Sequence record: MZ234030.1
Origin: Escherichia phage vB_EcoM-CHD16UKE1
Length of the DNA stretch: 64,000 nucleotides
Reading direction: 5' to 3' (one strand)
Positions within the stretch are counted from its first letter, which is position 1; the number at the start of each line of letters is the position of its first letter. Both the position numbers and the translations under genes were made by a program. The notes beneath the pieces were generated by a model. It was not told where the DNA came from and made no database searches. It saw nothing but the letters and a program-made list of their open reading frames with translations. Below are positions 1 to 64,000 of the stretch, one piece after another.

Positions 1-126
1 ATGGACTTTGCTGTTCTTGATCAAGAAAGAAAAGCTGAGTTAGCTCCTCATGTAGAAAAATGTATTACAATGCAACTGCAAGATGCATTCAATAAAAGGT
101 CAAAGAAAAAGTTTAAATTCTTTTAA
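1..126 (+). CDS. 3' end of upstream gene (partial, product unknown; occupies the position of the gene preceding helicase 41)
   Basis: Open frame from window edge to TAA at 124-126, followed by RBS AAGGAG and gene 41 start. Confidence 0.35.
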   Translation: MDFAVLDQERKAELAPHVEKCITMQLQDAFNKRSKKKFKFF

Positions 127-135
127 GGAGTAAGT

Positions 136-1563
136 GTGGTAGAAATTATTCTTTCCCATCTCATATTTGATCAAGCTTATTTTTCAAAAGTTTGGCCATA
201 TATGGATTCAGAATATTTTGAAAGTGGTCCAGCTAAAAATACATTCAAATTAATTAAATCTCATGTTAATGAGTACCATAGCGTTCCATCTATTAATGCG
301 TTAAATGTTGCATTAGAAAATAGTTCATTTACTGAAACAGAATATTCTGGTGTAAAAACACTTATTTCGAAACTAGCCGATTCTCCAGAAGACCATAGCT
401 GGTTAGTAAAAGAAACAGAAAAATATGTTCAGCAAAGGGCGATGTTTAATGCTACGTCTAAAATAATTGAAATTCAAACTAATGCTGAGCTTCCTCCGGA
501 AAAACGAAATAAGAAAATGCCAGATGTAGGTGCTATTCCTGACATCATGCGCCAAGCATTATCAATTTCATTTGATAGTTACGTTGGTCATGATTGGATG
601 GATGACTACGAAGCACGTTGGCTATCTTATATGAATAAAGCTCGTAAGGTTCCATTTAGACTCAAAATTCTAAATAAAATTACTAAAGGTGGAGCTGAAA
701 CTGGAACACTGAACGTTTTAATGGCTGGTGTTAACGTCGGTAAGTCATTAGGTCTGTGTTCATTGGCAGCAGATTATTTGCAGCTCGGACATAATGTTCT
801 TTACATTTCCATGGAAATGGCAGAAGAAGTCTGTGCTAAGCGTATTGATGCTAATATGCTTGATGTTTCTCTTGATGACATTGATGACGGGCATATTTCT
901 TACGCTGAGTATAAAGGAAAAATGGAAAAATGGCGCGAGAAATCTACTCTCGGTCGTTTAATAGTTAAACAGTATCCTACTGGTGGAGCAGATGCTAATA
1001 CATTTCGTTCGCTTTTAAACGAATTAAAGCTCAAGAAGAATTTTGTTCCAACAATCATTATTGTCGACTATCTGGGTATTTGTAAATCTTGCCGCATTAG
1101 AGTTTACTCAGAAAATAGTTACACAACTGTTAAAGCCATTGCAGAGGAATTACGTGCTCTTGCTGTTGAAACCGAAACTGTTCTTTGGACTGCAGCACAG
1201 GTTGGTAAACAAGCTTGGGATTCTTCTGATGTTAACATGAGCGATATTGCAGAATCTGCCGGTCTTCCAGCAACAGCTGATTTTATGCTTGCGGTCATTG
1301 AAACCGAGGAGCTAGCAGCTGCTGAACAACAACTCATTAAGCAAATCAAATCACGATACGGTGATAAGAATAAATGGAATAAGTTTTTGATGGGTGTTCA
1401 AAAAGGAAATCAGAAATGGGTAGAAATTGAACAAGATTCTACTCCAACTGAAGTGAACGAAGTAGCAGGTTCACAGCAAATTCAGGCTGAACAGAATCGC
1501 TATCAAAGAAACGAATCCGCTCGAGCTCAGTTAGATGCTTTGGCAAATGAATTAAAATTTTAG
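136..1563 (+). CDS. 41: Replicative DNA helicase gp41 (DnaB-like)
   Basis: 475-aa ORF, GTG start after AAGGAG; Walker A GVNVGKS; sequence recalled as T4 gp41. Confidence 0.93.
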   Translation: MVEIILSHLIFDQAYFSKVWPYMDSEYFESGPAKNTFKLIKSHVNEYHSVPSINALNVALENSSFTETEYSGVKTLISKLADSPEDHSWLVKETEKYVQQRAMFNATSKIIEIQTNAELPPEKRNKKMPDVGAIPDIMRQALSISFDSYVGHDWMDDYEARWLSYMNKARKVPFRLKILNKITKGGAETGTLNVLMAGVNVGKSLGLCSLAADYLQLGHNVLYISMEMAEEVCAKRIDANMLDVSLDDIDDGHISYAEYKGKMEKWREKSTLGRLIVKQYPTGGADANTFRSLLNELKLKKNFVPTIIIVDYLGICKSCRIRVYSENSYTTVKAIAEELRALAVETETVLWTAAQVGKQAWDSSDVNMSDIAESAGLPATADFMLAVIETEELAAAEQQLIKQIKSRYGDKNKWNKFLMGVQKGNQKWVEIEQDSTPTEVNEVAGSQQIQAEQNRYQRNESARAQLDALANELKF

Positions 1564-1621
1564 TTTACAAGCTGACAAGACTATGGTATAGTAGTCTTGT
1601 TGGTTAAATGAGGAGATTGTT

Positions 1622-1804
1622 ATGGAATTGGTAAAGGTAGTTTTTATGGGGTGGTTTAAGAACGAAAGCATGTTTACTAAAGAGATCACAATGATGAAAG
1701 ATGACGTTCAATGGGCTACTACTCAATATGCTGAAGTTAATAAAGCACTAGTTAAAGCTTTCATTGATGACAAGAAGGTATGTGAAGTGGATTGCCGAGG
1801 ATAA
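1622..1804 (+). CDS. dmd: Dmd-like small protein (60 aa; position of T4 gene 61.5, antitoxin against RnlA/LsoA)
   Basis: 60-aa ORF immediately downstream of gene 41; length and position match T4 dmd; sequence identity not verifiable from memory. Confidence 0.5.
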   Translation: MELVKVVFMGWFKNESMFTKEITMMKDDVQWATTQYAEVNKALVKAFIDDKKVCEVDCRG

Positions 1805-1805
1805 T

Positions 1806-2063
1806 ATGCATATCGTTTTATTTAAACCTACTCCGTATAATGTCAGGAAAAATACTCAATTCAAAGCACTTATTGCAGATACGTGGGAATTAGTATTAGA
1901 TATTCCGGCAGAAGAAAGCCCTCCATTTGGTCGAGTGGAATTTATTAAGTTTGCTGTGCGCCCTACAAAGCGACAGATTCGTCAATGCAAAAGATACTTT
2001 CGTAAAATCGCCAAGTTAGAGAAACAGTTTGTAACATGTGATTATGCAGAAGTTTTAAAATAA
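1806..2063 (+). CDS. Hypothetical protein (61.4 position)
   Basis: ATG overlapping previous stop (TAATATG); 85 aa, basic. Confidence 0.45.
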   Translation: MHIVLFKPTPYNVRKNTQFKALIADTWELVLDIPAEESPPFGRVEFIKFAVRPTKRQIRQCKRYFRKIAKLEKQFVTCDYAEVLK

Positions 2064-2123
2064 CTGTTTACTTTTATTGGAAATTGAGATACTATATAAA
2101 CATAAACTACTGAGGAGATTATC

Positions 2124-2417
2124 ATGAAAAAATTTATCTTTGCTGCAATTTTTGCTTTATCTTCTTGCGCTGCTCAGCCTGCTATGGCGGGTTATGACAA
2201 AGATTTGTGCGAATGGTCTATGACTGCAGATCAGACTGAAGTTGAAATTCAAATTGAAGCGGATATTATGAATATCGTTGAACGTGATCGTCCTGAAATG
2301 AAAGCTGAAGTGCAAAAACAACTTAAATCTGGTGGTGTAATGCAGTATAATTATGTTCTGTATTGCGATAAAAACTTTAATAATAAAAATATCATCGCTG
2401 AAGTGGTAGGTGAGTAA
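2124..2417 (+). CDS. sp: Spackle-like periplasmic protein (lysozyme inhibitor, superinfection exclusion)
   Basis: 97 aa with N-terminal signal peptide MKKFIFAAIFALSSCAAQPAMA; RBS GAGGAG; matches recalled T4 Sp. Confidence 0.7.
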   Translation: MKKFIFAAIFALSSCAAQPAMAGYDKDLCEWSMTADQTEVEIQIEADIMNIVERDRPEMKAEVQKQLKSGGVMQYNYVLYCDKNFNNKNIIAEVVGE

Positions 2418-2429
2418 TTAGAGGTTAGT

Positions 2430-2786
2430 ATGTATAGTTCTGAATTTTCATATTTAAAAATGGAAAAAATTTCATACGATTTTATAGATGAAAAGGTTTA
2501 TTACAGTTTCCATGAACCACGTTTTAATAGTGAGGTTGGGTTTATTGTAGTAAAAGACAATTTTATTTTAAAAATATATTCAGCATTAAAGGATTTTCAT
2601 TACGAAAATATTAACCTAAAATTTAATAAAGAAAACGTTCGTAATTGTGCAGTAACAATTACAGGAAATAAAGGCACATGTGTTATGCTATCTGATGAAA
2701 TTAATGATTTGCTAAATGATGCCGAAAAGGTTGCTATTCCATCTATTGATGACCAAATTTTTAATGCTTTTATGAATAGAGGTTAA
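2430..2786 (+). CDS. Hypothetical protein (61.2 position)
   Basis: 118-aa ORF, tightly packed after sp. Confidence 0.45.
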   Translation: MYSSEFSYLKMEKISYDFIDEKVYYSFHEPRFNSEVGFIVVKDNFILKIYSALKDFHYENINLKFNKENVRNCAVTITGNKGTCVMLSDEINDLLNDAEKVAIPSIDDQIFNAFMNRG

Positions 2787-2787
2787 T

Positions 2788-2952
2788 ATGAAAACATATA
2801 AAGAATTTATTAAAGAAGATATGGTAGCTGGAGATTCAGGTGGTAATCCTGAAAATATCTCCACTGGAACAACGTCAGGTGCTGTAGTAAATAAAGGTCC
2901 TGAACAGATTCCTAAAAAGAAAAAAGAGGAATCTAAAGAAAAAGAAGAGTAA
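2788..2952 (+). CDS. Hypothetical small Lys/Glu-rich protein (61.1 position)
   Basis: 54-aa ORF, ATG at 2788 overlapping previous stop; ends 3 nt before gene 61 start. Confidence 0.4.
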   Translation: MKTYKEFIKEDMVAGDSGGNPENISTGTTSGAVVNKGPEQIPKKKKEESKEKEE

Positions 2953-2954
2953 AA

Positions 2955-3983
2955 ATGTCATCAATACCTTGGATTGATAATGAGTTTGCGTATCGTGCAT
3001 TAGCTCATTTACCTAAATTCACACAAGTAAATAATAGTTCAACTTTTAAATTGCGGTTTAGATGCCCTGTTTGTGGAGATTCAAAAACCGACCAGAATAA
3101 AGCTCGTGGATGGTATTATGGTGATAATAATGAAGGAAATATTCATTGTTATAACTGTAACTATCATGCACCAATCGGAATATATCTAAAGGAGTTTGAA
3201 CCTGATTTATATCGTGAGTATATCTTTGAAATAAGAAAAGAAAAAGGTAAAAGTCGTCCAGTAGAAAAACCTAAAGAACTTCCTAAACAACCTGAGAAGA
3301 AAATAATTAAATCTCTTCCGTCATGCGTTAGATTAGATAAACTGGTGGAAGACCATCCAATTATAAAATACGTAAAAGCTCGTTGTATTCCAAAGGATAA
3401 ATGGAAATATCTTTGGTTTACAACTGAATGGCCTAAATTAGTTAATAGCATAGCACCGGGAACATACAAAAAGGAAATTTCTGAGCCTCGTCTTGTTATT
3501 CCAATTTATAATGCTAATGGAAAAGCTGAGTCTTTTCAAGGACGTGCATTAAAGAAAGATGCTCCTCAAAAATATATCACCATTAAAGCTTATCCTGAGG
3601 CAACAAAAATATATGGAGTCGAACGAGTTAAAGATGGCGATGTATATGTTCTAGAAGGACCTATAGATTCACTTTTTATTGAAAATGGTATAGCTATTAC
3701 GGGTGGTCAATTAGACCTAGAAGTTGTTCCATTTAAAGATAGACGAGTGTGGGTTTTAGATAATGAACCTCGTCACCCTGACACTATCAAGCGAATGACT
3801 AAATTAGTTGATGCAGGAGAAAGGGTTATGTTTTGGGATAAATCTCCCTGGAAATCAAAAGATGTTAATGATATGATTAGAAAGGAAGGTGCAACCCCTG
3901 AACAAATTATGGAATATATGAAAAATAATATTGCCCAGGGGTTGATGGCTAAAATGCGGTTATCTAAATATGCCAAGATTTAA
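2955..3983 (+). CDS. 61: DNA primase gp61
   Basis: 342 aa; zinc-ribbon CPVCGDS...HCYNCNYH; TOPRIM-like core; recalled as T4 gp61. Confidence 0.93.
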   Translation: MSSIPWIDNEFAYRALAHLPKFTQVNNSSTFKLRFRCPVCGDSKTDQNKARGWYYGDNNEGNIHCYNCNYHAPIGIYLKEFEPDLYREYIFEIRKEKGKSRPVEKPKELPKQPEKKIIKSLPSCVRLDKLVEDHPIIKYVKARCIPKDKWKYLWFTTEWPKLVNSIAPGTYKKEISEPRLVIPIYNANGKAESFQGRALKKDAPQKYITIKAYPEATKIYGVERVKDGDVYVLEGPIDSLFIENGIAITGGQLDLEVVPFKDRRVWVLDNEPRHPDTIKRMTKLVDAGERVMFWDKSPWKSKDVNDMIRKEGATPEQIMEYMKNNIAQGLMAKMRLSKYAKI

Positions 3984-4180
3984 ATTAACCCAACTAAAGC
4001 AAATGCTAGATCTACGAATGTATCAAGAGTAACTACTGGAATATTAATACCATGTGCAATTGCAATGGGTGATAAAATAAAGTTCCAGAGTAAAATTCCT
4101 ACCATAGCAGAAATAGTAAAAGCTATACGTTTTTTATTACCTTTTATGGCATCAACAAGTGCCATTAATTTTTGTGCCAT
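3980..4180 (-). CDS. Hypothetical small membrane protein (two predicted TM helices), antisense to the surrounding early genes
   Basis: 66-aa ORF with strong RBS AAGGAGG about 6 nt upstream of ATG; stop overlaps gene 61 stop tail-to-tail. Confidence 0.45.
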   Translation of the reverse strand: MAQKLMALVDAIKGNKKRIAFTISAMVGILLWNFILSPIAIAHGINIPVVTLDTFVDLAFALVGLI

Positions 4181-4224
4181 GTGTCCTCCTTTAAATTAAT
4201 ATTTATCACAAATTTCATAAATTT

Positions 4225-4254
4225 GTTTACTTTCTCAGCTTGTTATGGTATTAT
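4225..4254 (+). promoter_or_regulatory. T4-type early promoter (-35 GTTTAC, -10 TATTAT)
   Basis: GTTTAC at 4225-4230, about 18-bp spacer, extended -10 TGGTATTAT; upstream of the 4280 ORF. Confidence 0.55.
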
Positions 4255-4279
4255 AAAATAAATTGCTGAGGATGATATA

Positions 4280-5619
<1,340 letters not shown>

Positions 5620-5679
5620 TTGCTTACATACTCAAATGATATAATTATTTAACTTATTAATGAATTGAAAGGAAAAATA

Positions 5680-6198
5680 ATGGCTTACTTTAACGAATGT
5701 AGTCAACTGATCGAAGGCGCTGATAAAGCTCAAAATGAATATTGGGATATTCTCGGTGATGAAAAAGACCCGCTGCAGGTTATGCTTGATATGCAGAAAT
5801 CTCTACAGGTTCGTTTAGCTAAAGATAAACCTGAATATAACCGTCATCCTGATGATTTGGCTACTGCGGGTGAAGTTGTTGATTGGCTGCGTAATCAGAA
5901 AGATTATATTGATGATGAATTCCGCGAACTATTGACTTCTCTTGGTGGTATGAGCAATGGTGAAAAAGATGCATCTGCTGTATGGAAGCCTTGGAAAGCT
6001 CAACATGGTGAACGACGTGAAACTCTGATTACTGATTTGTCTCCACAAGACCAGTTGGAAATTAAATTCGAAATGATTGATATTCTTCATTTCGTTCTGA
6101 ACATGTTCCAAGGTCTCGGTCTTACGGCTGAAGAAATCTTTAAACTTTATTATCTGAAAAATGCTGAAAATTTCGCTCGTCAAGACCGAGGTTATTAA
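5680..6198 (+). CDS. 56: dCTP pyrophosphatase gp56 (dCTPase/dUTPase)
   Basis: 172 aa from ATG 5680 (track ORF starts 15 nt earlier); MazG-like; position after dam. Confidence 0.8.
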   Translation: MAYFNECSQLIEGADKAQNEYWDILGDEKDPLQVMLDMQKSLQVRLAKDKPEYNRHPDDLATAGEVVDWLRNQKDYIDDEFRELLTSLGGMSNGEKDASAVWKPWKAQHGERRETLITDLSPQDQLEIKFEMIDILHFVLNMFQGLGLTAEEIFKLYYLKNAENFARQDRGY

Positions 6199-6398
6199 TG
6201 GCTCGTTTAAATAAACGTCAACTTAAGAAAGCCCACAAGAAACGTATTGACCAGCTATTTAAAAATTATGACAAGGAGCTCACATACGAGCTCCTATCTA
6301 ATCAGCTCCACAAAGCTTACACAATTAAAACTGGACATATACAATTAGGTAAGGTGCATGAAGAAGCCTTAAAATTAATTATAGAGCATTCAAAATGA
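6198..6398 (+). CDS. Hypothetical basic protein
   Basis: 66 aa; ATG overlaps gp56 stop (TAATG). Confidence 0.45.
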   Translation: MARLNKRQLKKAHKKRIDQLFKNYDKELTYELLSNQLHKAYTIKTGHIQLGKVHEEALKLIIEHSK

Positions 6399-6582
6399 AA
6401 TTTGATTTTTATGCATGGCAAAAAGCCGGGAGACCGGCTAGTTGAGCATTTGGTTCTGATGGATATAATATTAGAGCTCATTGGAAGTTTAATGCTCCAG
6501 CCGATTATTCTCCGGTAATTATTAACGGTGATGTTGTTATATTAACTAAAATTGGGTATTTTAACGTTCCGCAAGAATTTAT

Positions 6583-6590
6583 TATAAATA
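6583..6590 (+). promoter_or_regulatory. T4 late promoter TATAAATA
   Basis: Exact TATAAATA 30 nt upstream of soc ATG. Confidence 0.65.
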
Positions 6591-6619
6591 GTCATGTAAT
6601 TTAAATAAAGGAGAATTAC

Positions 6620-6865
6620 ATGGCTAGTACTCGCGGTTATGTTAATATTAAAACATTTGAGCAAAAATTAGATGGAAATAAGAAAATTGAAGGAAAGGAA
6701 ATTTCTGTAGCTTTCCCTCTTTATTCTGACGTTCACAAAATTTCTGGCGCTCATTATCAGATATTCCCTTCAGAAAAAGCAGCATATTCTACAGTATATG
6801 AAGAAAATCAACGTACTGAATGGATTACTGCAAACGAAGATTTGTGGAAAGTAACTGGTGAATAA
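6620..6865 (+). CDS. soc: Small outer capsid protein Soc
   Basis: 81 aa beginning MASTRGYVNIKTFEQ; recalled as T4 Soc; late promoter upstream, terminator downstream. Confidence 0.9.
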   Translation: MASTRGYVNIKTFEQKLDGNKKIEGKEISVAFPLYSDVHKISGAHYQIFPSEKAAYSTVYEENQRTEWITANEDLWKVTGE

Positions 6866-6870
6866 ATTCA

Positions 6871-6896
6871 AGGACTCCTTCGGGAGTCCTTTTTTC
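6871..6896 (+). terminator. Rho-independent terminator
   Basis: Hairpin AGGACTCC-TTCG-GGAGTCCT followed by TTTTT. Confidence 0.75.
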
Positions 6897-6961
6897 ATTT
6901 TACCGGTTTACTTTCCAAAATGAGTATGGTATAATAAAATTATCTTATAGAGGAGAGCACT

Positions 6962-7174
6962 ATGTTAAATCGCTGGATTAAACCAAATGAAGACCTCCAG
7001 AAGGTTCTTGATAAAGCTATCTCTGATAAATGGGGTATGAAAAGCTGGGATTGTGATATCGTCACGCATTCATTCATGATGCATGCAGATGGTTCAGTCG
7101 AGTTCAATGCTGAAATGCGATACACTGATTGGGGTGGATTTCAAAGAGTCGAATTTCAAAGAGGCTTTTTGTAA
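6962..7174 (+). CDS. Hypothetical protein
   Basis: 70-aa ORF with RBS GGAGAG. Confidence 0.4.
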   Translation: MLNRWIKPNEDLQKVLDKAISDKWGMKSWDCDIVTHSFMMHADGSVEFNAEMRYTDWGGFQRVEFQRGFL

Positions 7175-7512
7175 TGTTTATCTTTAATTGGTTTAAAAGT
7201 TTCTTTACGGATTTTTTCTCTACAACTCCCGGAGAAGGTGTAGTTCCTATTTCAAATGACTACCTTCCTTTAACTGTAGTTGAATATGTTTATATGGGAG
7301 ATGGAACAGTAGAAGCAGTTACTATGACTTATGAAGAAGCCCAGGAATATTATAAAAATCCTTGGCGTTGGTCAACACCTACATCATCTAATACGCAGAA
7401 TACACAGTCTAGTTCTGATTCATATGATACTAATGTTCCTGTTCATGTGTGGACGGGCGATTCATGTGGAAGTTCTTGTGATTCTAGTTGTTCATCTACA
7501 TCTTGTGATTGA
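7174..7512 (+). CDS. Hypothetical protein with hydrophobic N-terminus and Cys/Ser-rich C-terminal tail
   Basis: ATG 7174 overlapping previous stop; C-terminus [19 protein letters not shown]. Confidence 0.45.
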
Positions 7513-7520
7513 GGAAAATT

Positions 7521-8006
7521 ATGGAAGCGATTTTGTTTGAAATGTATATTAGCAGTAATAGTTTGTCATTTGCTAAAGATGTTCCAATTACTGTAGCAGT
7601 AATGATTGATAAGGGTTATTGTGACCCAATGTATCTCGTAGAAAATTTCGTTTCAATGCCAGTTCCAGAAGATGCTGAAATAAAACTTAAAAAGATTGGT
7701 ATTATTGAAACTGTACCAAATATTCCGTTTAGAGCAATTGAAGCATTTACTAAATCAGAATACATTAATGTTAGCGCAGAACAATATAATGATAAACCTT
7801 TATCTTTTTATTCGTACGATTCAGTATATAGTTGGAAAATAGATAAAGGAAATAAATTTATAATTGCGAGTGAAGATGCTTTATCATACTTTATTTCTTC
7901 TGTATGGAATAGTTTACATCCAAATTTGCTCAAAATTCATGAATTTGATGATGCTCCTACTGTTGTTTTAGGTAAAACAAATGAAAGCTCTGAAGAAGAT
8001 GCTTGA
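7521..8006 (+). CDS. Hypothetical protein (161 aa)
   Basis: ATG 7521 after RBS GAGGAAA (track start at 7509 is TTG). Confidence 0.5.
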
Positions 8007-8184
8007 ATGGTTCAATAGACCAAACTCGATGTATATTGATGATGGTTGGGTTGAACAAGCAAATAAAGAAATGCAGAACGAATCGGAAGAATGGATGAAA
8101 TCAATGATTAGTGCTGAGAAAGAAAAGAAATTAGAACGCTCAGCGCTTAAATTGATGAGAGACATCTATGGTGATAAATCATGA
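7981..8184 (+). CDS. Hypothetical protein
   Basis: 67-aa ORF overlapping previous gene end. Confidence 0.4.
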
Positions 8185-8345
8185 ACAAAGATATAACGTT
8201 AGAAGAGGCTAAAGCAAAAGCAAATGAAGCACTGGATTTGCTTCTTAAAATTGGCAGTAAAATGATGGAAGAAAATGAGAAATATATCCAGGAAAACAAA
8301 ATTCCCGATGGTCCATTAGTAGGCAAAAGGAAATCACATGATTGA
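8181..8345 (+). CDS. Hypothetical small protein
   Basis: 54-aa ORF, ATGA overlap with previous stop. Confidence 0.35.
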
Positions 8346-8808
8346 AGTAGCAAAACATTATTCAGTAGAATTCATGTCTAAAGAAGGTAAATCAGTAAAT
8401 ACTCTTGGTAAAAAATGCTCATTAATTATTCCTTTAGCAGAAAATCCGGATTTTTTAATTAAAGATATAAAAGAAAGAAAATATCCAGAAAATGTTATTC
8501 TAATTATAAAGCATACTGAAGATATTTTGCAGAATACAGATTCACCGTTTTCTTCTTCTGAAGCTTTAACTATTAAAGGCTATAAAAGAGCTCATGAATA
8601 TGGTCTTTTTGACCTGTTTGAAGATGATAAAGTTAAATTAGTGAGTCAACCTTCTAAAAGTAAAACATTCATTATTGAAGATATTAAAGATATAAATGCA
8701 TTTGTTAAGATGGTCTGGGCTCATTTTGATGTTGGACTACGTTGGAGAATGTCCGAAGAAGAAAGAAAGATTATTGAAGCTAATCGTCAATTTGGTTTTT
8801 ATCGCTAG
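8338..8808 (+). CDS. Hypothetical protein
   Basis: 156-aa ORF. Confidence 0.45.
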
Positions 8809-8816
8809 GAATTAAT

Positions 8817-8999
8817 ATGGATTTATTTGAGATGTTAGAAGATAATCATTCTACGAATAACCAGAATGATTCTAGTGATTATAAGAAAGAGTACCGTATA
8901 GTATTACAGAATTATGGAATTGAAGCCCCAGATGCTCTTCTAGAAGAACTAGCTTCATACCATCTTGACCCTCCGCCTTGGGCTCCCTGGGCAAAATAA
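8817..8999 (+). CDS. Hypothetical acidic protein
   Basis: 60-aa ORF. Confidence 0.4.
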   Translation: MDLFEMLEDNHSTNNQNDSSDYKKEYRIVLQNYGIEAPDALLEELASYHLDPPPWAPWAK

Positions 9000-9010
9000 T
9001 TCAAAAAGTT

Positions 9011-9040
9011 GTTTACTTTCCTTTCTAACGATGATATGAT
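9011..9040 (+). promoter_or_regulatory. T4-type early promoter
   Basis: GTTTAC 9011-9016, TATGAT about 18 bp downstream. Confidence 0.55.
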
Positions 9041-9066
9041 AGCTTCTGAAGTATACGGAGGCTATC

Positions 9067-9690
9067 ATGATTATTAATCTTGCAGATGTTGAACAGTTAT
9101 CTATAAAAGCTGAAAGCGTTGATTTTCAATATGATATGTATAAAAAGGTCTGTGAAAAATTTACTGACTTTGAACAGTCAGTTCTTTGGCAGTGTATGGA
9201 AGCCAAAAAGAATGAAGCTCTTCATCGGCAGTTGAATAAAATCGTTAAAAAGCATTTAACTAAATCGCCTTATCAGCTATATCGTGGTATATCAAAATCG
9301 ACAAAAGAACTCATTAAAGATTTACAAGTCGGAGAAGTGTTTTCAACGAACAGAGTAGATTCATTTACTACTAGTTTGCACACAGCATGTGGTTTTTCTT
9401 ATGTTGAGTATTTCACTGAAATAATATTTCGCTTAAAAACTGATAAAGCTTTTAATTATTCTGACCATATCAGCGATATTATACTTTCTTCTCCTAATAC
9501 TGAATTTAAGTATACATATGAAGATACTGATGGATTAGATTCAGAACGTACTGATAACTTAATGATGATTGTACGTGAACAAGAATGGATGATTCCAATT
9601 GGAAAGTATAAAATAACTTCTATTTCAAAAGAAAAATTACACGATTCATTTGGAACATTTAAAGTTTATGATATTGAGGTAGTTGAATGA
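9067..9690 (+). CDS. modB: ADP-ribosyltransferase ModB-like
   Basis: 207 aa; ART triad candidates R (LYRG), S-T (STNRVDS), E-x-E (EQEWMIP); tandem with paralogue. Confidence 0.6.
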   Translation: MIINLADVEQLSIKAESVDFQYDMYKKVCEKFTDFEQSVLWQCMEAKKNEALHRQLNKIVKKHLTKSPYQLYRGISKSTKELIKDLQVGEVFSTNRVDSFTTSLHTACGFSYVEYFTEIIFRLKTDKAFNYSDHISDIILSSPNTEFKYTYEDTDGLDSERTDNLMMIVREQEWMIPIGKYKITSISKEKLHDSFGTFKVYDIEVVE

Positions 9691-10289
9691 AATACTCAAT
9701 AATGCAACTAAAAGATTTTAAAATAAAATCAATGGATGCATCGGTGCGTGCTTCTATTCGTGAAGAATTACTTTCTGAAGGGTTTAATTTATCTGAAATT
9801 GAACTTTTAATTCATTGTATTACTAATAAACCAGATGACCATACTTGGTTAAATGAAATAATCAAATCTCGTTTGGAACCAAACGATAAACCTCTTTGGA
9901 GAGGTGTTCCAGCTGAGACTAAGCAAGTATTAAATCAAGGAATTGATATTATTACATTTGATAAAGTCGTATCAGCTTCATATGATAAAAATATAGCTCT
10001 ACATTTTGCTTCCGGTTTAGAGTATAACACACAAGTTATTTTTGAATTCAAAGCTCCTATGGTATTCAATTTCCAGGAGTATGCTATAAAAGCTCTACGC
10101 TGTAAAGAATACAATCCAAACTTTAAGTTTCCGGATAGTCATCGTTATCGTAATATGGAATTAGTTTCAGATGAACAAGAAGTAATGATACCAGCTGGAA
10201 GTGTATTTAGAATTGCAGATAGATATGAGTATAAAAAGTGTTCAACATACACTATCTATACTCTTGATTTTGAAGGATTTAATCTATAA
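9687..10289 (+). CDS. modA: ADP-ribosyltransferase ModA-like
   Basis: 200 aa; R (LWRG), EQEVMIP; ATGA overlap with upstream paralogue. Confidence 0.6.
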   Translation: MKYSIMQLKDFKIKSMDASVRASIREELLSEGFNLSEIELLIHCITNKPDDHTWLNEIIKSRLEPNDKPLWRGVPAETKQVLNQGIDIITFDKVVSASYDKNIALHFASGLEYNTQVIFEFKAPMVFNFQEYAIKALRCKEYNPNFKFPDSHRYRNMELVSDEQEVMIPAGSVFRIADRYEYKKCSTYTIYTLDFEGFNL

Positions 10290-10346
10290 TGGAAGGACTT
10301 AGATTCATTATACCATGAAATTTTTAAAGCATTTTTACATAAAGTT

Positions 10347-10376
10347 GTTTACAATCTGAAGTAAAAATGTTATAGT
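10347..10376 (+). promoter_or_regulatory. T4-type early promoter
   Basis: GTTTAC 10347-10352, TATAGT at 10371-10376. Confidence 0.55.
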
Positions 10377-10414
10377 AATAAAGTATTAAATCGTCCGTAA
10401 GATGTGAGAAAAAT

Positions 10415-11161
10415 ATGAAGCTGTCTAATAATCAAATTCGTAAAATTAAACGTCGTCTAGAGCATACTCAGGCATCTGCAAAAAGACGTTCTAAAGATTT
10501 TAACTTAGACTTCAATTACATTAAGAACATTTTAGATCAAAAAGTTTGTGCCTATTCAGGAGAACCTTTTGATAATCGTATTGAAGGAGAGAAATTATCA
10601 TTAGAACGTTTTGATAATAACGTTGGATACATTAAAGGGAATGTTATTGCAGTAAAGAAAAAGTATAATACATTTCGTTCTGATTATACTTTAGAGGAGT
10701 TGATTGAAAAGCGTGATTTATTTGCTTTGCGAATTGGTCGTTCATCTGCGAAAAAAGTTCATAAACTAAATTTAGATGAAAAGAAATGGGCTAAAATCAA
10801 AAAGACTTATAATCAAATTAAAGCTATACAGAAAAAACGTGAAAACCGAATTGAACACATTTCTCAGCTTTCTAAATCAAAACAGACCTCTGACATTAAG
10901 CTAAGGATTATAGCACTTAAAGCTCGTATTGATGGTTCTCGCATAGCAGAAGGCGCTGAAGTTGTTAAATTGAACGTTCTTCTTAAAGGCTCGGATTGGA
11001 AAATTGTGAAAAAGTTGTCAGAAGCAGAAATGCAATATGATATGTGTGATAAAATTATTCAAGGTGTAGAGCGGTATCAAAACTTGTCTTTTATTGATAA
11101 ACTTAAACTGAAAAGAGGATATCCGCTAAATTGTTCAATTTTTAAACTTATCCGAGGATAA
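10415..11161 (+). CDS. srd: Srd-like protein (position of T4 srd); contains a degenerate HNH-like SLERFDNNVGYIKGNV segment
   Basis: 248-aa basic ORF between modA and dda; assignment by position and size only. Confidence 0.4.
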   Translation: MKLSNNQIRKIKRRLEHTQASAKRRSKDFNLDFNYIKNILDQKVCAYSGEPFDNRIEGEKLSLERFDNNVGYIKGNVIAVKKKYNTFRSDYTLEELIEKRDLFALRIGRSSAKKVHKLNLDEKKWAKIKKTYNQIKAIQKKRENRIEHISQLSKSKQTSDIKLRIIALKARIDGSRIAEGAEVVKLNVLLKGSDWKIVKKLSEAEMQYDMCDKIIQGVERYQNLSFIDKLKLKRGYPLNCSIFKLIRG

Positions 11162-11162
11162 T

Positions 11163-11474
11163 ATGGTTTATGTATATGCGATAGTTTACCGAGACAAAGA
11201 CGGATTTACGGCGCCAGTTCCGCTTGATGAACATCGTCCTGCTGTATTTTTTGAATGGAATATTGCTGATAAAGTATTTACTACTCTTAAAGAGCAGTAT
11301 CGATTAGCTTTAGGTAAGGGAATTCCAAGATTAGTTGAGACTCCACGCAAGTTTTGGTTTAATAAAATAGAAGTTAAACATGTTAAGCCTGACGTAGACA
11401 CGCAAAGATTATATCAGCGAATTTTAGATACTGGGCGTATTGTTAGTATACCAATTGCAGGGAATTTACGATGA
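11163..11474 (+). CDS. Hypothetical protein (dda.1 position)
   Basis: 103-aa ORF, overlaps dda start. Confidence 0.45.
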   Translation: MVYVYAIVYRDKDGFTAPVPLDEHRPAVFFEWNIADKVFTTLKEQYRLALGKGIPRLVETPRKFWFNKIEVKHVKPDVDTQRLYQRILDTGRIVSIPIAGNLR

Positions 11475-12790
11475 CATTTGATGATTTGACCGAAGGCCAG
11501 AAAAATGCCTTTAACATCGTTATGAGGGCTATTAAAGAAAAGAAACATCATGTAACTATTAATGGACCTGCTGGTACTGGTAAGACTACTCTTACTAAGT
11601 TCATCATTGAAGCTTTAATATCAACAGGCGAAACTGGTATCATTTTGGCAGCTCCTACACATGCAGCTAAAAAGATTCTTTCAAAACTGTCGGGGAAAGA
11701 AGCGAGTACTATTCACAGTATTCTCAAAATTAACCCAGTTACGTATGAAGAAAACGTTCTTTTTGAACAGAAGGAAGTACCGGATTTAGCTAAATGCAGG
11801 GTATTAATCTGCGACGAAGTGTCAATGTATGATAGAAAGCTATTTAAAATTCTGCTTTCAACTATCCCGCCGTGGTGTACTATAATTGGAATAGGTGATA
11901 ATAAGCAAATTAGACCTGTTGATCCAGGAGAAAATACTGCTTATATCAGTCCATTCTTTACACACAAAGATTTTTATCAGTGTGAACTTACTGAAGTTAA
12001 ACGCAGTAATGCTCCTATTATTGATGTAGCTACTGATGTTCGCAACGGTAAGTGGATTTATGATAAAGTTGTTGACGGTCATGGAGTACGTGGATTTACT
12101 GGTGATACCGCTTTACGCGATTTTATGGTAAATTATTTTTCAATCGTCAAATCACTAGATGATTTGTTTGAAAATCGCGTAATGGCATTTACGAATAAAT
12201 CTGTTGACAAGTTAAATAGCATTATTCGTAAAAAGATTTTTGAAACTGATAAAGATTTTATTGTCGGTGAAATTATTGTAATGCAGGAACCATTAATTAA
12301 AACATATAAAATTGATGGAAAGCCTGTGTCAGAAATTATTTTTAATAACGGACAATTAGTTCGTATTATAGAAGCAGAGTATACATCGACGTTTGTTAAA
12401 GCTCGTGGTGTTCCTGGAGAATATCTAATTCGTCATTGGGATTTAACAGTAGAAACTTATGGCGATGATGAATATTATCGTGAAAAGATTAAAATAATTT
12501 CATCTGATGAAGAACTGTATAAGTTTAACCTATTTTTAGGTAAAACGGCAGAAACTTATAAAAATTGGAACAAAGGCGGAAAAGCTCCATGGAGTGATTT
12601 TTGGGATGCTAAATCACAGTTTAGTAAAGTGAAAGCACTTCCTGCATCAACATTCCATAAAGCACAGGGCATGTCTGTAGACCGTGCTTTCATTTATACG
12701 CCTTGTATTCATTATGCAGATGCTGAATTGGCTCAACAACTTCTTTATGTTGGTGTCACCCGTGGTCGTTATGATGTATTTTATGTGTGA
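11471..12790 (+). CDS. dda: Dda DNA helicase (SF1B)
   Basis: 439 aa; Walker A GPAGTGKTT; recalled as T4 Dda. Confidence 0.9.
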   Translation: MTFDDLTEGQKNAFNIVMRAIKEKKHHVTINGPAGTGKTTLTKFIIEALISTGETGIILAAPTHAAKKILSKLSGKEASTIHSILKINPVTYEENVLFEQKEVPDLAKCRVLICDEVSMYDRKLFKILLSTIPPWCTIIGIGDNKQIRPVDPGENTAYISPFFTHKDFYQCELTEVKRSNAPIIDVATDVRNGKWIYDKVVDGHGVRGFTGDTALRDFMVNYFSIVKSLDDLFENRVMAFTNKSVDKLNSIIRKKIFETDKDFIVGEIIVMQEPLIKTYKIDGKPVSEIIFNNGQLVRIIEAEYTSTFVKARGVPGEYLIRHWDLTVETYGDDEYYREKIKIISSDEELYKFNLFLGKTAETYKNWNKGGKAPWSDFWDAKSQFSKVKALPASTFHKAQGMSVDRAFIYTPCIHYADAELAQQLLYVGVTRGRYDVFYV

Positions 12791-12796
12791 GGATAT

Positions 12797-13057
12797 ATGA
12801 TTAACATCAATTCAAAATATTTAAATCGTCTAATAGATGGTATAAGGAAGCATACTAATAAGCAAGATAATCTTAATGTTATGGTAACAGGAGCTGAGCT
12901 CCTTCATAAGCTTTATCTTATAAGTGATACTATATTAGCAATTAAACGAATTGAAAAACAATCATATCACAGTAATACAGATACGGTAATTACACTAGAT
13001 GAAAGTGTTTGTAAATTACTGATTAAATTTGAGGAAGCTATTCGTGGAAATAACTAA
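12797..13057 (+). CDS. Hypothetical protein
   Basis: 86-aa ORF. Confidence 0.4.
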   Translation: MININSKYLNRLIDGIRKHTNKQDNLNVMVTGAELLHKLYLISDTILAIKRIEKQSYHSNTDTVITLDESVCKLLIKFEEAIRGNN

Positions 13058-13289
13058 AGATCAGTTTTATCTTCTTCAAGATAAAGTAAGCGAAATTTAT
13101 GAAATTGCTTATAGCAAAAATCGTGAAACTGTAAAAATAGAATCTAGTAAGTTGATGCTTCAATTAGAAGAAATTGAACGAGATTTAATTGCGTTAGAAT
13201 TCTTTTGTGGTGAAGTTAAAACTGTTACAATCAATGATTACGTTTTAGGCGAAATTAGCTATCTTTATAAGGCGATTATTAATGATTGA
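13029..13289 (+). CDS. Hypothetical protein
   Basis: 86-aa ORF (track start probably non-ATG). Confidence 0.35.
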   Translation: MRKLFVEITKDQFYLLQDKVSEIYEIAYSKNRETVKIESSKLMLQLEEIERDLIALEFFCGEVKTVTINDYVLGEISYLYKAIIND

Positions 13290-13524
13290 ATTAAGTTGGT
13301 ACCAATTTAAATCTCTTATGACAAATGTTAAAGCTGTCATTGAAGAAAATCCGGGTCCTGAAAATATTACTATTCGCGAAAAAGCTTTAAAGATAGTATA
13401 CAGTCTTGAAGAAATACAAAAAGATATTGAATCTATGGCAAAATTTATTGATGAGCCTATCAATAAAGTTTATATTCAAGACTATACTGTAGGTCAAATT
13501 CGTGATTTAGCGAGGAAAATTTAA
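13282..13524 (+). CDS. Hypothetical protein
   Basis: 80-aa ORF, ATGA overlap with dexA start. Confidence 0.4.
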   Translation: MIELSWYQFKSLMTNVKAVIEENPGPENITIREKALKIVYSLEEIQKDIESMAKFIDEPINKVYIQDYTVGQIRDLARKI

Positions 13525-14207
13525 TGTTTGATTTTATTATAGATTTTGAAACAATGGGAAGCGGTGAAAAAGCAGCTGTTATTGATTTGGCTGTAATTGC
13601 TTTTGACCCTAACCCAGAAGTAGTTGAAACATTTGATGAATTAGTTTCACGCGGCATTAAAATCAAATTTGATTTAAAAAGCCAAAAAGGACATCGTCTT
13701 TTTACTAAAAGCACTATCGAATGGTGGAAGAATCAATCTCCTGAAGCTCGAAAAAATATTGCACCATCAGATGAAGATGTAAGCACTATCGATGGTATTG
13801 CAAAATTTAATGATTACATCAATGCACATAATATCGATCCTTGGAAATCTCAAGGCTGGTGCCGTGGAATGTCGTTTGATTTTCCAATTTTAGTCGATCT
13901 CATTCGTGATATTCAACGTCTTAATGGTGTTTCTGAGAATGAGCTTGACACATTTAAGTTAGAACCATGTAAATTCTGGAATCAGCGTGATATTCGTACC
14001 AGAATTGAAGCACTTCTCCTTGTTCGTGATATGACCACTTGTCCTCTTCCAAAGGGAACTTTAGATGGATTCGTTGCACATGATTCTATTCATGACTGTG
14101 CGAAAGACATCTTGATGATGAAGTATGCTTTGCGCTATGCTATGGGTCTTGAAGACGCTCCATCAGAGGAAGAATGCGATCCTCTATCTCTTCCAACAAA
14201 ACGATAA
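13524..14207 (+). CDS. dexA: Exonuclease A (DnaQ-like 3'-5' exonuclease)
   Basis: 227 aa; DFET exonuclease motif near N-terminus (IIDFETMG); position after dda. Confidence 0.8.
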   Translation: MFDFIIDFETMGSGEKAAVIDLAVIAFDPNPEVVETFDELVSRGIKIKFDLKSQKGHRLFTKSTIEWWKNQSPEARKNIAPSDEDVSTIDGIAKFNDYINAHNIDPWKSQGWCRGMSFDFPILVDLIRDIQRLNGVSENELDTFKLEPCKFWNQRDIRTRIEALLLVRDMTTCPLPKGTLDGFVAHDSIHDCAKDILMMKYALRYAMGLEDAPSEEECDPLSLPTKR

Positions 14208-14213
14208 AAAGTT

Positions 14214-14243
14214 ATTTACTTCCTCGGTTAGTTGTGGTATTAT
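14214..14243 (+). promoter_or_regulatory. T4-type early promoter
   Basis: ATTTAC/GTTATTTAC then TGGTATTAT. Confidence 0.5.
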
Positions 14244-14270
14244 AACACCATAGCTACTGAGGATAATAAA

Positions 14271-14771
14271 ATGAAAATTTATCGTGTTGAATCATCGTTT
14301 AGTATTCTTGATTATGAAGATGCTATAATAATACGTCGAAATCTTTGTGTTCAAATAACGCCGTACAGGAGTATAATAGATTCATGGAGCGAAGAGTGGC
14401 TATTACACGTAGGTTATGACAGACCTAATTTTATGCATCATAGCGATAATAATAAAAGAATTCCTTTACCACACGAAGATAAACTATTAGTTAAAAACGC
14501 TAATATAGTAATTAATACTAAGTTCAAGAAAGATTATGTTGGAGTAGAATATCATATTCCAGGATGGTTTATAGGTCTTTATCATTTTGCTTTCGCTAGT
14601 GAATATGATATGATGAGATGGTTCACACGAGAAGAGCGGGAAGAATTATCTTCTAAAGGATTTTATCTCGCTGTATACGAAGTTCCTGAAGATGAAGTTA
14701 TCATTGGTGGGCACCAAGTAATGTTCCGCAAATCGCATGCTGAACTCGTAGATTTTATTGAAATGAGATAA
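14271..14771 (+). CDS. Hypothetical protein
   Basis: 166 aa from ATG 14271 after RBS GAGGA (track start lies inside the promoter). Confidence 0.5.
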   Translation: MKIYRVESSFSILDYEDAIIIRRNLCVQITPYRSIIDSWSEEWLLHVGYDRPNFMHHSDNNKRIPLPHEDKLLVKNANIVINTKFKKDYVGVEYHIPGWFIGLYHFAFASEYDMMRWFTREEREELSSKGFYLAVYEVPEDEVIIGGHQVMFRKSHAELVDFIEMR

Positions 14772-14773
14772 TT

Positions 14774-15319
14774 ATGAAATTTAATTATAATCCTGAATAC
14801 ATACCAAATCCGGTAGCTAAACTGATTGATTTTGATGTTGTAAGCACTTATGTATGCCCTGTTAAACCACTGGAAATTAAGGAACCTACTATGACTACCG
14901 CTATTGAAATCGGCAAAACCTACAAACTGGTTGAACCTAAAATTAAAACTAATGCCTTGATTTCTGGTCATAAAACTCTGACTGATGTTTTTGGCGAAGG
15001 CGAATTTATTGTTGAAGAATTTGCCAAAAGTGAGTGGTTTGACAAATCTTACGTCATCCACGGTCGCCGGTTAGATAATAACAAAATAAAGAAAAACCTG
15101 GTTTATGAAGATGAGTTCATCCTGTTCCAAGAAGTTGAAGAACAAGACCCTACAGACCTGTTGTGTGCTGCTGTGTCTATCCGTCGTCCTTTTGATAATC
15201 CTATCTGTGGTTGGGTAACAGACCAGTGGATTGAAGATGGTGTTGAGCTTCTGAACGTTGTCCATGCAGGAGATTTTAGTGTAGTACCTCGTAGTGCGGT
15301 GGTAGCTATTTTGAATTAA
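14774..15319 (+). CDS. Hypothetical protein, paralogue of the next gene (shared C-terminal TDQW[IV]EDGV motif)
   Basis: 181-aa ORF. Confidence 0.5.
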   Translation: MKFNYNPEYIPNPVAKLIDFDVVSTYVCPVKPLEIKEPTMTTAIEIGKTYKLVEPKIKTNALISGHKTLTDVFGEGEFIVEEFAKSEWFDKSYVIHGRRLDNNKIKKNLVYEDEFILFQEVEEQDPTDLLCAAVSIRRPFDNPICGWVTDQWIEDGVELLNVVHAGDFSVVPRSAVVAILN

Positions 15320-15321
15320 TA

Positions 15322-15351
15322 GTTTACAAACTCTTGGGACCAGAGTATAAT
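15322..15351 (+). promoter_or_regulatory. T4-type early promoter
   Basis: GTTTAC 15322-15327, TATAAT 15346-15351. Confidence 0.6.
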
Positions 15352-15395
15352 GGTCCTGTGGAGTATAAAATCTTTTTAACAAGTGAGAGATAATT

Positions 15396-15887
15396 ATGAA
15401 TATTAATATCGGTGAAATTGCTCGTGTATCTGATAAATCCCGTTCTAAAGCAGCAGGAAAATTGGTCGAAGTTGTAAGCATTCAGCTTAAACACGGTGTT
15501 AAAGATGAAGATTCTGAAGTAAAAGTACGTATCATTGCTAAAGATGGAATGTCTAAGCCCCAGTTTGGTTATGTTCGATGGAAATTTCTTGAGCCTGCGT
15601 TTTTGAAAGCTGTTCCTGCTAAAGGAATTGAAACGATTGATACTTCGCATGTAGGTGTAGACTTTAAGTGGAAACTTGGTCAAGCTATCAAGTTCATTGC
15701 TCCTTATGAGTTTGAATTTACCGAAGGTGGACAACCACTTCCTCAGCGTACTCGCGCTATGTGTGCATACATTACTGATCAATGGGTAGAAGATGGCGTT
15801 AAGTTATACAACGCGGTATTTTTAGGAACATACAAAGTCATTCCTGAAAGTTGGATTAAACACTACAGCAAAGCTCGCTATGCATAA
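15396..15887 (+). CDS. motB: MotB-like protein (163 aa)
   Basis: Size and position match T4 motB; shares a motif with upstream paralogue. Confidence 0.45.
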   Translation: MNINIGEIARVSDKSRSKAAGKLVEVVSIQLKHGVKDEDSEVKVRIIAKDGMSKPQFGYVRWKFLEPAFLKAVPAKGIETIDTSHVGVDFKWKLGQAIKFIAPYEFEFTEGGQPLPQRTRAMCAYITDQWVEDGVKLYNAVFLGTYKVIPESWIKHYSKARYA

Positions 15888-16058
15888 AGTTTAAAATTTT
15901 TTCATAAAACTATATACATCAGTAGTTGATTATGGTACTATATCAATATCAACTACTGATACAGAAAACAACTTGAAGAATAAAATGGATAATTCGTTAA
16001 AGGTGCGCTGATACTCTTCTGAAACGCATCGCTCCAATGTTCAATTAATGAGGAAATT

Positions 16059-16277
16059 ATGATGAAACGTAAAATTGTTCAGAATTGCACTAATGATGAA
16101 TTTGAAGATGTATTATTCGATCCAGATTTGGTAGTAGTTCAAAAGGAACACACTGCTAAGTTTACTCACTTGACTTCGGTTTATGTGTATGAAAAGGTTG
16201 GGGATAAACAACCAATTTACGGTGTATTTCGTGAAATCACTGAAGATGGCACAACTTACTGGAAGGAAATTTATTAA
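16059..16277 (+). CDS. Hypothetical protein (cef position)
   Basis: 72-aa ORF. Confidence 0.4.
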
Positions 16278-16690
16278 TGGCTATTAGATTTGAAGTTAAT
16301 AAATGGTATCAATTTAAAAATAAACAAGCTCAAGAAAATTTTATTAAAGACCATACTGATAACGGAATCTATGCACGCCGTTTAGGTATGCATCCTTTTA
16401 AAATTTTAGATGTGGATGCTCTTGGGCGTCCTATTAAAATTATGTCATTTGCTGGAAATTTAGTACTATCTTCTGGTAAAGATATTTTGGATGAAGATTT
16501 TATTTGGCTTTCATCGAATGAAGCTGAATTTTTTGATGAAGTTGAAAATCCATACCAGGCGGCTGAAGAGCAGGAAGAATCTGCACCGATAACTGATCAA
16601 TCTAAATTCCCTGTAATGAAAGTTACTATTGAAAATGATGAACAGGCATGGTCCTTGTATCAGATGTTGAAAGCTCACTTTAAGGAATAA
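16277..16690 (+). CDS. Hypothetical acidic protein (goF position)
   Basis: 137-aa ORF, ATGG overlap. Confidence 0.4.
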
Positions 16691-16692
16691 TT

Positions 16693-16869
16693 ATGCCGCT
16701 TTATGATTATAAATGTCAATCAAAAGACTGCGCAAAAGAATACGAAAAAATCAAGAAAATTTCTGAAAGAGATACTGATGTATGTCCTGATTGTCATCGG
16801 ATTGCTATTCGGTTAGTCTCTGCCCCTAAGCATGTGAATGGCGGATTTTACGACTTACTTAAAGGGTAA
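16693..16869 (+). CDS. FmdB-family zinc-ribbon protein
   Basis: 58 aa; YDYKCQSKDC...CPDC motif. Confidence 0.5.
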   Translation: MPLYDYKCQSKDCAKEYEKIKKISERDTDVCPDCHRIAIRLVSAPKHVNGGFYDLLKG

Positions 16870-16871
16870 TT

Positions 16872-17243
16872 ATGTTTAAAATCGGTAAGAAATATCGCAT
16901 TCGCGAAGGTGAAGAAAAGAAATATCTATTTTCTGCTATTTATAGGAATGGTTCTATTAATGCTGTAATATCTACAAGCGAATTTATCGTTGAAGATATG
17001 AAAGGTAATAATGTTACAATGATTAGTACAGCATCTGGAAATGACGGAAAAATTCTTCACAGTTTTCAGAGTAATGTTCTAATTTATGATGAAGAATTTG
17101 ACTTCTTCGAAGAAGTTCCCGAAGGTTTTGCTTTTGAATGCACTATCACTATGAAATCTGGTGACCCTCTTTCTTTTACAGTTAAAGATGAAGGAAGTCG
17201 CTTGAGAATTATTAGTCTTCTTCAAGCCATTAAATTTAAGTGA
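16872..17243 (+). CDS. Hypothetical protein
   Basis: 123-aa ORF. Confidence 0.45.
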   Translation: MFKIGKKYRIREGEEKKYLFSAIYRNGSINAVISTSEFIVEDMKGNNVTMISTASGNDGKILHSFQSNVLIYDEEFDFFEEVPEGFAFECTITMKSGDPLSFTVKDEGSRLRIISLLQAIKFK

Positions 17244-17509
17244 AAATTATGAAATATATTAATCGTTCTATCGCGGCATTAGTATTAGCAGTGTCTTTAA
17301 TAGGATGTACTGATGCTGATAATGCAACCAAAGTTTTGTCTTCAAGTGGTTTTACTAATATTGAAATCACTGGATATAATTGGTTCGGTTGCTCTGAAAA
17401 TGATTTCCAGCATACTGGATTTCGTGCTATTGGACCTACCGGGCAGAAAGTAGAAGGAACAGTATGTTCTGGACTATTCTTCAAGGATTCGACTATTCGT
17501 TTTAAATAA
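17240..17509 (+). CDS. Putative lipoprotein
   Basis: 89 aa; signal peptide with lipobox LIGC. Confidence 0.5.
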   Translation: MKIMKYINRSIAALVLAVSLIGCTDADNATKVLSSSGFTNIEITGYNWFGCSENDFQHTGFRAIGPTGQKVEGTVCSGLFFKDSTIRFK

Positions 17510-17530
17510 AAGGCCTTCGGGCCTTTAGCT
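17510..17530 (+). terminator. Hairpin terminator
   Basis: AAGGCCTTCGGGCCTT hairpin after lipoprotein gene; weak T-tract. Confidence 0.5.
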
Positions 17531-17578
17531 TTATGATTACCGGAGTATAATATTCCCGAAACCAAACGAGGATAAGTG

Positions 17579-19396
17579 ATGATTAAGAATGAAATTAAAA
17601 TTCTGAGCGATATTGAACATATCAAAAAGCGTAGCGGCATGTATATTGGCTCTTCTGCTAATGAAATGCATGAGCGCTTTCTGTTTGGTAAATGGGAAAG
17701 TGTTCAGTATGTACCTGGTCTTGTTAAGCTTATTGATGAAATTATCGATAACTCAGTAGATGAAGGTATTCGTACTAAGTTTAAATTCGCAAATAAAATT
17801 AATGTTACTATTAAAAACAATCAAGTAACAGTTGAAGATAACGGTCGCGGTATTCCACAAGCGATGGTCAAAACACCTACCGGTGAAGAAATTCCTGGTC
17901 CTGTTGCTGCATGGACTATTCCAAAAGCAGGTGGTAACTTCGGTGATGATAAAGAACGCGTCACCGGTGGTATGAATGGTGTTGGTTCTAGTTTGACAAA
18001 CATTTTTTCTGTGATGTTTGTCGGTGAAACTGGTGATGGTCAAAATAATATTGTAGTTCGTTGTTCAAATGGCATGGAAAATAAATCATGGGAAACTATT
18101 CCAGGAAAATGGAAAGGAACTCGCGTTACTTTCATTCCTGATTTTATGTCATTTGAAACTAATGAGCTGTCCCAAGTTTATCTTGACATTACACTAGATC
18201 GTCTCCAGACACTTGCAGTAGTTTATCCTGATATTCAATTTACCTTTAATGGTAAAAAGGTTCAGGGCAATTTTAAGAAATATGCACGCCAATATGATGA
18301 GCATGCTATCGTTCAAGAACAAGAAAATTGCTCTATTGCGGTTGGTCGTTCACCGGATGGTTTTCGTCAATTAACTTATGTGAATAACATTCACACTAAG
18401 AATGGTGGCCATCACATTGACTGTGTTATGGATGATATTTGTGAAGACCTTATTCCACAAATCAAACGTAAGTTCAAAATTGATGTGACTAAAGCACGCG
18501 TTAAAGAATGTTTGACTATCGTTATGTTTGTCCGTGATATGAAAAACATGCGATTTGATTCTCAAACTAAAGAGCGTTTGACTTCTCCATTTGGTGAAAT
18601 CCGTAGTCATATTCAACTTGATGCTAAAAAGATTTCACGTGCTATTCTAAATAATGAAGCAATTCTAATGCCGATTATTGAAGCTGCTTTGGCTCGTAAA
18701 TTAGCGGCAGAAAAAGCAGCAGAAACTAAAGCAGCTAAAAAGGCTTCTAAAGCTAAGGTTCATAAACATATTAAAGCGAATCTTTGTGGTAAAGATGCTG
18801 ATACTACTCTTTTCTTGACTGAGGGTGATTCGGCTATCGGATATCTTATTGATGTTCGTGATAAAGAACTTCACGGTGGTTATCCATTACGTGGTAAAGT
18901 TCTCAACAGTTGGGGTATGTCATATGCTGACATGCTTAAAAACAAAGAACTGTTTGATATTTGCGCAATCACTGGATTAGTTCTTGGTGAAAAAGCTGAA
19001 AACTTGAATTATCATAATATTGCTATTATGACCGATGCTGACCATGATGGTCTAGGAAGCATTTATCCTTCTCTGCTCGGGTTTTTTAGTAATTGGCCAG
19101 AATTGTTTGAGCAAGGACGAATTCGCTTTGTCAAAACTCCTGTAATCATCGCTCAGGTCGGTAAAAAACAAGAATGGTTTTATACAGTCGCTGAATATGA
19201 GAGTGCCAAAGATGCTCTACCTAAACATAGCATCCGTTATATTAAAGGACTTGGCTCTTTGGAAAAATCTGAATATCGTGAGATGATTCAAAACCCAGTA
19301 TATGATGTTGTTAAACTTCCTGAGAACTGGAAAGAGCTTTTTGAAATGCTCATGGGAGATAATGCTGACCTTCGTAAAGAATGGATGAGCCAGTAG
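17579..19396 (+). CDS. 39: DNA topoisomerase II large subunit (GyrB-like ATPase + TOPRIM), unsplit
   Basis: 605 aa from ATG 17579; GHKL ATPase and TOPRIM (LTEGDSA) in one ORF. Confidence 0.9.
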   Translation: MIKNEIKILSDIEHIKKRSGMYIGSSANEMHERFLFGKWESVQYVPGLVKLIDEIIDNSVDEGIRTKFKFANKINVTIKNNQVTVEDNGRGIPQAMVKTPTGEEIPGPVAAWTIPKAGGNFGDDKERVTGGMNGVGSSLTNIFSVMFVGETGDGQNNIVVRCSNGMENKSWETIPGKWKGTRVTFIPDFMSFETNELSQVYLDITLDRLQTLAVVYPDIQFTFNGKKVQGNFKKYARQYDEHAIVQEQENCSIAVGRSPDGFRQLTYVNNIHTKNGGHHIDCVMDDICEDLIPQIKRKFKIDVTKARVKECLTIVMFVRDMKNMRFDSQTKERLTSPFGEIRSHIQLDAKKISRAILNNEAILMPIIEAALARKLAAEKAAETKAAKKASKAKVHKHIKANLCGKDADTTLFLTEGDSAIGYLIDVRDKELHGGYPLRGKVLNSWGMSYADMLKNKELFDICAITGLVLGEKAENLNYHNIAIMTDADHDGLGSIYPSLLGFFSNWPELFEQGRIRFVKTPVIIAQVGKKQEWFYTVAEYESAKDALPKHSIRYIKGLGSLEKSEYREMIQNPVYDVVKLPENWKELFEMLMGDNADLRKEWMSQ

Positions 19397-19425
19397 TTTA
19401 CTTTACCACAAGGATGTGGTATAAT
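19396..19425 (+). promoter_or_regulatory. T4-type early promoter
   Basis: GTTTAC 19396-19401, TATAAT 19420-19425. Confidence 0.6.
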
Positions 19426-19450
19426 TAATTGGGCAAATGAGGATATTGAA

Positions 19451-19654
19451 ATGAAATCATATAAAGTAAATTTAGAACTTTTTGATAAAGCAGTTCATCG
19501 AGAATATAGAATCATTCAACGCTTTTTCGATATGGGAGAAGCCGAAGAATTTAAAAACCGCTTTAAGGATATTAGAGATAAAATTCAATCCGATACCGCA
19601 ACTAAAGATGAACTACTAGAAGTTGCCGAAGTTATTAAACGTAATATGAATTAA
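19451..19654 (+). CDS. Hypothetical protein (rIIA.1 position)
   Basis: 67-aa ORF. Confidence 0.45.
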
Positions 19655-19664
19655 TGAGGAAATT

Positions 19665-21842
19665 ATGATTATCACCACTGAAAAAGAAACAATTCTTGGC
19701 AATGGTTCTAAATCAAAAGCATTTAGCATCACAGCATCTCCTAAAGTATTTAAAATTCTGTCATCTGATTTGTATACAAACAAGATTCGTGCAGTAGTCC
19801 GTGAATTAATTACTAATATGATTGATGCCCATGCACTTAATGGAAATCCTGAAAAATTTATCATACAAGTTCCAGGACGATTAGATCCGCGATTTGTTTG
19901 TCGAGATTTTGGTCCGGGTATGAGTGATTTTGATATTCAGGGTGATGATAATTCTCCTGGGTTATATAATTCATACTTCAGTTCATCTAAGGCTGAATCT
20001 AATGACTTTATTGGCGGGTTTGGTTTAGGTTCTAAATCTCCGTTTAGTTATACTGATACGTTTAGTATTACTTCGTATCATAAAGGTGAAATTCGTGGTT
20101 ATGTAGCTTACATGGATGGTGATGGCCCACAGATTAAACCTACATTCGTAAAAGAAATGGGTCCAGATGATAAAACTGGTATTGAAATCGTAGTTCCAGT
20201 TGAAGAAAAAGACTTTAGAAACTTTGCTTATGAAGTTTCTTATATCATGCGACCATTCAAAGATTTGGCTATCATTAATGGTCTTGACCGCGAAATTGAT
20301 TATTTTCCGGATTTTGATGATTATTATGGCGTAAATCCAGAAAGATACTGGCCAGATCGTGGTGGATTATATGCTATCTATGGCGGTATTGTTTATCCTA
20401 TCGATGGTGTTATTAGAGACCGTAACTGGCTAAGCATTCGCAATGAAGTGAATTACATTAAGTTTCCAATGGGTTCACTTGATATTGCTCCATCTCGCGA
20501 GGCTCTTTCACTGGATGATCGCACTCGTAAAAATATTATTGAACGAGTTAAAGAACTCAGTGAGAAAGCATTTAATGAAGATGTAAAACGATTTAAAGAA
20601 TCTACATCTCCTCGTCACACATATCGTGAATTGATGAAGATGGGGTATTCTGCTCGAGATTATATGATTAGTAATTCAGTCAAATTCACGACTAAAAATC
20701 TGTCATATAAGAAGATGCAGAGTATGTTTGAACCTGATAGTAAGTTATGCAACGCGGGAGTTGTGTATGAAGTAAATCTTGACCCTCGACTGAAACGCAT
20801 TAAGCAAAGCCATGAAACTTCAGCCGTTGCATCAAGTTATCGTCTGTTTGGTATTAATACAACAAAAATTAATATCGTTATTGATAATATTAAAAATCGT
20901 GTTAATATTGTCCGTGGATTAGCACGTGCGTTAGATGATAGTGAATTTAATAACACTTTGAATATTCATCATAACGAACGCCTTCTGTTTATTAACCCAG
21001 AAGTAGAATCACAGATTGATTTACTTCCTGATATTATGGCGATGTTTGAAAGTGATGAAGTTAACATTCATTATTTGTCAGAAATCGAAGCTTTAGTTAA
21101 AAGCTATATTCCAAAGGTAGTTAAAAGTAAAGCTCCTCGTCCTAAAGCTGCTACAGCATTTAAGTTTGAAATTAAAGACGGGCGCTGGGAAAAAGAGGAA
21201 TTATTTACGCTCACATCAGAAGCAGATGAAATTACTGGGTATGTAGCGTATATGCATCGTTCTGATATTTTCTCTATGGATGGTACTACATCTCTTTGTC
21301 ATCCATCTATGAATATTTTGATTCGTATGGCTAATCTTATTGGCATTAATGAGTTTTATGTTATTCGTCCGCTTTTGCAGAAAAAGGTAAAAGAACTCGG
21401 TCAGTGCCAATGTATTTTTGAAACTTTGCGTGATTTATATGTAGATGCTTTTGATGATGTAGATTATGATAAGTACGTAGGTTATTCAAGTTCAGCTCAA
21501 CGATATATTGATAAAATTATCAAGTATCCTGAGTTAGATTTTATGATGAAGTACTTCAGTACAGATGAAGTTTCTGAAGAATATACACGACTCGCTAATA
21601 TAGTTAGTTCATTGCGCGGTGTATATTTTAATGGTGGAAAAGATACCATCGGTCATGACATCTGGACAGTAACTAATCTCTTTGATGAATTATCACGTAA
21701 TGCTTCAAAAAATAGTGATAAAATGGTTGCTGAGTTTACCAAGAAATTCCGTATTGTTTCCGACTTCATCGGTTATCGTAACTCTTTGAGTGATGATGAA
21801 GTTTCCCAAATCGCTAAAACTATGAAGGCCCTTGCGGCCTAA
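19665..21842 (+). CDS. rIIA: rIIA membrane-associated protein (GHKL ATPase-like)
   Basis: 725 aa; recalled as T4 rIIA. Confidence 0.9.
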
Positions 21843-21853
21843 TAAGGAAAATT

Positions 21854-22792
21854 ATGTACAATATTAAATGCCTGACCAAAAACGAACAAGCTGAAATTGT
21901 TAAACTGTATTCAAGTGGTAATTACACCCAACAGGAATTGGCTGATTGGCAAGGTGTATCGGTTGACACAATCCGTCGTGTTTTGAAAAATGCCGAAGAA
22001 GCTAAACGCCCTAAAGTTACTATTAGTGGTGATATTACAGTTAAAGTTAATAGCGATGCAGTTATTGCTCCAGTTGCTAAATCTGACATTATTTGGAATG
22101 CATCTAAAAAATTCATTTCAATTACTGTTGACGGTGTAACTTATAACGCAACTCCTAATACTCATTCAAACTTCCAGGAAATTCTTAATCTGCTTGTAGC
22201 GGATAAGTTGGAAGAAGCGGCACAAAAAATTAATGTTCGTCGCGCTGTTGAAAAATATATTTCCGGCGATGTTCGAATTGAAGGTGGAAGCTTGTTCTAT
22301 CAAAATATTGAATTGCGGTCTGGTTTGGTTGATCGTATTCTTGACTCGATGGAAAAAGGCGAAAACTTTGAATTTTATTTTCCGTTCTTGGAAAATCTGT
22401 TGGAAAACCCAAGCCAAAAAGCGGTATCTCGACTCTTTGATTTCTTGGTAGCAAACGATATTGAAATTACAGAAGATGGCTACTTCTATGCTTGGAAAGT
22501 AGTTCGCAGCAATTACTTTGACTGTCACTCAAATACCTTTGATAACAGTCCGGGTAAAGTAGTTAAAATGCCACGTACTCGTGTGAATGACGATGATACA
22601 CAAACTTGTTCTCGTGGTCTGCATGTGTGTTCTAAATCTTATATTCGTCACTTTGGCAATTCAACCAGCCGAGTCGTAAAAGTTAAAGTGCATCCTCGCG
22701 ATGTGGTATCAATTCCGATTGATTACAACGACGCTAAAATGCGTACCTGCCAATACGAAGTAGTTGAAGACGTTACTGAACAATTTAAATAA
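21854..22792 (+). CDS. rIIB: rIIB protein
   Basis: 312 aa, directly after rIIA. Confidence 0.9.
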   Translation: MYNIKCLTKNEQAEIVKLYSSGNYTQQELADWQGVSVDTIRRVLKNAEEAKRPKVTISGDITVKVNSDAVIAPVAKSDIIWNASKKFISITVDGVTYNATPNTHSNFQEILNLLVADKLEEAAQKINVRRAVEKYISGDVRIEGGSLFYQNIELRSGLVDRILDSMEKGENFEFYFPFLENLLENPSQKAVSRLFDFLVANDIEITEDGYFYAWKVVRSNYFDCHSNTFDNSPGKVVKMPRTRVNDDDTQTCSRGLHVCSKSYIRHFGNSTSRVVKVKVHPRDVVSIPIDYNDAKMRTCQYEVVEDVTEQFK

Positions 22793-22808
22793 GGGCTTCG
22801 GCCCTTAA
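22791..22808 (+). terminator. Hairpin terminator
   Basis: AAGGGCTTCGGCCCTT. Confidence 0.5.
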
Positions 22809-22820
22809 CTAAGGAAAATT

Positions 22821-23015
22821 ATGTTAGGTTATCAAGCACGAGTAAAAGAAGAATACGATCAATTAATGCTCAAAATTAATGCACTGAGTAAATTTTTAGA
22901 AAGCGCAAAGTTTCTAACAGTTAGTGTAGTTGAGCAAGAACTGCTACTTTCACAGTTCATCTCAATGAAATCTTATGCTGAATGTCTAGAGAAAAGAATT
23001 GCACAATTCAAGTAA
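22821..23015 (+). CDS. Hypothetical protein
   Basis: 64-aa ORF between two hairpins. Confidence 0.4.
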   Translation: MLGYQARVKEEYDQLMLKINALSKFLESAKFLTVSVVEQELLLSQFISMKSYAECLEKRIAQFK

Positions 23016-23017
23016 AA

Positions 23018-23042
23018 TAAAGGGCTTCGGCCCTTTTGTTTT
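23018..23042 (+). terminator. Rho-independent terminator
   Basis: AAAGGGCTTCGGCCCTTTTGTTTT. Confidence 0.7.
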
Positions 23043-23053
23043 AAGGAAAAATT

Positions 23054-23383
23054 ATGATTTATTGTATGAATATCGGTGATTCCGACATAAAAGAGATTAA
23101 ACTGCACGGAAATCATCACGCTAATATTGTGTACTGTAATAAATTTGAGTTTGGTCACGAAAAACTTGGGTTTCTTTACTGTAATGATGTTATAGTCATG
23201 GATAAAAAGGAGCTCGATGAACTTGACCGCGAGTCTTTAGATGAAAATGACCGAATTTATTACGGCACTCTTAAAGTATATAACGCTTATCTCAGTGGTA
23301 AAAAGGAAAGTCTAAATGCAGAAAACGAATCCGGGTTTACAGAGACTATTTCAGATTCCGACATTTACCCTATCGAACAGTGA
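23054..23383 (+). CDS. Hypothetical protein
   Basis: 109-aa ORF. Confidence 0.4.
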   Translation: MIYCMNIGDSDIKEIKLHGNHHANIVYCNKFEFGHEKLGFLYCNDVIVMDKKELDELDRESLDENDRIYYGTLKVYNAYLSGKKESLNAENESGFTETISDSDIYPIEQ

Positions 23384-23873
23384 CTTGACTAGTGAAATGA
23401 AGGTCAAAATTGCTGATACTGCAAGATACTCTTTAAAACAAAACCCGAACCAGGATAAAGCAGAAGTTATTGAAAGATGTCGTATTGCTGTATACGCAGA
23501 GTTTTTTGTAGCAGATTGGCTAAGCGGGTATGTTAATAAAGGTCAAGAAGATGTCGATGATCCATATACATACGCGTGGGATGTTTTAGCACATCCAAAA
23601 TACTGTGGGCTTCGTGTAGAAGTTAAGACACATCAAACTGGCTCACGTTGGATTTCTGTAACAACAGGATGCAGCGGAGAGTATCCATACGGTTCTGGAA
23701 TAAATCTAGGGCCCATTTTAAATCATCAAGTCGCTGACTGTATAATTATATTCAACACTAAAGAAATTCATCCAGGTGTTATCCAGTACACTCCGAAGTT
23801 CATCGGTGACAGAGAAGACCTTCGTAAGGTTGTAAGAAAAAGCAACTACAATGGATGGTATCTTTCCATTTAA
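23316..23873 (+). CDS. denB: DenB-like endonuclease IV candidate
   Basis: 185-aa ORF after rIIB (T4 denB position and size); overlaps previous ORF, true start may be internal. Confidence 0.4.
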   Translation: MQKTNPGLQRLFQIPTFTLSNSDLTSEMKVKIADTARYSLKQNPNQDKAEVIERCRIAVYAEFFVADWLSGYVNKGQEDVDDPYTYAWDVLAHPKYCGLRVEVKTHQTGSRWISVTTGCSGEYPYGSGINLGPILNHQVADCIIIFNTKEIHPGVIQYTPKFIGDREDLRKVVRKSNYNGWYLSI

Positions 23874-23890
23874 AAAATTTTCACAAAACA

Positions 23891-23920
23891 GTTTACATAC
23901 CACAAGGACCGTGGTACTAT
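23891..23920 (+). promoter_or_regulatory. T4-type early promoter
   Basis: GTTTAC, 18 bp, TACTAT (extended TGGTACTAT). Confidence 0.55.
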
Positions 23921-23947
23921 ACAACTATCAGCTACGGAGGAGTAAAA

Positions 23948-24211
23948 ATGAAATTTAAATTTTATTACGCTAAACATAAAATTACCGGTGAATTTATTGC
24001 ATTTACGACTTCAACTACAGATGAAGGAGATATTTTTACTGCAGTATTTTTATCAAAATGGGAATCAGATCAACCTTACTTATCATCACGTGAAGATCTC
24101 CAACGATTAGTTAATGGAGAATATAATGATTCATGGTCATATTTAGTCCATGATTGTGTTAAAAAGGCAATAAAACAAAAACACTTGGAAATCGTTGAGA
24201 TTGAACTATGA
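23948..24211 (+). CDS. Hypothetical protein
   Basis: 88 aa from ATG after RBS GGAGGAG. Confidence 0.45.
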   Translation: MKFKFYYAKHKITGEFIAFTTSTTDEGDIFTAVFLSKWESDQPYLSSREDLQRLVNGEYNDSWSYLVHDCVKKAIKQKHLEIVEIEL

Positions 24212-24290
24212 GTTCATTATGTTGGTGTTTTGTTTGGTTAATTAGTATTCCAGTAATTTGTTTAACATTTACTTTTGTGATGAGGTTATT

Positions 24291-24389
24291 ATGAAAATTT
24301 TGAATTCTGTACTTATTGCTTGTGCGTGGTGGGTTGCACAGGTTTCAGCGGTAGTAGTTGGTATTCACATTTATTACGAATATTTTTAA
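24291..24389 (+). CDS. Hydrophobic micro-protein (32 aa)
   Basis: RBS GAGG; single TM helix. Confidence 0.3.
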   Translation: MKILNSVLIACAWWVAQVSAVVVGIHIYYEYF

Positions 24390-24397
24390 AAAAAGTT

Positions 24398-24427
24398 GTT
24401 TACAAGACTGTTCTTCCGTGGTACTAT
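24398..24427 (+). promoter_or_regulatory. T4-type early promoter
   Basis: GTTTAC then TACTAT. Confidence 0.55.
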
Positions 24428-24455
24428 TACCCTATCAACTACGGAGGAACAGAAA

Positions 24456-24569
24456 ATGAAAAAGATTGTTAAAGCTATATGGAATGTAGTTATAATACTA
24501 GTAGTTTTGAGTATATTCCCAATCGTTTTAATGATTGATGTATTAAACGCTTACTTTGGATTTATGTGA
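24456..24569 (+). CDS. Hydrophobic micro-protein (37 aa)
   Basis: RBS GGAGGA; TM helix. Confidence 0.35.
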   Translation: MKKIVKAIWNVVIILVVLSIFPIVLMIDVLNAYFGFM

Positions 24570-24576
24570 GGAAAAT

Positions 24577-24774
24577 ATGAAGCGTAAACGCAGTGCTTTT
24601 ACATTTATTGAATGGTTTTTCGATAATATTTTTCCGGCTTTATTCATTTTCATGCTGATTTTTGCCTTAGGTTCAGTTGTAGTTGGAATCTATTTGATGA
24701 CAGTAGTCGGAATTGATATTCATCAAAATGGTTTAAAATCAGTGGTTGAAACAATTTGGAATGGTGTAAAATGA
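24577..24774 (+). CDS. Small membrane protein (65 aa)
   Basis: RBS GAGGAAAA; TM helix. Confidence 0.4.
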   Translation: MKRKRSAFTFIEWFFDNIFPALFIFMLIFALGSVVVGIYLMTVVGIDIHQNGLKSVVETIWNGVK

Positions 24775-24881
24775 TGAATTTGCTGAGCGGTTGGTTTTAT
24801 ATTCTTATGTTTTACATTGGTGCAAATTTTCCATATTGGATGGGATGGTCAACAACTGCGTTTGGATTTTATACTCCTTGA
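24774..24881 (+). CDS. Hydrophobic micro-protein (35 aa)
   Basis: ATGA overlap with previous stop; aromatic-rich TM segment. Confidence 0.3.
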   Translation: MNLLSGWFYILMFYIGANFPYWMGWSTTAFGFYTP

Positions 24882-24889
24882 GGTGAATT

Positions 24890-25105
24890 ATGAAAAGTTT
24901 TAAAGATGTAAAAGTTGGTGAAATTTTTTGTTTAGATAACGGTGATCAGTTAATTCGTATTTCACCTCTTAAGAGCACTAGCGAAAAAATGACAGTTAAT
25001 GCTACTTTAGCAAATAACAGTAATGAACGTTTCTGTATTGAAAATGATACTGAAACTTATACCGTAGAAGAGTTTTGGGAATTGAGCGTCGACTGCGACG
25101 ATTAA
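24890..25105 (+). CDS. Hypothetical protein
   Basis: 71-aa ORF. Confidence 0.4.
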   Translation: MKSFKDVKVGEIFCLDNGDQLIRISPLKSTSEKMTVNATLANNSNERFCIENDTETYTVEEFWELSVDCDD

Positions 25106-25165
25106 TTTAATGGCCGCGTGTATTCATGCGGCCTTGGAGTAGAAAATAATTTAGAGGAAATTAAT

Positions 25166-25624
25166 ATGAAATACATGACTGTTACTGATCTGAATAATGC
25201 AGGCGCTACTGTTATTGGTACAATCAAGGGTGGTGAGTGGTTTTTGGGAACTCCGCATAAAGATATTTTATCTAAACCTGGATTTTATTTTTTAGTAAGT
25301 AAATTAGATGGTCGTCCATTTAGTAATCCATGTGTGTCTGCACGATTTTATGTAGGTAATCAGCGTTCTAAGCAAGGATTCAGTGCAGTTCTAAGTCATA
25401 TTCGTCAACGTCGGTCTCAGCTTGCACGTACTATTGCAAATAACAATATGGTATACACAGTATTTTATCTGCCTGCTTCTAAGATGAAACCTCTGACGAC
25501 GGGATTTGGAAAAGGACAGTTAGCTTTAGCGTTTACTCGTAATCATCATTCTGAGTATCAAACACTTGAAGAAATGAACCGTATGTTGGCTGATAATTTT
25601 AAATTCGTTTTGCAGGCATATTAA
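25166..25624 (+). CDS. ndd: Nucleoid disruption protein Ndd
   Basis: 152 aa from ATG 25166 ([13 protein letters not shown]...); recalled as T4 Ndd. Confidence 0.75.
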
Positions 25625-25711
25625 TGAGTAATTTCCACAACGAACACGTGATGCAGTTCTATCGTAATAATCTTAAAACTAAAGGCGTCTTCGGACGCCA
25701 GTGAGGAAAAT

Positions 25712-25870
25712 ATGAATATCGCAAAATTATTAGGAGTTATTTCATTTATTTGTTGGATAGTAGCATGTGTTTTAACTATCTGTATTGATGCCAGCAGTGT
25801 GTTTTCGCAAGCTTTAGCTCAGGGTATGTGTGCATATTTAACATTTGTGTTGTTATCTACTAATGATTAA
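25712..25870 (+). CDS. Small hydrophobic protein
   Basis: 52 aa, RBS GAGGAAAA. Confidence 0.35.
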   Translation: MNIAKLLGVISFICWIVACVLTICIDASSVFSQALAQGMCAYLTFVLLSTND

Positions 25871-26003
25871 GAAAATCTTGGGCTATTCATTAGCCCTTGC
25901 TATTTTATTGATAGCATTATATTACGGAATAATGTTCGGATTAATTCAAGTCGTGCTTTTCATTTCTGATGTTATTATGGCACTACATTCACTAGTATGG
26001 TAA
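25863..26003 (+). CDS. Small hydrophobic protein
   Basis: 46 aa, two hydrophobic segments. Confidence 0.3.
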   Translation: MIKKILGYSLALAILLIALYYGIMFGLIQVVLFISDVIMALHSLVW

Positions 26004-26007
26004 ATTT

Positions 26008-27336
26008 ATGCAACTGAATAATCGTGATTTAAAAAGTATCATTGATAATGAAGCATTGGCTTATGCTATGTACACGGTTGAAAATCGTGCCATTCCAAAT
26101 ATGATTGACGGATTTAAGCCAGTTCAACGATTTGTTATTGCTCGAGCTCTTGATTTGGCACGAGGAAATAAAGATAAGTTTCACAAACTCGCTTCTATCG
26201 CAGGCGGTGTAGCGGACCTTGGATATCATCATGGTGAAAACTCTGCGCAAGACGCAGGTGCTTTGATGGCTAACACTTGGAATAATAACTTTCCTCTGTT
26301 AGACGGTCAAGGAAACTTTGGTTCTCGTACTGTCCAAAAGGCAGCAGCAAGTCGTTATATTTTTGCTCGTGTAAGTAAAAATTTCTATAACGTATATAAA
26401 GATACTGAATATGCTCCAGTACATCAAGATAAAGAACACATTCCGCCTGCTTTCTATTTGCCTATTATTCCTACTGTTCTTCTTAATGGCGTTTCCGGTA
26501 TTGCAACTGGTTATGCAACTTACATTCTTCCTCATAGTGTTTCTTCTGTCAAGAAAGCTGTACTGCAAGCTCTTCAAGGAAAGAAAGTAACTAAACCGAA
26601 GGTAGAATTCCCAGAATTTCGTGGTGAAGTCGTTGAAATTGATGGGCAATATGAAATTCGTGGAACATATAAGTTTACTTCACGAACTCAAATGCATATC
26701 ACTGAGATTCCATATAAGTATGATCGTGAAACTTATGTGAGTAAAATCTTAGACCCGCTTGAAGATAAAGGCTTCATTACATGGGATGATGCTTGTGGTG
26801 AGCATGGCTTTGGCTTCAAAGTTAAATTCCGAAAAGAATACTCTTTGAGCGATAATGAAGAAGAACGCCATGCAAAAATTATGAAAGACTTCGGACTGAT
26901 TGAGCGTCGTTCTCAGAATATTACAGTCATTAATGAGAAAGGAAAGCTGCAAGTTTACGATAACGTAGTTGATTTAATCAAAGACTTCGTTGAAGTTCGT
27001 AAAACTTATGTCCAAAAACGAATTGATAACAAAATCAAAGAAACTGAATCAGCATTTCGTTTAGCTTTTGCCAAGGCACATTTCATTAAGAAAGTAATTT
27101 CAGGTGAAATTGTTGTACAAGGTAAAACTCGCAAAGAACTGACCGAAGAACTTTCTAAAATTGATATGTATTCTTCTTATGTTGATAAACTAGTTGGAAT
27201 GAACATTTTTCATATGACTTCCGACGAAGCAAAGAAACTTGCTGAAGAAGCTAAAGCCAAAAAAGAAGAAAACGAATATTGGAAAACTACTGATGTAGTT
27301 ACAGAATACACCAAAGATTTAGAGGAAATCAAATGA
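26008..27336 (+). CDS. 52: DNA topoisomerase II medium subunit (GyrA-like)
   Basis: 442 aa; recalled as T4 gp52. Confidence 0.9.
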   Translation: MQLNNRDLKSIIDNEALAYAMYTVENRAIPNMIDGFKPVQRFVIARALDLARGNKDKFHKLASIAGGVADLGYHHGENSAQDAGALMANTWNNNFPLLDGQGNFGSRTVQKAAASRYIFARVSKNFYNVYKDTEYAPVHQDKEHIPPAFYLPIIPTVLLNGVSGIATGYATYILPHSVSSVKKAVLQALQGKKVTKPKVEFPEFRGEVVEIDGQYEIRGTYKFTSRTQMHITEIPYKYDRETYVSKILDPLEDKGFITWDDACGEHGFGFKVKFRKEYSLSDNEEERHAKIMKDFGLIERRSQNITVINEKGKLQVYDNVVDLIKDFVEVRKTYVQKRIDNKIKETESAFRLAFAKAHFIKKVISGEIVVQGKTRKELTEELSKIDMYSSYVDKLVGMNIFHMTSDEAKKLAEEAKAKKEENEYWKTTDVVTEYTKDLEEIK

Positions 27337-27482
27337 GTCCATTCATTGGTATCACAAGCGCTGCATTAGTATCTGGTGGCATTTTACTGGCGGGTTTAGG
27401 TGTTGTTCCTGCCGTAGCAGGAGGTCTTCTTGCGTTCGGAATTCAACGTGTTATCATGACAGTTATCACAGTCATGCAGTAA
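27333..27482 (+). CDS. Small membrane protein
   Basis: 49 aa; ATGA overlap with gene 52 stop. Confidence 0.4.
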   Translation: MSPFIGITSAALVSGGILLAGLGVVPAVAGGLLAFGIQRVIMTVITVMQ

Positions 27483-27487
27483 TTTTA

Positions 27488-27514
27488 GGGAGAGCCGAGG
27501 CTCTCCCTTTTTTA
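27488..27514 (+). terminator. Rho-independent terminator
   Basis: GGGAGAGCC-GAGG-CTCTCCC then TTTTTT. Confidence 0.75.
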
Positions 27515-27538
27515 TTTCAAAAATTTTTTCACAAAATG

Positions 27539-27568
27539 GTTTACAACCAAAGCATACTGTGGTACTAT
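27539..27568 (+). promoter_or_regulatory. T4-type early promoter
   Basis: GTTTAC, 18 bp, TACTAT. Confidence 0.55.
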
Positions 27569-27572
27569 ACAA

Positions 27573-27595
27573 CTATCAAATAAATGAACTGAAAC
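27573..27595 (+). repeat. 23-bp leader element CTATCAAATAAATGAACTGAAAC (copy 1)
   Basis: Exact copy also at 27918-27940, each just downstream of an early promoter -10. Confidence 0.7.
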
Positions 27596-27617
27596 AAACA
27601 ACCCGGAGATACAAAAA

Positions 27618-27845
27618 ATGAAATTTAAAATCGAAAACGAAATCGTTAAAGCTAAAAATGCTCTGACTGCTAACAAACTGGTTGTAGATGGTATTGAATA
27701 TGATATCTGTGGAGTTCGTGAAGAAAAACCTGGTGTTCTGACTTTCTTCACAATGATTTTTAAATTTAAAGGTGACACAGAATTCAAACAGTTTGATTTT
27801 GCCCATGAAGACGAAATCGAAGTTCGTAATCTGAACATTAAGTAA
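27618..27845 (+). CDS. Hypothetical protein
   Basis: 75-aa ORF. Confidence 0.45.
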   Translation: MKFKIENEIVKAKNALTANKLVVDGIEYDICGVREEKPGVLTFFTMIFKFKGDTEFKQFDFAHEDEIEVRNLNIK

Positions 27846-27884
27846 GTACTTTATTAGAGCTCTTGAAAAAGAGTGCAAAAAAGT

Positions 27885-27913
27885 GTTTACTTCTGCTTTA
27901 AACATGATACTAT
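27885..27913 (+). promoter_or_regulatory. T4-type early promoter
   Basis: GTTTAC then TACTAT. Confidence 0.55.
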
Positions 27914-27917
27914 AGAC

Positions 27918-27940
27918 CTATCAAATAAATGAACTGAAAC
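27918..27940 (+). repeat. 23-bp leader element (copy 2)
   Basis: Identical to 27573-27595. Confidence 0.7.
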
Positions 27941-27950
27941 GGAGATTAAA

Positions 27951-28586
27951 ATGTCTAAAGTAACTTACATCATCAAAGCTTCTAACGATGTTCTGAATGA
28001 AAAAACTGCTGCGATTTTAATTACCATTGCTAAGAAAGATTTCATTACAGCTGCAGAAGTTCGTGAGGTGCATCCAGATTTAGGTAACGCAGTAGTTAAT
28101 AGTAATATTGGGGTATTGATTAAAAAAGGCCTGGTGGAGAAATCTGGTGATGGATTAATCATTACAGGTGAAGCTCAAGATATTATTTCAAACGCAGCAA
28201 CTTTATACGCGCAGGAAAATGCTCCGGAACTACTGAAAAAACGAGCAACTCGTAAAGCTCGTGAGATTACTTCTGATATGGAAGAAGATAAAGACCTCAT
28301 GTTAAAACTTTTAGATGAAAATGGATTTGTTCTTAAAAAGGTTGAAACTTATCGTAGTAATTATCTTGCCATTTTAGAAAAACGCACTCACGGAATTCGT
28401 AATTTTGAAATTAACAATAATGGAAATATGCGAATTTTTGGATACAAAATGATGGAACATCATATTCAGAAATTTACTGATATCGGAATGTCATGTAAAA
28501 TCGCTAAAAACGGTAATGTGTATCTTGACATTAAACGCTCGGCAGAAAACATTGAAGCTGTAATCACTGTAGCATCTGAACTGTGA
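27951..28586 (+). CDS. motA: Middle-transcription activator MotA
   Basis: 211 aa; recalled as T4 MotA. Confidence 0.8.
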   Translation: MSKVTYIIKASNDVLNEKTAAILITIAKKDFITAAEVREVHPDLGNAVVNSNIGVLIKKGLVEKSGDGLIITGEAQDIISNAATLYAQENAPELLKKRATRKAREITSDMEEDKDLMLKLLDENGFVLKKVETYRSNYLAILEKRTHGIRNFEINNNGNMRIFGYKMMEHHIQKFTDIGMSCKIAKNGNVYLDIKRSAENIEAVITVASEL

Positions 28587-28596
28587 GGAATAAATA

Positions 28597-28926
28597 ATGA
28601 ACAAGTTAGAAATTGTCAATGAACTTCGTCGTTGTGTAGAACCTACTCAAGAGGGTTGGGACATCTGGTACCATGGAGCTTATCTTGGAACTATCGTAAA
28701 GATTAAGACTGGTAAATACATGATTATTCGTGAAAGTAAAGATGCTCCAGTAGGTATTCGCAATAATTTTATGGCAGCGATAAGTTCATTTACGGATGCA
28801 GCTTACGAAATTTACCTTGCTGATTATAAAGAATTTCAGGAATCTCAACCAGTTATTCGTTCAATTGGTGTTAACAAAGCTCAACAGAAAACTTTATGGC
28901 AACGTATTAAAGGATGGTTTAAATGA
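28597..28926 (+). CDS. Hypothetical protein
   Basis: 109-aa ORF. Confidence 0.45.
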
Positions 28927-29384
28927 ACCCATTTATTAATCGTTTAAAAATGCTGAATGTTCCTTTATGTCGTGAAACTCCAGAAAGTCTTGTTGAAAAA
29001 TTTAAAGCGCATGGTTATAAATGCACAGAAGAAGATATTCTAAAAGAAGTTCCTGAAATCTGTTGGCAGACCGCATACTGGGATGAAAACCAAAAGTATC
29101 AACGACGAATTGTTTGTGCCGCCAACCGTTTTAAATTAAAAGATGGACGAACTCTTGTTATTCCAGGTGCTCGTCATTATTCTAAAGATATGGCAGAAGT
29201 TTTAGATGTAGTTAAACCCCAATTAGTTACTCAGCAAGTTTGTGATGATGACCAAGGGTTTATTGATCAGTATAGCAATTACTGGACACGTGAAGAAGCA
29301 ATGATTATTGCAACTTACGCTGGACAAGTGCGTATTGAACGTGGTGGTAGTGAAAAAGAACTTTACTCTGAGGACCTTTACTAA
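28923..29384 (+). CDS. Hypothetical protein
   Basis: 153-aa ORF, ATGA overlap. Confidence 0.45.
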
Positions 29385-29680
29385 TGAATATTAAAAAGTT
29401 TCAAATTGATGGAATTAAGAATCAAATCCAGGCGTTGGAATATGCCAATAAAATGATGTCAACTAATTGGGGAATTTATGCCAATGAACCGGCATTTCAG
29501 TTCTGTGATATGGAATTCACTAAAAAGCTCGTAGGAAAAGATTATGTATGTCCATTTAGTTATCCAGTAAATGGAATGCTAAAACTTGCTTTACGCGATC
29601 TTTATATTGCGATGAACGAAGAGATGATAAAAGAGCTAAAACGCCAACTGAAGGTGATTCAAATTGGCCAGGGAAATTAA
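29384..29680 (+). CDS. Hypothetical protein
   Basis: 98-aa ORF. Confidence 0.45.
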   Translation: MNIKKFQIDGIKNQIQALEYANKMMSTNWGIYANEPAFQFCDMEFTKKLVGKDYVCPFSYPVNGMLKLALRDLYIAMNEEMIKELKRQLKVIQIGQGN

Positions 29681-29882
29681 TTCAAAATCCGATTATTTTA
29701 ATTCTCTCAACGATAAAGATAAAAATCTAATACGGCATTTTATTGTTGAGATGGGATATACCGATACACGCGATTTAAGAGAACATATATTTGAATGTGG
29801 TGTAGCTAAAAAGTTTTCATTCACATGCAAATGTTTAAGAGAGGTAATTCAGCACTATGAACAATTTAGTCGCAAAGCATAA
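29664..29882 (+). CDS. Hypothetical protein (start uncertain)
   Basis: 72-aa ORF with apparent non-ATG start. Confidence 0.3.
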   Translation: MAREINSKSDYFNSLNDKDKNLIRHFIVEMGYTDTRDLREHIFECGVAKKFSFTCKCLREVIQHYEQFSRKA

Positions 29883-29965
29883 TTTTAATAAAGCTTCTGT
29901 TCATAAGGATAAGAAGAAAGCGTTTAAAGAATCTAATCGCAAACAGAAACATAAGGGGAAGGTCT

Positions 29966-30244
29966 ATGATTATTGATTCTCAGTCTGTGGTTCAATACAC
30001 AATCAAAATTGATATTCTAGAAAAGCTATATAAGTTTCTACCAAATTTATACCACTCAATTGTTAATGAATTAGTTGAAGAACTACATCTTGAGAATAAT
30101 GATTTCTTGATTGGAACTTATAAAGACCTCTCAAAAGCAGGATATTTTTACGTAATTCCAGCTCCAGGAAAAAGTATTGATGATGTATTAGAAACTATAA
30201 TGATTTATGTCCATGATTACGAAATTGAAGATTATTTCGAATGA
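29966..30244 (+). CDS. arn: Arn-like acidic protein (anti-restriction, McrBC inhibitor candidate)
   Basis: 92 aa, highly acidic; size and position next to asiA match T4 arn. Confidence 0.5.
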   Translation: MIIDSQSVVQYTIKIDILEKLYKFLPNLYHSIVNELVEELHLENNDFLIGTYKDLSKAGYFYVIPAPGKSIDDVLETIMIYVHDYEIEDYFE

Positions 30245-30393
30245 GTCATAATCTTGAAATGGTAATCGAGCATAATGTAGCTCAGGAACGCGAGTCGTTC
30301 AAGGAATTCGTAGAAAAAATTTTTGAAGAAAATAACACAGACCAGTTTACAAATCAAGCGTCTGATGATATTATAATAAAGTCAACTAATTGA
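30241..30393 (+). CDS. Hypothetical small acidic protein
   Basis: 50 aa, ATGA overlap. Confidence 0.35.
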   Translation: MSHNLEMVIEHNVAQERESFKEFVEKIFEENNTDQFTNQASDDIIIKSTN

Positions 30394-30405
30394 GTGGTAT
30401 AGTTA

Positions 30406-30678
30406 ATGAATAAAAACATTGATACAGTTCGTGAAATTATTACTGTTGCATCTATTTTGATTAAATTTTCCAGAGAAGATATTGTTGAGAATCGTGCTAA
30501 TTTTATTGCATTTCTTAATGAGATTGGAGTAACGCATGAAGGTAGAAAGTTAAATCAGAATTCATTTCGTAAAATTGTTTCTGAATTAACTCAAGAAGAT
30601 AAGAAAACCCTCATCGACGAATTCAACGAGGGTTTTGAGGGTGTATATCGATATCTAGAAATGTATACGAACAAATAA
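30406..30678 (+). CDS. asiA: Anti-sigma-70 factor AsiA
   Basis: 90 aa; recalled as T4 AsiA. Confidence 0.85.
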   Translation: MNKNIDTVREIITVASILIKFSREDIVENRANFIAFLNEIGVTHEGRKLNQNSFRKIVSELTQEDKKTLIDEFNEGFEGVYRYLEMYTNK

Positions 30679-31335
30679 TTATTTAGCCCTTCCTAATATT
30701 CTGGCCGCCTGAGCACATATTGATTCAAGGCGGTCATTACTTATATGATCATTTCTATACCAGTACATGGTTATCGTTCCAGCATAGATATTATCCAAAT
30801 TAAAATATGGACAACTGTACATGTAGTTTATTTCGGGAGTAGGCTTTTTAGTTGGTAAAAAAGCAAATTTTGAGTCGGAATAATAATGACGTCCATTTAA
30901 ATGAACTGTATATTCATCCATAGTTTTATCAACAGGATATCCTCCAAGTGATTTTTCACTTATTGTTGAAGGTAATTTTCCTTCATATGCTATAATATCA
31001 ACAAAATAGTTTAAGTTTTTAGGGCGGAAAGAATACACCGCACTAAAGTCTGCCTCAGATGATATATGAACTATCTGGAGTTGTTCCAGGGCGACAGATT
31101 CAAAGCGTGCATTTCTTTCCTTTTCAATAATTTCACTGTATGTTTCATACTTTGATTGCTTATAGTACTCAAAGAAACTATCTCCCCTATACCAAACAAT
31201 CGCCATCATAAATAAAAGAATTACGACAGCTACCCGGGAAGCAAGAACTTTCCCGGTAGCGTTATCTTTGAACAAGCGATCTAGAACACCAAATAGAATA
31301 TCAGAGGGCGAAAATGATATTCTAGGTGCTGCCAT
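30679..31335 (-). CDS. t: Holin T
   Basis: 218 aa, one N-terminal TM segment and large periplasmic domain; recalled as T4 holin. Confidence 0.85.
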   Translation of the reverse strand: MAAPRISFSPSDILFGVLDRLFKDNATGKVLASRVAVVILLFMMAIVWYRGDSFFEYYKQSKYETYSEIIEKERNARFESVALEQLQIVHISSEADFSAVYSFRPKNLNYFVDIIAYEGKLPSTISEKSLGGYPVDKTMDEYTVHLNGRHYYSDSKFAFLPTKKPTPEINYMYSCPYFNLDNIYAGTITMYWYRNDHISNDRLESICAQAARILGRAK

Positions 31336-31366
31336 AGACCCTCCTTTTAGGGGTATTTATTCAAAA

Positions 31367-32211
<845 letters not shown>

Positions 32212-32244
32212 TTATACTCCAAAGGGGGCATTTCCCCCTTGTTG

Positions 32245-35232
32245 TTAGAATTTAAAATATTTACTAATTTTGCGAGCAATTTTAGTAAAGAAAGGAGTTT
32301 TCAATTCTTTAATTTCTTCACTCATTTCCTGAATAGCCTTAATTAAAAGAGCATTCACAGCAGAGTTAGAAATTGTCAGAACATCAGATCCATCAACTTC
32401 AACTTTAGATACAGCTTCCGGTAATTCCTTTTCAAGGTCCTGAGCAATAATACCAACTTCACGTTTAATAACACTACGGTCTTTAATAGACTTAACTTTA
32501 TCGTAAATATAAACTTTCAGTCGACATACTTTTTCAAGTGCTCCGTTTTCTAGCTCTTTTTTATTAATCTTAAGACGACCATCGGAACGAATATACACAT
32601 CGTTAAAGTTACCATTACCAGGAGAATAGAAAGTACCGTCGTAATGAAATTCAAATACCGCGTTAGGGTGTCCAGCCGCTGGTGATGCCTCCGCAGATCC
32701 AACACGAATAATTGCTTGCCCCCAATTGTTAGGGACACGACGAATACCAAGATCGACGGCAGTTACAAACCCTTGATTGGTGATTACACTTCTTCCTTTG
32801 AGAATCGGATAATAACAATCCTGTGAAACATAACCATGATCGACGAATATTGGTGCTTCTACTCGCCATTGGTTGCCCCAATCACCCGGTTGTCTAGCAA
32901 TCCATCCAGAACCGTTAATGTGTACACGATCGCGGTTAACGTTAACCATTGCGATATTTTGTGGATTTAGCGAAATCTCACCATTGTTTGTGATATGTAC
33001 TGCCGCCTGAGTAGCATAGCTATAAAATGCTAGCGAATTATCAGCACCACCCTTACCAATATACCAGTTACCACTCCCGTCTACGTCACCACGAATATGC
33101 AAAGCATTACCAGCAGTTGTTGATAATACAATAGAATCACCCGGACGTTTAATAATCAATCTACCTTCGGATTCAATTTCACCAAAAAATTTAGTCTTAA
33201 TTGCACCAGTCGCTAAAGTACGTTCAGTGGAAAAATGAACGCCTTTGCTGTCTTCTAACTGAATAATGTTATCGCGCGCATTATTACTATCACCCCAATG
33301 ATTAAACCGGAAATAATCACGTGATTGCTTACCACCCGCTTCAAACGTCAGCGTACCTTTACTTAAATTAACATCACCGCTAAAGGTAGCAGCAAGAGAA
33401 TCACGTTCTAATTTTAAAACGTTAGCACCACTAGTACCACCTAAAGTAACATCACCAGTTCTCAATTCATAACGGAAAGGTCTATTTGTATTATAGTTTC
33501 CATTTTGATCATCTTCGTTGGTGGAAAGAATATAAAGATTCTCTCCATAAGTACGGAAAATTGTACCAAAATTTCCGGCATACATACGGAATGCATTAGA
33601 TGAGCGAAATTTAACTTCTGTTTTAAAAGTGGTAGTGTTATTAAGGTTAACAGTAGAGTTAAAATTGGTAGGAGCACCGAAGTTAACTGCGCCATTAAAA
33701 TCTTGTTGAGCTGTCCATGTGTGGCGACCATCTTCAAGAACAACACGGCGGACTGTGCAAGTTCTATTTCCAGAATTACCGAACACACGAACGACAAAAT
33801 AACGGTAGTTTGTCTGGGATACAGTACCGCGCCAAACCTGAACAGTACGCCCTGTGCTAGTGTGTTCGCTAGGACCAACGGAAAACATAACCAGGTTTCC
33901 GTCAATCGTCCCCCAATCCATATTTGCTGGCATATTCTTTATTTTATTCAAAGGAACACTAAACATACTACCAGGGACAAAATCAAAGGTTTGCCAATCT
34001 AGCTCCGCTAATTGAGTTTTAATACCACCCATACCCAAAGTAATTGGCAAAGAGTAAGATGTATATACTTCGTTCCATGTACCCCACGCGCCACCGGTAT
34101 ATGCACGCTCAAAAATACGATCGCGAGTAGTTGCACCCGTTCCGGCAGTAGTAAATTTTTGGAAAATAGCACCGCCAGAAGCACGCTGTTTAACTTCCAG
34201 CAAACCAACAATAACAGTCGGCAAACCTTCACCGGTAGGACAGTTAATAACGGCATCAGTGCCTAAAATATTATATAACCCAGGAGTTTTAAAATCATTC
34301 AGATCTCCATCATAGAAAGTCGCTGGTGTGACATTACCGACTTGTTGCCACGGTCCCCATTTAGGCGCGGAAGCATCCCACGCGGCAGCAAGACAACGAG
34401 TATATACAACACCAAATCTGGTTGTATATCTTTGTGTACGAGAATAGTTTCCACCTTCATATACTTCCAAAAGACCTTGAGCTGACGACCCCTCTTCTGG
34501 GAAATTTCTGTCAAAGGTAGCAATGGAATTTGAACTATTTCGCCACAAACCAAAGTGTTCAGCGCCTCCTAGATCATTAAGATCAATTGTTGTTGACAGT
34601 GGACGAGTACCGGATTGAATATTTCGCCACACACTCCACGGACCATTTACTCCGTTCCATGTAGCAGTCAAGGAACGAATATAAACATTTCCGTATCTAG
34701 TTGTATATCTCTGAGTACCAGCAAATTGACCGGCCACAAATACTTCTAGCACACCTACAGCATTTTCTTCTGGAAATTTATTTGCTGGTTGAGCGTTGGT
34801 TGAAGTTGCTTTCGACCAAACTCCAAGATATTCTTCAACAGGCCCATACGTATCTAAATTAGCATCAGTAGGTAATTCGCCATTATTTTTTATAAATGTT
34901 GTGCTATTGACATTTATGTCAGATGGAGTTAGCGTGATATCTTTTGACCCATCAAAGGATATACCATTAATTTTTCGTGCTGTTTTTAATTTCGTTGCAG
35001 TTGCAGCGTTACCTGTTAAATTTCCAATTATATTTCCATTAACAGTTAAAGAACCATCAATTGTTCCTCCATATTTTAAACCTAATTCTATAACACTACC
35101 TGAGTCATCTTTTGTGAAAATTGTTTTATCTTTTAAGTTTATAGCCAATTCACCTTCGGCTAATACTGAAGCTGCAGGACGTTGACCTGCAATTTTGCTT
35201 CTTTTAAATTGTATTTGTTTTAAAGTAGCCAT
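32245..35232 (-). CDS. 37: Long tail fiber distal subunit gp37 with C-terminal intramolecular-chaperone-like region
   Basis: 995 aa; N-terminus [16 protein letters not shown] as in T4 gp37; C-terminal SDGRLK...GIIAQDLE motifs. Confidence 0.9.
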
Positions 35233-35240
35233 AAGTCCTC

Positions 35241-35891
35241 TTAATAATAGCCGAAATCTTGAACAGAATCTTTAATTACGATTTGGTCAAATCGTGGAAC
35301 GTGTGAAGGTTGAGATGCAGGATTCTGTGAAAAAAGGTTTGGCGCAGTTAAATTTCCTGTCATAGTGTCTCCAGAGCGTAATACCCTAGAGTTTGCATTT
35401 GCTGTAACAGTATTTATTGCTCCATCAACATAATCTTTGCGAGTAACATCAGATGCTGCGGAAGGAGTAGATGTAACAGTTACCGATGGAGCCGTTACAG
35501 CCCTGGTAAATGTTGTCAAACCTTCTGGCGTAATAGTAATTTGTCCAGTAGTGATTTCACTACCTGCAGGTCTAAAACTAATACCACCGGAAGAGCCGCC
35601 AACTACAAGAGTATTACCAGTGCCGCCACCAGAACGAATTCGGATAGGGGTTTCATTATTACTTAATTGAAGATAACTATTTACCCCGTAATTAATAGTA
35701 ATTGGACCGGTGTAAGTACCACCATTAGCTTTAGAAACGAAATCGTTATCAGCTGCCTGCGGTTTATTATATTCTGAATATATTTTAAATGATTTGTAGA
35801 GTACATCGTCACCGGCTGAATTCAATGGAAAATTTCCTTGATGCCAAATGACAGATCCACCTACAGTTGAACCTACTTTTAAATCAGCCAT
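35241..35891 (-). CDS. 36: Long tail fiber hinge protein gp36
   Basis: 216 aa, directly upstream of 37. Confidence 0.85.
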
Positions 35892-35915
35892 TATATGCCC
35901 CTTTATTTTAATATT

Positions 35916-35923
35916 ATTTATAA
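35916..35923 (-). promoter_or_regulatory. T4 late promoter TATAAATA (minus strand)
   Basis: TATTTATA on + strand about 25 nt upstream of gene 36 ATG. Confidence 0.6.
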
Positions 35924-35925
35924 AG

Positions 35926-35952
35926 AAAAAGGGAACCCGAAGGCTCCCTCAG
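35926..35952 (-). terminator. Hairpin terminator after gene 35 (minus strand)
   Basis: Imperfect GGGAACC-CGAA-GGCTCCC hairpin followed by T-tract on minus strand. Confidence 0.45.
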
Positions 35953-35953
35953 T

Positions 35954-37069
35954 TTAAACTTCTCTAAATTCTTGCCCAAACACTTTGCCAGTTTTAGAAG
36001 AGGCTTGTGTAGGAAGTACCATTATATCTGGAGGTGAAGCCGATTCGCAGACATAATTAACGCGAATACCGTTGACGCCAAATTCGGCAGGTTTTGAAAT
36101 GCCGCCATTTCTTGATACTTCAGAAAAGCTTAAATTCCTCATTCCGCCTTGACCAGCTTGAGCAGTTCTCTGCGCATATATAGTAAATCCGACTGCATTT
36201 TCAGGAACAACTACATAATCTTCTTTTAATTCCCAAGACCCAGCTTGCCCAGTAAACTCAGCTTGGGTCGAGGAAATATATCCATTTGATGCATCATAAA
36301 AACGAATAGATATATTTGTAGTTCCAAGATCAAGTAAATCAGCATCAGCATATAGTTGTGCTTTAAGATAAAGAACATCACCAGGAATTAAATTGTAGTC
36401 AGAAAGTTTACTTATAGCAGCTGAAGTTGGCAATCGCGCAATTTCGTTATTAGTTCCACCAACTGCTGACATGAATTGCTCGACACTTTCATAAGTTCTT
36501 TTTGGAAATCCTGTCGCTCCGACGTCTTCTAAACTATCAAATACAACATCTAAAATAGTTTGATAATCATCTGTGCTTTTTCTATTACTTAGTTTAACAT
36601 GCTCTAATGCAATAGCTCTTTTAGAAGAAGTATAAAAAGCAGCATATGACACGTCAAATCTTGACAATACTGAATCTGATGGAAAAACTGAAGTTCCTGC
36701 TCCCCTTAACCAAGATACCACTTCAGGAGGAAAATTAACCTTTCCGCTAGTTAATATAGCAACAAGTCTATTGTTTGACAAAGAATTCATGAAACTGACA
36801 AAAGCGGCAGATGTTGTATTGTTTGAAGCAGAAAAAGCATATGACTTGCTATCAACTAATGCTCCCGTAGAAGGGTCAAAAACTCTTAAATGAAGACCTG
36901 CACTAAATGTTTGATTTCCAACGGGATTATCCTGAAATTTAACATATGGCCCCGCAGTAGAAAGCGGGCAAGAACCCGCTATGCTTATTTTATATCTTAC
37001 TGAATTGCTTTCCGATAAAAATGGCGTTTGGACATATCCTTGTCCAAACTCTGCCATAAATTTTTCCAT
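35954..37069 (-). CDS. 35: Long tail fiber proximal connector gp35
   Basis: 371 aa. Confidence 0.85.
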   Translation of the reverse strand: MEKFMAEFGQGYVQTPFLSESNSVRYKISIAGSCPLSTAGPYVKFQDNPVGNQTFSAGLHLRVFDPSTGALVDSKSYAFSASNNTTSAAFVSFMNSLSNNRLVAILTSGKVNFPPEVVSWLRGAGTSVFPSDSVLSRFDVSYAAFYTSSKRAIALEHVKLSNRKSTDDYQTILDVVFDSLEDVGATGFPKRTYESVEQFMSAVGGTNNEIARLPTSAAISKLSDYNLIPGDVLYLKAQLYADADLLDLGTTNISIRFYDASNGYISSTQAEFTGQAGSWELKEDYVVVPENAVGFTIYAQRTAQAGQGGMRNLSFSEVSRNGGISKPAEFGVNGIRVNYVCESASPPDIMVLPTQASSKTGKVFGQEFREV

Positions 37070-37077
37070 AATACCTC

Positions 37078-40000
37078 TTATTCAACCCATTCAAATTTAA
37101 CAGTTTTATTCACTGGGTCAGGAATAATGCGAACATTACCAATTCGCAAGAAATCGCGAATAGTAAGATTACCTATTATTCCATTATCAGATGGGATCGC
37201 TCCTATATCTGAAGGTTGAGGAGGGTTACCTCCGTCAAATACCTGAACAAAACTTGACCAAGAGTTTTTGGTTTTCTGCCATGTACGTGTCCAGCGAGTG
37301 GTACGTGCTTCTGGGGTCGTTGGATAAGTAATCCAATCTTGGTAAAGTGAATCAAGTGTGTTACCAAACTGAGTCAATGTACCAGGAGATTTAACTTCTT
37401 CACCACGTTCTAAGTATGGAAGTCCAGTCACTTCATTAGTTTTTTCAACCATTTTAAAATAACCCGGGAACTGGTTATAAGTGGCTGAATCATTAATATC
37501 GATTGACCAGAATCCTACAGTATCAGATGTCGGCGCACGGGTATATAAATCAGATGTTTTAGTGCCCTGAGAACGAATTCTCGAGTTAACAGTTAAACCA
37601 CCTGAATTTATAGTAGCACCTTTAGCAATGATCAAGCTTTCACCAATTGTGACCTGCCCAGATTGATTATTAATGGACAATGGACGTAATCCATTAAATC
37701 CACCAGTCTGATCACCCGATGCAGTAAGCATAAAATTCGTTACTGATCCATCATTGCGAACAATGAAACCATAATTTCCGTTAATAGCACGGAAAGCATT
37801 TGCGCTTCGAGAAATAATTTCACCAGTTGCAGTGACTGAATTACCAAATGTTGCTACACCATTTGCATTCAATGTTCCTGAAGCATTAACATTTATCGGT
37901 ATTACTGTACCGTTGATATTAAATGTTATATTTCCAGCTTTATTACGCTGAGAATAAAAATGACTAGACGTTTCATCACTAACTTCAAATACGGTAGAAC
38001 GTGTTGTGTCTGATTCCCCGCTAAATTGATTTCCCCACACTCTGACTGTCATCGTTTGAGCTGGGTTTGTTCCAGTTTGAGGTCCTTTCTCAAAAATCAG
38101 ACGAGTTGCCGTTCCAGTATTAGAAATAGTTAATGTACTATTTGCTGAAACTGATCCACCGAATGTAGCAGTACTAGATGATACAAGAGGGGCACTCAGA
38201 TTCGTTTGTTGGGTTAAGGTTAGTGAACCATTAACTGTTTGTGCAATGTCCCTACGAATGAACTGGAGCGAATCTAGACCATCTAATAAATTACTATCTA
38301 CAGCTTTTGCTTTTAATGGCAAATAATTTGCTAATACGCGATTTAATTCATATGGTGATACTGCATAACCATTTTTCTCATATGATTCTAATGGCTGTGT
38401 TGAACCTACCGTATCATTACCAACAAACGTTAATGAACCAGAAGAAGTTTTAACAAACCCTCTTATCAGAGTAGTTGCTGCCCAAGTTGGTTCACTCTGC
38501 ACAATCCATTTTAAATTTTTTGGAGATACAGCAGTATTTGCTGACGTTCCAGTCACAGTTTCAGACTGAGTTGCAACTTTAATAACACCTTCTTGCGATT
38601 CGGTAGATTTAGTACCTAAAAGCTTTTTAGGAGTTATTAAAACATTATCTAATGTTCCTGCAGCAGCTTCAACTTGTGTAGCTACACGAAGTGTACCACG
38701 CTGTGTCTCATTTGCTTCAAGAATATTAAGGGTATAATGGTCCCAGAGAGTTCCTGATTCAACTAATCCAGATAGAGCAACAACAGAAGTACGATCAGTA
38801 CTATTAAATCTGGTTTTAATTTTTAATGGTGTAGAGATACGAGTATCGTCGACGCCTGCGTCGAATTCAACTTGCGTAGCAATTTCAGCTATACCACTTA
38901 AACTTTCAGTTGCTCTACGGTCATTTAAAGTTTTAGGAGTGACTGCACGAGTATAGTCAGTTCCTGTATTAACTTCACTTTGCGTAGCAATTTCAATTAA
39001 ACCAATTCTTCCATCAGTTGATGTCTTTTTATGTAACGTTTCTGGCGTTACAACCGCATTTGCCCATCCTTCTTGGCTTTGTCCAGCAATTACTTCACTT
39101 TCAACTGCTAAAATTACTGCGCCTTGTTGCGTTGGAGTAGCTTTATACTGATCCAAAGCTTTAGGTGAAACAACTAAATTATTAGTGTTTTTATTATAAA
39201 CATTCGTACCATTTAATTCACGACTAGAAGCTGGAGTAGCTCCTGCGGTAGATACAAAAGTTACAATACCCGATAATGTTTCAGAACCTTGACGAGCTTG
39301 AAGCTTTTTAGGAGTGATGATTGTAGTATCATCAGTACCTGTATTAGTTTCCTGCTGCGTAGCAATTTCAGCGACACCTCTGCGAGTTTCTGTAGCAGTT
39401 CTTTCATTCAGCTTTTTAGGAGTGATGATAAGGTCATCTGCAAAAGAGAATGTGGTGTTCTGATTCACTTGAGCAGTAGTTGCTATTCTTGCAATACCTC
39501 TGCGAGTTTCTGTAGCAGTACGATTAGCTAACGTTTCTGGAGTAATTGCCAATTCTTTTTGCGGAGAATTTTCTAAATCAGCATTTGCTTGAGCTTGTGT
39601 AGCTAAAGCAATTACGCCTAATCTTGCTCTAGTAGAATTATTTAAAGAATCGACTCTTTCAACTGTTGGAACGTTTTGCTGTACAACCCAGTATTTTCCA
39701 TCAGAATCTTCTATATAAGCAAGTTGCAAAACTGGTACATAATTAGTTTCACCGTTAAAAACTAATTCTTGAACTGTTACCCATTCAGCTTCAGGCGGAT
39801 ATTCTGAACGTTTTGGGAATTGCAGCAATTGAACTGAAGAAGCAATTTTATCTTCACCAGCAGCTTTGATTTTAACTGTTTGTCCTTTTCTCATGTAATT
39901 CATGGAAATTTTAACAGTATCACCAACAGAAATATCAGTCGGAAGCTGAAGTTCAATTGTTTGGGTTGTTCCATTATTCGCGCCAAATACCATGACTTCT

Positions 40001-40947
40001 TCATTTGGACGAATATTTGAATTAGTTGTTATAATGCGTAAACGTGCTTTACTATCCCCGTCAAACAATCTCCACAATTTCTCATTATCGTCAAACATCA
40101 AGAAACCGTCAATCGATGTACGGCCTTCAATGGAATGAGTTCCAACTTCTTGTACTGAAGTCGTTTCATCGTATGTAGTAACAATTGTATGATAAAGTGG
40201 ATTCAGTTTATCTAAATCAACGAAATTAATAATATCGCCATGATTAGCAAATCTCGGAAGTTTAACATTAATTGGTGCAGCAGAAGTAAATCTACGTACG
40301 ATAAAATCATTAGATTGTGCTTGATACGCAGTCGATGGAGTAACAATCGCAGCTTCTCTGCTATAATCAGCAACATACATTTGCCACAAACGATTATTAA
40401 AAATGAATATCATCTGTGACTTTGGATGAGTCATTAAAACTGAACGTACCTGTTCACCTCTAAAATTGACAATACTCTGATTTGAAGAATTTATTTTAAC
40501 CTGATTTATGCCAGGTTTTCCACCGATATCTTGAATTATTACGGTTTCTCCATCAAGCGGAGAAGGTGGTAAAGTAAACTCAATGTCATTGCCAACTGAT
40601 GTATCTACTGAAATTGCTTCTCCGGATTTTAATTGATATGGTCCAGATGATACAGTTGTATATACGGCATCAGTACGTAATGCTTTCCAACGAATTCTAT
40701 TAAAATTTCCAGCAGGTTTTGGAATATTATCCGTTGCTGCCCAAAAACGATTATTATAAATGATTACAAAATCTTTTAAATATCCACGAGTTGGATCATA
40801 TTGCTGAACTGTGTTTTCTTGAATTAAGTAATCAACGTTAACACCGTCAGTTCCTACGGTACGATCAGCTAAAGCTACGTTGATTATTTTATCGCCACCT
40901 GCGTCCAGACCATCTTCTGCTCTGAACTTTCTTTTAATCTCGGCCAT
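37078..40947 (-). CDS. 34: Long tail fiber proximal subunit gp34
   Basis: 1289 aa; internal repeats of the ...RG...IAT...ITPKKL type. Confidence 0.9.
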   Translation of the reverse strand: MAEIKRKFRAEDGLDAGGDKIINVALADRTVGTDGVNVDYLIQENTVQQYDPTRGYLKDFVIIYNNRFWAATDNIPKPAGNFNRIRWKALRTDAVYTTVSSGPYQLKSGEAISVDTSVGNDIEFTLPPSPLDGETVIIQDIGGKPGINQVKINSSNQSIVNFRGEQVRSVLMTHPKSQMIFIFNNRLWQMYVADYSREAAIVTPSTAYQAQSNDFIVRRFTSAAPINVKLPRFANHGDIINFVDLDKLNPLYHTIVTTYDETTSVQEVGTHSIEGRTSIDGFLMFDDNEKLWRLFDGDSKARLRIITTNSNIRPNEEVMVFGANNGTTQTIELQLPTDISVGDTVKISMNYMRKGQTVKIKAAGEDKIASSVQLLQFPKRSEYPPEAEWVTVQELVFNGETNYVPVLQLAYIEDSDGKYWVVQQNVPTVERVDSLNNSTRARLGVIALATQAQANADLENSPQKELAITPETLANRTATETRRGIARIATTAQVNQNTTFSFADDLIITPKKLNERTATETRRGVAEIATQQETNTGTDDTTIITPKKLQARQGSETLSGIVTFVSTAGATPASSRELNGTNVYNKNTNNLVVSPKALDQYKATPTQQGAVILAVESEVIAGQSQEGWANAVVTPETLHKKTSTDGRIGLIEIATQSEVNTGTDYTRAVTPKTLNDRRATESLSGIAEIATQVEFDAGVDDTRISTPLKIKTRFNSTDRTSVVALSGLVESGTLWDHYTLNILEANETQRGTLRVATQVEAAAGTLDNVLITPKKLLGTKSTESQEGVIKVATQSETVTGTSANTAVSPKNLKWIVQSEPTWAATTLIRGFVKTSSGSLTFVGNDTVGSTQPLESYEKNGYAVSPYELNRVLANYLPLKAKAVDSNLLDGLDSLQFIRRDIAQTVNGSLTLTQQTNLSAPLVSSSTATFGGSVSANSTLTISNTGTATRLIFEKGPQTGTNPAQTMTVRVWGNQFSGESDTTRSTVFEVSDETSSHFYSQRNKAGNITFNINGTVIPINVNASGTLNANGVATFGNSVTATGEIISRSANAFRAINGNYGFIVRNDGSVTNFMLTASGDQTGGFNGLRPLSINNQSGQVTIGESLIIAKGATINSGGLTVNSRIRSQGTKTSDLYTRAPTSDTVGFWSIDINDSATYNQFPGYFKMVEKTNEVTGLPYLERGEEVKSPGTLTQFGNTLDSLYQDWITYPTTPEARTTRWTRTWQKTKNSWSSFVQVFDGGNPPQPSDIGAIPSDNGIIGNLTIRDFLRIGNVRIIPDPVNKTVKFEWVE

Positions 40948-40982
40948 TCTCCCGGGCTCCTATTGTGTTTTCAATAATAAGT

Positions 40983-40990
40983 ATTTATAC
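40983..40990 (-). promoter_or_regulatory. T4 late promoter TATAAATA (minus strand)
   Basis: TATTTATA on + strand 36 nt upstream of gene 34 ATG. Confidence 0.65.
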
Positions 40991-40992
40991 CT

Positions 40993-41022
40993 GTTTACTT
41001 TAAGATTTAGATAGTATATAAT
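40993..41022 (+). promoter_or_regulatory. T4-type early promoter
   Basis: GTTTAC 40993-40998, TATAAT 41017-41022. Confidence 0.55.
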
Positions 41023-41051
41023 AGAAATCTCACTAATTGAACGAGGTTCAT

Positions 41052-41969
41052 ATGGATTTAGAAATGATGCTGGATGAAGATTACAAAGAAGGAATTTGCT
41101 TTATTGACTTTAGTCAAATTGCTCTTTCAACTGCTCTGGTAAACTTCCCAGATAAAGAAAAAATTAATTTATCAATGGTTCGTCATTTGATATTGAACTC
41201 AATTAAGTTTAATGTCAAAAAAGCAAAAACGCTTGGATACACTAAAATTGTGCTGTGTATTGATAACGCGAAATCTGGATACTGGCGTCGTGATTTTGCT
41301 TATTATTATAAGAAAAACCGTGGAAAAGCACGAGAAGAATCTACTTGGGACTGGGAAGGTTATTTTGAATCCAGCCATAAAGTTATAGATGAATTGAAAG
41401 CTTATATGCCATACATTGTTATGGATATTGATAAGTATGAAGCAGATGACCATATTGCTGTTCTTGTTAAAAAGTTCTCTTTAGAAGGACACAAGATTTT
41501 AATCATTTCGTCGGATGGTGACTTTACACAGCTTCACAAATATCCAAATGTTAAGCAATGGTCACCGATGCATAAGAAATGGGTTAAAATTAAAAGCGGT
41601 TCTGCTGAAATTGACTGTATGACTAAAATCCTTAAAGGCGACAAAAAGGATAACGTTGCTTCAGTTAAAGTACGATCTGACTTTTGGTTTACCAGAGTTG
41701 AAGGTGAACGAACTCCTTCAATGAAAACTTCAATCGTTGAAGCTATTGCTAATGACCGTGAGCAAGCTAAGGTGCTTCTCTCAGAATCTGAGTATAATCG
41801 TTATAAAGAAAATTTAGTTCTAATTGATTTTGATTATATTCCTGATAATATTGCTTCAAACATTGTGAATTACTATAATTCATATAAATTACCACCGCGT
41901 GGCAAAATTTATTCATATTTTGTAAAAGCGGGTCTTTCTAAATTAACTAATAGCATTAATGAATTTTGA
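41052..41969 (+). CDS. rnh: RNase H (5'-3' exonuclease, FEN-like)
   Basis: 305 aa from ATG 41052 (MDLEMMLDEDYKEG...); recalled as T4 RNase H. Confidence 0.88.
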   Translation: MDLEMMLDEDYKEGICFIDFSQIALSTALVNFPDKEKINLSMVRHLILNSIKFNVKKAKTLGYTKIVLCIDNAKSGYWRRDFAYYYKKNRGKAREESTWDWEGYFESSHKVIDELKAYMPYIVMDIDKYEADDHIAVLVKKFSLEGHKILIISSDGDFTQLHKYPNVKQWSPMHKKWVKIKSGSAEIDCMTKILKGDKKDNVASVKVRSDFWFTRVEGERTPSMKTSIVEAIANDREQAKVLLSESEYNRYKENLVLIDFDYIPDNIASNIVNYYNSYKLPPRGKIYSYFVKAGLSKLTNSINEF

Positions 41970-41977
41970 GGTGAATA

Positions 41978-42247
41978 ATGGCTAAAAAAGAAATGGTTGA
42001 ATTTGATGAAGCTATCCATGGCGAAGACTTGGCTAAATTTATTAAAGAAGCATCTGATCATAAACTGAAAATTTCCGGTTATAATGAATTGATTAAAGAT
42101 ATTCGAATTCGTGCCAAAGATGAACTTGGCGTTGATGGTAAGATGTTTAATCGTCTATTAGCTTTGTATCATAAAGATAACCGTGATGTGTTTGAAGCTG
42201 AAACTGAAGAGGTAGTTGAACTTTATGACACAGTTTTCTCTAAATGA
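41978..42247 (+). CDS. dsbA: dsDNA-binding protein DsbA (late transcription)
   Basis: 89 aa. Confidence 0.75.
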   Translation: MAKKEMVEFDEAIHGEDLAKFIKEASDHKLKISGYNELIKDIRIRAKDELGVDGKMFNRLLALYHKDNRDVFEAETEEVVELYDTVFSK

Positions 42248-42563
42248 CATTCGTCCGGTCGATGAGACCGGTCTTTCAGAAAAAGAACTTTCAATCAAGA
42301 AAGAAAAGGATGAAATAGCAAAGCTTCTTGATCGTCAAGAAAATGGATTTATTATTGAAAAAATGGTAGAAGAGTTTGGAATGAGTTATCTTGAAGCTAC
42401 GACAGCATTCTTGGAAGAAAACTCTATTCCTGAAACTCAATTTGCTAAATTTATTCCTTCGGGGATAATTGAAAAAATCCAGTCAGAAGCTATTGACGAA
42501 AATCTTTTACGTCCTTCTGTTGTTCGTTGTGAAAAAACTAATACATTAGATTTTCTACTATGA
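42225..42563 (+). CDS. 33: Late transcription co-activator gp33
   Basis: 112 aa from ATG 42225. Confidence 0.8.
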   Translation: MTQFSLNDIRPVDETGLSEKELSIKKEKDEIAKLLDRQENGFIIEKMVEEFGMSYLEATTAFLEENSIPETQFAKFIPSGIIEKIQSEAIDENLLRPSVVRCEKTNTLDFLL

Positions 42564-43213
42564 TTAAACTCCGCATGCCTGCTGGTGGTGAAAGATACAT
42601 TGATGGTAAATCAGTTTATAAATTATACTTAATGATAAAACAACATATGAATGGAAAGTATGATGTTATTAAGTATAATTGGTGCATGCGGGTGTCTGAT
42701 GCCGCTTATCAAAAGCGAAGGGATAAGTATTTTTTCCAGAAGTTATCAGAAAAATATAAATTAAAGGAACTTGCTTTAATCTTTATAAGCAATCTTGTTG
42801 CTAACCAGGATGCTTGGATTGGCGACATCTCTGACGCTGATGCACTTGTGTTTTATCGTGAATATATCGGACGCTTAAAGCAAATTAAATTTAAGTTTGA
42901 AGAAGATATTCGCAACATTTATTATTTTAGTAAGAAAGTTGAAGTTTCTGCTTTTAAAGAAATCTTTGAGTATAATCCAAAAGTTCAATCAAGTTATATT
43001 TTTAAACTACTTCAATCGAATATAATTTCGTTTGAAACGTTTATCTTGCTTGATTCGTTTTTAAATATAATTGATAAACACGATGAACAGACTGATAATT
43101 TAGTCTGGAATAATTATTCTATAAAGTTAAAGGCTTATAGAAAAATTTTAAATATTGATTCACAGAAAGCTAAAAATGTTTTCATTGAAACTGTGAAATC
43201 TTGTAAGTATTGA
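42560..43213 (+). CDS. 59: Helicase loader gp59
   Basis: 217 aa. Confidence 0.85.
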   Translation: MIKLRMPAGGERYIDGKSVYKLYLMIKQHMNGKYDVIKYNWCMRVSDAAYQKRRDKYFFQKLSEKYKLKELALIFISNLVANQDAWIGDISDADALVFYREYIGRLKQIKFKFEEDIRNIYYFSKKVEVSAFKEIFEYNPKVQSSYIFKLLQSNIISFETFILLDSFLNIIDKHDEQTDNLVWNNYSIKLKAYRKILNIDSQKAKNVFIETVKSCKY

Positions 43214-43214
43214 T

Positions 43215-43847
43215 ATGAATATAGTATATTGGTTTACATTTGAAGACCGTGTCAAAAATAAGACTCCGCCATACTACTATATCGGTAGTAAATTAAATTG
43301 CTCATTTGAGAACGGAATAATATATGACTCTTCCGGAAAGGAATACTGGAGCTCATGTAAACAAAAAAGATTTTTGAATGCGCTAATGCTTCAAAAACCG
43401 AGCGTTAAAATAATTCAAATTGATGATGACTTGGATGTTATTGAAGCAGAACGAAAATACCAACTTGAAGTAAATGCCAGAGATAATCCAGACTATTTTA
43501 ATCTGGTATATGCTGGTGGTGGATTTGGTGTGAGTGGTGAAACTCATCCAGCAAAAGACCCGGAAGTTAGAGAGCATATGAGATTGGCTAATTATATGAA
43601 CCGTGACGATTTTAGACCTTGGAAAACATCACGAGCTAATATAGAGTCTTGGAAATTATCTCATATTGCTTACGAGAATTATGTGTTATTATTATCCTCT
43701 AATCTGTACGGTAAAACTCCCGGATGGCGAAGAGTTAAAGGTAATATAAATATAACTGATACAACTGCTAAATCGATGGTAAAGTATTTCAACTCAGGTT
43801 GGATACCTCTCGAAGACCCAGAGTATTGCGAATTATGCCAGCTATGA
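43215..43847 (+). CDS. segG: GIY-YIG homing endonuclease, SegG-like
   Basis: 210 aa; N-terminal GIY-YIG (IVYWFTF...YYIGSK); inserted between 59 and 32 as T4 segG. Confidence 0.7.
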   Translation: MNIVYWFTFEDRVKNKTPPYYYIGSKLNCSFENGIIYDSSGKEYWSSCKQKRFLNALMLQKPSVKIIQIDDDLDVIEAERKYQLEVNARDNPDYFNLVYAGGGFGVSGETHPAKDPEVREHMRLANYMNRDDFRPWKTSRANIESWKLSHIAYENYVLLLSSNLYGKTPGWRRVKGNINITDTTAKSMVKYFNSGWIPLEDPEYCELCQL

Positions 43848-43901
43848 GGTAAAGTGTCATAGCACCAACTGTTAATTAAATTAAATTAAAAAGGAAATAA
43901 A

Positions 43902-44807
43902 ATGTTTAAACGTAAATCTACTGCTGAACTTGCTGCACAAATGGCTAAACTGAATGGCAATAAAGGTTTTTCTTCTGAAGATAAAGGCGAGTGGAAACTG
44001 AAACTCGATAATGCGGGTAACGGTCAAGCAGTAATTCGTTTTCTTCCGTCTAAAAATGATGAACAAGCACCATTCGCAATTCTTGTAAATCACGGTTTCA
44101 AGAAAAATGGTAAATGGTATATTGAAACATGTTCATCTACCCATGGTGATTACGATTCTTGTCCAGTATGTCAGTACATCAGTAAAAATGATCTGTACAA
44201 CACTGACAATAAAGAGTACAGTCTTGTTAAACGTAAAACTTCTTACTGGGCTAATATTCTTGTTGTAAAAGACCCAGCTGCTCCAGAAAATGAAGGTAAA
44301 GTATTTAAATATCGTTTCGGTAAGAAAATCTGGGATAAAATCAACGCGATGATTGCGGTTGATGTTGAAATGGGTGAAACTCCGGTTGATGTAACTTGTC
44401 CGTGGGAAGGTGCTAACTTTGTACTGAAAGTTAAACAAGTTTCTGGTTTTAGTAACTACGACGAATCTAAATTCCTGAATCAATCTGCGATTCCAAACAT
44501 TGACGATGAATCTTTCCAGAAAGAACTGTTCGAACAAATGGTTGACCTTTCTGAAATGACTTCTAAAGATAAATTCAAATCGTTTGAAGAACTGAGCACT
44601 AAATTCGGTCAAGTTATGGGAACTGCTGTGATGGGCGGTGCCGCTGCAACTGCTGCTAAGAAAGCTGATAAAGTTGCTGATGATTTGGATGCATTCAATG
44701 TTGATGACTTCAATACAAAAACTGAAGATGATTTTATGAGCTCAAGCTCTGGCAGTTCATCTAGTGCTGATGACACGGACCTGGATGACCTTTTGAATGA
44801 CCTTTAA
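43902..44807 (+). CDS. 32: ssDNA-binding protein gp32
   Basis: 301 aa; zinc site and acidic Ser/Asp-rich C-terminus; recalled as T4 gp32. Confidence 0.93.
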
Positions 44808-44829
44808 TGGATTATATTACTAATTAATT

Positions 44830-44855
44830 GGGGACCCTAGAGGTCCCCTTTTTTA
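44830..44855 (+). terminator. Rho-independent terminator
   Basis: GGGGACC-CTAGA-GGTCCCC then TTTTTT. Confidence 0.75.
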
Positions 44856-44878
44856 TTTTAAAAATTTTTCACAAAACT

Positions 44879-44908
44879 GTTTACATCCTTGTTCTTCCAT
44901 GGTACTAT
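44879..44908 (+). promoter_or_regulatory. T4-type early promoter
   Basis: GTTTAC then TACTAT. Confidence 0.55.
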
Positions 44909-44951
44909 ACAACTATCGGCAATACTGCTGATGATTAAAGAGGAAAACAAT

Positions 44952-45179
44952 ATGGCTAAAGTTGATATTGACATCGTTGATTTTGAATATATTGAAGAGA
45001 TTATTCGTAATCGTTATCCTGAACTTAGTATCACAAGCGTGCAAGATTCTAAGTTTTGGAGTATTCAAATCGTTATTGAAGGTCCTCTTGAAGACCTCAC
45101 CCGCTTTATGGCTAATGAATATTGTGATGGTATGGATGCTGAAGACACAGAATTTTACATGGGAATGATTGAACAATAA
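44952..45179 (+). CDS. Hypothetical protein (frd.3 position)
   Basis: 75 aa from ATG 44952 after RBS AGAGGAAA. Confidence 0.45.
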
Positions 45180-45224
45180 TTATCAAGGGGCTATTAAGCC
45201 CCTATTAAAATGAGGAAAATCAAA

Positions 45225-45611
45225 ATGGAAATCGGCAAAAAATACGAGTTAAATCCACACCGTATTAAATCTTTCATTGATATTAGTTCATCAAATGCTA
45301 ATATGGTCGGCATCATTCAAGAAAATGGTGGTTGGTTTGAAGTTAAATCAATATCAAGTTTAGATGGCTTTGATTATGTAACCGAAATCATTTGTGCTAA
45401 TGGTGAAATCTATAATGATGATGGTATGGGTGATGATTATTTTGAACTTAGTGAAGAAGAGTTTTATTGTTTCCGCGAATATAAAGAACCGACTTCTGAA
45501 GAAGATGAAGTCAAAGACAAGGTTTCTGGCGTAACAAAAATTCACTGCATTGTTGACGAAAACAATGTAGATGAAATCATTGAACTTTTGCGAAAAACTT
45601 TCAAAAAGTAG
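45225..45611 (+). CDS. Hypothetical acidic protein
   Basis: 128 aa from ATG 45225. Confidence 0.45.
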   Translation: MEIGKKYELNPHRIKSFIDISSSNANMVGIIQENGGWFEVKSISSLDGFDYVTEIICANGEIYNDDGMGDDYFELSEEEFYCFREYKEPTSEEDEVKDKVSGVTKIHCIVDENNVDEIIELLRKTFKK

Positions 45612-45640
45612 TTTACAGCAGGGTAGTAGTGTGATACTAT
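45611..45640 (+). promoter_or_regulatory. T4-type early promoter
   Basis: GTTTAC then TACTAT. Confidence 0.55.
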
Positions 45641-45749
45641 TACCCTATCAAAACTAATGGAGAAAAGAAAATGTTAGCACCTTATATTATGGCAGCAGTT
45701 ATGTTGGTTTGTTTATATCTTTTGATTAAAGCTTGCTAAGGAGAATAAA

Positions 45750-45992
45750 ATGAGATTACAACGCCAGAGCATCAAAGATTCAGAAGTTAGAGGTAAATGG
45801 TATTTTAATATCATCGGTAAAGATTCTGAACTTGTTGAAAAAGCTGAACACCTTTTACGCGATATGGGGTGGGAAGATGAATGTGATGGGTGTCCGCTTT
45901 ATGAAGACGGTGAAAGCGCAGGATTTTGGATTTATCACTCTGACGTCGATCAGTTTAAAGCTGATTGGAAAATTGTGAAAAAGTCTGTTTAG
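45750..45992 (+). CDS. Hypothetical protein
   Basis: 80-aa ORF with RBS AAGGAG. Confidence 0.45.
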   Translation: MRLQRQSIKDSEVRGKWYFNIIGKDSELVEKAEHLLRDMGWEDECDGCPLYEDGESAGFWIYHSDVDQFKADWKIVKKSV

Positions 45993-46003
45993 GGGAAAAT
46001 AAT

Positions 46004-47032
<1,029 letters not shown>

Positions 47033-47033
<1 letters not shown>

Positions 47034-47581
47034 TGAAACAATACCAATTTTTAATTAAAGATATCCTGGAAAATGGCTACGAAACCGATGACCGAACAGG
47101 CACAGGAACAATTGCTTTGTTCGGTACTAAATTACGCTGGGATTTAACTAAAGGTTTTCCTGCAGTAACAACTAAGAAGCTCGCCTGGAAAGCTTGCATT
47201 GCTGAGCTGCTTTGGTTTTTATCGGGAAGCACAAATGTCAATGATTTGCGATTAATTCAACATGATTCGTTAATCCAAGGCAAAACAGTTTGGGATGAAA
47301 ATTACGAAAATCAAGCAAAAGATTTAGGATACCATAGCGGTGAACTTGGTCCAATTTATGGAAAACAGTGGCGTGATTTTGGTGGCGTAGACCAAATTAT
47401 AGAAGTTATTGATCGTATTAAAAAATTGCCAAATGATAGGCGTCAAATTGTTTCAGCATGGAATCCAGCTGAACTCAAGCAGATGGCATTACCGCCTTGT
47501 CATATGTTCTATCAGTTTAATGTGCGTAATGGCTATTTGGATTTGCAGTGGTATCAACGATCAGTAGATGTTTTCTTGGGT
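47033..47581 (+). CDS. td: Thymidylate synthase, exon 1
   Basis: ATG 47033 (MKQYQ...); exon ends ...DVFLG before intron 5' end TAATTGAGGCCTGAG. Confidence 0.88.
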
Positions 47582-48597
47582 TAATTGAGGCCTGAGTATA
47601 AGGTGACTTATACTTGTAATCTATCTAAACGGGGAACCTCTCTAGTAGACAATCCCGTGCTAAATTGTAGGACTGCCCTTTAATAAATACTTCTATATTT
47701 AAAGAGGTATTTATGAAAAGCGGAATTTATCAGATTAAAAATACTTTAAACAATAAAGTATATGTAGGAAGTGCTAAAGATTTTGAAAAGAGATGGAAGA
47801 GGCATTTTAAAGATTTAGAAAAAGGATGCCATTCTTCTATAAAGCTTCAGAGGTCTTTTAACAAACATGGTAATGTGTTTGAATGTTCTATTTTGGAAGA
47901 AATTCCATATGAGAAAGATTTGATTATTGAACGAGAAAATTTTTGGATTAAAGAGCTTAATTCTAAAATTAATGGATACAATATTGCTGATGCAACGTTT
48001 GGTGATACATGTTCTACGCATCCATTAAAAGAAGAAATTATTAAGAAACGTTCTGAAACTGTTAAAGCTAAGATGCTTAAACTTGGACCTGATGGTCGGA
48101 AAGCTCTTTACAGTAAACCCGGAAGTAAAAACGGGCGTTTGAATCCAGAAACCCATAAGTTTTGTAAGTGCGGTGTTCGCATACAAACTTCTGCTTATAC
48201 TTGTAGTAAATGCAGAAATCGTTCAGGTGAAAATAATTCATTCTTTAATCATAAGCATTCAGACATAACTAAATCTAAAATATCAGAAAAGATGAAAGGT
48301 AAAAAGCCTAGTAATATTAAAAAGATTTCATGTGATGGGGTTATTTTTGATTGTGCAGCAGATGCAGCTAGACATTTTAAAATTTCGTCTGGATTAGTTA
48401 CTTATCGTGTAAAATCTGATAAATGGAATTGGTTCTACATAAATGCCTAACGACTATCCCTTTGGGGAGTAGGGTCAAGTGACTCGAAACGATAGACAAC
48501 TTGCTTTAACAAGTTGGAGATATAGTCTGATCTGCATGGTGACATGCAGCTGGATATAATTCCGGGGTAAGATTAACGACCTTATCTGAACATAATG
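47582..48597 (+). mobile_element. Group I self-splicing intron of td (about 1016 nt) carrying I-TevI
   Basis: 5' sequence TAATTGAGGCCTGAGTATAAGGTGACTTATAC... and 3' ...GAACATAATG as in T4 td intron; exons join to ...VFLG-LPFNIA... Confidence 0.85.
47713..48450 (+). CDS. I-TevI: Homing endonuclease I-TevI (GIY-YIG)
   Basis: 245 aa, MKSGIYQIKNTLNNKVYVGSAKDFEKRW...; inside td intron. Confidence 0.92.
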   Translation: MKSGIYQIKNTLNNKVYVGSAKDFEKRWKRHFKDLEKGCHSSIKLQRSFNKHGNVFECSILEEIPYEKDLIIERENFWIKELNSKINGYNIADATFGDTCSTHPLKEEIIKKRSETVKAKMLKLGPDGRKALYSKPGSKNGRLNPETHKFCKCGVRIQTSAYTCSKCRNRSGENNSFFNHKHSDITKSKISEKMKGKKPSNIKKISCDGVIFDCAADAARHFKISSGLVTYRVKSDKWNWFYINA

Positions 48598-48909
48598 CTT
48601 CCATTTAATATTGCATCATATGCTACGTTAGTTCATATTGTAGCTAAGATGTGTAATCTTATTCCGGGAGATTTGATATTTTCCGGTGGTAATACTCATA
48701 TCTATATGAATCACGTAGAACAATGTAAAGAAATTTTGCGTCGTGAACCTAAAGAGCTTTGTGAACTGGTAATAGGCGGATTGCCTTATAAATTCCGCTA
48801 TCTTTCTACTAAAGAACAATTGGAATACATTCTTAAACTCAGGCCTAAAGATTTCGTTCTCAAAGATTATCAGTCCCACGGCGTCTTGAAAGGAAAAATG
48901 GCGGTGTAA
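48598..48909 (+). CDS. td: Thymidylate synthase, exon 2
   Basis: Frame continues LPFNIASYATL... to stop at 48907-48909. Confidence 0.85.
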   Translation, partial: LPFNIASYATLVHIVAKMCNLIPGDLIFSGGNTHIYMNHVEQCKEILRREPKELCELVIGGLPYKFRYLSTKEQLEYILKLRPKDFVLKDYQSHGVLKGKMAV

Positions 48910-48932
48910 TTTTAATTTAATTGTGAGGATTT

Positions 48933-49196
48933 ATGATTTTACGATTTAAAGATACTTCTGGTGTAGTTCTTTTTACACTTCCTAACCCAAGTGAGTTAGA
49001 AGTTCCAGGACCAAATCAGCCTATTATCATTTATGGCAAAAAATATTATACTCATAAAATGACTCGTGAGTATTTTGATAATAAAATTTCCACAGTTAAA
49101 ACTTCTTCTGACTGTTACTACGATATTACTGTTTTAACGGAAAAACAATATGCCGAATTATCACCGCGCGGGCCGTCTATGTCGGGTAGTGAATAA
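48933..49196 (+). CDS. Hypothetical protein
   Basis: 87-aa ORF. Confidence 0.4.
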
Positions 49197-49479
49197 ATAC
49201 AAATCCGACTTTGATGTGAATATTCACCGTGGTACATTTTGGGGAAATTACGTCGGTAAAGATGCTGGCAGCCGGGAGGCTGCCATTGAATTATTCAAAA
49301 AAAAAGATTTTATACGTCGAATTAAATCCGGAGAAATAACTAAAGCACATTTAGAGCCTTTACGTGGAATGAGGCTAGGATGCACATGTAAACCAAAGCC
49401 GTGTCATGGTGATATAATAGCTCATATAGTTAACCGACTGTTTAAAGACGATTTTCAAGTTGAGGACTTATGCAATTAA
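49150..49479 (+). CDS. Hypothetical protein with C-terminal Cys/His cluster
   Basis: 109 aa; [11 protein letters not shown]. Confidence 0.4.
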
Positions 49480-51734
49480 TTAATGTTATCAAAAGTAGTG
49501 GTGTTTCTCAGAGCTTTGACCCGCAAAAAATTATTAAAGTTTTATCTTGGGCATCTGAGGGAACATCAGTAGATCCTTATGAATTATATGAAAATATTAA
49601 ATCTTATCTCCGTGATGGAATGACAACTGATGATATTCAGACTATTGTCATTAAGGCCGCTGCGAATTCTATTTCGGTCGAAGAGCCTGATTATCAATAT
49701 GTAGCTGCACGTTGTCTAATGTTCGCTCTTCGTAAGCATGTTTATGGGCAGTATGAACCGCGTTCATTTATTGACCATATTTCTTACTGTGTAAATGAAG
49801 GTAAATACGACCCTGAACTGTTGTCAAAATATTCAGCAGAAGAAATTACATTTTTAGAATCAAAAATTAAGCACGAACGGGATATGGAATTTACTTATTC
49901 CGGGGCGATGCAATTAAAAGAAAAATATCTAGTTAAAGATAAAACCACTGGTCAAATTTATGAAACTCCACAGTTTGCATTTATGACTATTGGAATGGCC
50001 TTGCATCAAGATGAACCTGTTGATAGATTAAAACATGTTATCCGTTTTTATGAAGCGGTATCTACTCGACAGATTTCATTACCAACTCCTATTATGGCTG
50101 GTTGCCGTACTCCAACTCGGCAGTTTAGTTCATGCGTTGTTATTGAGGCAGGCGATTCACTGAAGTCTATCAATAAGGCTTCTGCTTCAATTGTTGAATA
50201 TATCTCTAAACGCGCTGGAATTGGTATTAACGTTGGTATGATTCGTGCTGAAGGTTCTAAGATTGGCATGGGTGAAGTACGCCATACTGGTGTTATTCCT
50301 TTTTGGAAACATTTTCAGACTGCTGTTAAATCATGCTCACAGGGTGGAATTCGTGGCGGCGCTGCTACTGCTTATTATCCTATTTGGCATTTGGAAGTTG
50401 AAAATCTTCTTGTTTTGAAAAATAACAAAGGCGTAGAAGAAAACCGCATTCGTCATATGGATTATGGTGTTCAACTGAATGATTTGATGATGGAACGTTT
50501 TGGAAAGAACGATTACATTACTTTGTTCAGTCCCCATGAAATGGGCGGAGAGCTTTATTATTCTTATTTTAAAGACCAAGACCGTTTCCGTGAATTATAC
50601 GAAGCAGCAGAAAAAGACCCTAATATTCGTAAAAAGCGTATTAAAGCCCGTGAACTATTTGAATTGCTCATGACTGAACGCTCAGGAACAGCAAGAATTT
50701 ATGTACAGTTCATTGATAATACGAATAACTATACTCCGTTTATTCGTGAAAAGGCACCTATTCGTCAGAGTAACTTGTGCTGTGAAATTGCTATTCCAAC
50801 AAATGATGTGAATAGTCCTGATGCTGAAATTGGATTGTGTACTCTCTCTGCATTCGTACTAGATAATTTTGACTGGCAAGACCAAGATAAAATTAATGAA
50901 TTGGCAGAAGTTCAAGTTCGTGCTCTTGATAATCTGTTGGATTACCAAGGATATCCAGTTCCTGAAGCAGAAAAAGCTAAAAAGCGTCGTAACCTCGGTG
51001 TAGGTGTTACCAACTATGCAGCTTGGCTGGCAAGTAACTTTGCTTCTTATGAAGATTCTAATGATTTAACACATGAACTATTTGAGAGATTACAGTATGG
51101 ACTCATTAAAGCATCCATTAAGCTCGCCAAAGAAAAAGGACCTTGCGAATATTATTCAGACACTCGTTGGTCTCGAGGCGAATTACCTATCGACTGGTAC
51201 AATAAAAAGATTGACCAAATCGCAGCTCCAAAATACGTTTGTGACTGGTCGGCGCTGCGGGAAGACCTTAAGCTCTTTGGCATCCGTAATAGCACATTAT
51301 CAGCACTTATGCCATGTGAGTCATCTTCCCAAGTTTCTAACAGTACAAACGGTATCGAGCCTCCACGTGGACCAGTCTCTGTTAAAGAATCAAAAGAGGG
51401 TTCCTTTAATCAAGTCGTGCCCAATATTGAGCATAACATAGACCTTTACGACTATACATGGAAATTAGCTAAGAAAGGTAATAAACCTTATCTTACGCAG
51501 GTAGCTATTATGCTGAAATGGGTATGTCAATCAGCTTCAGCAAATACATACTATGACCCGCAGATTTTTCCAAAAGGAAAGGTTCCAATGTCAATAATGA
51601 TTGATGACATGCTATACGGATGGTATTATGGCATTAAAAATTTCTATTATCATAATACCCGTGATGGTTCTGGTACTGATGATTATGAAATAGAAACTCC
51701 AAAAGCTGAAGATTGTTCATCCTGTAAATTATGA
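49470..51734 (+). CDS. nrdA: Ribonucleotide reductase large subunit NrdA
   Basis: 754 aa; ATP-cone then class I RNR core. Confidence 0.92.
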   Translation: MQLINVIKSSGVSQSFDPQKIIKVLSWASEGTSVDPYELYENIKSYLRDGMTTDDIQTIVIKAAANSISVEEPDYQYVAARCLMFALRKHVYGQYEPRSFIDHISYCVNEGKYDPELLSKYSAEEITFLESKIKHERDMEFTYSGAMQLKEKYLVKDKTTGQIYETPQFAFMTIGMALHQDEPVDRLKHVIRFYEAVSTRQISLPTPIMAGCRTPTRQFSSCVVIEAGDSLKSINKASASIVEYISKRAGIGINVGMIRAEGSKIGMGEVRHTGVIPFWKHFQTAVKSCSQGGIRGGAATAYYPIWHLEVENLLVLKNNKGVEENRIRHMDYGVQLNDLMMERFGKNDYITLFSPHEMGGELYYSYFKDQDRFRELYEAAEKDPNIRKKRIKARELFELLMTERSGTARIYVQFIDNTNNYTPFIREKAPIRQSNLCCEIAIPTNDVNSPDAEIGLCTLSAFVLDNFDWQDQDKINELAEVQVRALDNLLDYQGYPVPEAEKAKKRRNLGVGVTNYAAWLASNFASYEDSNDLTHELFERLQYGLIKASIKLAKEKGPCEYYSDTRWSRGELPIDWYNKKIDQIAAPKYVCDWSALREDLKLFGIRNSTLSALMPCESSSQVSNSTNGIEPPRGPVSVKESKEGSFNQVVPNIEHNIDLYDYTWKLAKKGNKPYLTQVAIMLKWVCQSASANTYYDPQIFPKGKVPMSIMIDDMLYGWYYGIKNFYYHNTRDGSGTDDYEIETPKAEDCSSCKL

Positions 51735-51785
51735 TATAATTTGACTCACGGACGAGTCACCAACTATTAACTAAGCGGAAAATTT

Positions 51786-52964
51786 ATGAGCACAGTTTTT
51801 AATACAAATCCAGTTGATGTTTTAAAAGAACCTATGTTTTTTGGTTCAGGTCTTGGTATTGCGCGTTATGATATTCAACGTCATAAAGTTTTTGAAGATT
51901 TAACCGAAAAGCAATTATCATTTTTCTGGCGTCCTGAAGAAGTAAACTTAATGATGGATGCTGCACAGTTTAATAAGCTTCCTCAGTATCAGCAAAATAT
52001 TTTTACTAACAACTTGAAGTATCAATCACTTTTGGATAGCATTCAGGGTCGTGCGCCGTCTGCTGTACTTATGTCATTAATTTCAGACCCAAGCCTTGAT
52101 ACATGGGTTGCTACATGGACTTTTAGTGAAACTATTCACAGTCGTTCATACACTCATATCATGCGAAATCTTTATACTGATCCGTCAAAGGTATTTGATG
52201 AGATTGTATTAGATGAAGCTATTATGAAACGTGCTGAATCCATTGGACGTTATTATGATGATGTTCTGATTAAAACTCGTTATTGGGAAAACGCTAAAGC
52301 TGATATCGAATACCAAAAAGAAATTAATGCAGACGAAGACGTTATTGAAGATGCTATTGAGCATGAGACATATTGGAAGCGTGAGCTAATGAAATCTCTT
52401 TACCTCTGTTTGCATGTAATCAACGCATTGGAAGCTATTCGTTTTTATGTATCTTTTGCATGTACCTTTAACTTCCATAAGAACATGGAAATCATGGAAG
52501 GTAATGCCAAGATTATGAAGTTCATTGCACGCGATGAACAGCTTCACCTTAAAGGCACCCAATATATTATTCGTCAACTTCAACTTGGCACTGATGGCGA
52601 TGAATGGGTTAAAATTGCTCAAGAGTGCGAGCAAGAAGCAGTTGATATTTTCATGGAAGTTAACCGCCAAGAAAAAGATTGGGCAGTTCATTTATTTAAA
52701 GATGGCGATGTTCCTGGATTAAATACAAATAGCATGTGGAGCTTTATTGATTACTTAACTGTATCTCGTATGAAACAGTGTGGTCTTCCATGCCCAATTA
52801 CCGATGCTCCGGTTAAACATCCATATCCTTGGATTCGTGAATATCTTAATTCTGATAATGTTCAATCTGCGCCACAAGAAGTAGAATTGTCATCTTACCT
52901 TGTTGCACAGATTGATAATGATGTTGATGATAAAGTTATGATGAGTTTTAAAAAATACTTTTAA
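51786..52964 (+). CDS. nrdB: Ribonucleotide reductase small subunit NrdB (uninterrupted)
   Basis: 392 aa single ORF, no intron. Confidence 0.9.
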   Translation: MSTVFNTNPVDVLKEPMFFGSGLGIARYDIQRHKVFEDLTEKQLSFFWRPEEVNLMMDAAQFNKLPQYQQNIFTNNLKYQSLLDSIQGRAPSAVLMSLISDPSLDTWVATWTFSETIHSRSYTHIMRNLYTDPSKVFDEIVLDEAIMKRAESIGRYYDDVLIKTRYWENAKADIEYQKEINADEDVIEDAIEHETYWKRELMKSLYLCLHVINALEAIRFYVSFACTFNFHKNMEIMEGNAKIMKFIARDEQLHLKGTQYIIRQLQLGTDGDEWVKIAQECEQEAVDIFMEVNRQEKDWAVHLFKDGDVPGLNTNSMWSFIDYLTVSRMKQCGLPCPITDAPVKHPYPWIREYLNSDNVQSAPQEVELSSYLVAQIDNDVDDKVMMSFKKYF

Positions 52965-52968
52965 GGAG

Positions 52969-52990
52969 TGGGCCGCAAGGCCCATTTTAT
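52969..52990 (+). terminator. Hairpin terminator
   Basis: GGGCCGCAAGGCCC then ATTTTATT. Confidence 0.6.
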
Positions 52991-52991
52991 T

Positions 52992-54579
<1,588 letters not shown>

Positions 54580-54582
54580 GCT

Positions 54583-54612
54583 GTTTACAAGCCCCTCGTG
54601 TTGTGTTATAGT
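54583..54612 (+). promoter_or_regulatory. T4-type early promoter
   Basis: GTTTAC then TATAGT. Confidence 0.55.
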
Positions 54613-54640
54613 AGTCTTACTGACATAACATGAGGACTTT

Positions 54641-55147
54641 ATGATGGATTTGCAGCTTATTACTACTGAAATGGTCGTTGAAGCATACGGTGATACTACA
54701 GATGGGATTTCTGTATTCAAAGGAAATCGTCGAGTTGGATATATCACCGATCTTAAGAAAGATTTAGCTAAGCAAGTCAAGCGGAAAACGACCATTAAAG
54801 AATATCGAAATCGTCGTCTTGAGCAAGCCCGTGATATGCTTCCTGATGCGGTTGAGGAGATGAAAGTCTTTTTAGAAAATCAACTCGCTAAGTATGATTG
54901 TGAAGTGTTCATTAATCAGACTCAACCTAATGTTCATATCAATAGTTGTAAATGCTATATCATCGTTAATCCTTTGACTGGAAAGCATCGTCTTGGAATT
55001 AGTAATCCAAATCGTAGTGCATCGGATATGGCAGAAGATGTTGCGGCATGCTTTAAAATTTCTAAATCTCCAGCTGAACATCATATTTTAATTAACGGTC
55101 TTTCTCAAGACGATATTATAGAGGTTATTAAAACTTTATGCAATTAA
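54641..55147 (+). CDS. alc: Alc-like protein (host transcription shutoff)
   Basis: 168 aa after rnlA, position and size as T4 alc. Confidence 0.6.
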   Translation: MMDLQLITTEMVVEAYGDTTDGISVFKGNRRVGYITDLKKDLAKQVKRKTTIKEYRNRRLEQARDMLPDAVEEMKVFLENQLAKYDCEVFINQTQPNVHINSCKCYIIVNPLTGKHRLGISNPNRSASDMAEDVAACFKISKSPAEHHILINGLSQDDIIEVIKTLCN

Positions 55148-55491
55148 GTAATACGACAGCAGGTTTGCTATTAATTGTAATTGCATTAGGCGGAACTTCT
55201 TTAATTTTAAAAAATAAAATTGAAAGATTAGAAACGTCTGTTGTAGAAATTACAAAAACGGCCAATGAAAACGCCTTAGCATTAAATAATTTGCGAATTC
55301 AGTATAATTATATTGATGCGATGAATAATAAAAATCGTGAGGCGATTGCTGCTATTGAGCGTGAAAATGAAAAACTGCGCAAAGATGCAAAGAAGGCGGA
55401 TGTGGTGGCTCGTAAGCCAGGATTGGTTGAAAAACAAATCAACAACTCCTTCAACAAGTTCGCAGAAGACATCCAGGACCTTTCTAAATGA
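55138..55491 (+). CDS. Hypothetical membrane-anchored coiled-coil protein
   Basis: 117 aa; N-terminal TM helix. Confidence 0.45.
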   Translation: MQLSNTTAGLLLIVIALGGTSLILKNKIERLETSVVEITKTANENALALNNLRIQYNYIDAMNNKNREAIAAIERENEKLRKDAKKADVVARKPGLVEKQINNSFNKFAEDIQDLSK

Positions 55492-55787
55492 TTAAACTAT
55501 CAGCAGTAATATTATCTATTGGTCTTCTAGTTGGTTGTTCGACAAAGCCTCTAGAAGTAAAGAAAGAAACAGTTCATCCTAATTGGCCTGTACAGATAAA
55601 GTCATATGATGAAGCTAAACTATCTTGGCAAGTTAAAGTTATTGATGGTAAAGCTTGGGTCGGTATGCCATTTGAAGATTCCCAGGAATTTCGTATTTGG
55701 CTTAATGATGTAAAACGATATGTACATGACCAAAAAACTATGATATGTTATTATCGTCAAGAGTTAAAAGAGGATAAATGTAAATGA
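55488..55787 (+). CDS. Putative lipoprotein
   Basis: 99 aa; lipobox LVGC. Confidence 0.5.
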   Translation: MIKLSAVILSIGLLVGCSTKPLEVKKETVHPNWPVQIKSYDEAKLSWQVKVIDGKAWVGMPFEDSQEFRIWLNDVKRYVHDQKTMICYYRQELKEDKCK

Positions 55788-56010
55788 TTTCATGGCATCA
55801 ATTTGAACATCTCAAAGGATTGATTTATGAATCCGAGATGGCTGCAATGATTTATGGACGCCAGATTCAGCGGTTAGAATCTTTACCTCCAACTAATGAT
55901 GTTTTATTAGCTCAATCCCGTGCTAATCTCAAAAATGAATATCAAAATAAGTGGGGTAAAGCATCTAAAGACCTGCATGATTATATTCAATCATTAGTTG
56001 AGAAAAATAA

Positions 56011-56014
<4 letters not shown>
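55784..56014 (+). CDS. Hypothetical protein
   Basis: 76-aa ORF. Confidence 0.4.
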
Positions 56015-57232
<1,218 letters not shown>

Positions 57233-57233
<1 letters not shown>

Positions 57234-57430
57234 TGGCTTGGCACCATGAAACTTGGGCTATTGTTATTGTAAATAGCGGTTTAGTTGGTACTAGTAATGG
57301 GCAATTTTGTGTATTTACTAGTGAAAATAGAGCATGGGAGGAATGCCTTAAATTAAGAGAAAAGAATCCTGATGTTGAACTAGTAGTAAAGAAAACTAAA
57401 CTGCCTTTACCATGGAAAACGTATGAATAA
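57233..57430 (+). CDS. Hypothetical protein
   Basis: 65 aa from ATG overlapping pseT stop. Confidence 0.4.
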
Positions 57431-57623
57431 CATAGAAAAGATTTATCGTCTTTGTGATAAAATTGAAAAAGAAAAGAAATATCTATTTTGTCTATGGCCT
57501 ATTGTTGACGGAAGAGTAGGCCTAGATGTTCTTGATTATGAAACAGAAGACAAAGTAGATGGCGCAACTTTTGATAACGCTTTGGATGTTATTGATTGGC
57601 TTGAAGAAAATTATGTGAGGTAA
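57423..57623 (+). CDS. Hypothetical protein
   Basis: 66-aa ORF. Confidence 0.4.
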   Translation: MNNIEKIYRLCDKIEKEKKYLFCLWPIVDGRVGLDVLDYETEDKVDGATFDNALDVIDWLEENYVR

Positions 57624-57625
57624 AT

Positions 57626-57901
57626 ATGTTTCCGACTTACTCTAAAATCGTAGAAGTAGTGTTTAGCCAAATTATCGCTAATAATATGTTTGAAAAACTT
57701 GATAACGCAGCTGAGCTTCGAATCCATGCTCAAGTGACTCATGTATTGAACACTTTGCTTCCAGACCAGGTGGATTCTGTTGCCATCACGTTGTATCCAG
57801 GTTCCGCGCATATCATTGTCGTATTCGGTCTTGATGCTGAGCTAGTCATCAAAGGCGATATTCGCTTTGAATCACAGACATCAGAATTCAAAGCAATTTA
57901 A
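57626..57901 (+). CDS. Hypothetical protein
   Basis: 91-aa ORF. Confidence 0.4.
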   Translation: MFPTYSKIVEVVFSQIIANNMFEKLDNAAELRIHAQVTHVLNTLLPDQVDSVAITLYPGSAHIIVVFGLDAELVIKGDIRFESQTSEFKAI

Positions 57902-57902
57902 A

Positions 57903-57932
57903 GTTTACTTTACGGTAGAGTTGTGATATTAT
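57903..57932 (+). promoter_or_regulatory. T4-type early promoter
   Basis: GTTTAC then TATTAT. Confidence 0.55.
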
Positions 57933-57962
57933 AGCTCTACCAAAACAAATGAGGAAATTGAA

Positions 57963-58490
57963 ATGAGCGAATGGTTTGAAGAAGATAAGGTTTATCGCTT
58001 TAAAGCTGGATATAAAGATATTTTTAATGAAACTTGCGGGGCTAATAAACGAATTGCCCAGTTTATTGGGGAAAATTCATTTAAAGTAAAAATAGATCCT
58101 GCGAAAAATGTTATTAGCATTAAACGTGAAATTGATGATTGTTGGTATAAAGCTGTTGATGTAATGGGTGAATCCTATAAAGTTAGCCCGTTATTTTCAA
58201 TTGCTTATATGTTAGAATATTCTTTTTTCGAAGAAGTTCAAAAAGATGATTCTGTAAGTAAATTTGAAATTAAAACTGATAAAGAAATTAAGTGGAAAGT
58301 AGTAGGTATTACTGGTTGCATGTTTTATATCTATGCTCAAACTGATACAAAGGAAGAAGCTAAAAAGAAAGCTCTAGAATATCTTGAAGAGTATGAAGAA
58401 GGCCCGGTAATGATTACTCAAGATGCTGAATTAGTTTCTGTCAAATTAGTTAAAAACGTTGAAAGTAAGGAGCTGGGATCAACATGCTAA
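57963..58490 (+). CDS. Hypothetical protein
   Basis: 175-aa ORF with RBS GAGGAAA. Confidence 0.45.
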   Translation: MSEWFEEDKVYRFKAGYKDIFNETCGANKRIAQFIGENSFKVKIDPAKNVISIKREIDDCWYKAVDVMGESYKVSPLFSIAYMLEYSFFEEVQKDDSVSKFEIKTDKEIKWKVVGITGCMFYIYAQTDTKEEAKKKALEYLEEYEEGPVMITQDAELVSVKLVKNVESKELGSTC

Positions 58491-58720
58491 GTGAAAAACC
58501 AATTACTGTTAAAGAATTCCAAGAAAAAGTTAAACTATTTGCGCAGGAATTAGTAAATAAGGTTTCTGAACGATTTCCCGAAACATCGGTTCGTGTTATT
58601 ACCGAAACTCCTCGTTCAGTATTAGTAATTGTGAATCCAGGTGATGGCGATCAAATATCGCATCTTAAACTGGATTTTGATGGGTTAGTTGAAGCACAAA
58701 GGGTGTATGGCGTACTATGA
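58484..58720 (+). CDS. Hypothetical protein
   Basis: 78-aa ORF. Confidence 0.4.
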   Translation: MLSEKPITVKEFQEKVKLFAQELVNKVSERFPETSVRVITETPRSVLVIVNPGDGDQISHLKLDFDGLVEAQRVYGVL

Positions 58721-59055
58721 TGAATTTAACTGATATAATTGATAATTGTCTTGAAAATGATACTGGCGATCATAGAGCGCTTGATTCTGAAACAGCACAG
58801 TTCATTAGAATAACTTTAATGAATGATACTTTGGTGAATAGTATTCATCCTTCTGTGTATGATGCTATTATTGTGACGAAGTATCCAGTTGAGCTTCACA
58901 AAAAGATGGTTGGTGCAATTTTTATTGATAAGAAAAACCGCTTTAAAGATGGGCAGAATATAATTAGTTCTGTTATTAAAAGTATAACTAAACTTCGTCA
59001 CGAAATTTATCGTGTTGAAACTGCTAAATCTGCTTATCTGGTGATTATGAAATGA
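58717..59055 (+). CDS. Hypothetical protein
   Basis: 112-aa ORF. Confidence 0.4.
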   Translation: MMNLTDIIDNCLENDTGDHRALDSETAQFIRITLMNDTLVNSIHPSVYDAIIVTKYPVELHKKMVGAIFIDKKNRFKDGQNIISSVIKSITKLRHEIYRVETAKSAYLVIMK

Positions 59056-59633
59056 AAGCGAGTACAGTACTTCAAATTGCATATTTAGTATCGCAAGAAT
59101 CAAAATGTTGCTCCTGGAAGGTAGGAGCAGTAATTGAAAAGAATGGACGTATTATTTCTACTGGGTATAATGGTTCACCTGCAGGGGGTGTGAACTGTTG
59201 TGATTATGCTGCTGAGCAAGGTTGGTTGCTGAATAAACCTAAACATACTATCATTCAAGGTCATAAGCCTGAATGTGTATCATTTGGTTCAACTGATCGT
59301 TTTGTCTTGGCGAAAGAACATCGTAGTGCTCACTCGGAATGGTCATCTAAAAATGAAATTCATGCTGAACTAAATGCGATTTTGTTTGCTGCACGAAATG
59401 GTTCTTCAATTGAAGGTGCTACTATGTATGTAACACTTTCTCCTTGTCCGGATTGCGCAAAAGCGATAGCTCAGTCTGGAATTAAAAAACTGGTTTATTG
59501 CGAAACATACGATAAAAATAAACCTGGCTGGGATGATATTCTGCGAAATGCAGGTATTGAAGTGTTTAATGTTCCTAAGAAAAACTTAAATAAGTTAAAC
59601 TGGGAAAATATCAACGAATTCTGTGGTGAATAA
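59052..59633 (+). CDS. cd: dCMP deaminase
   Basis: 193 aa; zinc motifs HAE...PCxxC. Confidence 0.88.
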   Translation: MKASTVLQIAYLVSQESKCCSWKVGAVIEKNGRIISTGYNGSPAGGVNCCDYAAEQGWLLNKPKHTIIQGHKPECVSFGSTDRFVLAKEHRSAHSEWSSKNEIHAELNAILFAARNGSSIEGATMYVTLSPCPDCAKAIAQSGIKKLVYCETYDKNKPGWDDILRNAGIEVFNVPKKNLNKLNWENINEFCGE

Positions 59634-59869
59634 TGAAATTTCGTTTGGTACAGCTCACAGCAATTAGTTCTTATTCCAACGAGAACATTTCATTTGCTGT
59701 AGAGTATAAGAAGTATTTTTTCTCTAAATGGAAGCAGTATTATAAGTCAAACTGGGTTTGTATTGATAGACCACATAGTTGGAAATCTGATTTAGAAAAA
59801 TGCCAAAAATTACTTTCCACTCTTAAAGAACGTGGAACAACTCATATTAAAACTGTAATAGGTAAATAA
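59633..59869 (+). CDS. Hypothetical protein
   Basis: 78-aa ORF. Confidence 0.4.
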   Translation: MKFRLVQLTAISSYSNENISFAVEYKKYFFSKWKQYYKSNWVCIDRPHSWKSDLEKCQKLLSTLKERGTTHIKTVIGK

Positions 59870-60178
59870 ATGAAACTGACGACTGAACAAAAAGTAGCAA
59901 TTCGTGAAATTTTGAAAACTAAATTGTCCATGGGTGTTTCAAACGTAGTTTTTGAAAAGTCTGATGGTACTATTCGTGTTATGAAAGGTACTCGCGATGC
60001 TGACTTTATGCCAACCATGCAAACTGGTAAATTGACTGAATCTACTCGGAAAGAATCTACTGATATGATTCCAGTATTTGATGTTGAACTTGGTGCATGG
60101 CGAGGTTTTTCTATTGACAAATTGATTTCCGTTAATGGTATGAAAGTTGAGCATTTGCTCCAATTTATTGGTAAATAA
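59870..60178 (+). CDS. Hypothetical protein
   Basis: 102-aa ORF. Confidence 0.4.
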   Translation: MKLTTEQKVAIREILKTKLSMGVSNVVFEKSDGTIRVMKGTRDADFMPTMQTGKLTESTRKESTDMIPVFDVELGAWRGFSIDKLISVNGMKVEHLLQFIGK

Positions 60179-60234
60179 ATGCTTTAAGAATTATTTGTTA
60201 TTATTAATTCATCTGTTAACAAAAAGGAAAAACG

Positions 60235-60570
60235 ATGTCTGAAGTACAACAGCTACCAATTCGTGCTGTCGGTGAATATGTTATTTTAGTTTCTGAACCT
60301 GCACAAGCCGGTGATGAAGAAGTTACAGAATCAGGACTTATTATCGGTAAACGTGTTCAAGGTGAAGTTCCTGAACTATGTGTAGTTCATTCTGTAGGTC
60401 CTGATGTTCCTGAAGGTTTCTGTGAAGTTGGTGATTTGACTTCTCTTCCAGTTGGTCAAATTCGAAACGTTCCACACCCTTTTGTAGCTCTGGGTCTTAA
60501 GCAGCCAAAAGAAATTAAACAAAAATTCGTTACCTGTCACTATAAAGCTATTCCGTGTCTTTATAAGTGA
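60235..60570 (+). CDS. 31: Co-chaperonin gp31 (GroES-like)
   Basis: 111 aa; recalled as T4 gp31. Confidence 0.88.
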
Positions 60571-60578
60571 TATAAATA
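60571..60578 (+). promoter_or_regulatory. T4 late promoter TATAAATA
   Basis: Exact TATAAATA right after gene 31 stop, about 140 nt upstream of rIII. Confidence 0.5.
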
Positions 60579-60717
60579 ATAATATGAATTGGGTGTCGGA
60601 ATAATAAGTTAACCGAACAATTCTATGTGGTAGTCTACAACTGAGAGATCTGTCGAAAGAAGATGAAATTCAGAAGAACGTGACTACCGAGTTTTAATCT
60701 CTAACGAGAATTTTTAA

Positions 60718-60966
60718 ATGATTAAACAATTACAACACGCTCTTGAACTGCAACGAAACGCATGGAATAATGGTCACGAAAACTATGGCGCATCTATTGA
60801 TGTTGAAGCCGAAGCTCTTGAAATCCTGCGTTATTTCAAACATCTGAATCCTGCTCAAACTGCATTAGCTGCTGAGCTTCAGGAAAAAGATGAACTTAAA
60901 TATGCTAAGCCTCTGGCTTCTGCTGCACGAAAAGCAGTTCGTCACTTTGTGGTAACACTGAAGTAA
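60718..60966 (+). CDS. rIII: rIII lysis-inhibition accessory protein
   Basis: 82 aa; recalled as T4 rIII. Confidence 0.85.
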   Translation: MIKQLQHALELQRNAWNNGHENYGASIDVEAEALEILRYFKHLNPAQTALAAELQEKDELKYAKPLASAARKAVRHFVVTLK

Positions 60967-61364
60967 TTTATTGGAGAGTCACTGCCTTAGTGTGAAGTTA
61001 AAACGAGGAGCCGTCGAACTGTCTGATTAATGATTTGCGAATCATTATAGTTTTAAGACCCCGGCAGTTTTACGGTGTACCTCTTGAATGTTATTCTTAT
61101 AGCGGCAAGTGCATGCTACCCCGAGGTGATGGCCAATCGGGAGTACGCCTCAAGGCCTATATATCCATCAGTATATATCTTATCCTCGAGAAATCGAACC
61201 CGGAACCTTTAAGCTAACGGTGTGCAACAGATAAGAGCTATAAGGTATGATGACGGGTTTATGGTTATCCTGGTCGTTAAATATCAAAAAACCTATGTTC
61301 CCCTTGAGGGCTTGCGCAGGCAATGCCAATAAGTCCTGCATTTTCATTTAAAAGAGAATTTATA

Positions 61365-61541
61365 ATGGCAAAACAAGCTAAAGCAAAGAAAGCAGTTGAA
61401 AAGAAAGTTGGTGATTCTAAACGCGCTGGCTACAAGCGTGGGTCGAACTCTCGTATCAATCAAACTGTTGAGAAGATCATGCGCCGAGCACGTGCGGTTC
61501 TTCGAGATGATGCTTCTCGTTTTGGTAAGCAGAAAGCATAA
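61365..61541 (+). CDS. Hypothetical small basic protein
   Basis: 58 aa from ATG 61365; Lys/Arg-rich; followed by strong terminator. Confidence 0.45.
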   Translation: MAKQAKAKKAVEKKVGDSKRAGYKRGSNSRINQTVEKIMRRARAVLRDDASRFGKQKA

Positions 61542-61546
61542 GTTGA

Positions 61547-61571
61547 GGACTCCTTCGGGAGTCCTTTTTTA
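61547..61571 (+). terminator. Rho-independent terminator
   Basis: GGACTCC-TTCG-GGAGTCC then TTTTTT; same hairpin as after soc. Confidence 0.8.
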
Positions 61572-61594
61572 TTTTCCAAAGATTGCATAAAGTT

Positions 61595-61624
61595 GTTTAC
61601 AGTATGGTTCCTTTGTGATAGTAT
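61595..61624 (+). promoter_or_regulatory. T4-type early promoter
   Basis: GTTTAC then TAGTAT. Confidence 0.5.
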
Positions 61625-61651
61625 TATCTTACACAAACAAAGGAGAATAAA

Positions 61652-61984
61652 ATGAAAACGATTAATCTGAACGCTGCAGTTAAAACTAAATGCTTCAATG
61701 GTAAATATGATGAAACTATGTGGTTCTTAATGGCAGTTGAAGGTGATATTATTGAAGTAGAAACAACAGAAGGTATGGGAACAGATTTCACCTTTACAAT
61801 TCAAGTTCATAATTTCTTTACTGGTTGGATTTATGAATTGAATACAGTAATCGTTGGAAAAATTGAACAAAATGAATTAGGTGAATGGTATTATGTTACA
61901 GCTCGCCAACGTGCCGAACGCTTAATTGAGAAGATGAAAAAAGTTGGTAAACTTGACATGCAGCATTGGAAAGTAGTAAAATAA
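61652..61984 (+). CDS. Hypothetical protein
   Basis: 110-aa ORF with RBS AAGGAG. Confidence 0.45.
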   Translation: MKTINLNAAVKTKCFNGKYDETMWFLMAVEGDIIEVETTEGMGTDFTFTIQVHNFFTGWIYELNTVIVGKIEQNELGEWYYVTARQRAERLIEKMKKVGKLDMQHWKVVK

Positions 61985-61986
61985 TT

Positions 61987-62015
61987 GTTTACTTTGGTAC
62001 AGGATATGATATTAT
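61987..62015 (+). promoter_or_regulatory. T4-type early promoter
   Basis: GTTTAC then TATTAT. Confidence 0.5.
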
Positions 62016-62051
62016 ATACCTGTACCGCAATTAAACATCTTGGAGAATAAA

Positions 62052-62426
62052 ATGAACTACATCAACTTTGAACGTAAATATGTTTCTAATGTTTCTAACG
62101 GTATTACAGGTTCTATTGATACTATTTGCCTTTGGAAACATCAAAATGGATCAGTATGCGAAATTGAGCAGTATATGACTCCTAATTACGTTTATATGCG
62201 ATTTGAAAACGGTATCACGGTTTCAATCACGATGGAAGGTTCCAACTTTAAAATCGCTCTGGATGATGATTTCCGTGAACGCGATTTAGGGACTCATCCT
62301 TGCTGGAATGGCGTTAATCGCAAGCTTTTGGTTAAAACTTGGATTCGTCATATTCTGAGTAACAGAGCTAAACCTGAGCATCTTGAAGCAATCTTTGATG
62401 TAGTTCTTAACGAATTTGATATTTAA
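62052..62426 (+). CDS. Hypothetical protein
   Basis: 124 aa from ATG 62052. Confidence 0.45.
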   Translation: MNYINFERKYVSNVSNGITGSIDTICLWKHQNGSVCEIEQYMTPNYVYMRFENGITVSITMEGSNFKIALDDDFRERDLGTHPCWNGVNRKLLVKTWIRHILSNRAKPEHLEAIFDVVLNEFDI

Positions 62427-62466
62427 AATAAATGAGGGGCTTTGGCCCCTTACTGAGGAAAATGTT

Positions 62467-62754
62467 ATGTTTATGACTACTTATTTTGATACCCGTAAAA
62501 ACTTCTGCGAAGTAGTTTTCTCAAAGGCGCCTAAAGACCTTCCTGCTCATTTGCAGCCTACCAGTGAATCGATTAAAAATTACGTTGATGTGGTTTGTCC
62601 TTTAGAATTCCGTACAGTAAATGGGCGTGATACTTTAGCTATCACTAAACTCAATCGCGAAATTGACATTGACCCTTCAATTGCGCGCGAAATTAATATC
62701 TCTGATATTGGTGGTGGTAATGTTAAATCGCATGGTTTTCAGATGAGGTTCTAA
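62467..62754 (+). CDS. Hypothetical protein
   Basis: 95 aa from ATG 62467 (track start is non-ATG). Confidence 0.4.
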   Translation: MFMTTYFDTRKNFCEVVFSKAPKDLPAHLQPTSESIKNYVDVVCPLEFRTVNGRDTLAITKLNREIDIDPSIAREINISDIGGGNVKSHGFQMRF

Positions 62755-62951
62755 TGAAATTCTTTTTAGGTCAAACTGTTGAATTAAAGGGAGTTGGTAT
62801 ACCTGGATTAATTTCTAAGGTTCTACCTCCATTTAAATGGAGTGGTGTTCAAATAAAAGAGGCTTATATTGTTTCCTGGGTAGATGGAAATGAAGACCTT
62901 CGTATGGGTGATGAATTATCTCCTATTTACGGATTAAAGGAACTAGTATGA
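62754..62951 (+). CDS. Hypothetical protein
   Basis: 65-aa ORF. Confidence 0.4.
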   Translation: MKFFLGQTVELKGVGIPGLISKVLPPFKWSGVQIKEAYIVSWVDGNEDLRMGDELSPIYGLKELV

Positions 62952-63154
62952 ATATAATTAATAAGATTTTTGGAATTCAGTACATTAAGGTCACATATAA
63001 AGTAACAGATAAAAATCCATATACTGATGAACATGAAGAACCACAAGTTAAGTCTATTATATTAGAAAAGGACCCTAACTGGCCAGTTGAATTTCGTCTT
63101 CCTTGCTATGGTCATTGGGCTGATGTTGAAATTATAAGCATTGAAAATGTCTGA
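62948..63154 (+). CDS. Hypothetical protein
   Basis: 68-aa ORF. Confidence 0.4.
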   Translation: MNIINKIFGIQYIKVTYKVTDKNPYTDEHEEPQVKSIILEKDPNWPVEFRLPCYGHWADVEIISIENV

Positions 63155-63605
63155 GTTAGAGATTAGAAGTAATTTTAGGTGGCCATCATGTGCATTAAGT
63201 AATTTCGCCCATTGGCCTTTCGTTATGGATGGTATTCAATTTGGAGGTCTTGAAGGATTCCTCCAAGGATGCAAGGTGAAAAACGTTGAACAACAACGTC
63301 GTATATTTGGGTTATCCGGGCTTGCCGCCCAACAAGCTGGAAGGTCTTATGCTAGAGCTCAGGACCGTGGGACCCTCTTCTGGATTGGAGTTCCGTTTTC
63401 AAGATACTCCCCGGCGTGGAAAGAATTATACACAAATGCATATTTTGAAGCAGCGATCCAAAACAAGGGCTTTCGTGATGCATTACAAGCCTCGAAAGGA
63501 AAAGTTTTGAAGCACAGCATGGCTAGTGGTCTAACAAAAGATGATACAATACTAACCGAAGCTGAATTTATTGATGTGTTAAACTTATTAAGAGACTCTT
63601 TATGA
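63141..63605 (+). CDS. NADAR/YbiA-like (DUF1768) protein, candidate ADP-ribose-processing enzyme
   Basis: 154 aa; LSNFAHWPF...DGIQFGGLEGF motif typical of the NADAR fold. Confidence 0.55.
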   Translation: MKMSELEIRSNFRWPSCALSNFAHWPFVMDGIQFGGLEGFLQGCKVKNVEQQRRIFGLSGLAAQQAGRSYARAQDRGTLFWIGVPFSRYSPAWKELYTNAYFEAAIQNKGFRDALQASKGKVLKHSMASGLTKDDTILTEAEFIDVLNLLRDSL

Positions 63606-64000
63606 AGCCTACTATTTTAACTGATATTGATGGAGTATGTTTAAGCTGGCAATCAGGTCTTCCTTATTTTGCTCAGAAATATAATCTTCCGTTGGAACAT
63701 ATTTTAAAAATGATCCAAGATGAGAAATTTATTTCTCCAGGTAAACTCTTTAATTGTGATGAAGAACTTGGCGTCAAGTTAATTGAAAAATACAATCGTT
63801 CAGATTTTATTCGTTACTTGTCTCCATATAAAGATGCTCTGTGCGTAATTAACAAATTAAAAGAAGATTATAATTTTGTAGCTGTTACAGCATTGGGTGA
63901 TTCTATTGACGCTCTGCTGAATCGTCAATTTAATTTGAATGCTCTTTTTCCTGGTGCCTTCTCAGAAGTACTGATGTGTGGTCATGATTCTTCAAAAGAA
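63602..64000 (+). CDS. HAD-superfamily hydrolase-like protein (5' part, truncated by window end)
   Basis: N-terminal LTDIDGV (DxDG) motif; ORF runs off the window. Confidence 0.5.
   Translation, partial: MKPTILTDIDGVCLSWQSGLPYFAQKYNLPLEHILKMIQDEKFISPGKLFNCDEELGVKLIEKYNRSDFIRYLSPYKDALCVINKLKEDYNFVAVTALGDSIDALLNRQFNLNALFPGAFSEVLMCGHDSSKE

Follow-up and report, generated by a model that had tools for sequence, protein, structure and literature searches.

Four-way junctions that set two arms side by side are found in the hairpin and twister-sister ribozymes, as well as in the yybP-ykoY Mn2+ and NiCo riboswitches, and RNAs of such complexity as a rule have a specific binding partner or a catalytic activity. 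The preQ1-I riboswitch and the leader of T4 gene 32 are formed by a small H-type pseudoknot with a long A-rich third loop, placed in the 5' leader of a message. PeSL are reportedly short composite promoter/stem-loop motifs, which occur in many repeats per genome and are substrates for recombination.

The locus described here lies in a window of 64,000 nucleotides, the whole stretch of DNA that was analysed, from Escherichia phage vB_EcoM-CHD16UKE1 (MZ234030.1). The spacer between rIII and the 30.9 homologue in this window very probably carries an array of structured modules, one of which, element A, is a predicted conserved RNA domain of the + strand that folds autonomously. Element A resembles the four-way-junction ribozymes and riboswitches in having few or no unpaired junction bases, conserved internal loops in the arms, and a variable closing helix; however, it gives no signature or model match, has no expression platform, and carries an extra three-way junction in one arm. 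As in small ribozymes, P1 varies freely and the conservation is located in the junctions and loops. A covariation-supported domain with near-invariant junction and loop nucleotides, as in a riboswitch aptamer, is also present, whereas no fixed coupling to an expression platform and a coherent downstream gene was found. Module B of the same spacer is similar to the preQ1-I and gene 32 leader pseudoknots in its general topology, its A-rich strand, and its position in a 5' leader; it differs from preQ1-I in its longer S2 and linker and in giving no Rfam PreQ1 match at E <= 10.

Orphan RNA motifs from phages and metagenomes (Weinberg et al. 2010, PMC2864571; 2017, PMC5737381; PMC10690425) share with element A a multi-helix covarying fold, a phage-borne and intergenic location, and conserved unpaired nucleotides. 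Unlike these motifs, element A has no Rfam 15 model, and its host group is that of the heavily studied T-even coliphages. The PeSL promoter-terminator cassettes of T4-type phages (PMC2839356, PMC4122927) are likewise short non-coding intergenic modules shuffled between genomes; in contrast, element A is a single-copy element of ~150 nt in the window, with seven helices, no promoter, and selection for RNA pairing. Module B is also present only once, and a promoter and terminator scan found no sigma-70-like promoter or intrinsic terminator inside 60967-61364.

No description of element A was found in the full-text literature. In the text of a 2023 screen of viruses and phages (PMC10690425), rIII, T4, and Straboviridae are not mentioned; the candidate list of this virus-wide screen may conceivably hold an unnamed prior prediction.

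The rIII-30.9 spacer and its modules

The window is a segment of a Tequatrovirus (T4-like) genome with the + strand order cd, 31.2, 31.1, 31, rIII, and 30.9 homologue. The rIII is 100% identical to the annotated rIII of many Tequatrovirus records, and over 521 nt spanning the locus the identity is likewise 100%, with many Tequatrovirus records from Escherichia and Yersinia. The features of the locus are as follows.

60718-60966, + strand: rIII, lysis-inhibition accessory protein, upstream cistron (ORF list; T4 synteny)
60967-61364, + strand: rIII-30.9 intercistronic spacer of 398 nt, with modules F, E, A, B, C, and D
60973-61003, + strand: module F, small hairpin (CACU 60980-83 / AGUG 60989-92) with an A-rich tail, read by eye only
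61005-61083, + strand: module E, long irregular hairpin with the base GAGG...CCUC and the apical stem UAAUGAUU/AAUCAUUA
61096-61244, + strand: element A, predicted 149-nt RNA domain (covariance model, covariation, and centroid fold)
61245-61298, + strand: module B, probable H-type pseudoknot (S1 61252-57 / 61269-75; S2 GGUU 61263-66 / AACC 61290-93)
61297-61314, + strand: module C, hairpin CCC-UUGA-GGG followed by CUUG, read by eye only
61317-61339, + strand: module D, hairpin GCAGG/CCUGC directly before the 30.9 RBS
61365-61541, + strand: 30.9 homologue, 58-aa basic protein (ORF; synteny with T4 gp30.9; phrog_1427, function unknown)
61545-61566: intrinsic terminator after 30.9 (terminator scan)
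61596-61624: early-promoter-like site in the 30.9-30.8 interval (promoter scan)

In the inspected records no RNA is annotated in the spacer, which is left blank or, in some, filled with short 'hypothetical protein' calls. The first-pass annotation had described it as a gap of about 400 bp without a convincing ORF, and this description holds, with 398 nt between the end of rIII (60966) and the start of the 30.9 homologue (61365) and no conserved frame. The only ORFs are a 60-aa TTG ORF and a 55-aa ORF on the minus strand, neither of which has a Pfam match. Across the homologues of element A no reading frame is conserved; for every frame there are homologues whose longest open stretch is no more than 11-17 aa, and their lengths (157-170 nt) differ by non-multiples of 3.

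The gap had also been called a GC-rich island. Its GC content of 42.0% is indeed above the window mean of 35.4% (sd 3.7) and stands at the 96th percentile among 398-nt windows; however, the flanking genes are equally GC-rich (rIII 41%, 30.9 44.6%) and the value is reached at 11 other places in the window. The core, element A (61096-61244, 46%), is the sole part of the spacer that stands out. The two copies of the direct repeat ACGGTGTRC, at 61072 and 61217, are real and are the only ones in the 64 kb (chance expectation 0.22); the pattern was picked post hoc from data already seen, and the copies fall in two different modules.

Several observations concern the surroundings of the spacer. Directly after the gene 31 stop, in the gene 31-rIII gap (60571-60717), TATAAATA stands at 60571-60578, which matches the T4 late-promoter consensus; given this match, late transcription of rIII and of the structured spacer is possible as well. 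Downstream of 30.9, the terminator at 61545-61566 is followed after ~30 nt by the early-promoter-like site at 61596-61624, which is a PeSL-like promoter-terminator layout. In the inspected Tevenvirinae genomes the RNA module array precedes the gene for gp30.9 (58 aa, very basic; phrog_1427, without a Pfam family).

The modules of the spacer recur in different orders in other genera, and module B is upstream of element A in some and downstream in others. A sequence related to module F, GTGATTCGCTACCTTAGTGCGGCTAGAAAA, is present in Dhakavirus, Jiaodavirus, and Tegunavirus, as well as directly after element A in a Grimontviridae phage. For module E, RNAalifold on nine variants gave 25 pairs, five of them with compensatory double changes; its apical stem is a perfect inverted repeat (I2). 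For module B, nhmmer gave 86 matches in the loci, among which 44 distinct sequences were listed, and a single match in the window. Its S2 occurs in complementary versions (UGGUU/AACCA, AGGUU/AACCU, UAGUU/AACUA, and UUGUGAG/CUCACAA, as well as GAUGG/CCAUC and GGUGG/CCACC read by eye), its S1 also varies, and its A-rich linker is GUUAAAUAUCAAAAA. In a fixed-register test, which is weakened by register shifts, 105 of 140 S2 cells were paired compared to 98 after shuffling, and 11 of 1000 shuffles reached the observed value. Module B is a probable H-type pseudoknot on the evidence of the per-sequence listing.

Most genera, as well as K41P2 and GAP161, have a module C behind element A or at another place in the spacer, with the variants GCC..GGC (Cronus), CCUC..GAGG (L075), and CCCGAAAGGGG (K41P2). 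The stem of module D (61317-21 / 61335-39), which had been pointed out as GCAGG...CCTGC, is real, and its counterpart in other phages stays paired with different sequences: GGGAGC/GCUCCC, GGGAAC/GUUCC, GGUGGAG/CUCCAC, GAACUGG/CCAGUUC, and GAGAG/CUCUC. A further small module, CCCAC-NNNN-GUGUACGC-NNNN-GGUAAC, is absent from the window and occurs elsewhere (L004 at ~1885-1915, L006 at ~2140-2175, L025, and L095); its arms change in a complementary fashion (CAUG/CAUG, CUCUG/CAGAG, CUUUG/CAAAG). In an IMG/VR copy of Klebsiella phage KPV15 (L018), the segment from module C to the middle of 30.9 is present twice in tandem, either as a real duplication or as an assembly artefact.

Fold and covariation of element A

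The covariance model of element A matches 61089-61249 with 186.6 bits, and this is the only copy in the window. Seven helices were first derived by comparing divergent copies and then formally tested. All of the following are on the + strand.

61096-61103 / 61237-61244, + strand: P1, closing helix, perfect 8-nt inverted repeat I3; its sequence is free and its complementarity is kept
61104-61157, + strand: arm 2, consisting of P1a, an internal loop, and P2
61104-06 / 61155-57, + strand: P1a, GGC/GCC, with a C-G pair changed to U-A in fHe-Yen9-01 and to U.G in L035
Within arm 2, + strand: conserved internal loop, AAGUGCAU / CUCAAG
61115-27 / 61132-48, + strand: P2, with the bulges A61142, C61146, and AA61135-36
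61158-61177, + strand: P3 hairpin, UAUAUA/UAUAUA (stem 61158-63 / 61172-77) with an 8-nt loop
61178-61236, + strand: arm 4, P4 enclosing the P4/P5/P6 three-way junction
61178-84 / 61230-36, + strand: P4, double changes in 6/7 pairs
61186-89 / 61194-97, + strand: P5, GAAA loop 61190-93, double changes in 4/4 pairs
61200-02 / 61218-20, + strand: P6, double changes in 3/3 pairs; possible extension 61198-99 / 61222-23
61224-29, + strand: near-invariant strand GCAACA in arm 4

P1, P1a, P3, and P4 meet without any unpaired nucleotide and thus form a perfect four-way junction. The thermodynamic centroid of the single sequence gives the same helices, including the P6 extension, with z = -1.96. When the whole 398 nt are folded as one unit, the z-scores are weak (-1.0 on the + strand and -0.4 on the minus strand), but these values are misleading since the region is modular.

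The pairing is conserved with compensatory changes in the homologues. In an unbiased alignment of 31 sequences by MAFFT, standard pairs make up 94.6% of the helix cells and both sides have changed in 30 of 44 pairs, whereas sliding the partner columns by 1-3 lowers the pairing to 30-40%. A covariance-model alignment of 40 distinct sequences, which is fitted to the structure and hence leans towards it, has 96.7% of the helix cells paired and compensatory double changes in 37 of 43 pairs, against 27-41% in the slid registers and with none of 500 shuffles reaching any of five measures. These cell counts overstate the number of independent events, because the homologues are fairly close (most of them >=80% identical) and many double changes are clade-inherited. 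Double changes are present in all seven modelled pairs of P1, in nine of the ten core pairs of P2, and in four of the six pairs of P3, which is 100% paired. Several pairs have nevertheless changed in more than one lineage: the double changes of P6 come from three separate lineages, namely L036, L076, and the Pseudotevenvirus/Slopekvirus copies (L100/L102/L103), and the A61198-U61223 pair of the P6 extension is swapped to U-A in Cronus and IT22. In the alignment as it stands, up to 17 of the 40 sequences leave the outer three pairs of P1 open, which is attributed to poor alignment of the variable flanks.

Wobble cells in the well-aligned helices comprise 55 G.U and two A.C. Therefore, it appears that an RNA is read from the + strand, and this asymmetry argues against a DNA-level element, such as the replication element that had been considered in the first-pass annotation, and against a gene on the minus strand. 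The T-loop-like string noticed earlier on the minus strand, GGTTCGATTTC, is merely the complement of the GAAA-capped P5 hairpin of the + strand (61186-61197). As for a tRNA, the helices of element A carry their G.U pairs on the + strand, and ARAGORN found no tRNA or tmRNA in the whole 64-kb window.

Much of the conservation of element A is located in near-invariant unpaired strands, namely GGCAAG-GCAU, GGCC, ACCCGGA-CC, GCUAAC, and GUGUGCAAC. Between genera, the nucleotide identity of element A is 77-91%, compared to 59-76% for rIII, gp31, and 30.9. A reading in which the region has no RNA function, being instead the degenerate remains of an intron, tRNA gene, or mobile element, a gene for a small protein, or an element acting at the DNA level, is very improbable. 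Such a reading would account for the short 'hypothetical proteins' of some gene callers, the T-loop-like string, and the variable presence among close relatives; however, it fits poorly with the conservation above that of neighbouring genes, which shows no sign of decay, with the compensated pairs and the strand-specific wobble, and with the lack of a conserved frame and of any Pfam, tRNA, or Rfam match, Rfam introns included. The earlier idea of something mobile is echoed only in that the core, element A, behaves as an exchangeable cassette. On the other hand, the reading of the gap as structured non-coding RNA is strongly supported, and across the entire gap rather than at one spot.

The P5 loop is mostly GNRA on the + strand (GAAA, GUAA, GGAA), but UAAA, UAAU, and UUUA occur too; therefore, no conserved tetraloop-receptor contact can be claimed. 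Several further contacts were considered and rejected. An H-type pseudoknot inside arm 2 (GGYG with CGCC) was abandoned since divergent copies assign these bases to an extended, bulged P2, and covariation is lacking for a GGCC/GGCC contact of loops, for the pairing of the two conserved loops through UGCAU/GUGCA, and for a tetraloop-receptor contact. One contrary change in Cronus is explained as a U-to-A swap that supports the A61198-U61223 pair instead. An all-against-all scan for column covariation was swamped by clade effects, and no tertiary contact in element A was demonstrated.

There is a perfect 8-nt complementarity, CCTCAAGG / CCTTGAGG, between a junction strand of element A (61148-61155) and the module C hairpin (61302-61309). 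It is not kept in Cronus, L073, and K41P2 and is thus probably a coincidence, although it could conceivably serve as an alternative pairing in this lineage.

Occurrence of element A and its cassette behaviour

A BLAST search with the core returned 407 phage records; ~20 further records carry a Pseudotevenvirus/Slopekvirus variant. The identity of the core is 91-96% in Klebsiella (Jiaodavirus), Enterobacter (Karamvirus), and Citrobacter (Moonvirus) phages, and 80-85% in Erwinia phage Cronus and Aeromonas phage PS49. In the BLAST-matched records with inspected annotation, the core is positioned between rIII and 30.9. More divergent copies are present in Serratia phage SP1, Escherichia phage EcS1, and Yersinia phage fHe-Yen9-01.

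Two other contexts were found. In one, seen in GAP161 and Olmo (Pseudotevenvirus) and in K41P2 (Slopekvirus), element A is flanked by uvsY.-2-like ORFs and by the convergent uvsW.1; in the other, that of the Grimontviridae phage PKM.Lu.22.1 (76 kb), its neighbours are early replication genes. The latter copy (L099/L101; L099 597-757) is diverged (150.6 bits) but still pairs, and it is accompanied by module F and a terminator; its presence in this phage implies a transfer of the cassette between phage families. A terminator is located downstream of element A in both of these contexts, no protein family is common to the neighbours in all three, and in all three the orientation of element A is that of the flanking genes.

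Element A is absent from T4, X20, and phiR1-RT, as well as from Proteus phage phiP4-3, in which 30.9 directly follows rIII, and none was seen in the spacer of an Acinetobacter phage. There was no match in complete E. coli genomes, nor in one genome per species from 185,579 bacterial and archaeal species. In IMG/VR, every copy confirmed by the model belongs to a contig whose size and content are T4-like; pattern matches beyond such contigs were random and were rejected by the covariance model.

The rIII-30.9 gap of T4 has 244 nt, which are almost identical to both flanks of the gap in the window, and it lacks ~153 nt (61092-61244). The extra piece is bounded by the perfect 8-nt inverted repeat (61096-103 / 61237-44), so that T4 lacks exactly the unit bounded by P1. 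Among phages with identical or near-identical rIII, the slot between modules E and B holds element A, a different module of ~50 nt, or nothing. The ~50-nt module, CTATCACGCGTCAGAAAAAGGTTATCTGTCTAAGTCGTGG, was seen in the E-B slot in L033, L049, L055-57, L060, L062, and L064, with a related sequence in L066. Element A, whose presence varies in this way among close relatives, is a cassette that can be exchanged or left out, and all the carriers found are virulent phages. T4 does well without it, and therefore any function of element A is dispensable in the laboratory.

This distribution bears on the relationship of element A to 30.9. The first-pass annotation had allowed for a cis-regulatory element, and a simple regulator of 30.9 is unlikely, given the variable modules between the core and the RBS, the presence of 30.9 in T4 without the core, and the two contexts without a downstream 30.9. 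The more specific proposal that element A is a riboswitch aptamer controlling the translation of 30.9 would be consistent with its location in the 5' region of 30.9 in most carriers, with its conserved pocket-like junctions, and with a module D that could mask the RBS. However, the modules standing between element A and the RBS vary in number and order, T4 and many relatives keep 30.9 and modules B, C, and D without A, and no 30.9 follows element A in the Pseudotevenvirus, Slopekvirus, and Grimontviridae phages, where a terminator is 50-250 nt away and no alternative pairing is evident. A riboswitch is thus improbable.

It is somewhat more plausible, but still unlikely, that the whole module array is a cis-acting mRNA element which sets the stability or read-through of the rIII/30.9 transcript, either as a set of barriers to exonucleases or RNase E or by processive antitermination of the put or EAR style. 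The array is always in sense orientation inside an operon and has no promoter of its own, it is upstream of a terminator in the two other contexts, with a terminator also after 30.9 here, and the spacer is full of stable hairpins (E, C, and D). On the other hand, a simple barrier does not need near-invariant unpaired nucleotides across genera, read-through in Pseudotevenvirus would go antisense into uvsW.1, and there is no similarity to the Rfam models of put or EAR.

Possible function and meaning of the module array

The first-pass annotation had proposed an Rfam scan along with folding and covariation analysis. In contrast to the latter, the former gave no credible family: scans of Rfam 15 at permissive E-values with 60000-62200, 60960-61370, and the divergent K41P2 copy returned chance-level matches only, all of them far below the gathering threshold and none spanning element A as a whole. 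The Rfam ribozyme models gave no match to element A even at E = 10, and no signature sequence of a known class was seen.

These results bear on the possibility that element A is a new class of self-cleaving ribozyme, which would cut the polycistronic transcript between rIII and 30.9, or elsewhere cut ahead of a terminator, and thereby uncouple the stability of the flanking RNAs. Its size and compact fold, a sequence-free P1, and near-invariant nucleotides in junctions and internal loops would suit such an RNA. The perfect four-way junction would set two loop-bearing arms alongside each other, as in the hairpin and twister-sister ribozymes, and the scattered, cassette-like occurrence in phage intergenic regions is also consistent with it. 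Nevertheless, with neither a model match nor the signature of a known class, self-cleavage has only an outside chance of being the function.

Overall, the best explanation, to which we assign a probability of roughly 80%, is that the spacer is an array of conserved RNA modules in which element A acts via its own fold. Lacking both a promoter and a terminator, element A is presumably made within the rIII/30.9 mRNA. Since its unpaired nucleotides are kept across at least 10 genera and three unrelated gene neighbourhoods, it would act via its own three-dimensional surface. It is probably not a switch for 30.9, because the link to this gene is neither necessary, as in T4, nor constant, and because variable modules precede the RBS; regulation of the adjacent 30.9 is therefore less likely. 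An RNA that is strictly conserved in phages of many Enterobacterales hosts and is at the same time dispensable looks like an accessory one, with a conserved host factor or ligand as its possible binding partner.

A possible course of events can be described as follows. Co-transcription of rIII and 30.9 would yield element A as part of the mRNA. Element A would fold autonomously into a four-way junction closed by P1, with an internal loop in one arm and a three-way junction in another. The folded surface would bind a factor or small ligand conserved among Enterobacterales hosts, and element A may serve as an accessory decoy or aptamer in host takeover or counter-defence. This role as a decoy or aptamer is put forward tentatively, on the basis of the conservation pattern and the context.

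A broader proposal, possible though rather doubtful at present, is that element A stands for a class of functional RNA that is new, being either a self-cleaving ribozyme or an aptamer for the capture of a host protein or a signalling nucleotide, and that virulent phages swap it as a plug-in cassette. If this is true, the spacer would be a slot array for RNA 'accessory genes', equivalent at the RNA level to the hyperplastic regions of protein genes in T4-like phages. The core of the spacer is a predicted four-armed RNA of ~150 bases common to ~400 T4-like phages, missing from T4 and without a matching family in Rfam 15. T-even genomes are among the best studied, yet the spacer is blank in them or bears spurious 'hypothetical protein' calls. 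This four-way-junction RNA is kept more strictly than the surrounding proteins, and it is exchanged between genera and apparently between families. Natural variants that are nearly isogenic, with element A, with another module, or with an empty slot as in T4, make the function directly testable by cassette swap. Several hundred phage genomes, some of them candidates for phage therapy, would also have their annotation corrected.

Follow-up and report, generated by a model that had tools for sequence, protein, structure and literature searches.

The open reading frame (ORF) near the end of the 64,000-nt stretch of phage DNA analyzed here (the window) is orthologous to T4 gene 30.3, adfN. With a probability of roughly 0.9, we read it as encoding a 152-aa, single-domain NADAR enzyme of the YbiA fold that hydrolyses guanine-linked ADP-ribose and counters the DarTG1 defence system. 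This analysis showed its orthology, its family and fold, and that the catalytic residues and the C-terminus are intact; we infer that the allele of this phage behaves like the T4 allele against DarTG1. The finding is already known and the ORF brings no new biology: papers published between 2023 and 2026 described the enzyme, its substrate, and its role in counter-defence. Orthology does predict that this phage should resist DarTG1-type defence, and the finding touches the question of why T4-type AdfN needs a T-even infection.

The bacterial toxin DarT1 modifies phage DNA by linking ADP-ribose to guanine N2 and blocks replication. In the proposed mechanism AdfN, as the product of a prereplicative gene string, would hydrolyse the N-glycosidic bond between guanine N2 and ribose, restoring a replicable template. 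It would act as an "orphan antitoxin" that serves the phage in place of the host antitoxin DarG1, without binding the toxin.

Identification of adfN and its start codon

The ORF listing of the window contains a plus-strand ORF at 63141..63605 that encodes 154 aa from a TTG codon. Its coding potential is confirmed far beyond chance because the product matches Pfam family PF08010 (Phage_30_3) over the full model (E=1.4e-69, 232.7 bits against a cutoff of 36, residues 11–150 on model positions 1–138 of 138), is 98% identical to T4 gp30.3 at equal length (149 of 152 residues), and has homologues in 1510 phage records out of 50,697. These homologues belong mainly to T4-like phages of Escherichia, Klebsiella, Shigella, Aeromonas, Acinetobacter, and Vibrio. 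An alternative ATG at 63147, six bases 3' of the TTG, gives a 152-aa protein and is most likely the true start (Table 1). We chose it because 152 aa is the length of T4 gp30.3 (NP_049816, 459 nt), with which the protein is collinear, and because the catalytic residues then fall at E36 and K43, the numbering of the AdfN paper (PMC11825919). The T4 gene is annotated at 128307..128765 of NC_000866 (459 nt). An earlier reading of this DNA from its sequence only had proposed a 154-aa gene; the ORF is real, but the gene is better started at the ATG.

Table 1. Features of adfN, its neighbours, and the ModA and ModB genes in the window.
Feature	Coordinates	Strand	Description and evidence
ModB	9067-9690		96% to T4; ORF listing and pairwise BLASTP
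ModA	9687-10289		99% to T4; ORF listing and pairwise BLASTP
Gene 30.4, 68 aa	62948..63154	+	Upstream of adfN; T4 annotation; phrog_2042, unknown function
adfN (gene 30.3) CDS	63147..63605	+	Predicted phage-type NADAR DNA ADP-ribosylglycohydrolase; ORF of 152 aa plus TGA stop; 149/152 to T4 gp30.3; PF08010; NADAR fold
S18-N19-F20 codons	63198..63206	+	N-terminal side of NADAR active site; 90/90 conserved; aligned to YbiA SNF
E36-G37-F38-L39-Q40-G41-C42-K43 codons	63252..63275	+	Catalytic Glu36, GAA, 63252-63254; Lys43, AAG, 63273-63275
His123 codon, CAC	63513..63515	+	Phage-NADAR-specific residue; 90/90 conserved; directly after last strand
C-terminal alpha-helix, residues 138-151	63558..63599	+	Model, high pLDDT; ORF uninterrupted to residue 152; helix missing in frameshifted RB69 allele
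Gene 30.2, cut by window end	63602..64000	+	Downstream of adfN; T4 annotation; phrog_420, unknown function

Genome setting and integrity of the allele

The window is part of a T4-like (Tequatrovirus) genome. The DNA around adfN is 98–99.5% identical to many Tequatrovirus genomes, with Escherichia phage vB_EcoM-PM123 as the top match (99.5%). Gene content and order correspond to T4 read along its minus strand, with gene 41 at the start of the window and the 30.9–30.2 string at its end. T4 and the window share the order 30.9-30.8-30.7-...-30.4-30.3-30.2; adfN is flanked by ORFs matching T4 30.4 and 30.2, and the domains PF06919 (30.7) and PF06019 (30.8) lie upstream.

The protein differs from T4 gp30.3 by Q22H, L80I, and I125M. 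At the nucleotide level there are 11 differences from the T4 gene, and that 8 of these are synonymous is consistent with purifying selection on adfN. We considered that the allele of this phage might be non-functional or weakened and the gene a decaying remnant, as natural defective alleles do exist, including a frameshifted one in RB69 (PMC11825919), and truncated or fused gp30.3 fragments occur in databases (for example P0004–P0007 and P0013–P0018). The excess of synonymous over non-synonymous differences (8 against 3, the latter all at variable positions) speaks against decay, as do a full-length ORF of 152 aa with its C-terminal helix and every invariant residue intact. The same protein also occurs with 100% identity in another isolate, Shigella phage SfPhi01, and 70 phage records carry a homologue at least 99% identical to it. 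Taken with this evidence, decay is extremely improbable, and an intact orthologue of adfN is the reading we retain.

Among the database fragments, five short proteins (P0014–P0016, P0048, and P0095) join a piece of PF08010 to PF06919 (gp30.7), PF11097, PF06019 (gp30.8), or PF26911. These combinations within the 30.x region may stem from frameshifts, from fusions made in gene calling, or from real rearrangements among T4-like phages. T4 annotation also places an overlapping ORF, 30.3', within adfN in another frame (63283-63510, plus strand). Here its ATG start is ACG, through a T to C change at 63284 that is synonymous in 30.3. The overlap holds four differences from T4, three of which alter the 30.3' protein and only one gp30.3; these numbers are small, and they suggest that 30.3' is not a conserved gene.

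Family membership and predicted structure

Searched alone, the adfN product matched only PF08010 in Pfam at E≤1, with PF08719 (NADAR) absent; phmmer against PDB sequences (E≤10) gave no meaningful match, and NCBIfam returned no NADAR match and holds no model for gp30.3. We gathered 104 homologues and aligned the query with the 89 full-length ones (alignment A1, 90 sequences). PF08719 is matched individually by 13 of these 90 proteins (best E=1.5e-07), and one homologue (P0083) carries both PF08010 and PF08719 assignments. A profile of the A1 family run against PDB sequences recovered E. coli YbiA (2b3w; E=0.0059 over 56 aligned columns), a marginal sequence-level link, and nothing else up to an E limit of 10. 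The hmmsearch alignment to YbiA pairs the SNF motif and the E-x3-Q-x2-K segment. A NADAR match in profile searches had been set beforehand as a test of the assignment, and the outcome was divided: the match is absent for the single sequence but present with the family profile.

An AlphaFold2 model of the adfN product built on A1 has high confidence (mean pLDDT 93.2, pTM 0.89). It displays the core helices with small flanking sheets of the YbiA fold, and its last beta-strand comprises residues 120–122. In a Foldseek search of the PDB, the three best matches were all NADAR structures: YbiA 2b3w ranked first (E=1.8e-4, TMq 0.67), followed by the Phytophthora PnNADAR with ADP-ribose (8bau) and a Geobacter lovleyi NADAR (8bat). 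The E-values of the latter two are weak (0.04 and 0.1), yet their probabilities are 0.97–1.0, and the fourth match falls to E=2.9. Searching the viral models of BFVD returned gp30.3-family proteins first and then dozens of entries labelled NADAR from phages and giant viruses. Membership of the adfN product in the NADAR superfamily is therefore supported at the level of family and of predicted fold, and the NADAR/YbiA-like fold proposed from the sequence was borne out by the 13 homologues, the profile link to YbiA, and the top three fold matches. PHROG 652 (gp30.3) is nonetheless listed under "unknown function", and T4 RefSeq and nearly all of the matching phage records listed still file the protein as "hypothetical protein"; the present assignment gives this ORF a functional name.

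Active site and conservation

Thirteen residues are invariant across the 90 A1 sequences (P13, S18, N19, F20, F25, E36, G37, F38, Q40, Q50, H123, L136, and T137), and K43 is kept in 88. The conserved family motif is S18-N19-F20 ... E36-G37-F38-x-Q40-x-x-K43 ... H123. The SNF-x3-PF and G-x2-F-x3-E segments pointed out in the sequence-only reading do occur in the ORF, and the string quoted for them (LSNFAHWPFVMDGIQFGGLEGF) is literally present. As a family hallmark, the second segment holds in part: E36 is found in 90/90 sequences and G29 in 85/90, but F32 is neither invariant nor near-invariant. The three substitutions relative to T4 all fall in variable A1 columns, and position 125 is Met in 40 sequences and Ile in 41. 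The published catalytic residues and the C-terminal helix are intact.

The spacing of seven between Glu and Lys (E36/K43) equals that in PnNADAR (E43/K50) and in E. coli C7 NADAR (E88/K95). In the structure of PnNADAR with ADP-ribose, E43 and E125 hold the distal ribose and K50 holds the adenine and pyrophosphate; in C7 NADAR, E88, K95, and D171 are required for activity. By analogy, the distal ribose in AdfN would lie between Glu36 and His123, with the pyrophosphate held by Lys43. The residue at the last strand is reported to be Glu in YbiA-type, Asp in DarT-associated (DarG1-type), and His in phage NADARs (PMC11125620, PMC11543638), and H123 of the adfN product carries this phage signature.

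The identity of this residue also bears on whether AdfN could be a metabolic N-glycosidase of the YbiA type that, during infection, breaks down reactive intermediates of the riboflavin pathway or similar small molecules, with removal of ADP-ribose from DNA as a secondary activity. Such a role would fit the fact that YbiA is both the top fold match and the top sequence match in the PDB, and YbiA is reported to act on riboflavin intermediates (PMC11543638). However, the last-strand Glu that defines YbiA is replaced by His in 90/90 sequences, the published phylogeny puts phage NADARs closest to DarG1-type antitoxins, and the genetic phenotype is anti-DarTG1 (PMC11825919). We regard a metabolic role as exceedingly unlikely and favor hydrolysis of guanine-linked ADP-ribose on DNA.

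Published function of the T4 orthologue

Schuller et al., 2023 (PMC11543638) listed T4 gp30.3 within the NADAR superfamily, as its phage branch. The purified protein hydrolyses ADP-ribosylated guanine (G-ADPr) but not its thymine counterpart (T-ADPr) (Toxins 2024, PMC11125620), and a later study found that it does not hydrolyse C-ADPr either (Toxins 2026, PMC12945103). Johannesman et al. (Nat Commun 2025, PMC11825919) mapped T-even phages' resistance against DarTG1 to gene 30.3, giving it the new name adfN, for anti-DarT factor NADAR. In that work, deletion of adfN from T4 or T2 abolished plaquing on DarTG1 cells and ectopic expression rescued RB69, so that the gene is both necessary and sufficient for T-even resistance. 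Purified AdfN-T4 strips ADP-ribose from DarT1-modified DNA; the E36A and K43A variants are impaired, and E36A is inactive in vitro. No two-hybrid interaction between AdfN and DarT1 was seen, and loss of the C-terminal helix in the frameshifted RB69 allele cripples activity (PMC11825919).

These reports agree with the earlier proposal of an ADP-ribose–DNA hydrolase that counters DarT toxins, which now stands published for a T4 protein 98% identical to the one studied here (PMC11825919, PMC11125620, PMC12945103). The experiments proposed along with it, rescue from DarTG and removal of ADP-ribose in vitro, had already been published for T4 and T2 with the predicted result. Calling the ORF a "candidate anti-defence enzyme" was thus right as to anti-defence, but the function is published for T4/T2 and is no longer that of a candidate.

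A simple "free-standing hydrolase" is an incomplete picture of AdfN because AdfN-T4 fails to rescue uninfected E. coli from DarT1 (PMC11125620) and barely helps T5 or Bas25. It works fully only during T-even infection, independent of DNA hypermodification, and the authors suggest that an additional phage protein is involved.

Neighbouring genes and regulatory signals

The stop of 30.4 and the start of adfN share 8 nt (63147-63154, ATGTCTGA), and the ATG of 30.2 overlaps the TGA stop of adfN as ATGA (63602-63605). Because of these overlaps, and since no obvious Shine-Dalgarno sequence precedes the adfN ATG, the genes 30.4-30.3-30.2 probably form a tightly packed, translationally coupled string. 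Full-length T4 gp30.2 has no Pfam match at E≤0.01 and no PDB sequence match. Its N-terminus, MKPTILTDIDGVCLSW, includes a DIDGV motif that we take to resemble motif I of HAD phosphatases (DxDG).

Either coupled neighbour, gp30.2 or gp30.4, could in principle be the missing cofactor that AdfN-T4 needs in T-even infection, though we consider this decidedly unlikely. The homologues of gp30.3 at 38–39% identity (L004–L008) are without a 30.2 neighbour, and the linkage of 30.3 and 30.2 is therefore T4-type synteny rather than a conserved module. When gp30.2 was examined as a conserved partner of adfN, the downstream 254-aa protein in L004 proved unrelated (E=1.2), and the neighbours in L007 and L008 also differ; gp30.2 was rejected in this role. 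Overall, the neighbourhood evidence argues against a family-wide obligatory partner of AdfN.

In the 308-kb-class metagenomic phage contig L004 (and likewise in L005 and L006), the gene for a 39%-identical gp30.3 homologue adjoins a Thg1-like gene, and a gene for a NUDIX hydrolase is found some 2.6 kb away (L004 8115-8879 and 9308-10294). It is speculative that the NUDIX enzyme could consume released ADP-ribose.

Further upstream in the window, a strong terminator-like hairpin of 9 bp follows the 30.9-like ORF (61545-61566, plus strand; GAGGACTCC...GGAGTCCTT, then a T run). Sigma-70-like promoter matches on the plus strand lie after it and before 30.8 and 30.7, at 61596-61624, 61953-61982 (11 of 12 matches), and 61988-62015. 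The promoter scan found 13 sigma-70-like sites overall compared with 14.6 ± 4.4 in shuffles, showing no excess. Placement of adfN in the "early region" would be by analogy with T4, resting on synteny and strand.

ADP-ribosyltransferases and the adfA locus

The sequence-only reading had held the gene to be notable alongside ModB and ModA in the same window. These genes lie 53 kb away, and neither our tests nor the literature covered yielded a functional link of AdfN to the phage's own transferases; this association was not upheld. One explanation that would create such a link is that AdfN erases the phage's own ADP-ribosylation by Alt, ModA, or ModB (arginine-ADP-ribose on RNA polymerase, S1, and EF-Tu, or RNAylation by ModB). 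We found no published test of AdfN activity on arginine-ADP-ribose. Both ModB and ModA are present in the genome, and T4 as well as a 58%-identical relative (L009) carry alt roughly 3 kb downstream of 30.3, in the order 30.3-30.2-30.1-30-alt.1-alt; the corresponding position falls outside the window. Against a role in erasing these marks stand the 53 kb that separate ModA/ModB from adfN, the loss of synteny with alt in the homologues at 38–39% identity (L004–L008), and the reported phenotype of ΔadfN, which is specific to DarTG1 (PMC11825919). The enzyme is moreover active on guanine-ADPr and inactive on the thymine (PMC11125620) and cytosine (PMC12945103) forms. Erasure of the phage's own marks is very unlikely on these grounds, and counteraction of DarTG1 remains the preferred function of AdfN.

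The other anti-DarT factor, adfA, is T4 gene 61.2 (PMC9391042). At its position here we observed a 118-aa ORF (2430-2786, plus strand) that matches the last 103 residues of T4 AdfA (208 aa) at 34% identity. Where T4 has the His of its "NHIA" segment, this ORF aligns a Cys; that His is presumably the counterpart of the critical His164 site in RB69 AdfA. Judged by this alignment, the ORF is a short, divergent adfA-like allele. With only a short and divergent gene at the adfA position, this phage may depend on AdfN alone as an effective anti-DarT1 factor.

Comparison with known systems

The closest known system is AdfN-T4 (PF08010), with which the protein shares 98% identity, length, start, genomic neighbours, E36/K43/H123, and the C-terminal helix. 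The differences are the conservative changes Q22H, L80I, and I125M at variable positions. Compared with phage T4 as a whole, the gene at the adfA (61.2) position is much shorter and divergent.

NADARs associated with DarG1/DarT1 (the BC4488 family; 8bat and E. coli C7 NADAR) have the same fold and the same pair of Glu and Lys at +7, and phage NADARs are reported to be most closely related to them. The shared chemistry would be hydrolysis of guanine-N2 ADP-ribose, known on the AdfN side from the T4 protein. In contrast to the DarG1 type, the adfN product carries His123 rather than Asp, its gene does not lie beside darT, and the neighbours 30.4 and 30.2 are without an ART domain. Identity in the structural alignment is ~16%, and AdfN-T4 cannot replace DarG1 in uninfected cells.

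E. coli YbiA (2b3w) is the top fold match in the PDB and the sole PDB sequence match of the family profile, and it too hydrolyses G-ADPr in vitro (PMC11125620). Where YbiA has Glu at the last strand, the gp30.3 family has the invariant His123, and the adfN product does not carry the YbiA-type residue. C-ADPr is a further substrate of YbiA but not of the T4 NADAR (PMC12945103). It is, furthermore, a chromosomal protein encoded in a LexA-controlled operon, with a role toward riboflavin intermediates.

Finally, AdfN-Bas32 and AdfN-Bas60, NADARs from T5-like and Vequintavirinae phages, likewise act against DarTG1 and target guanine-linked ADP-ribose specifically. They were independently acquired, lie outside the gp30.3 cluster, and, unlike AdfN-T4, work without T-even infection.
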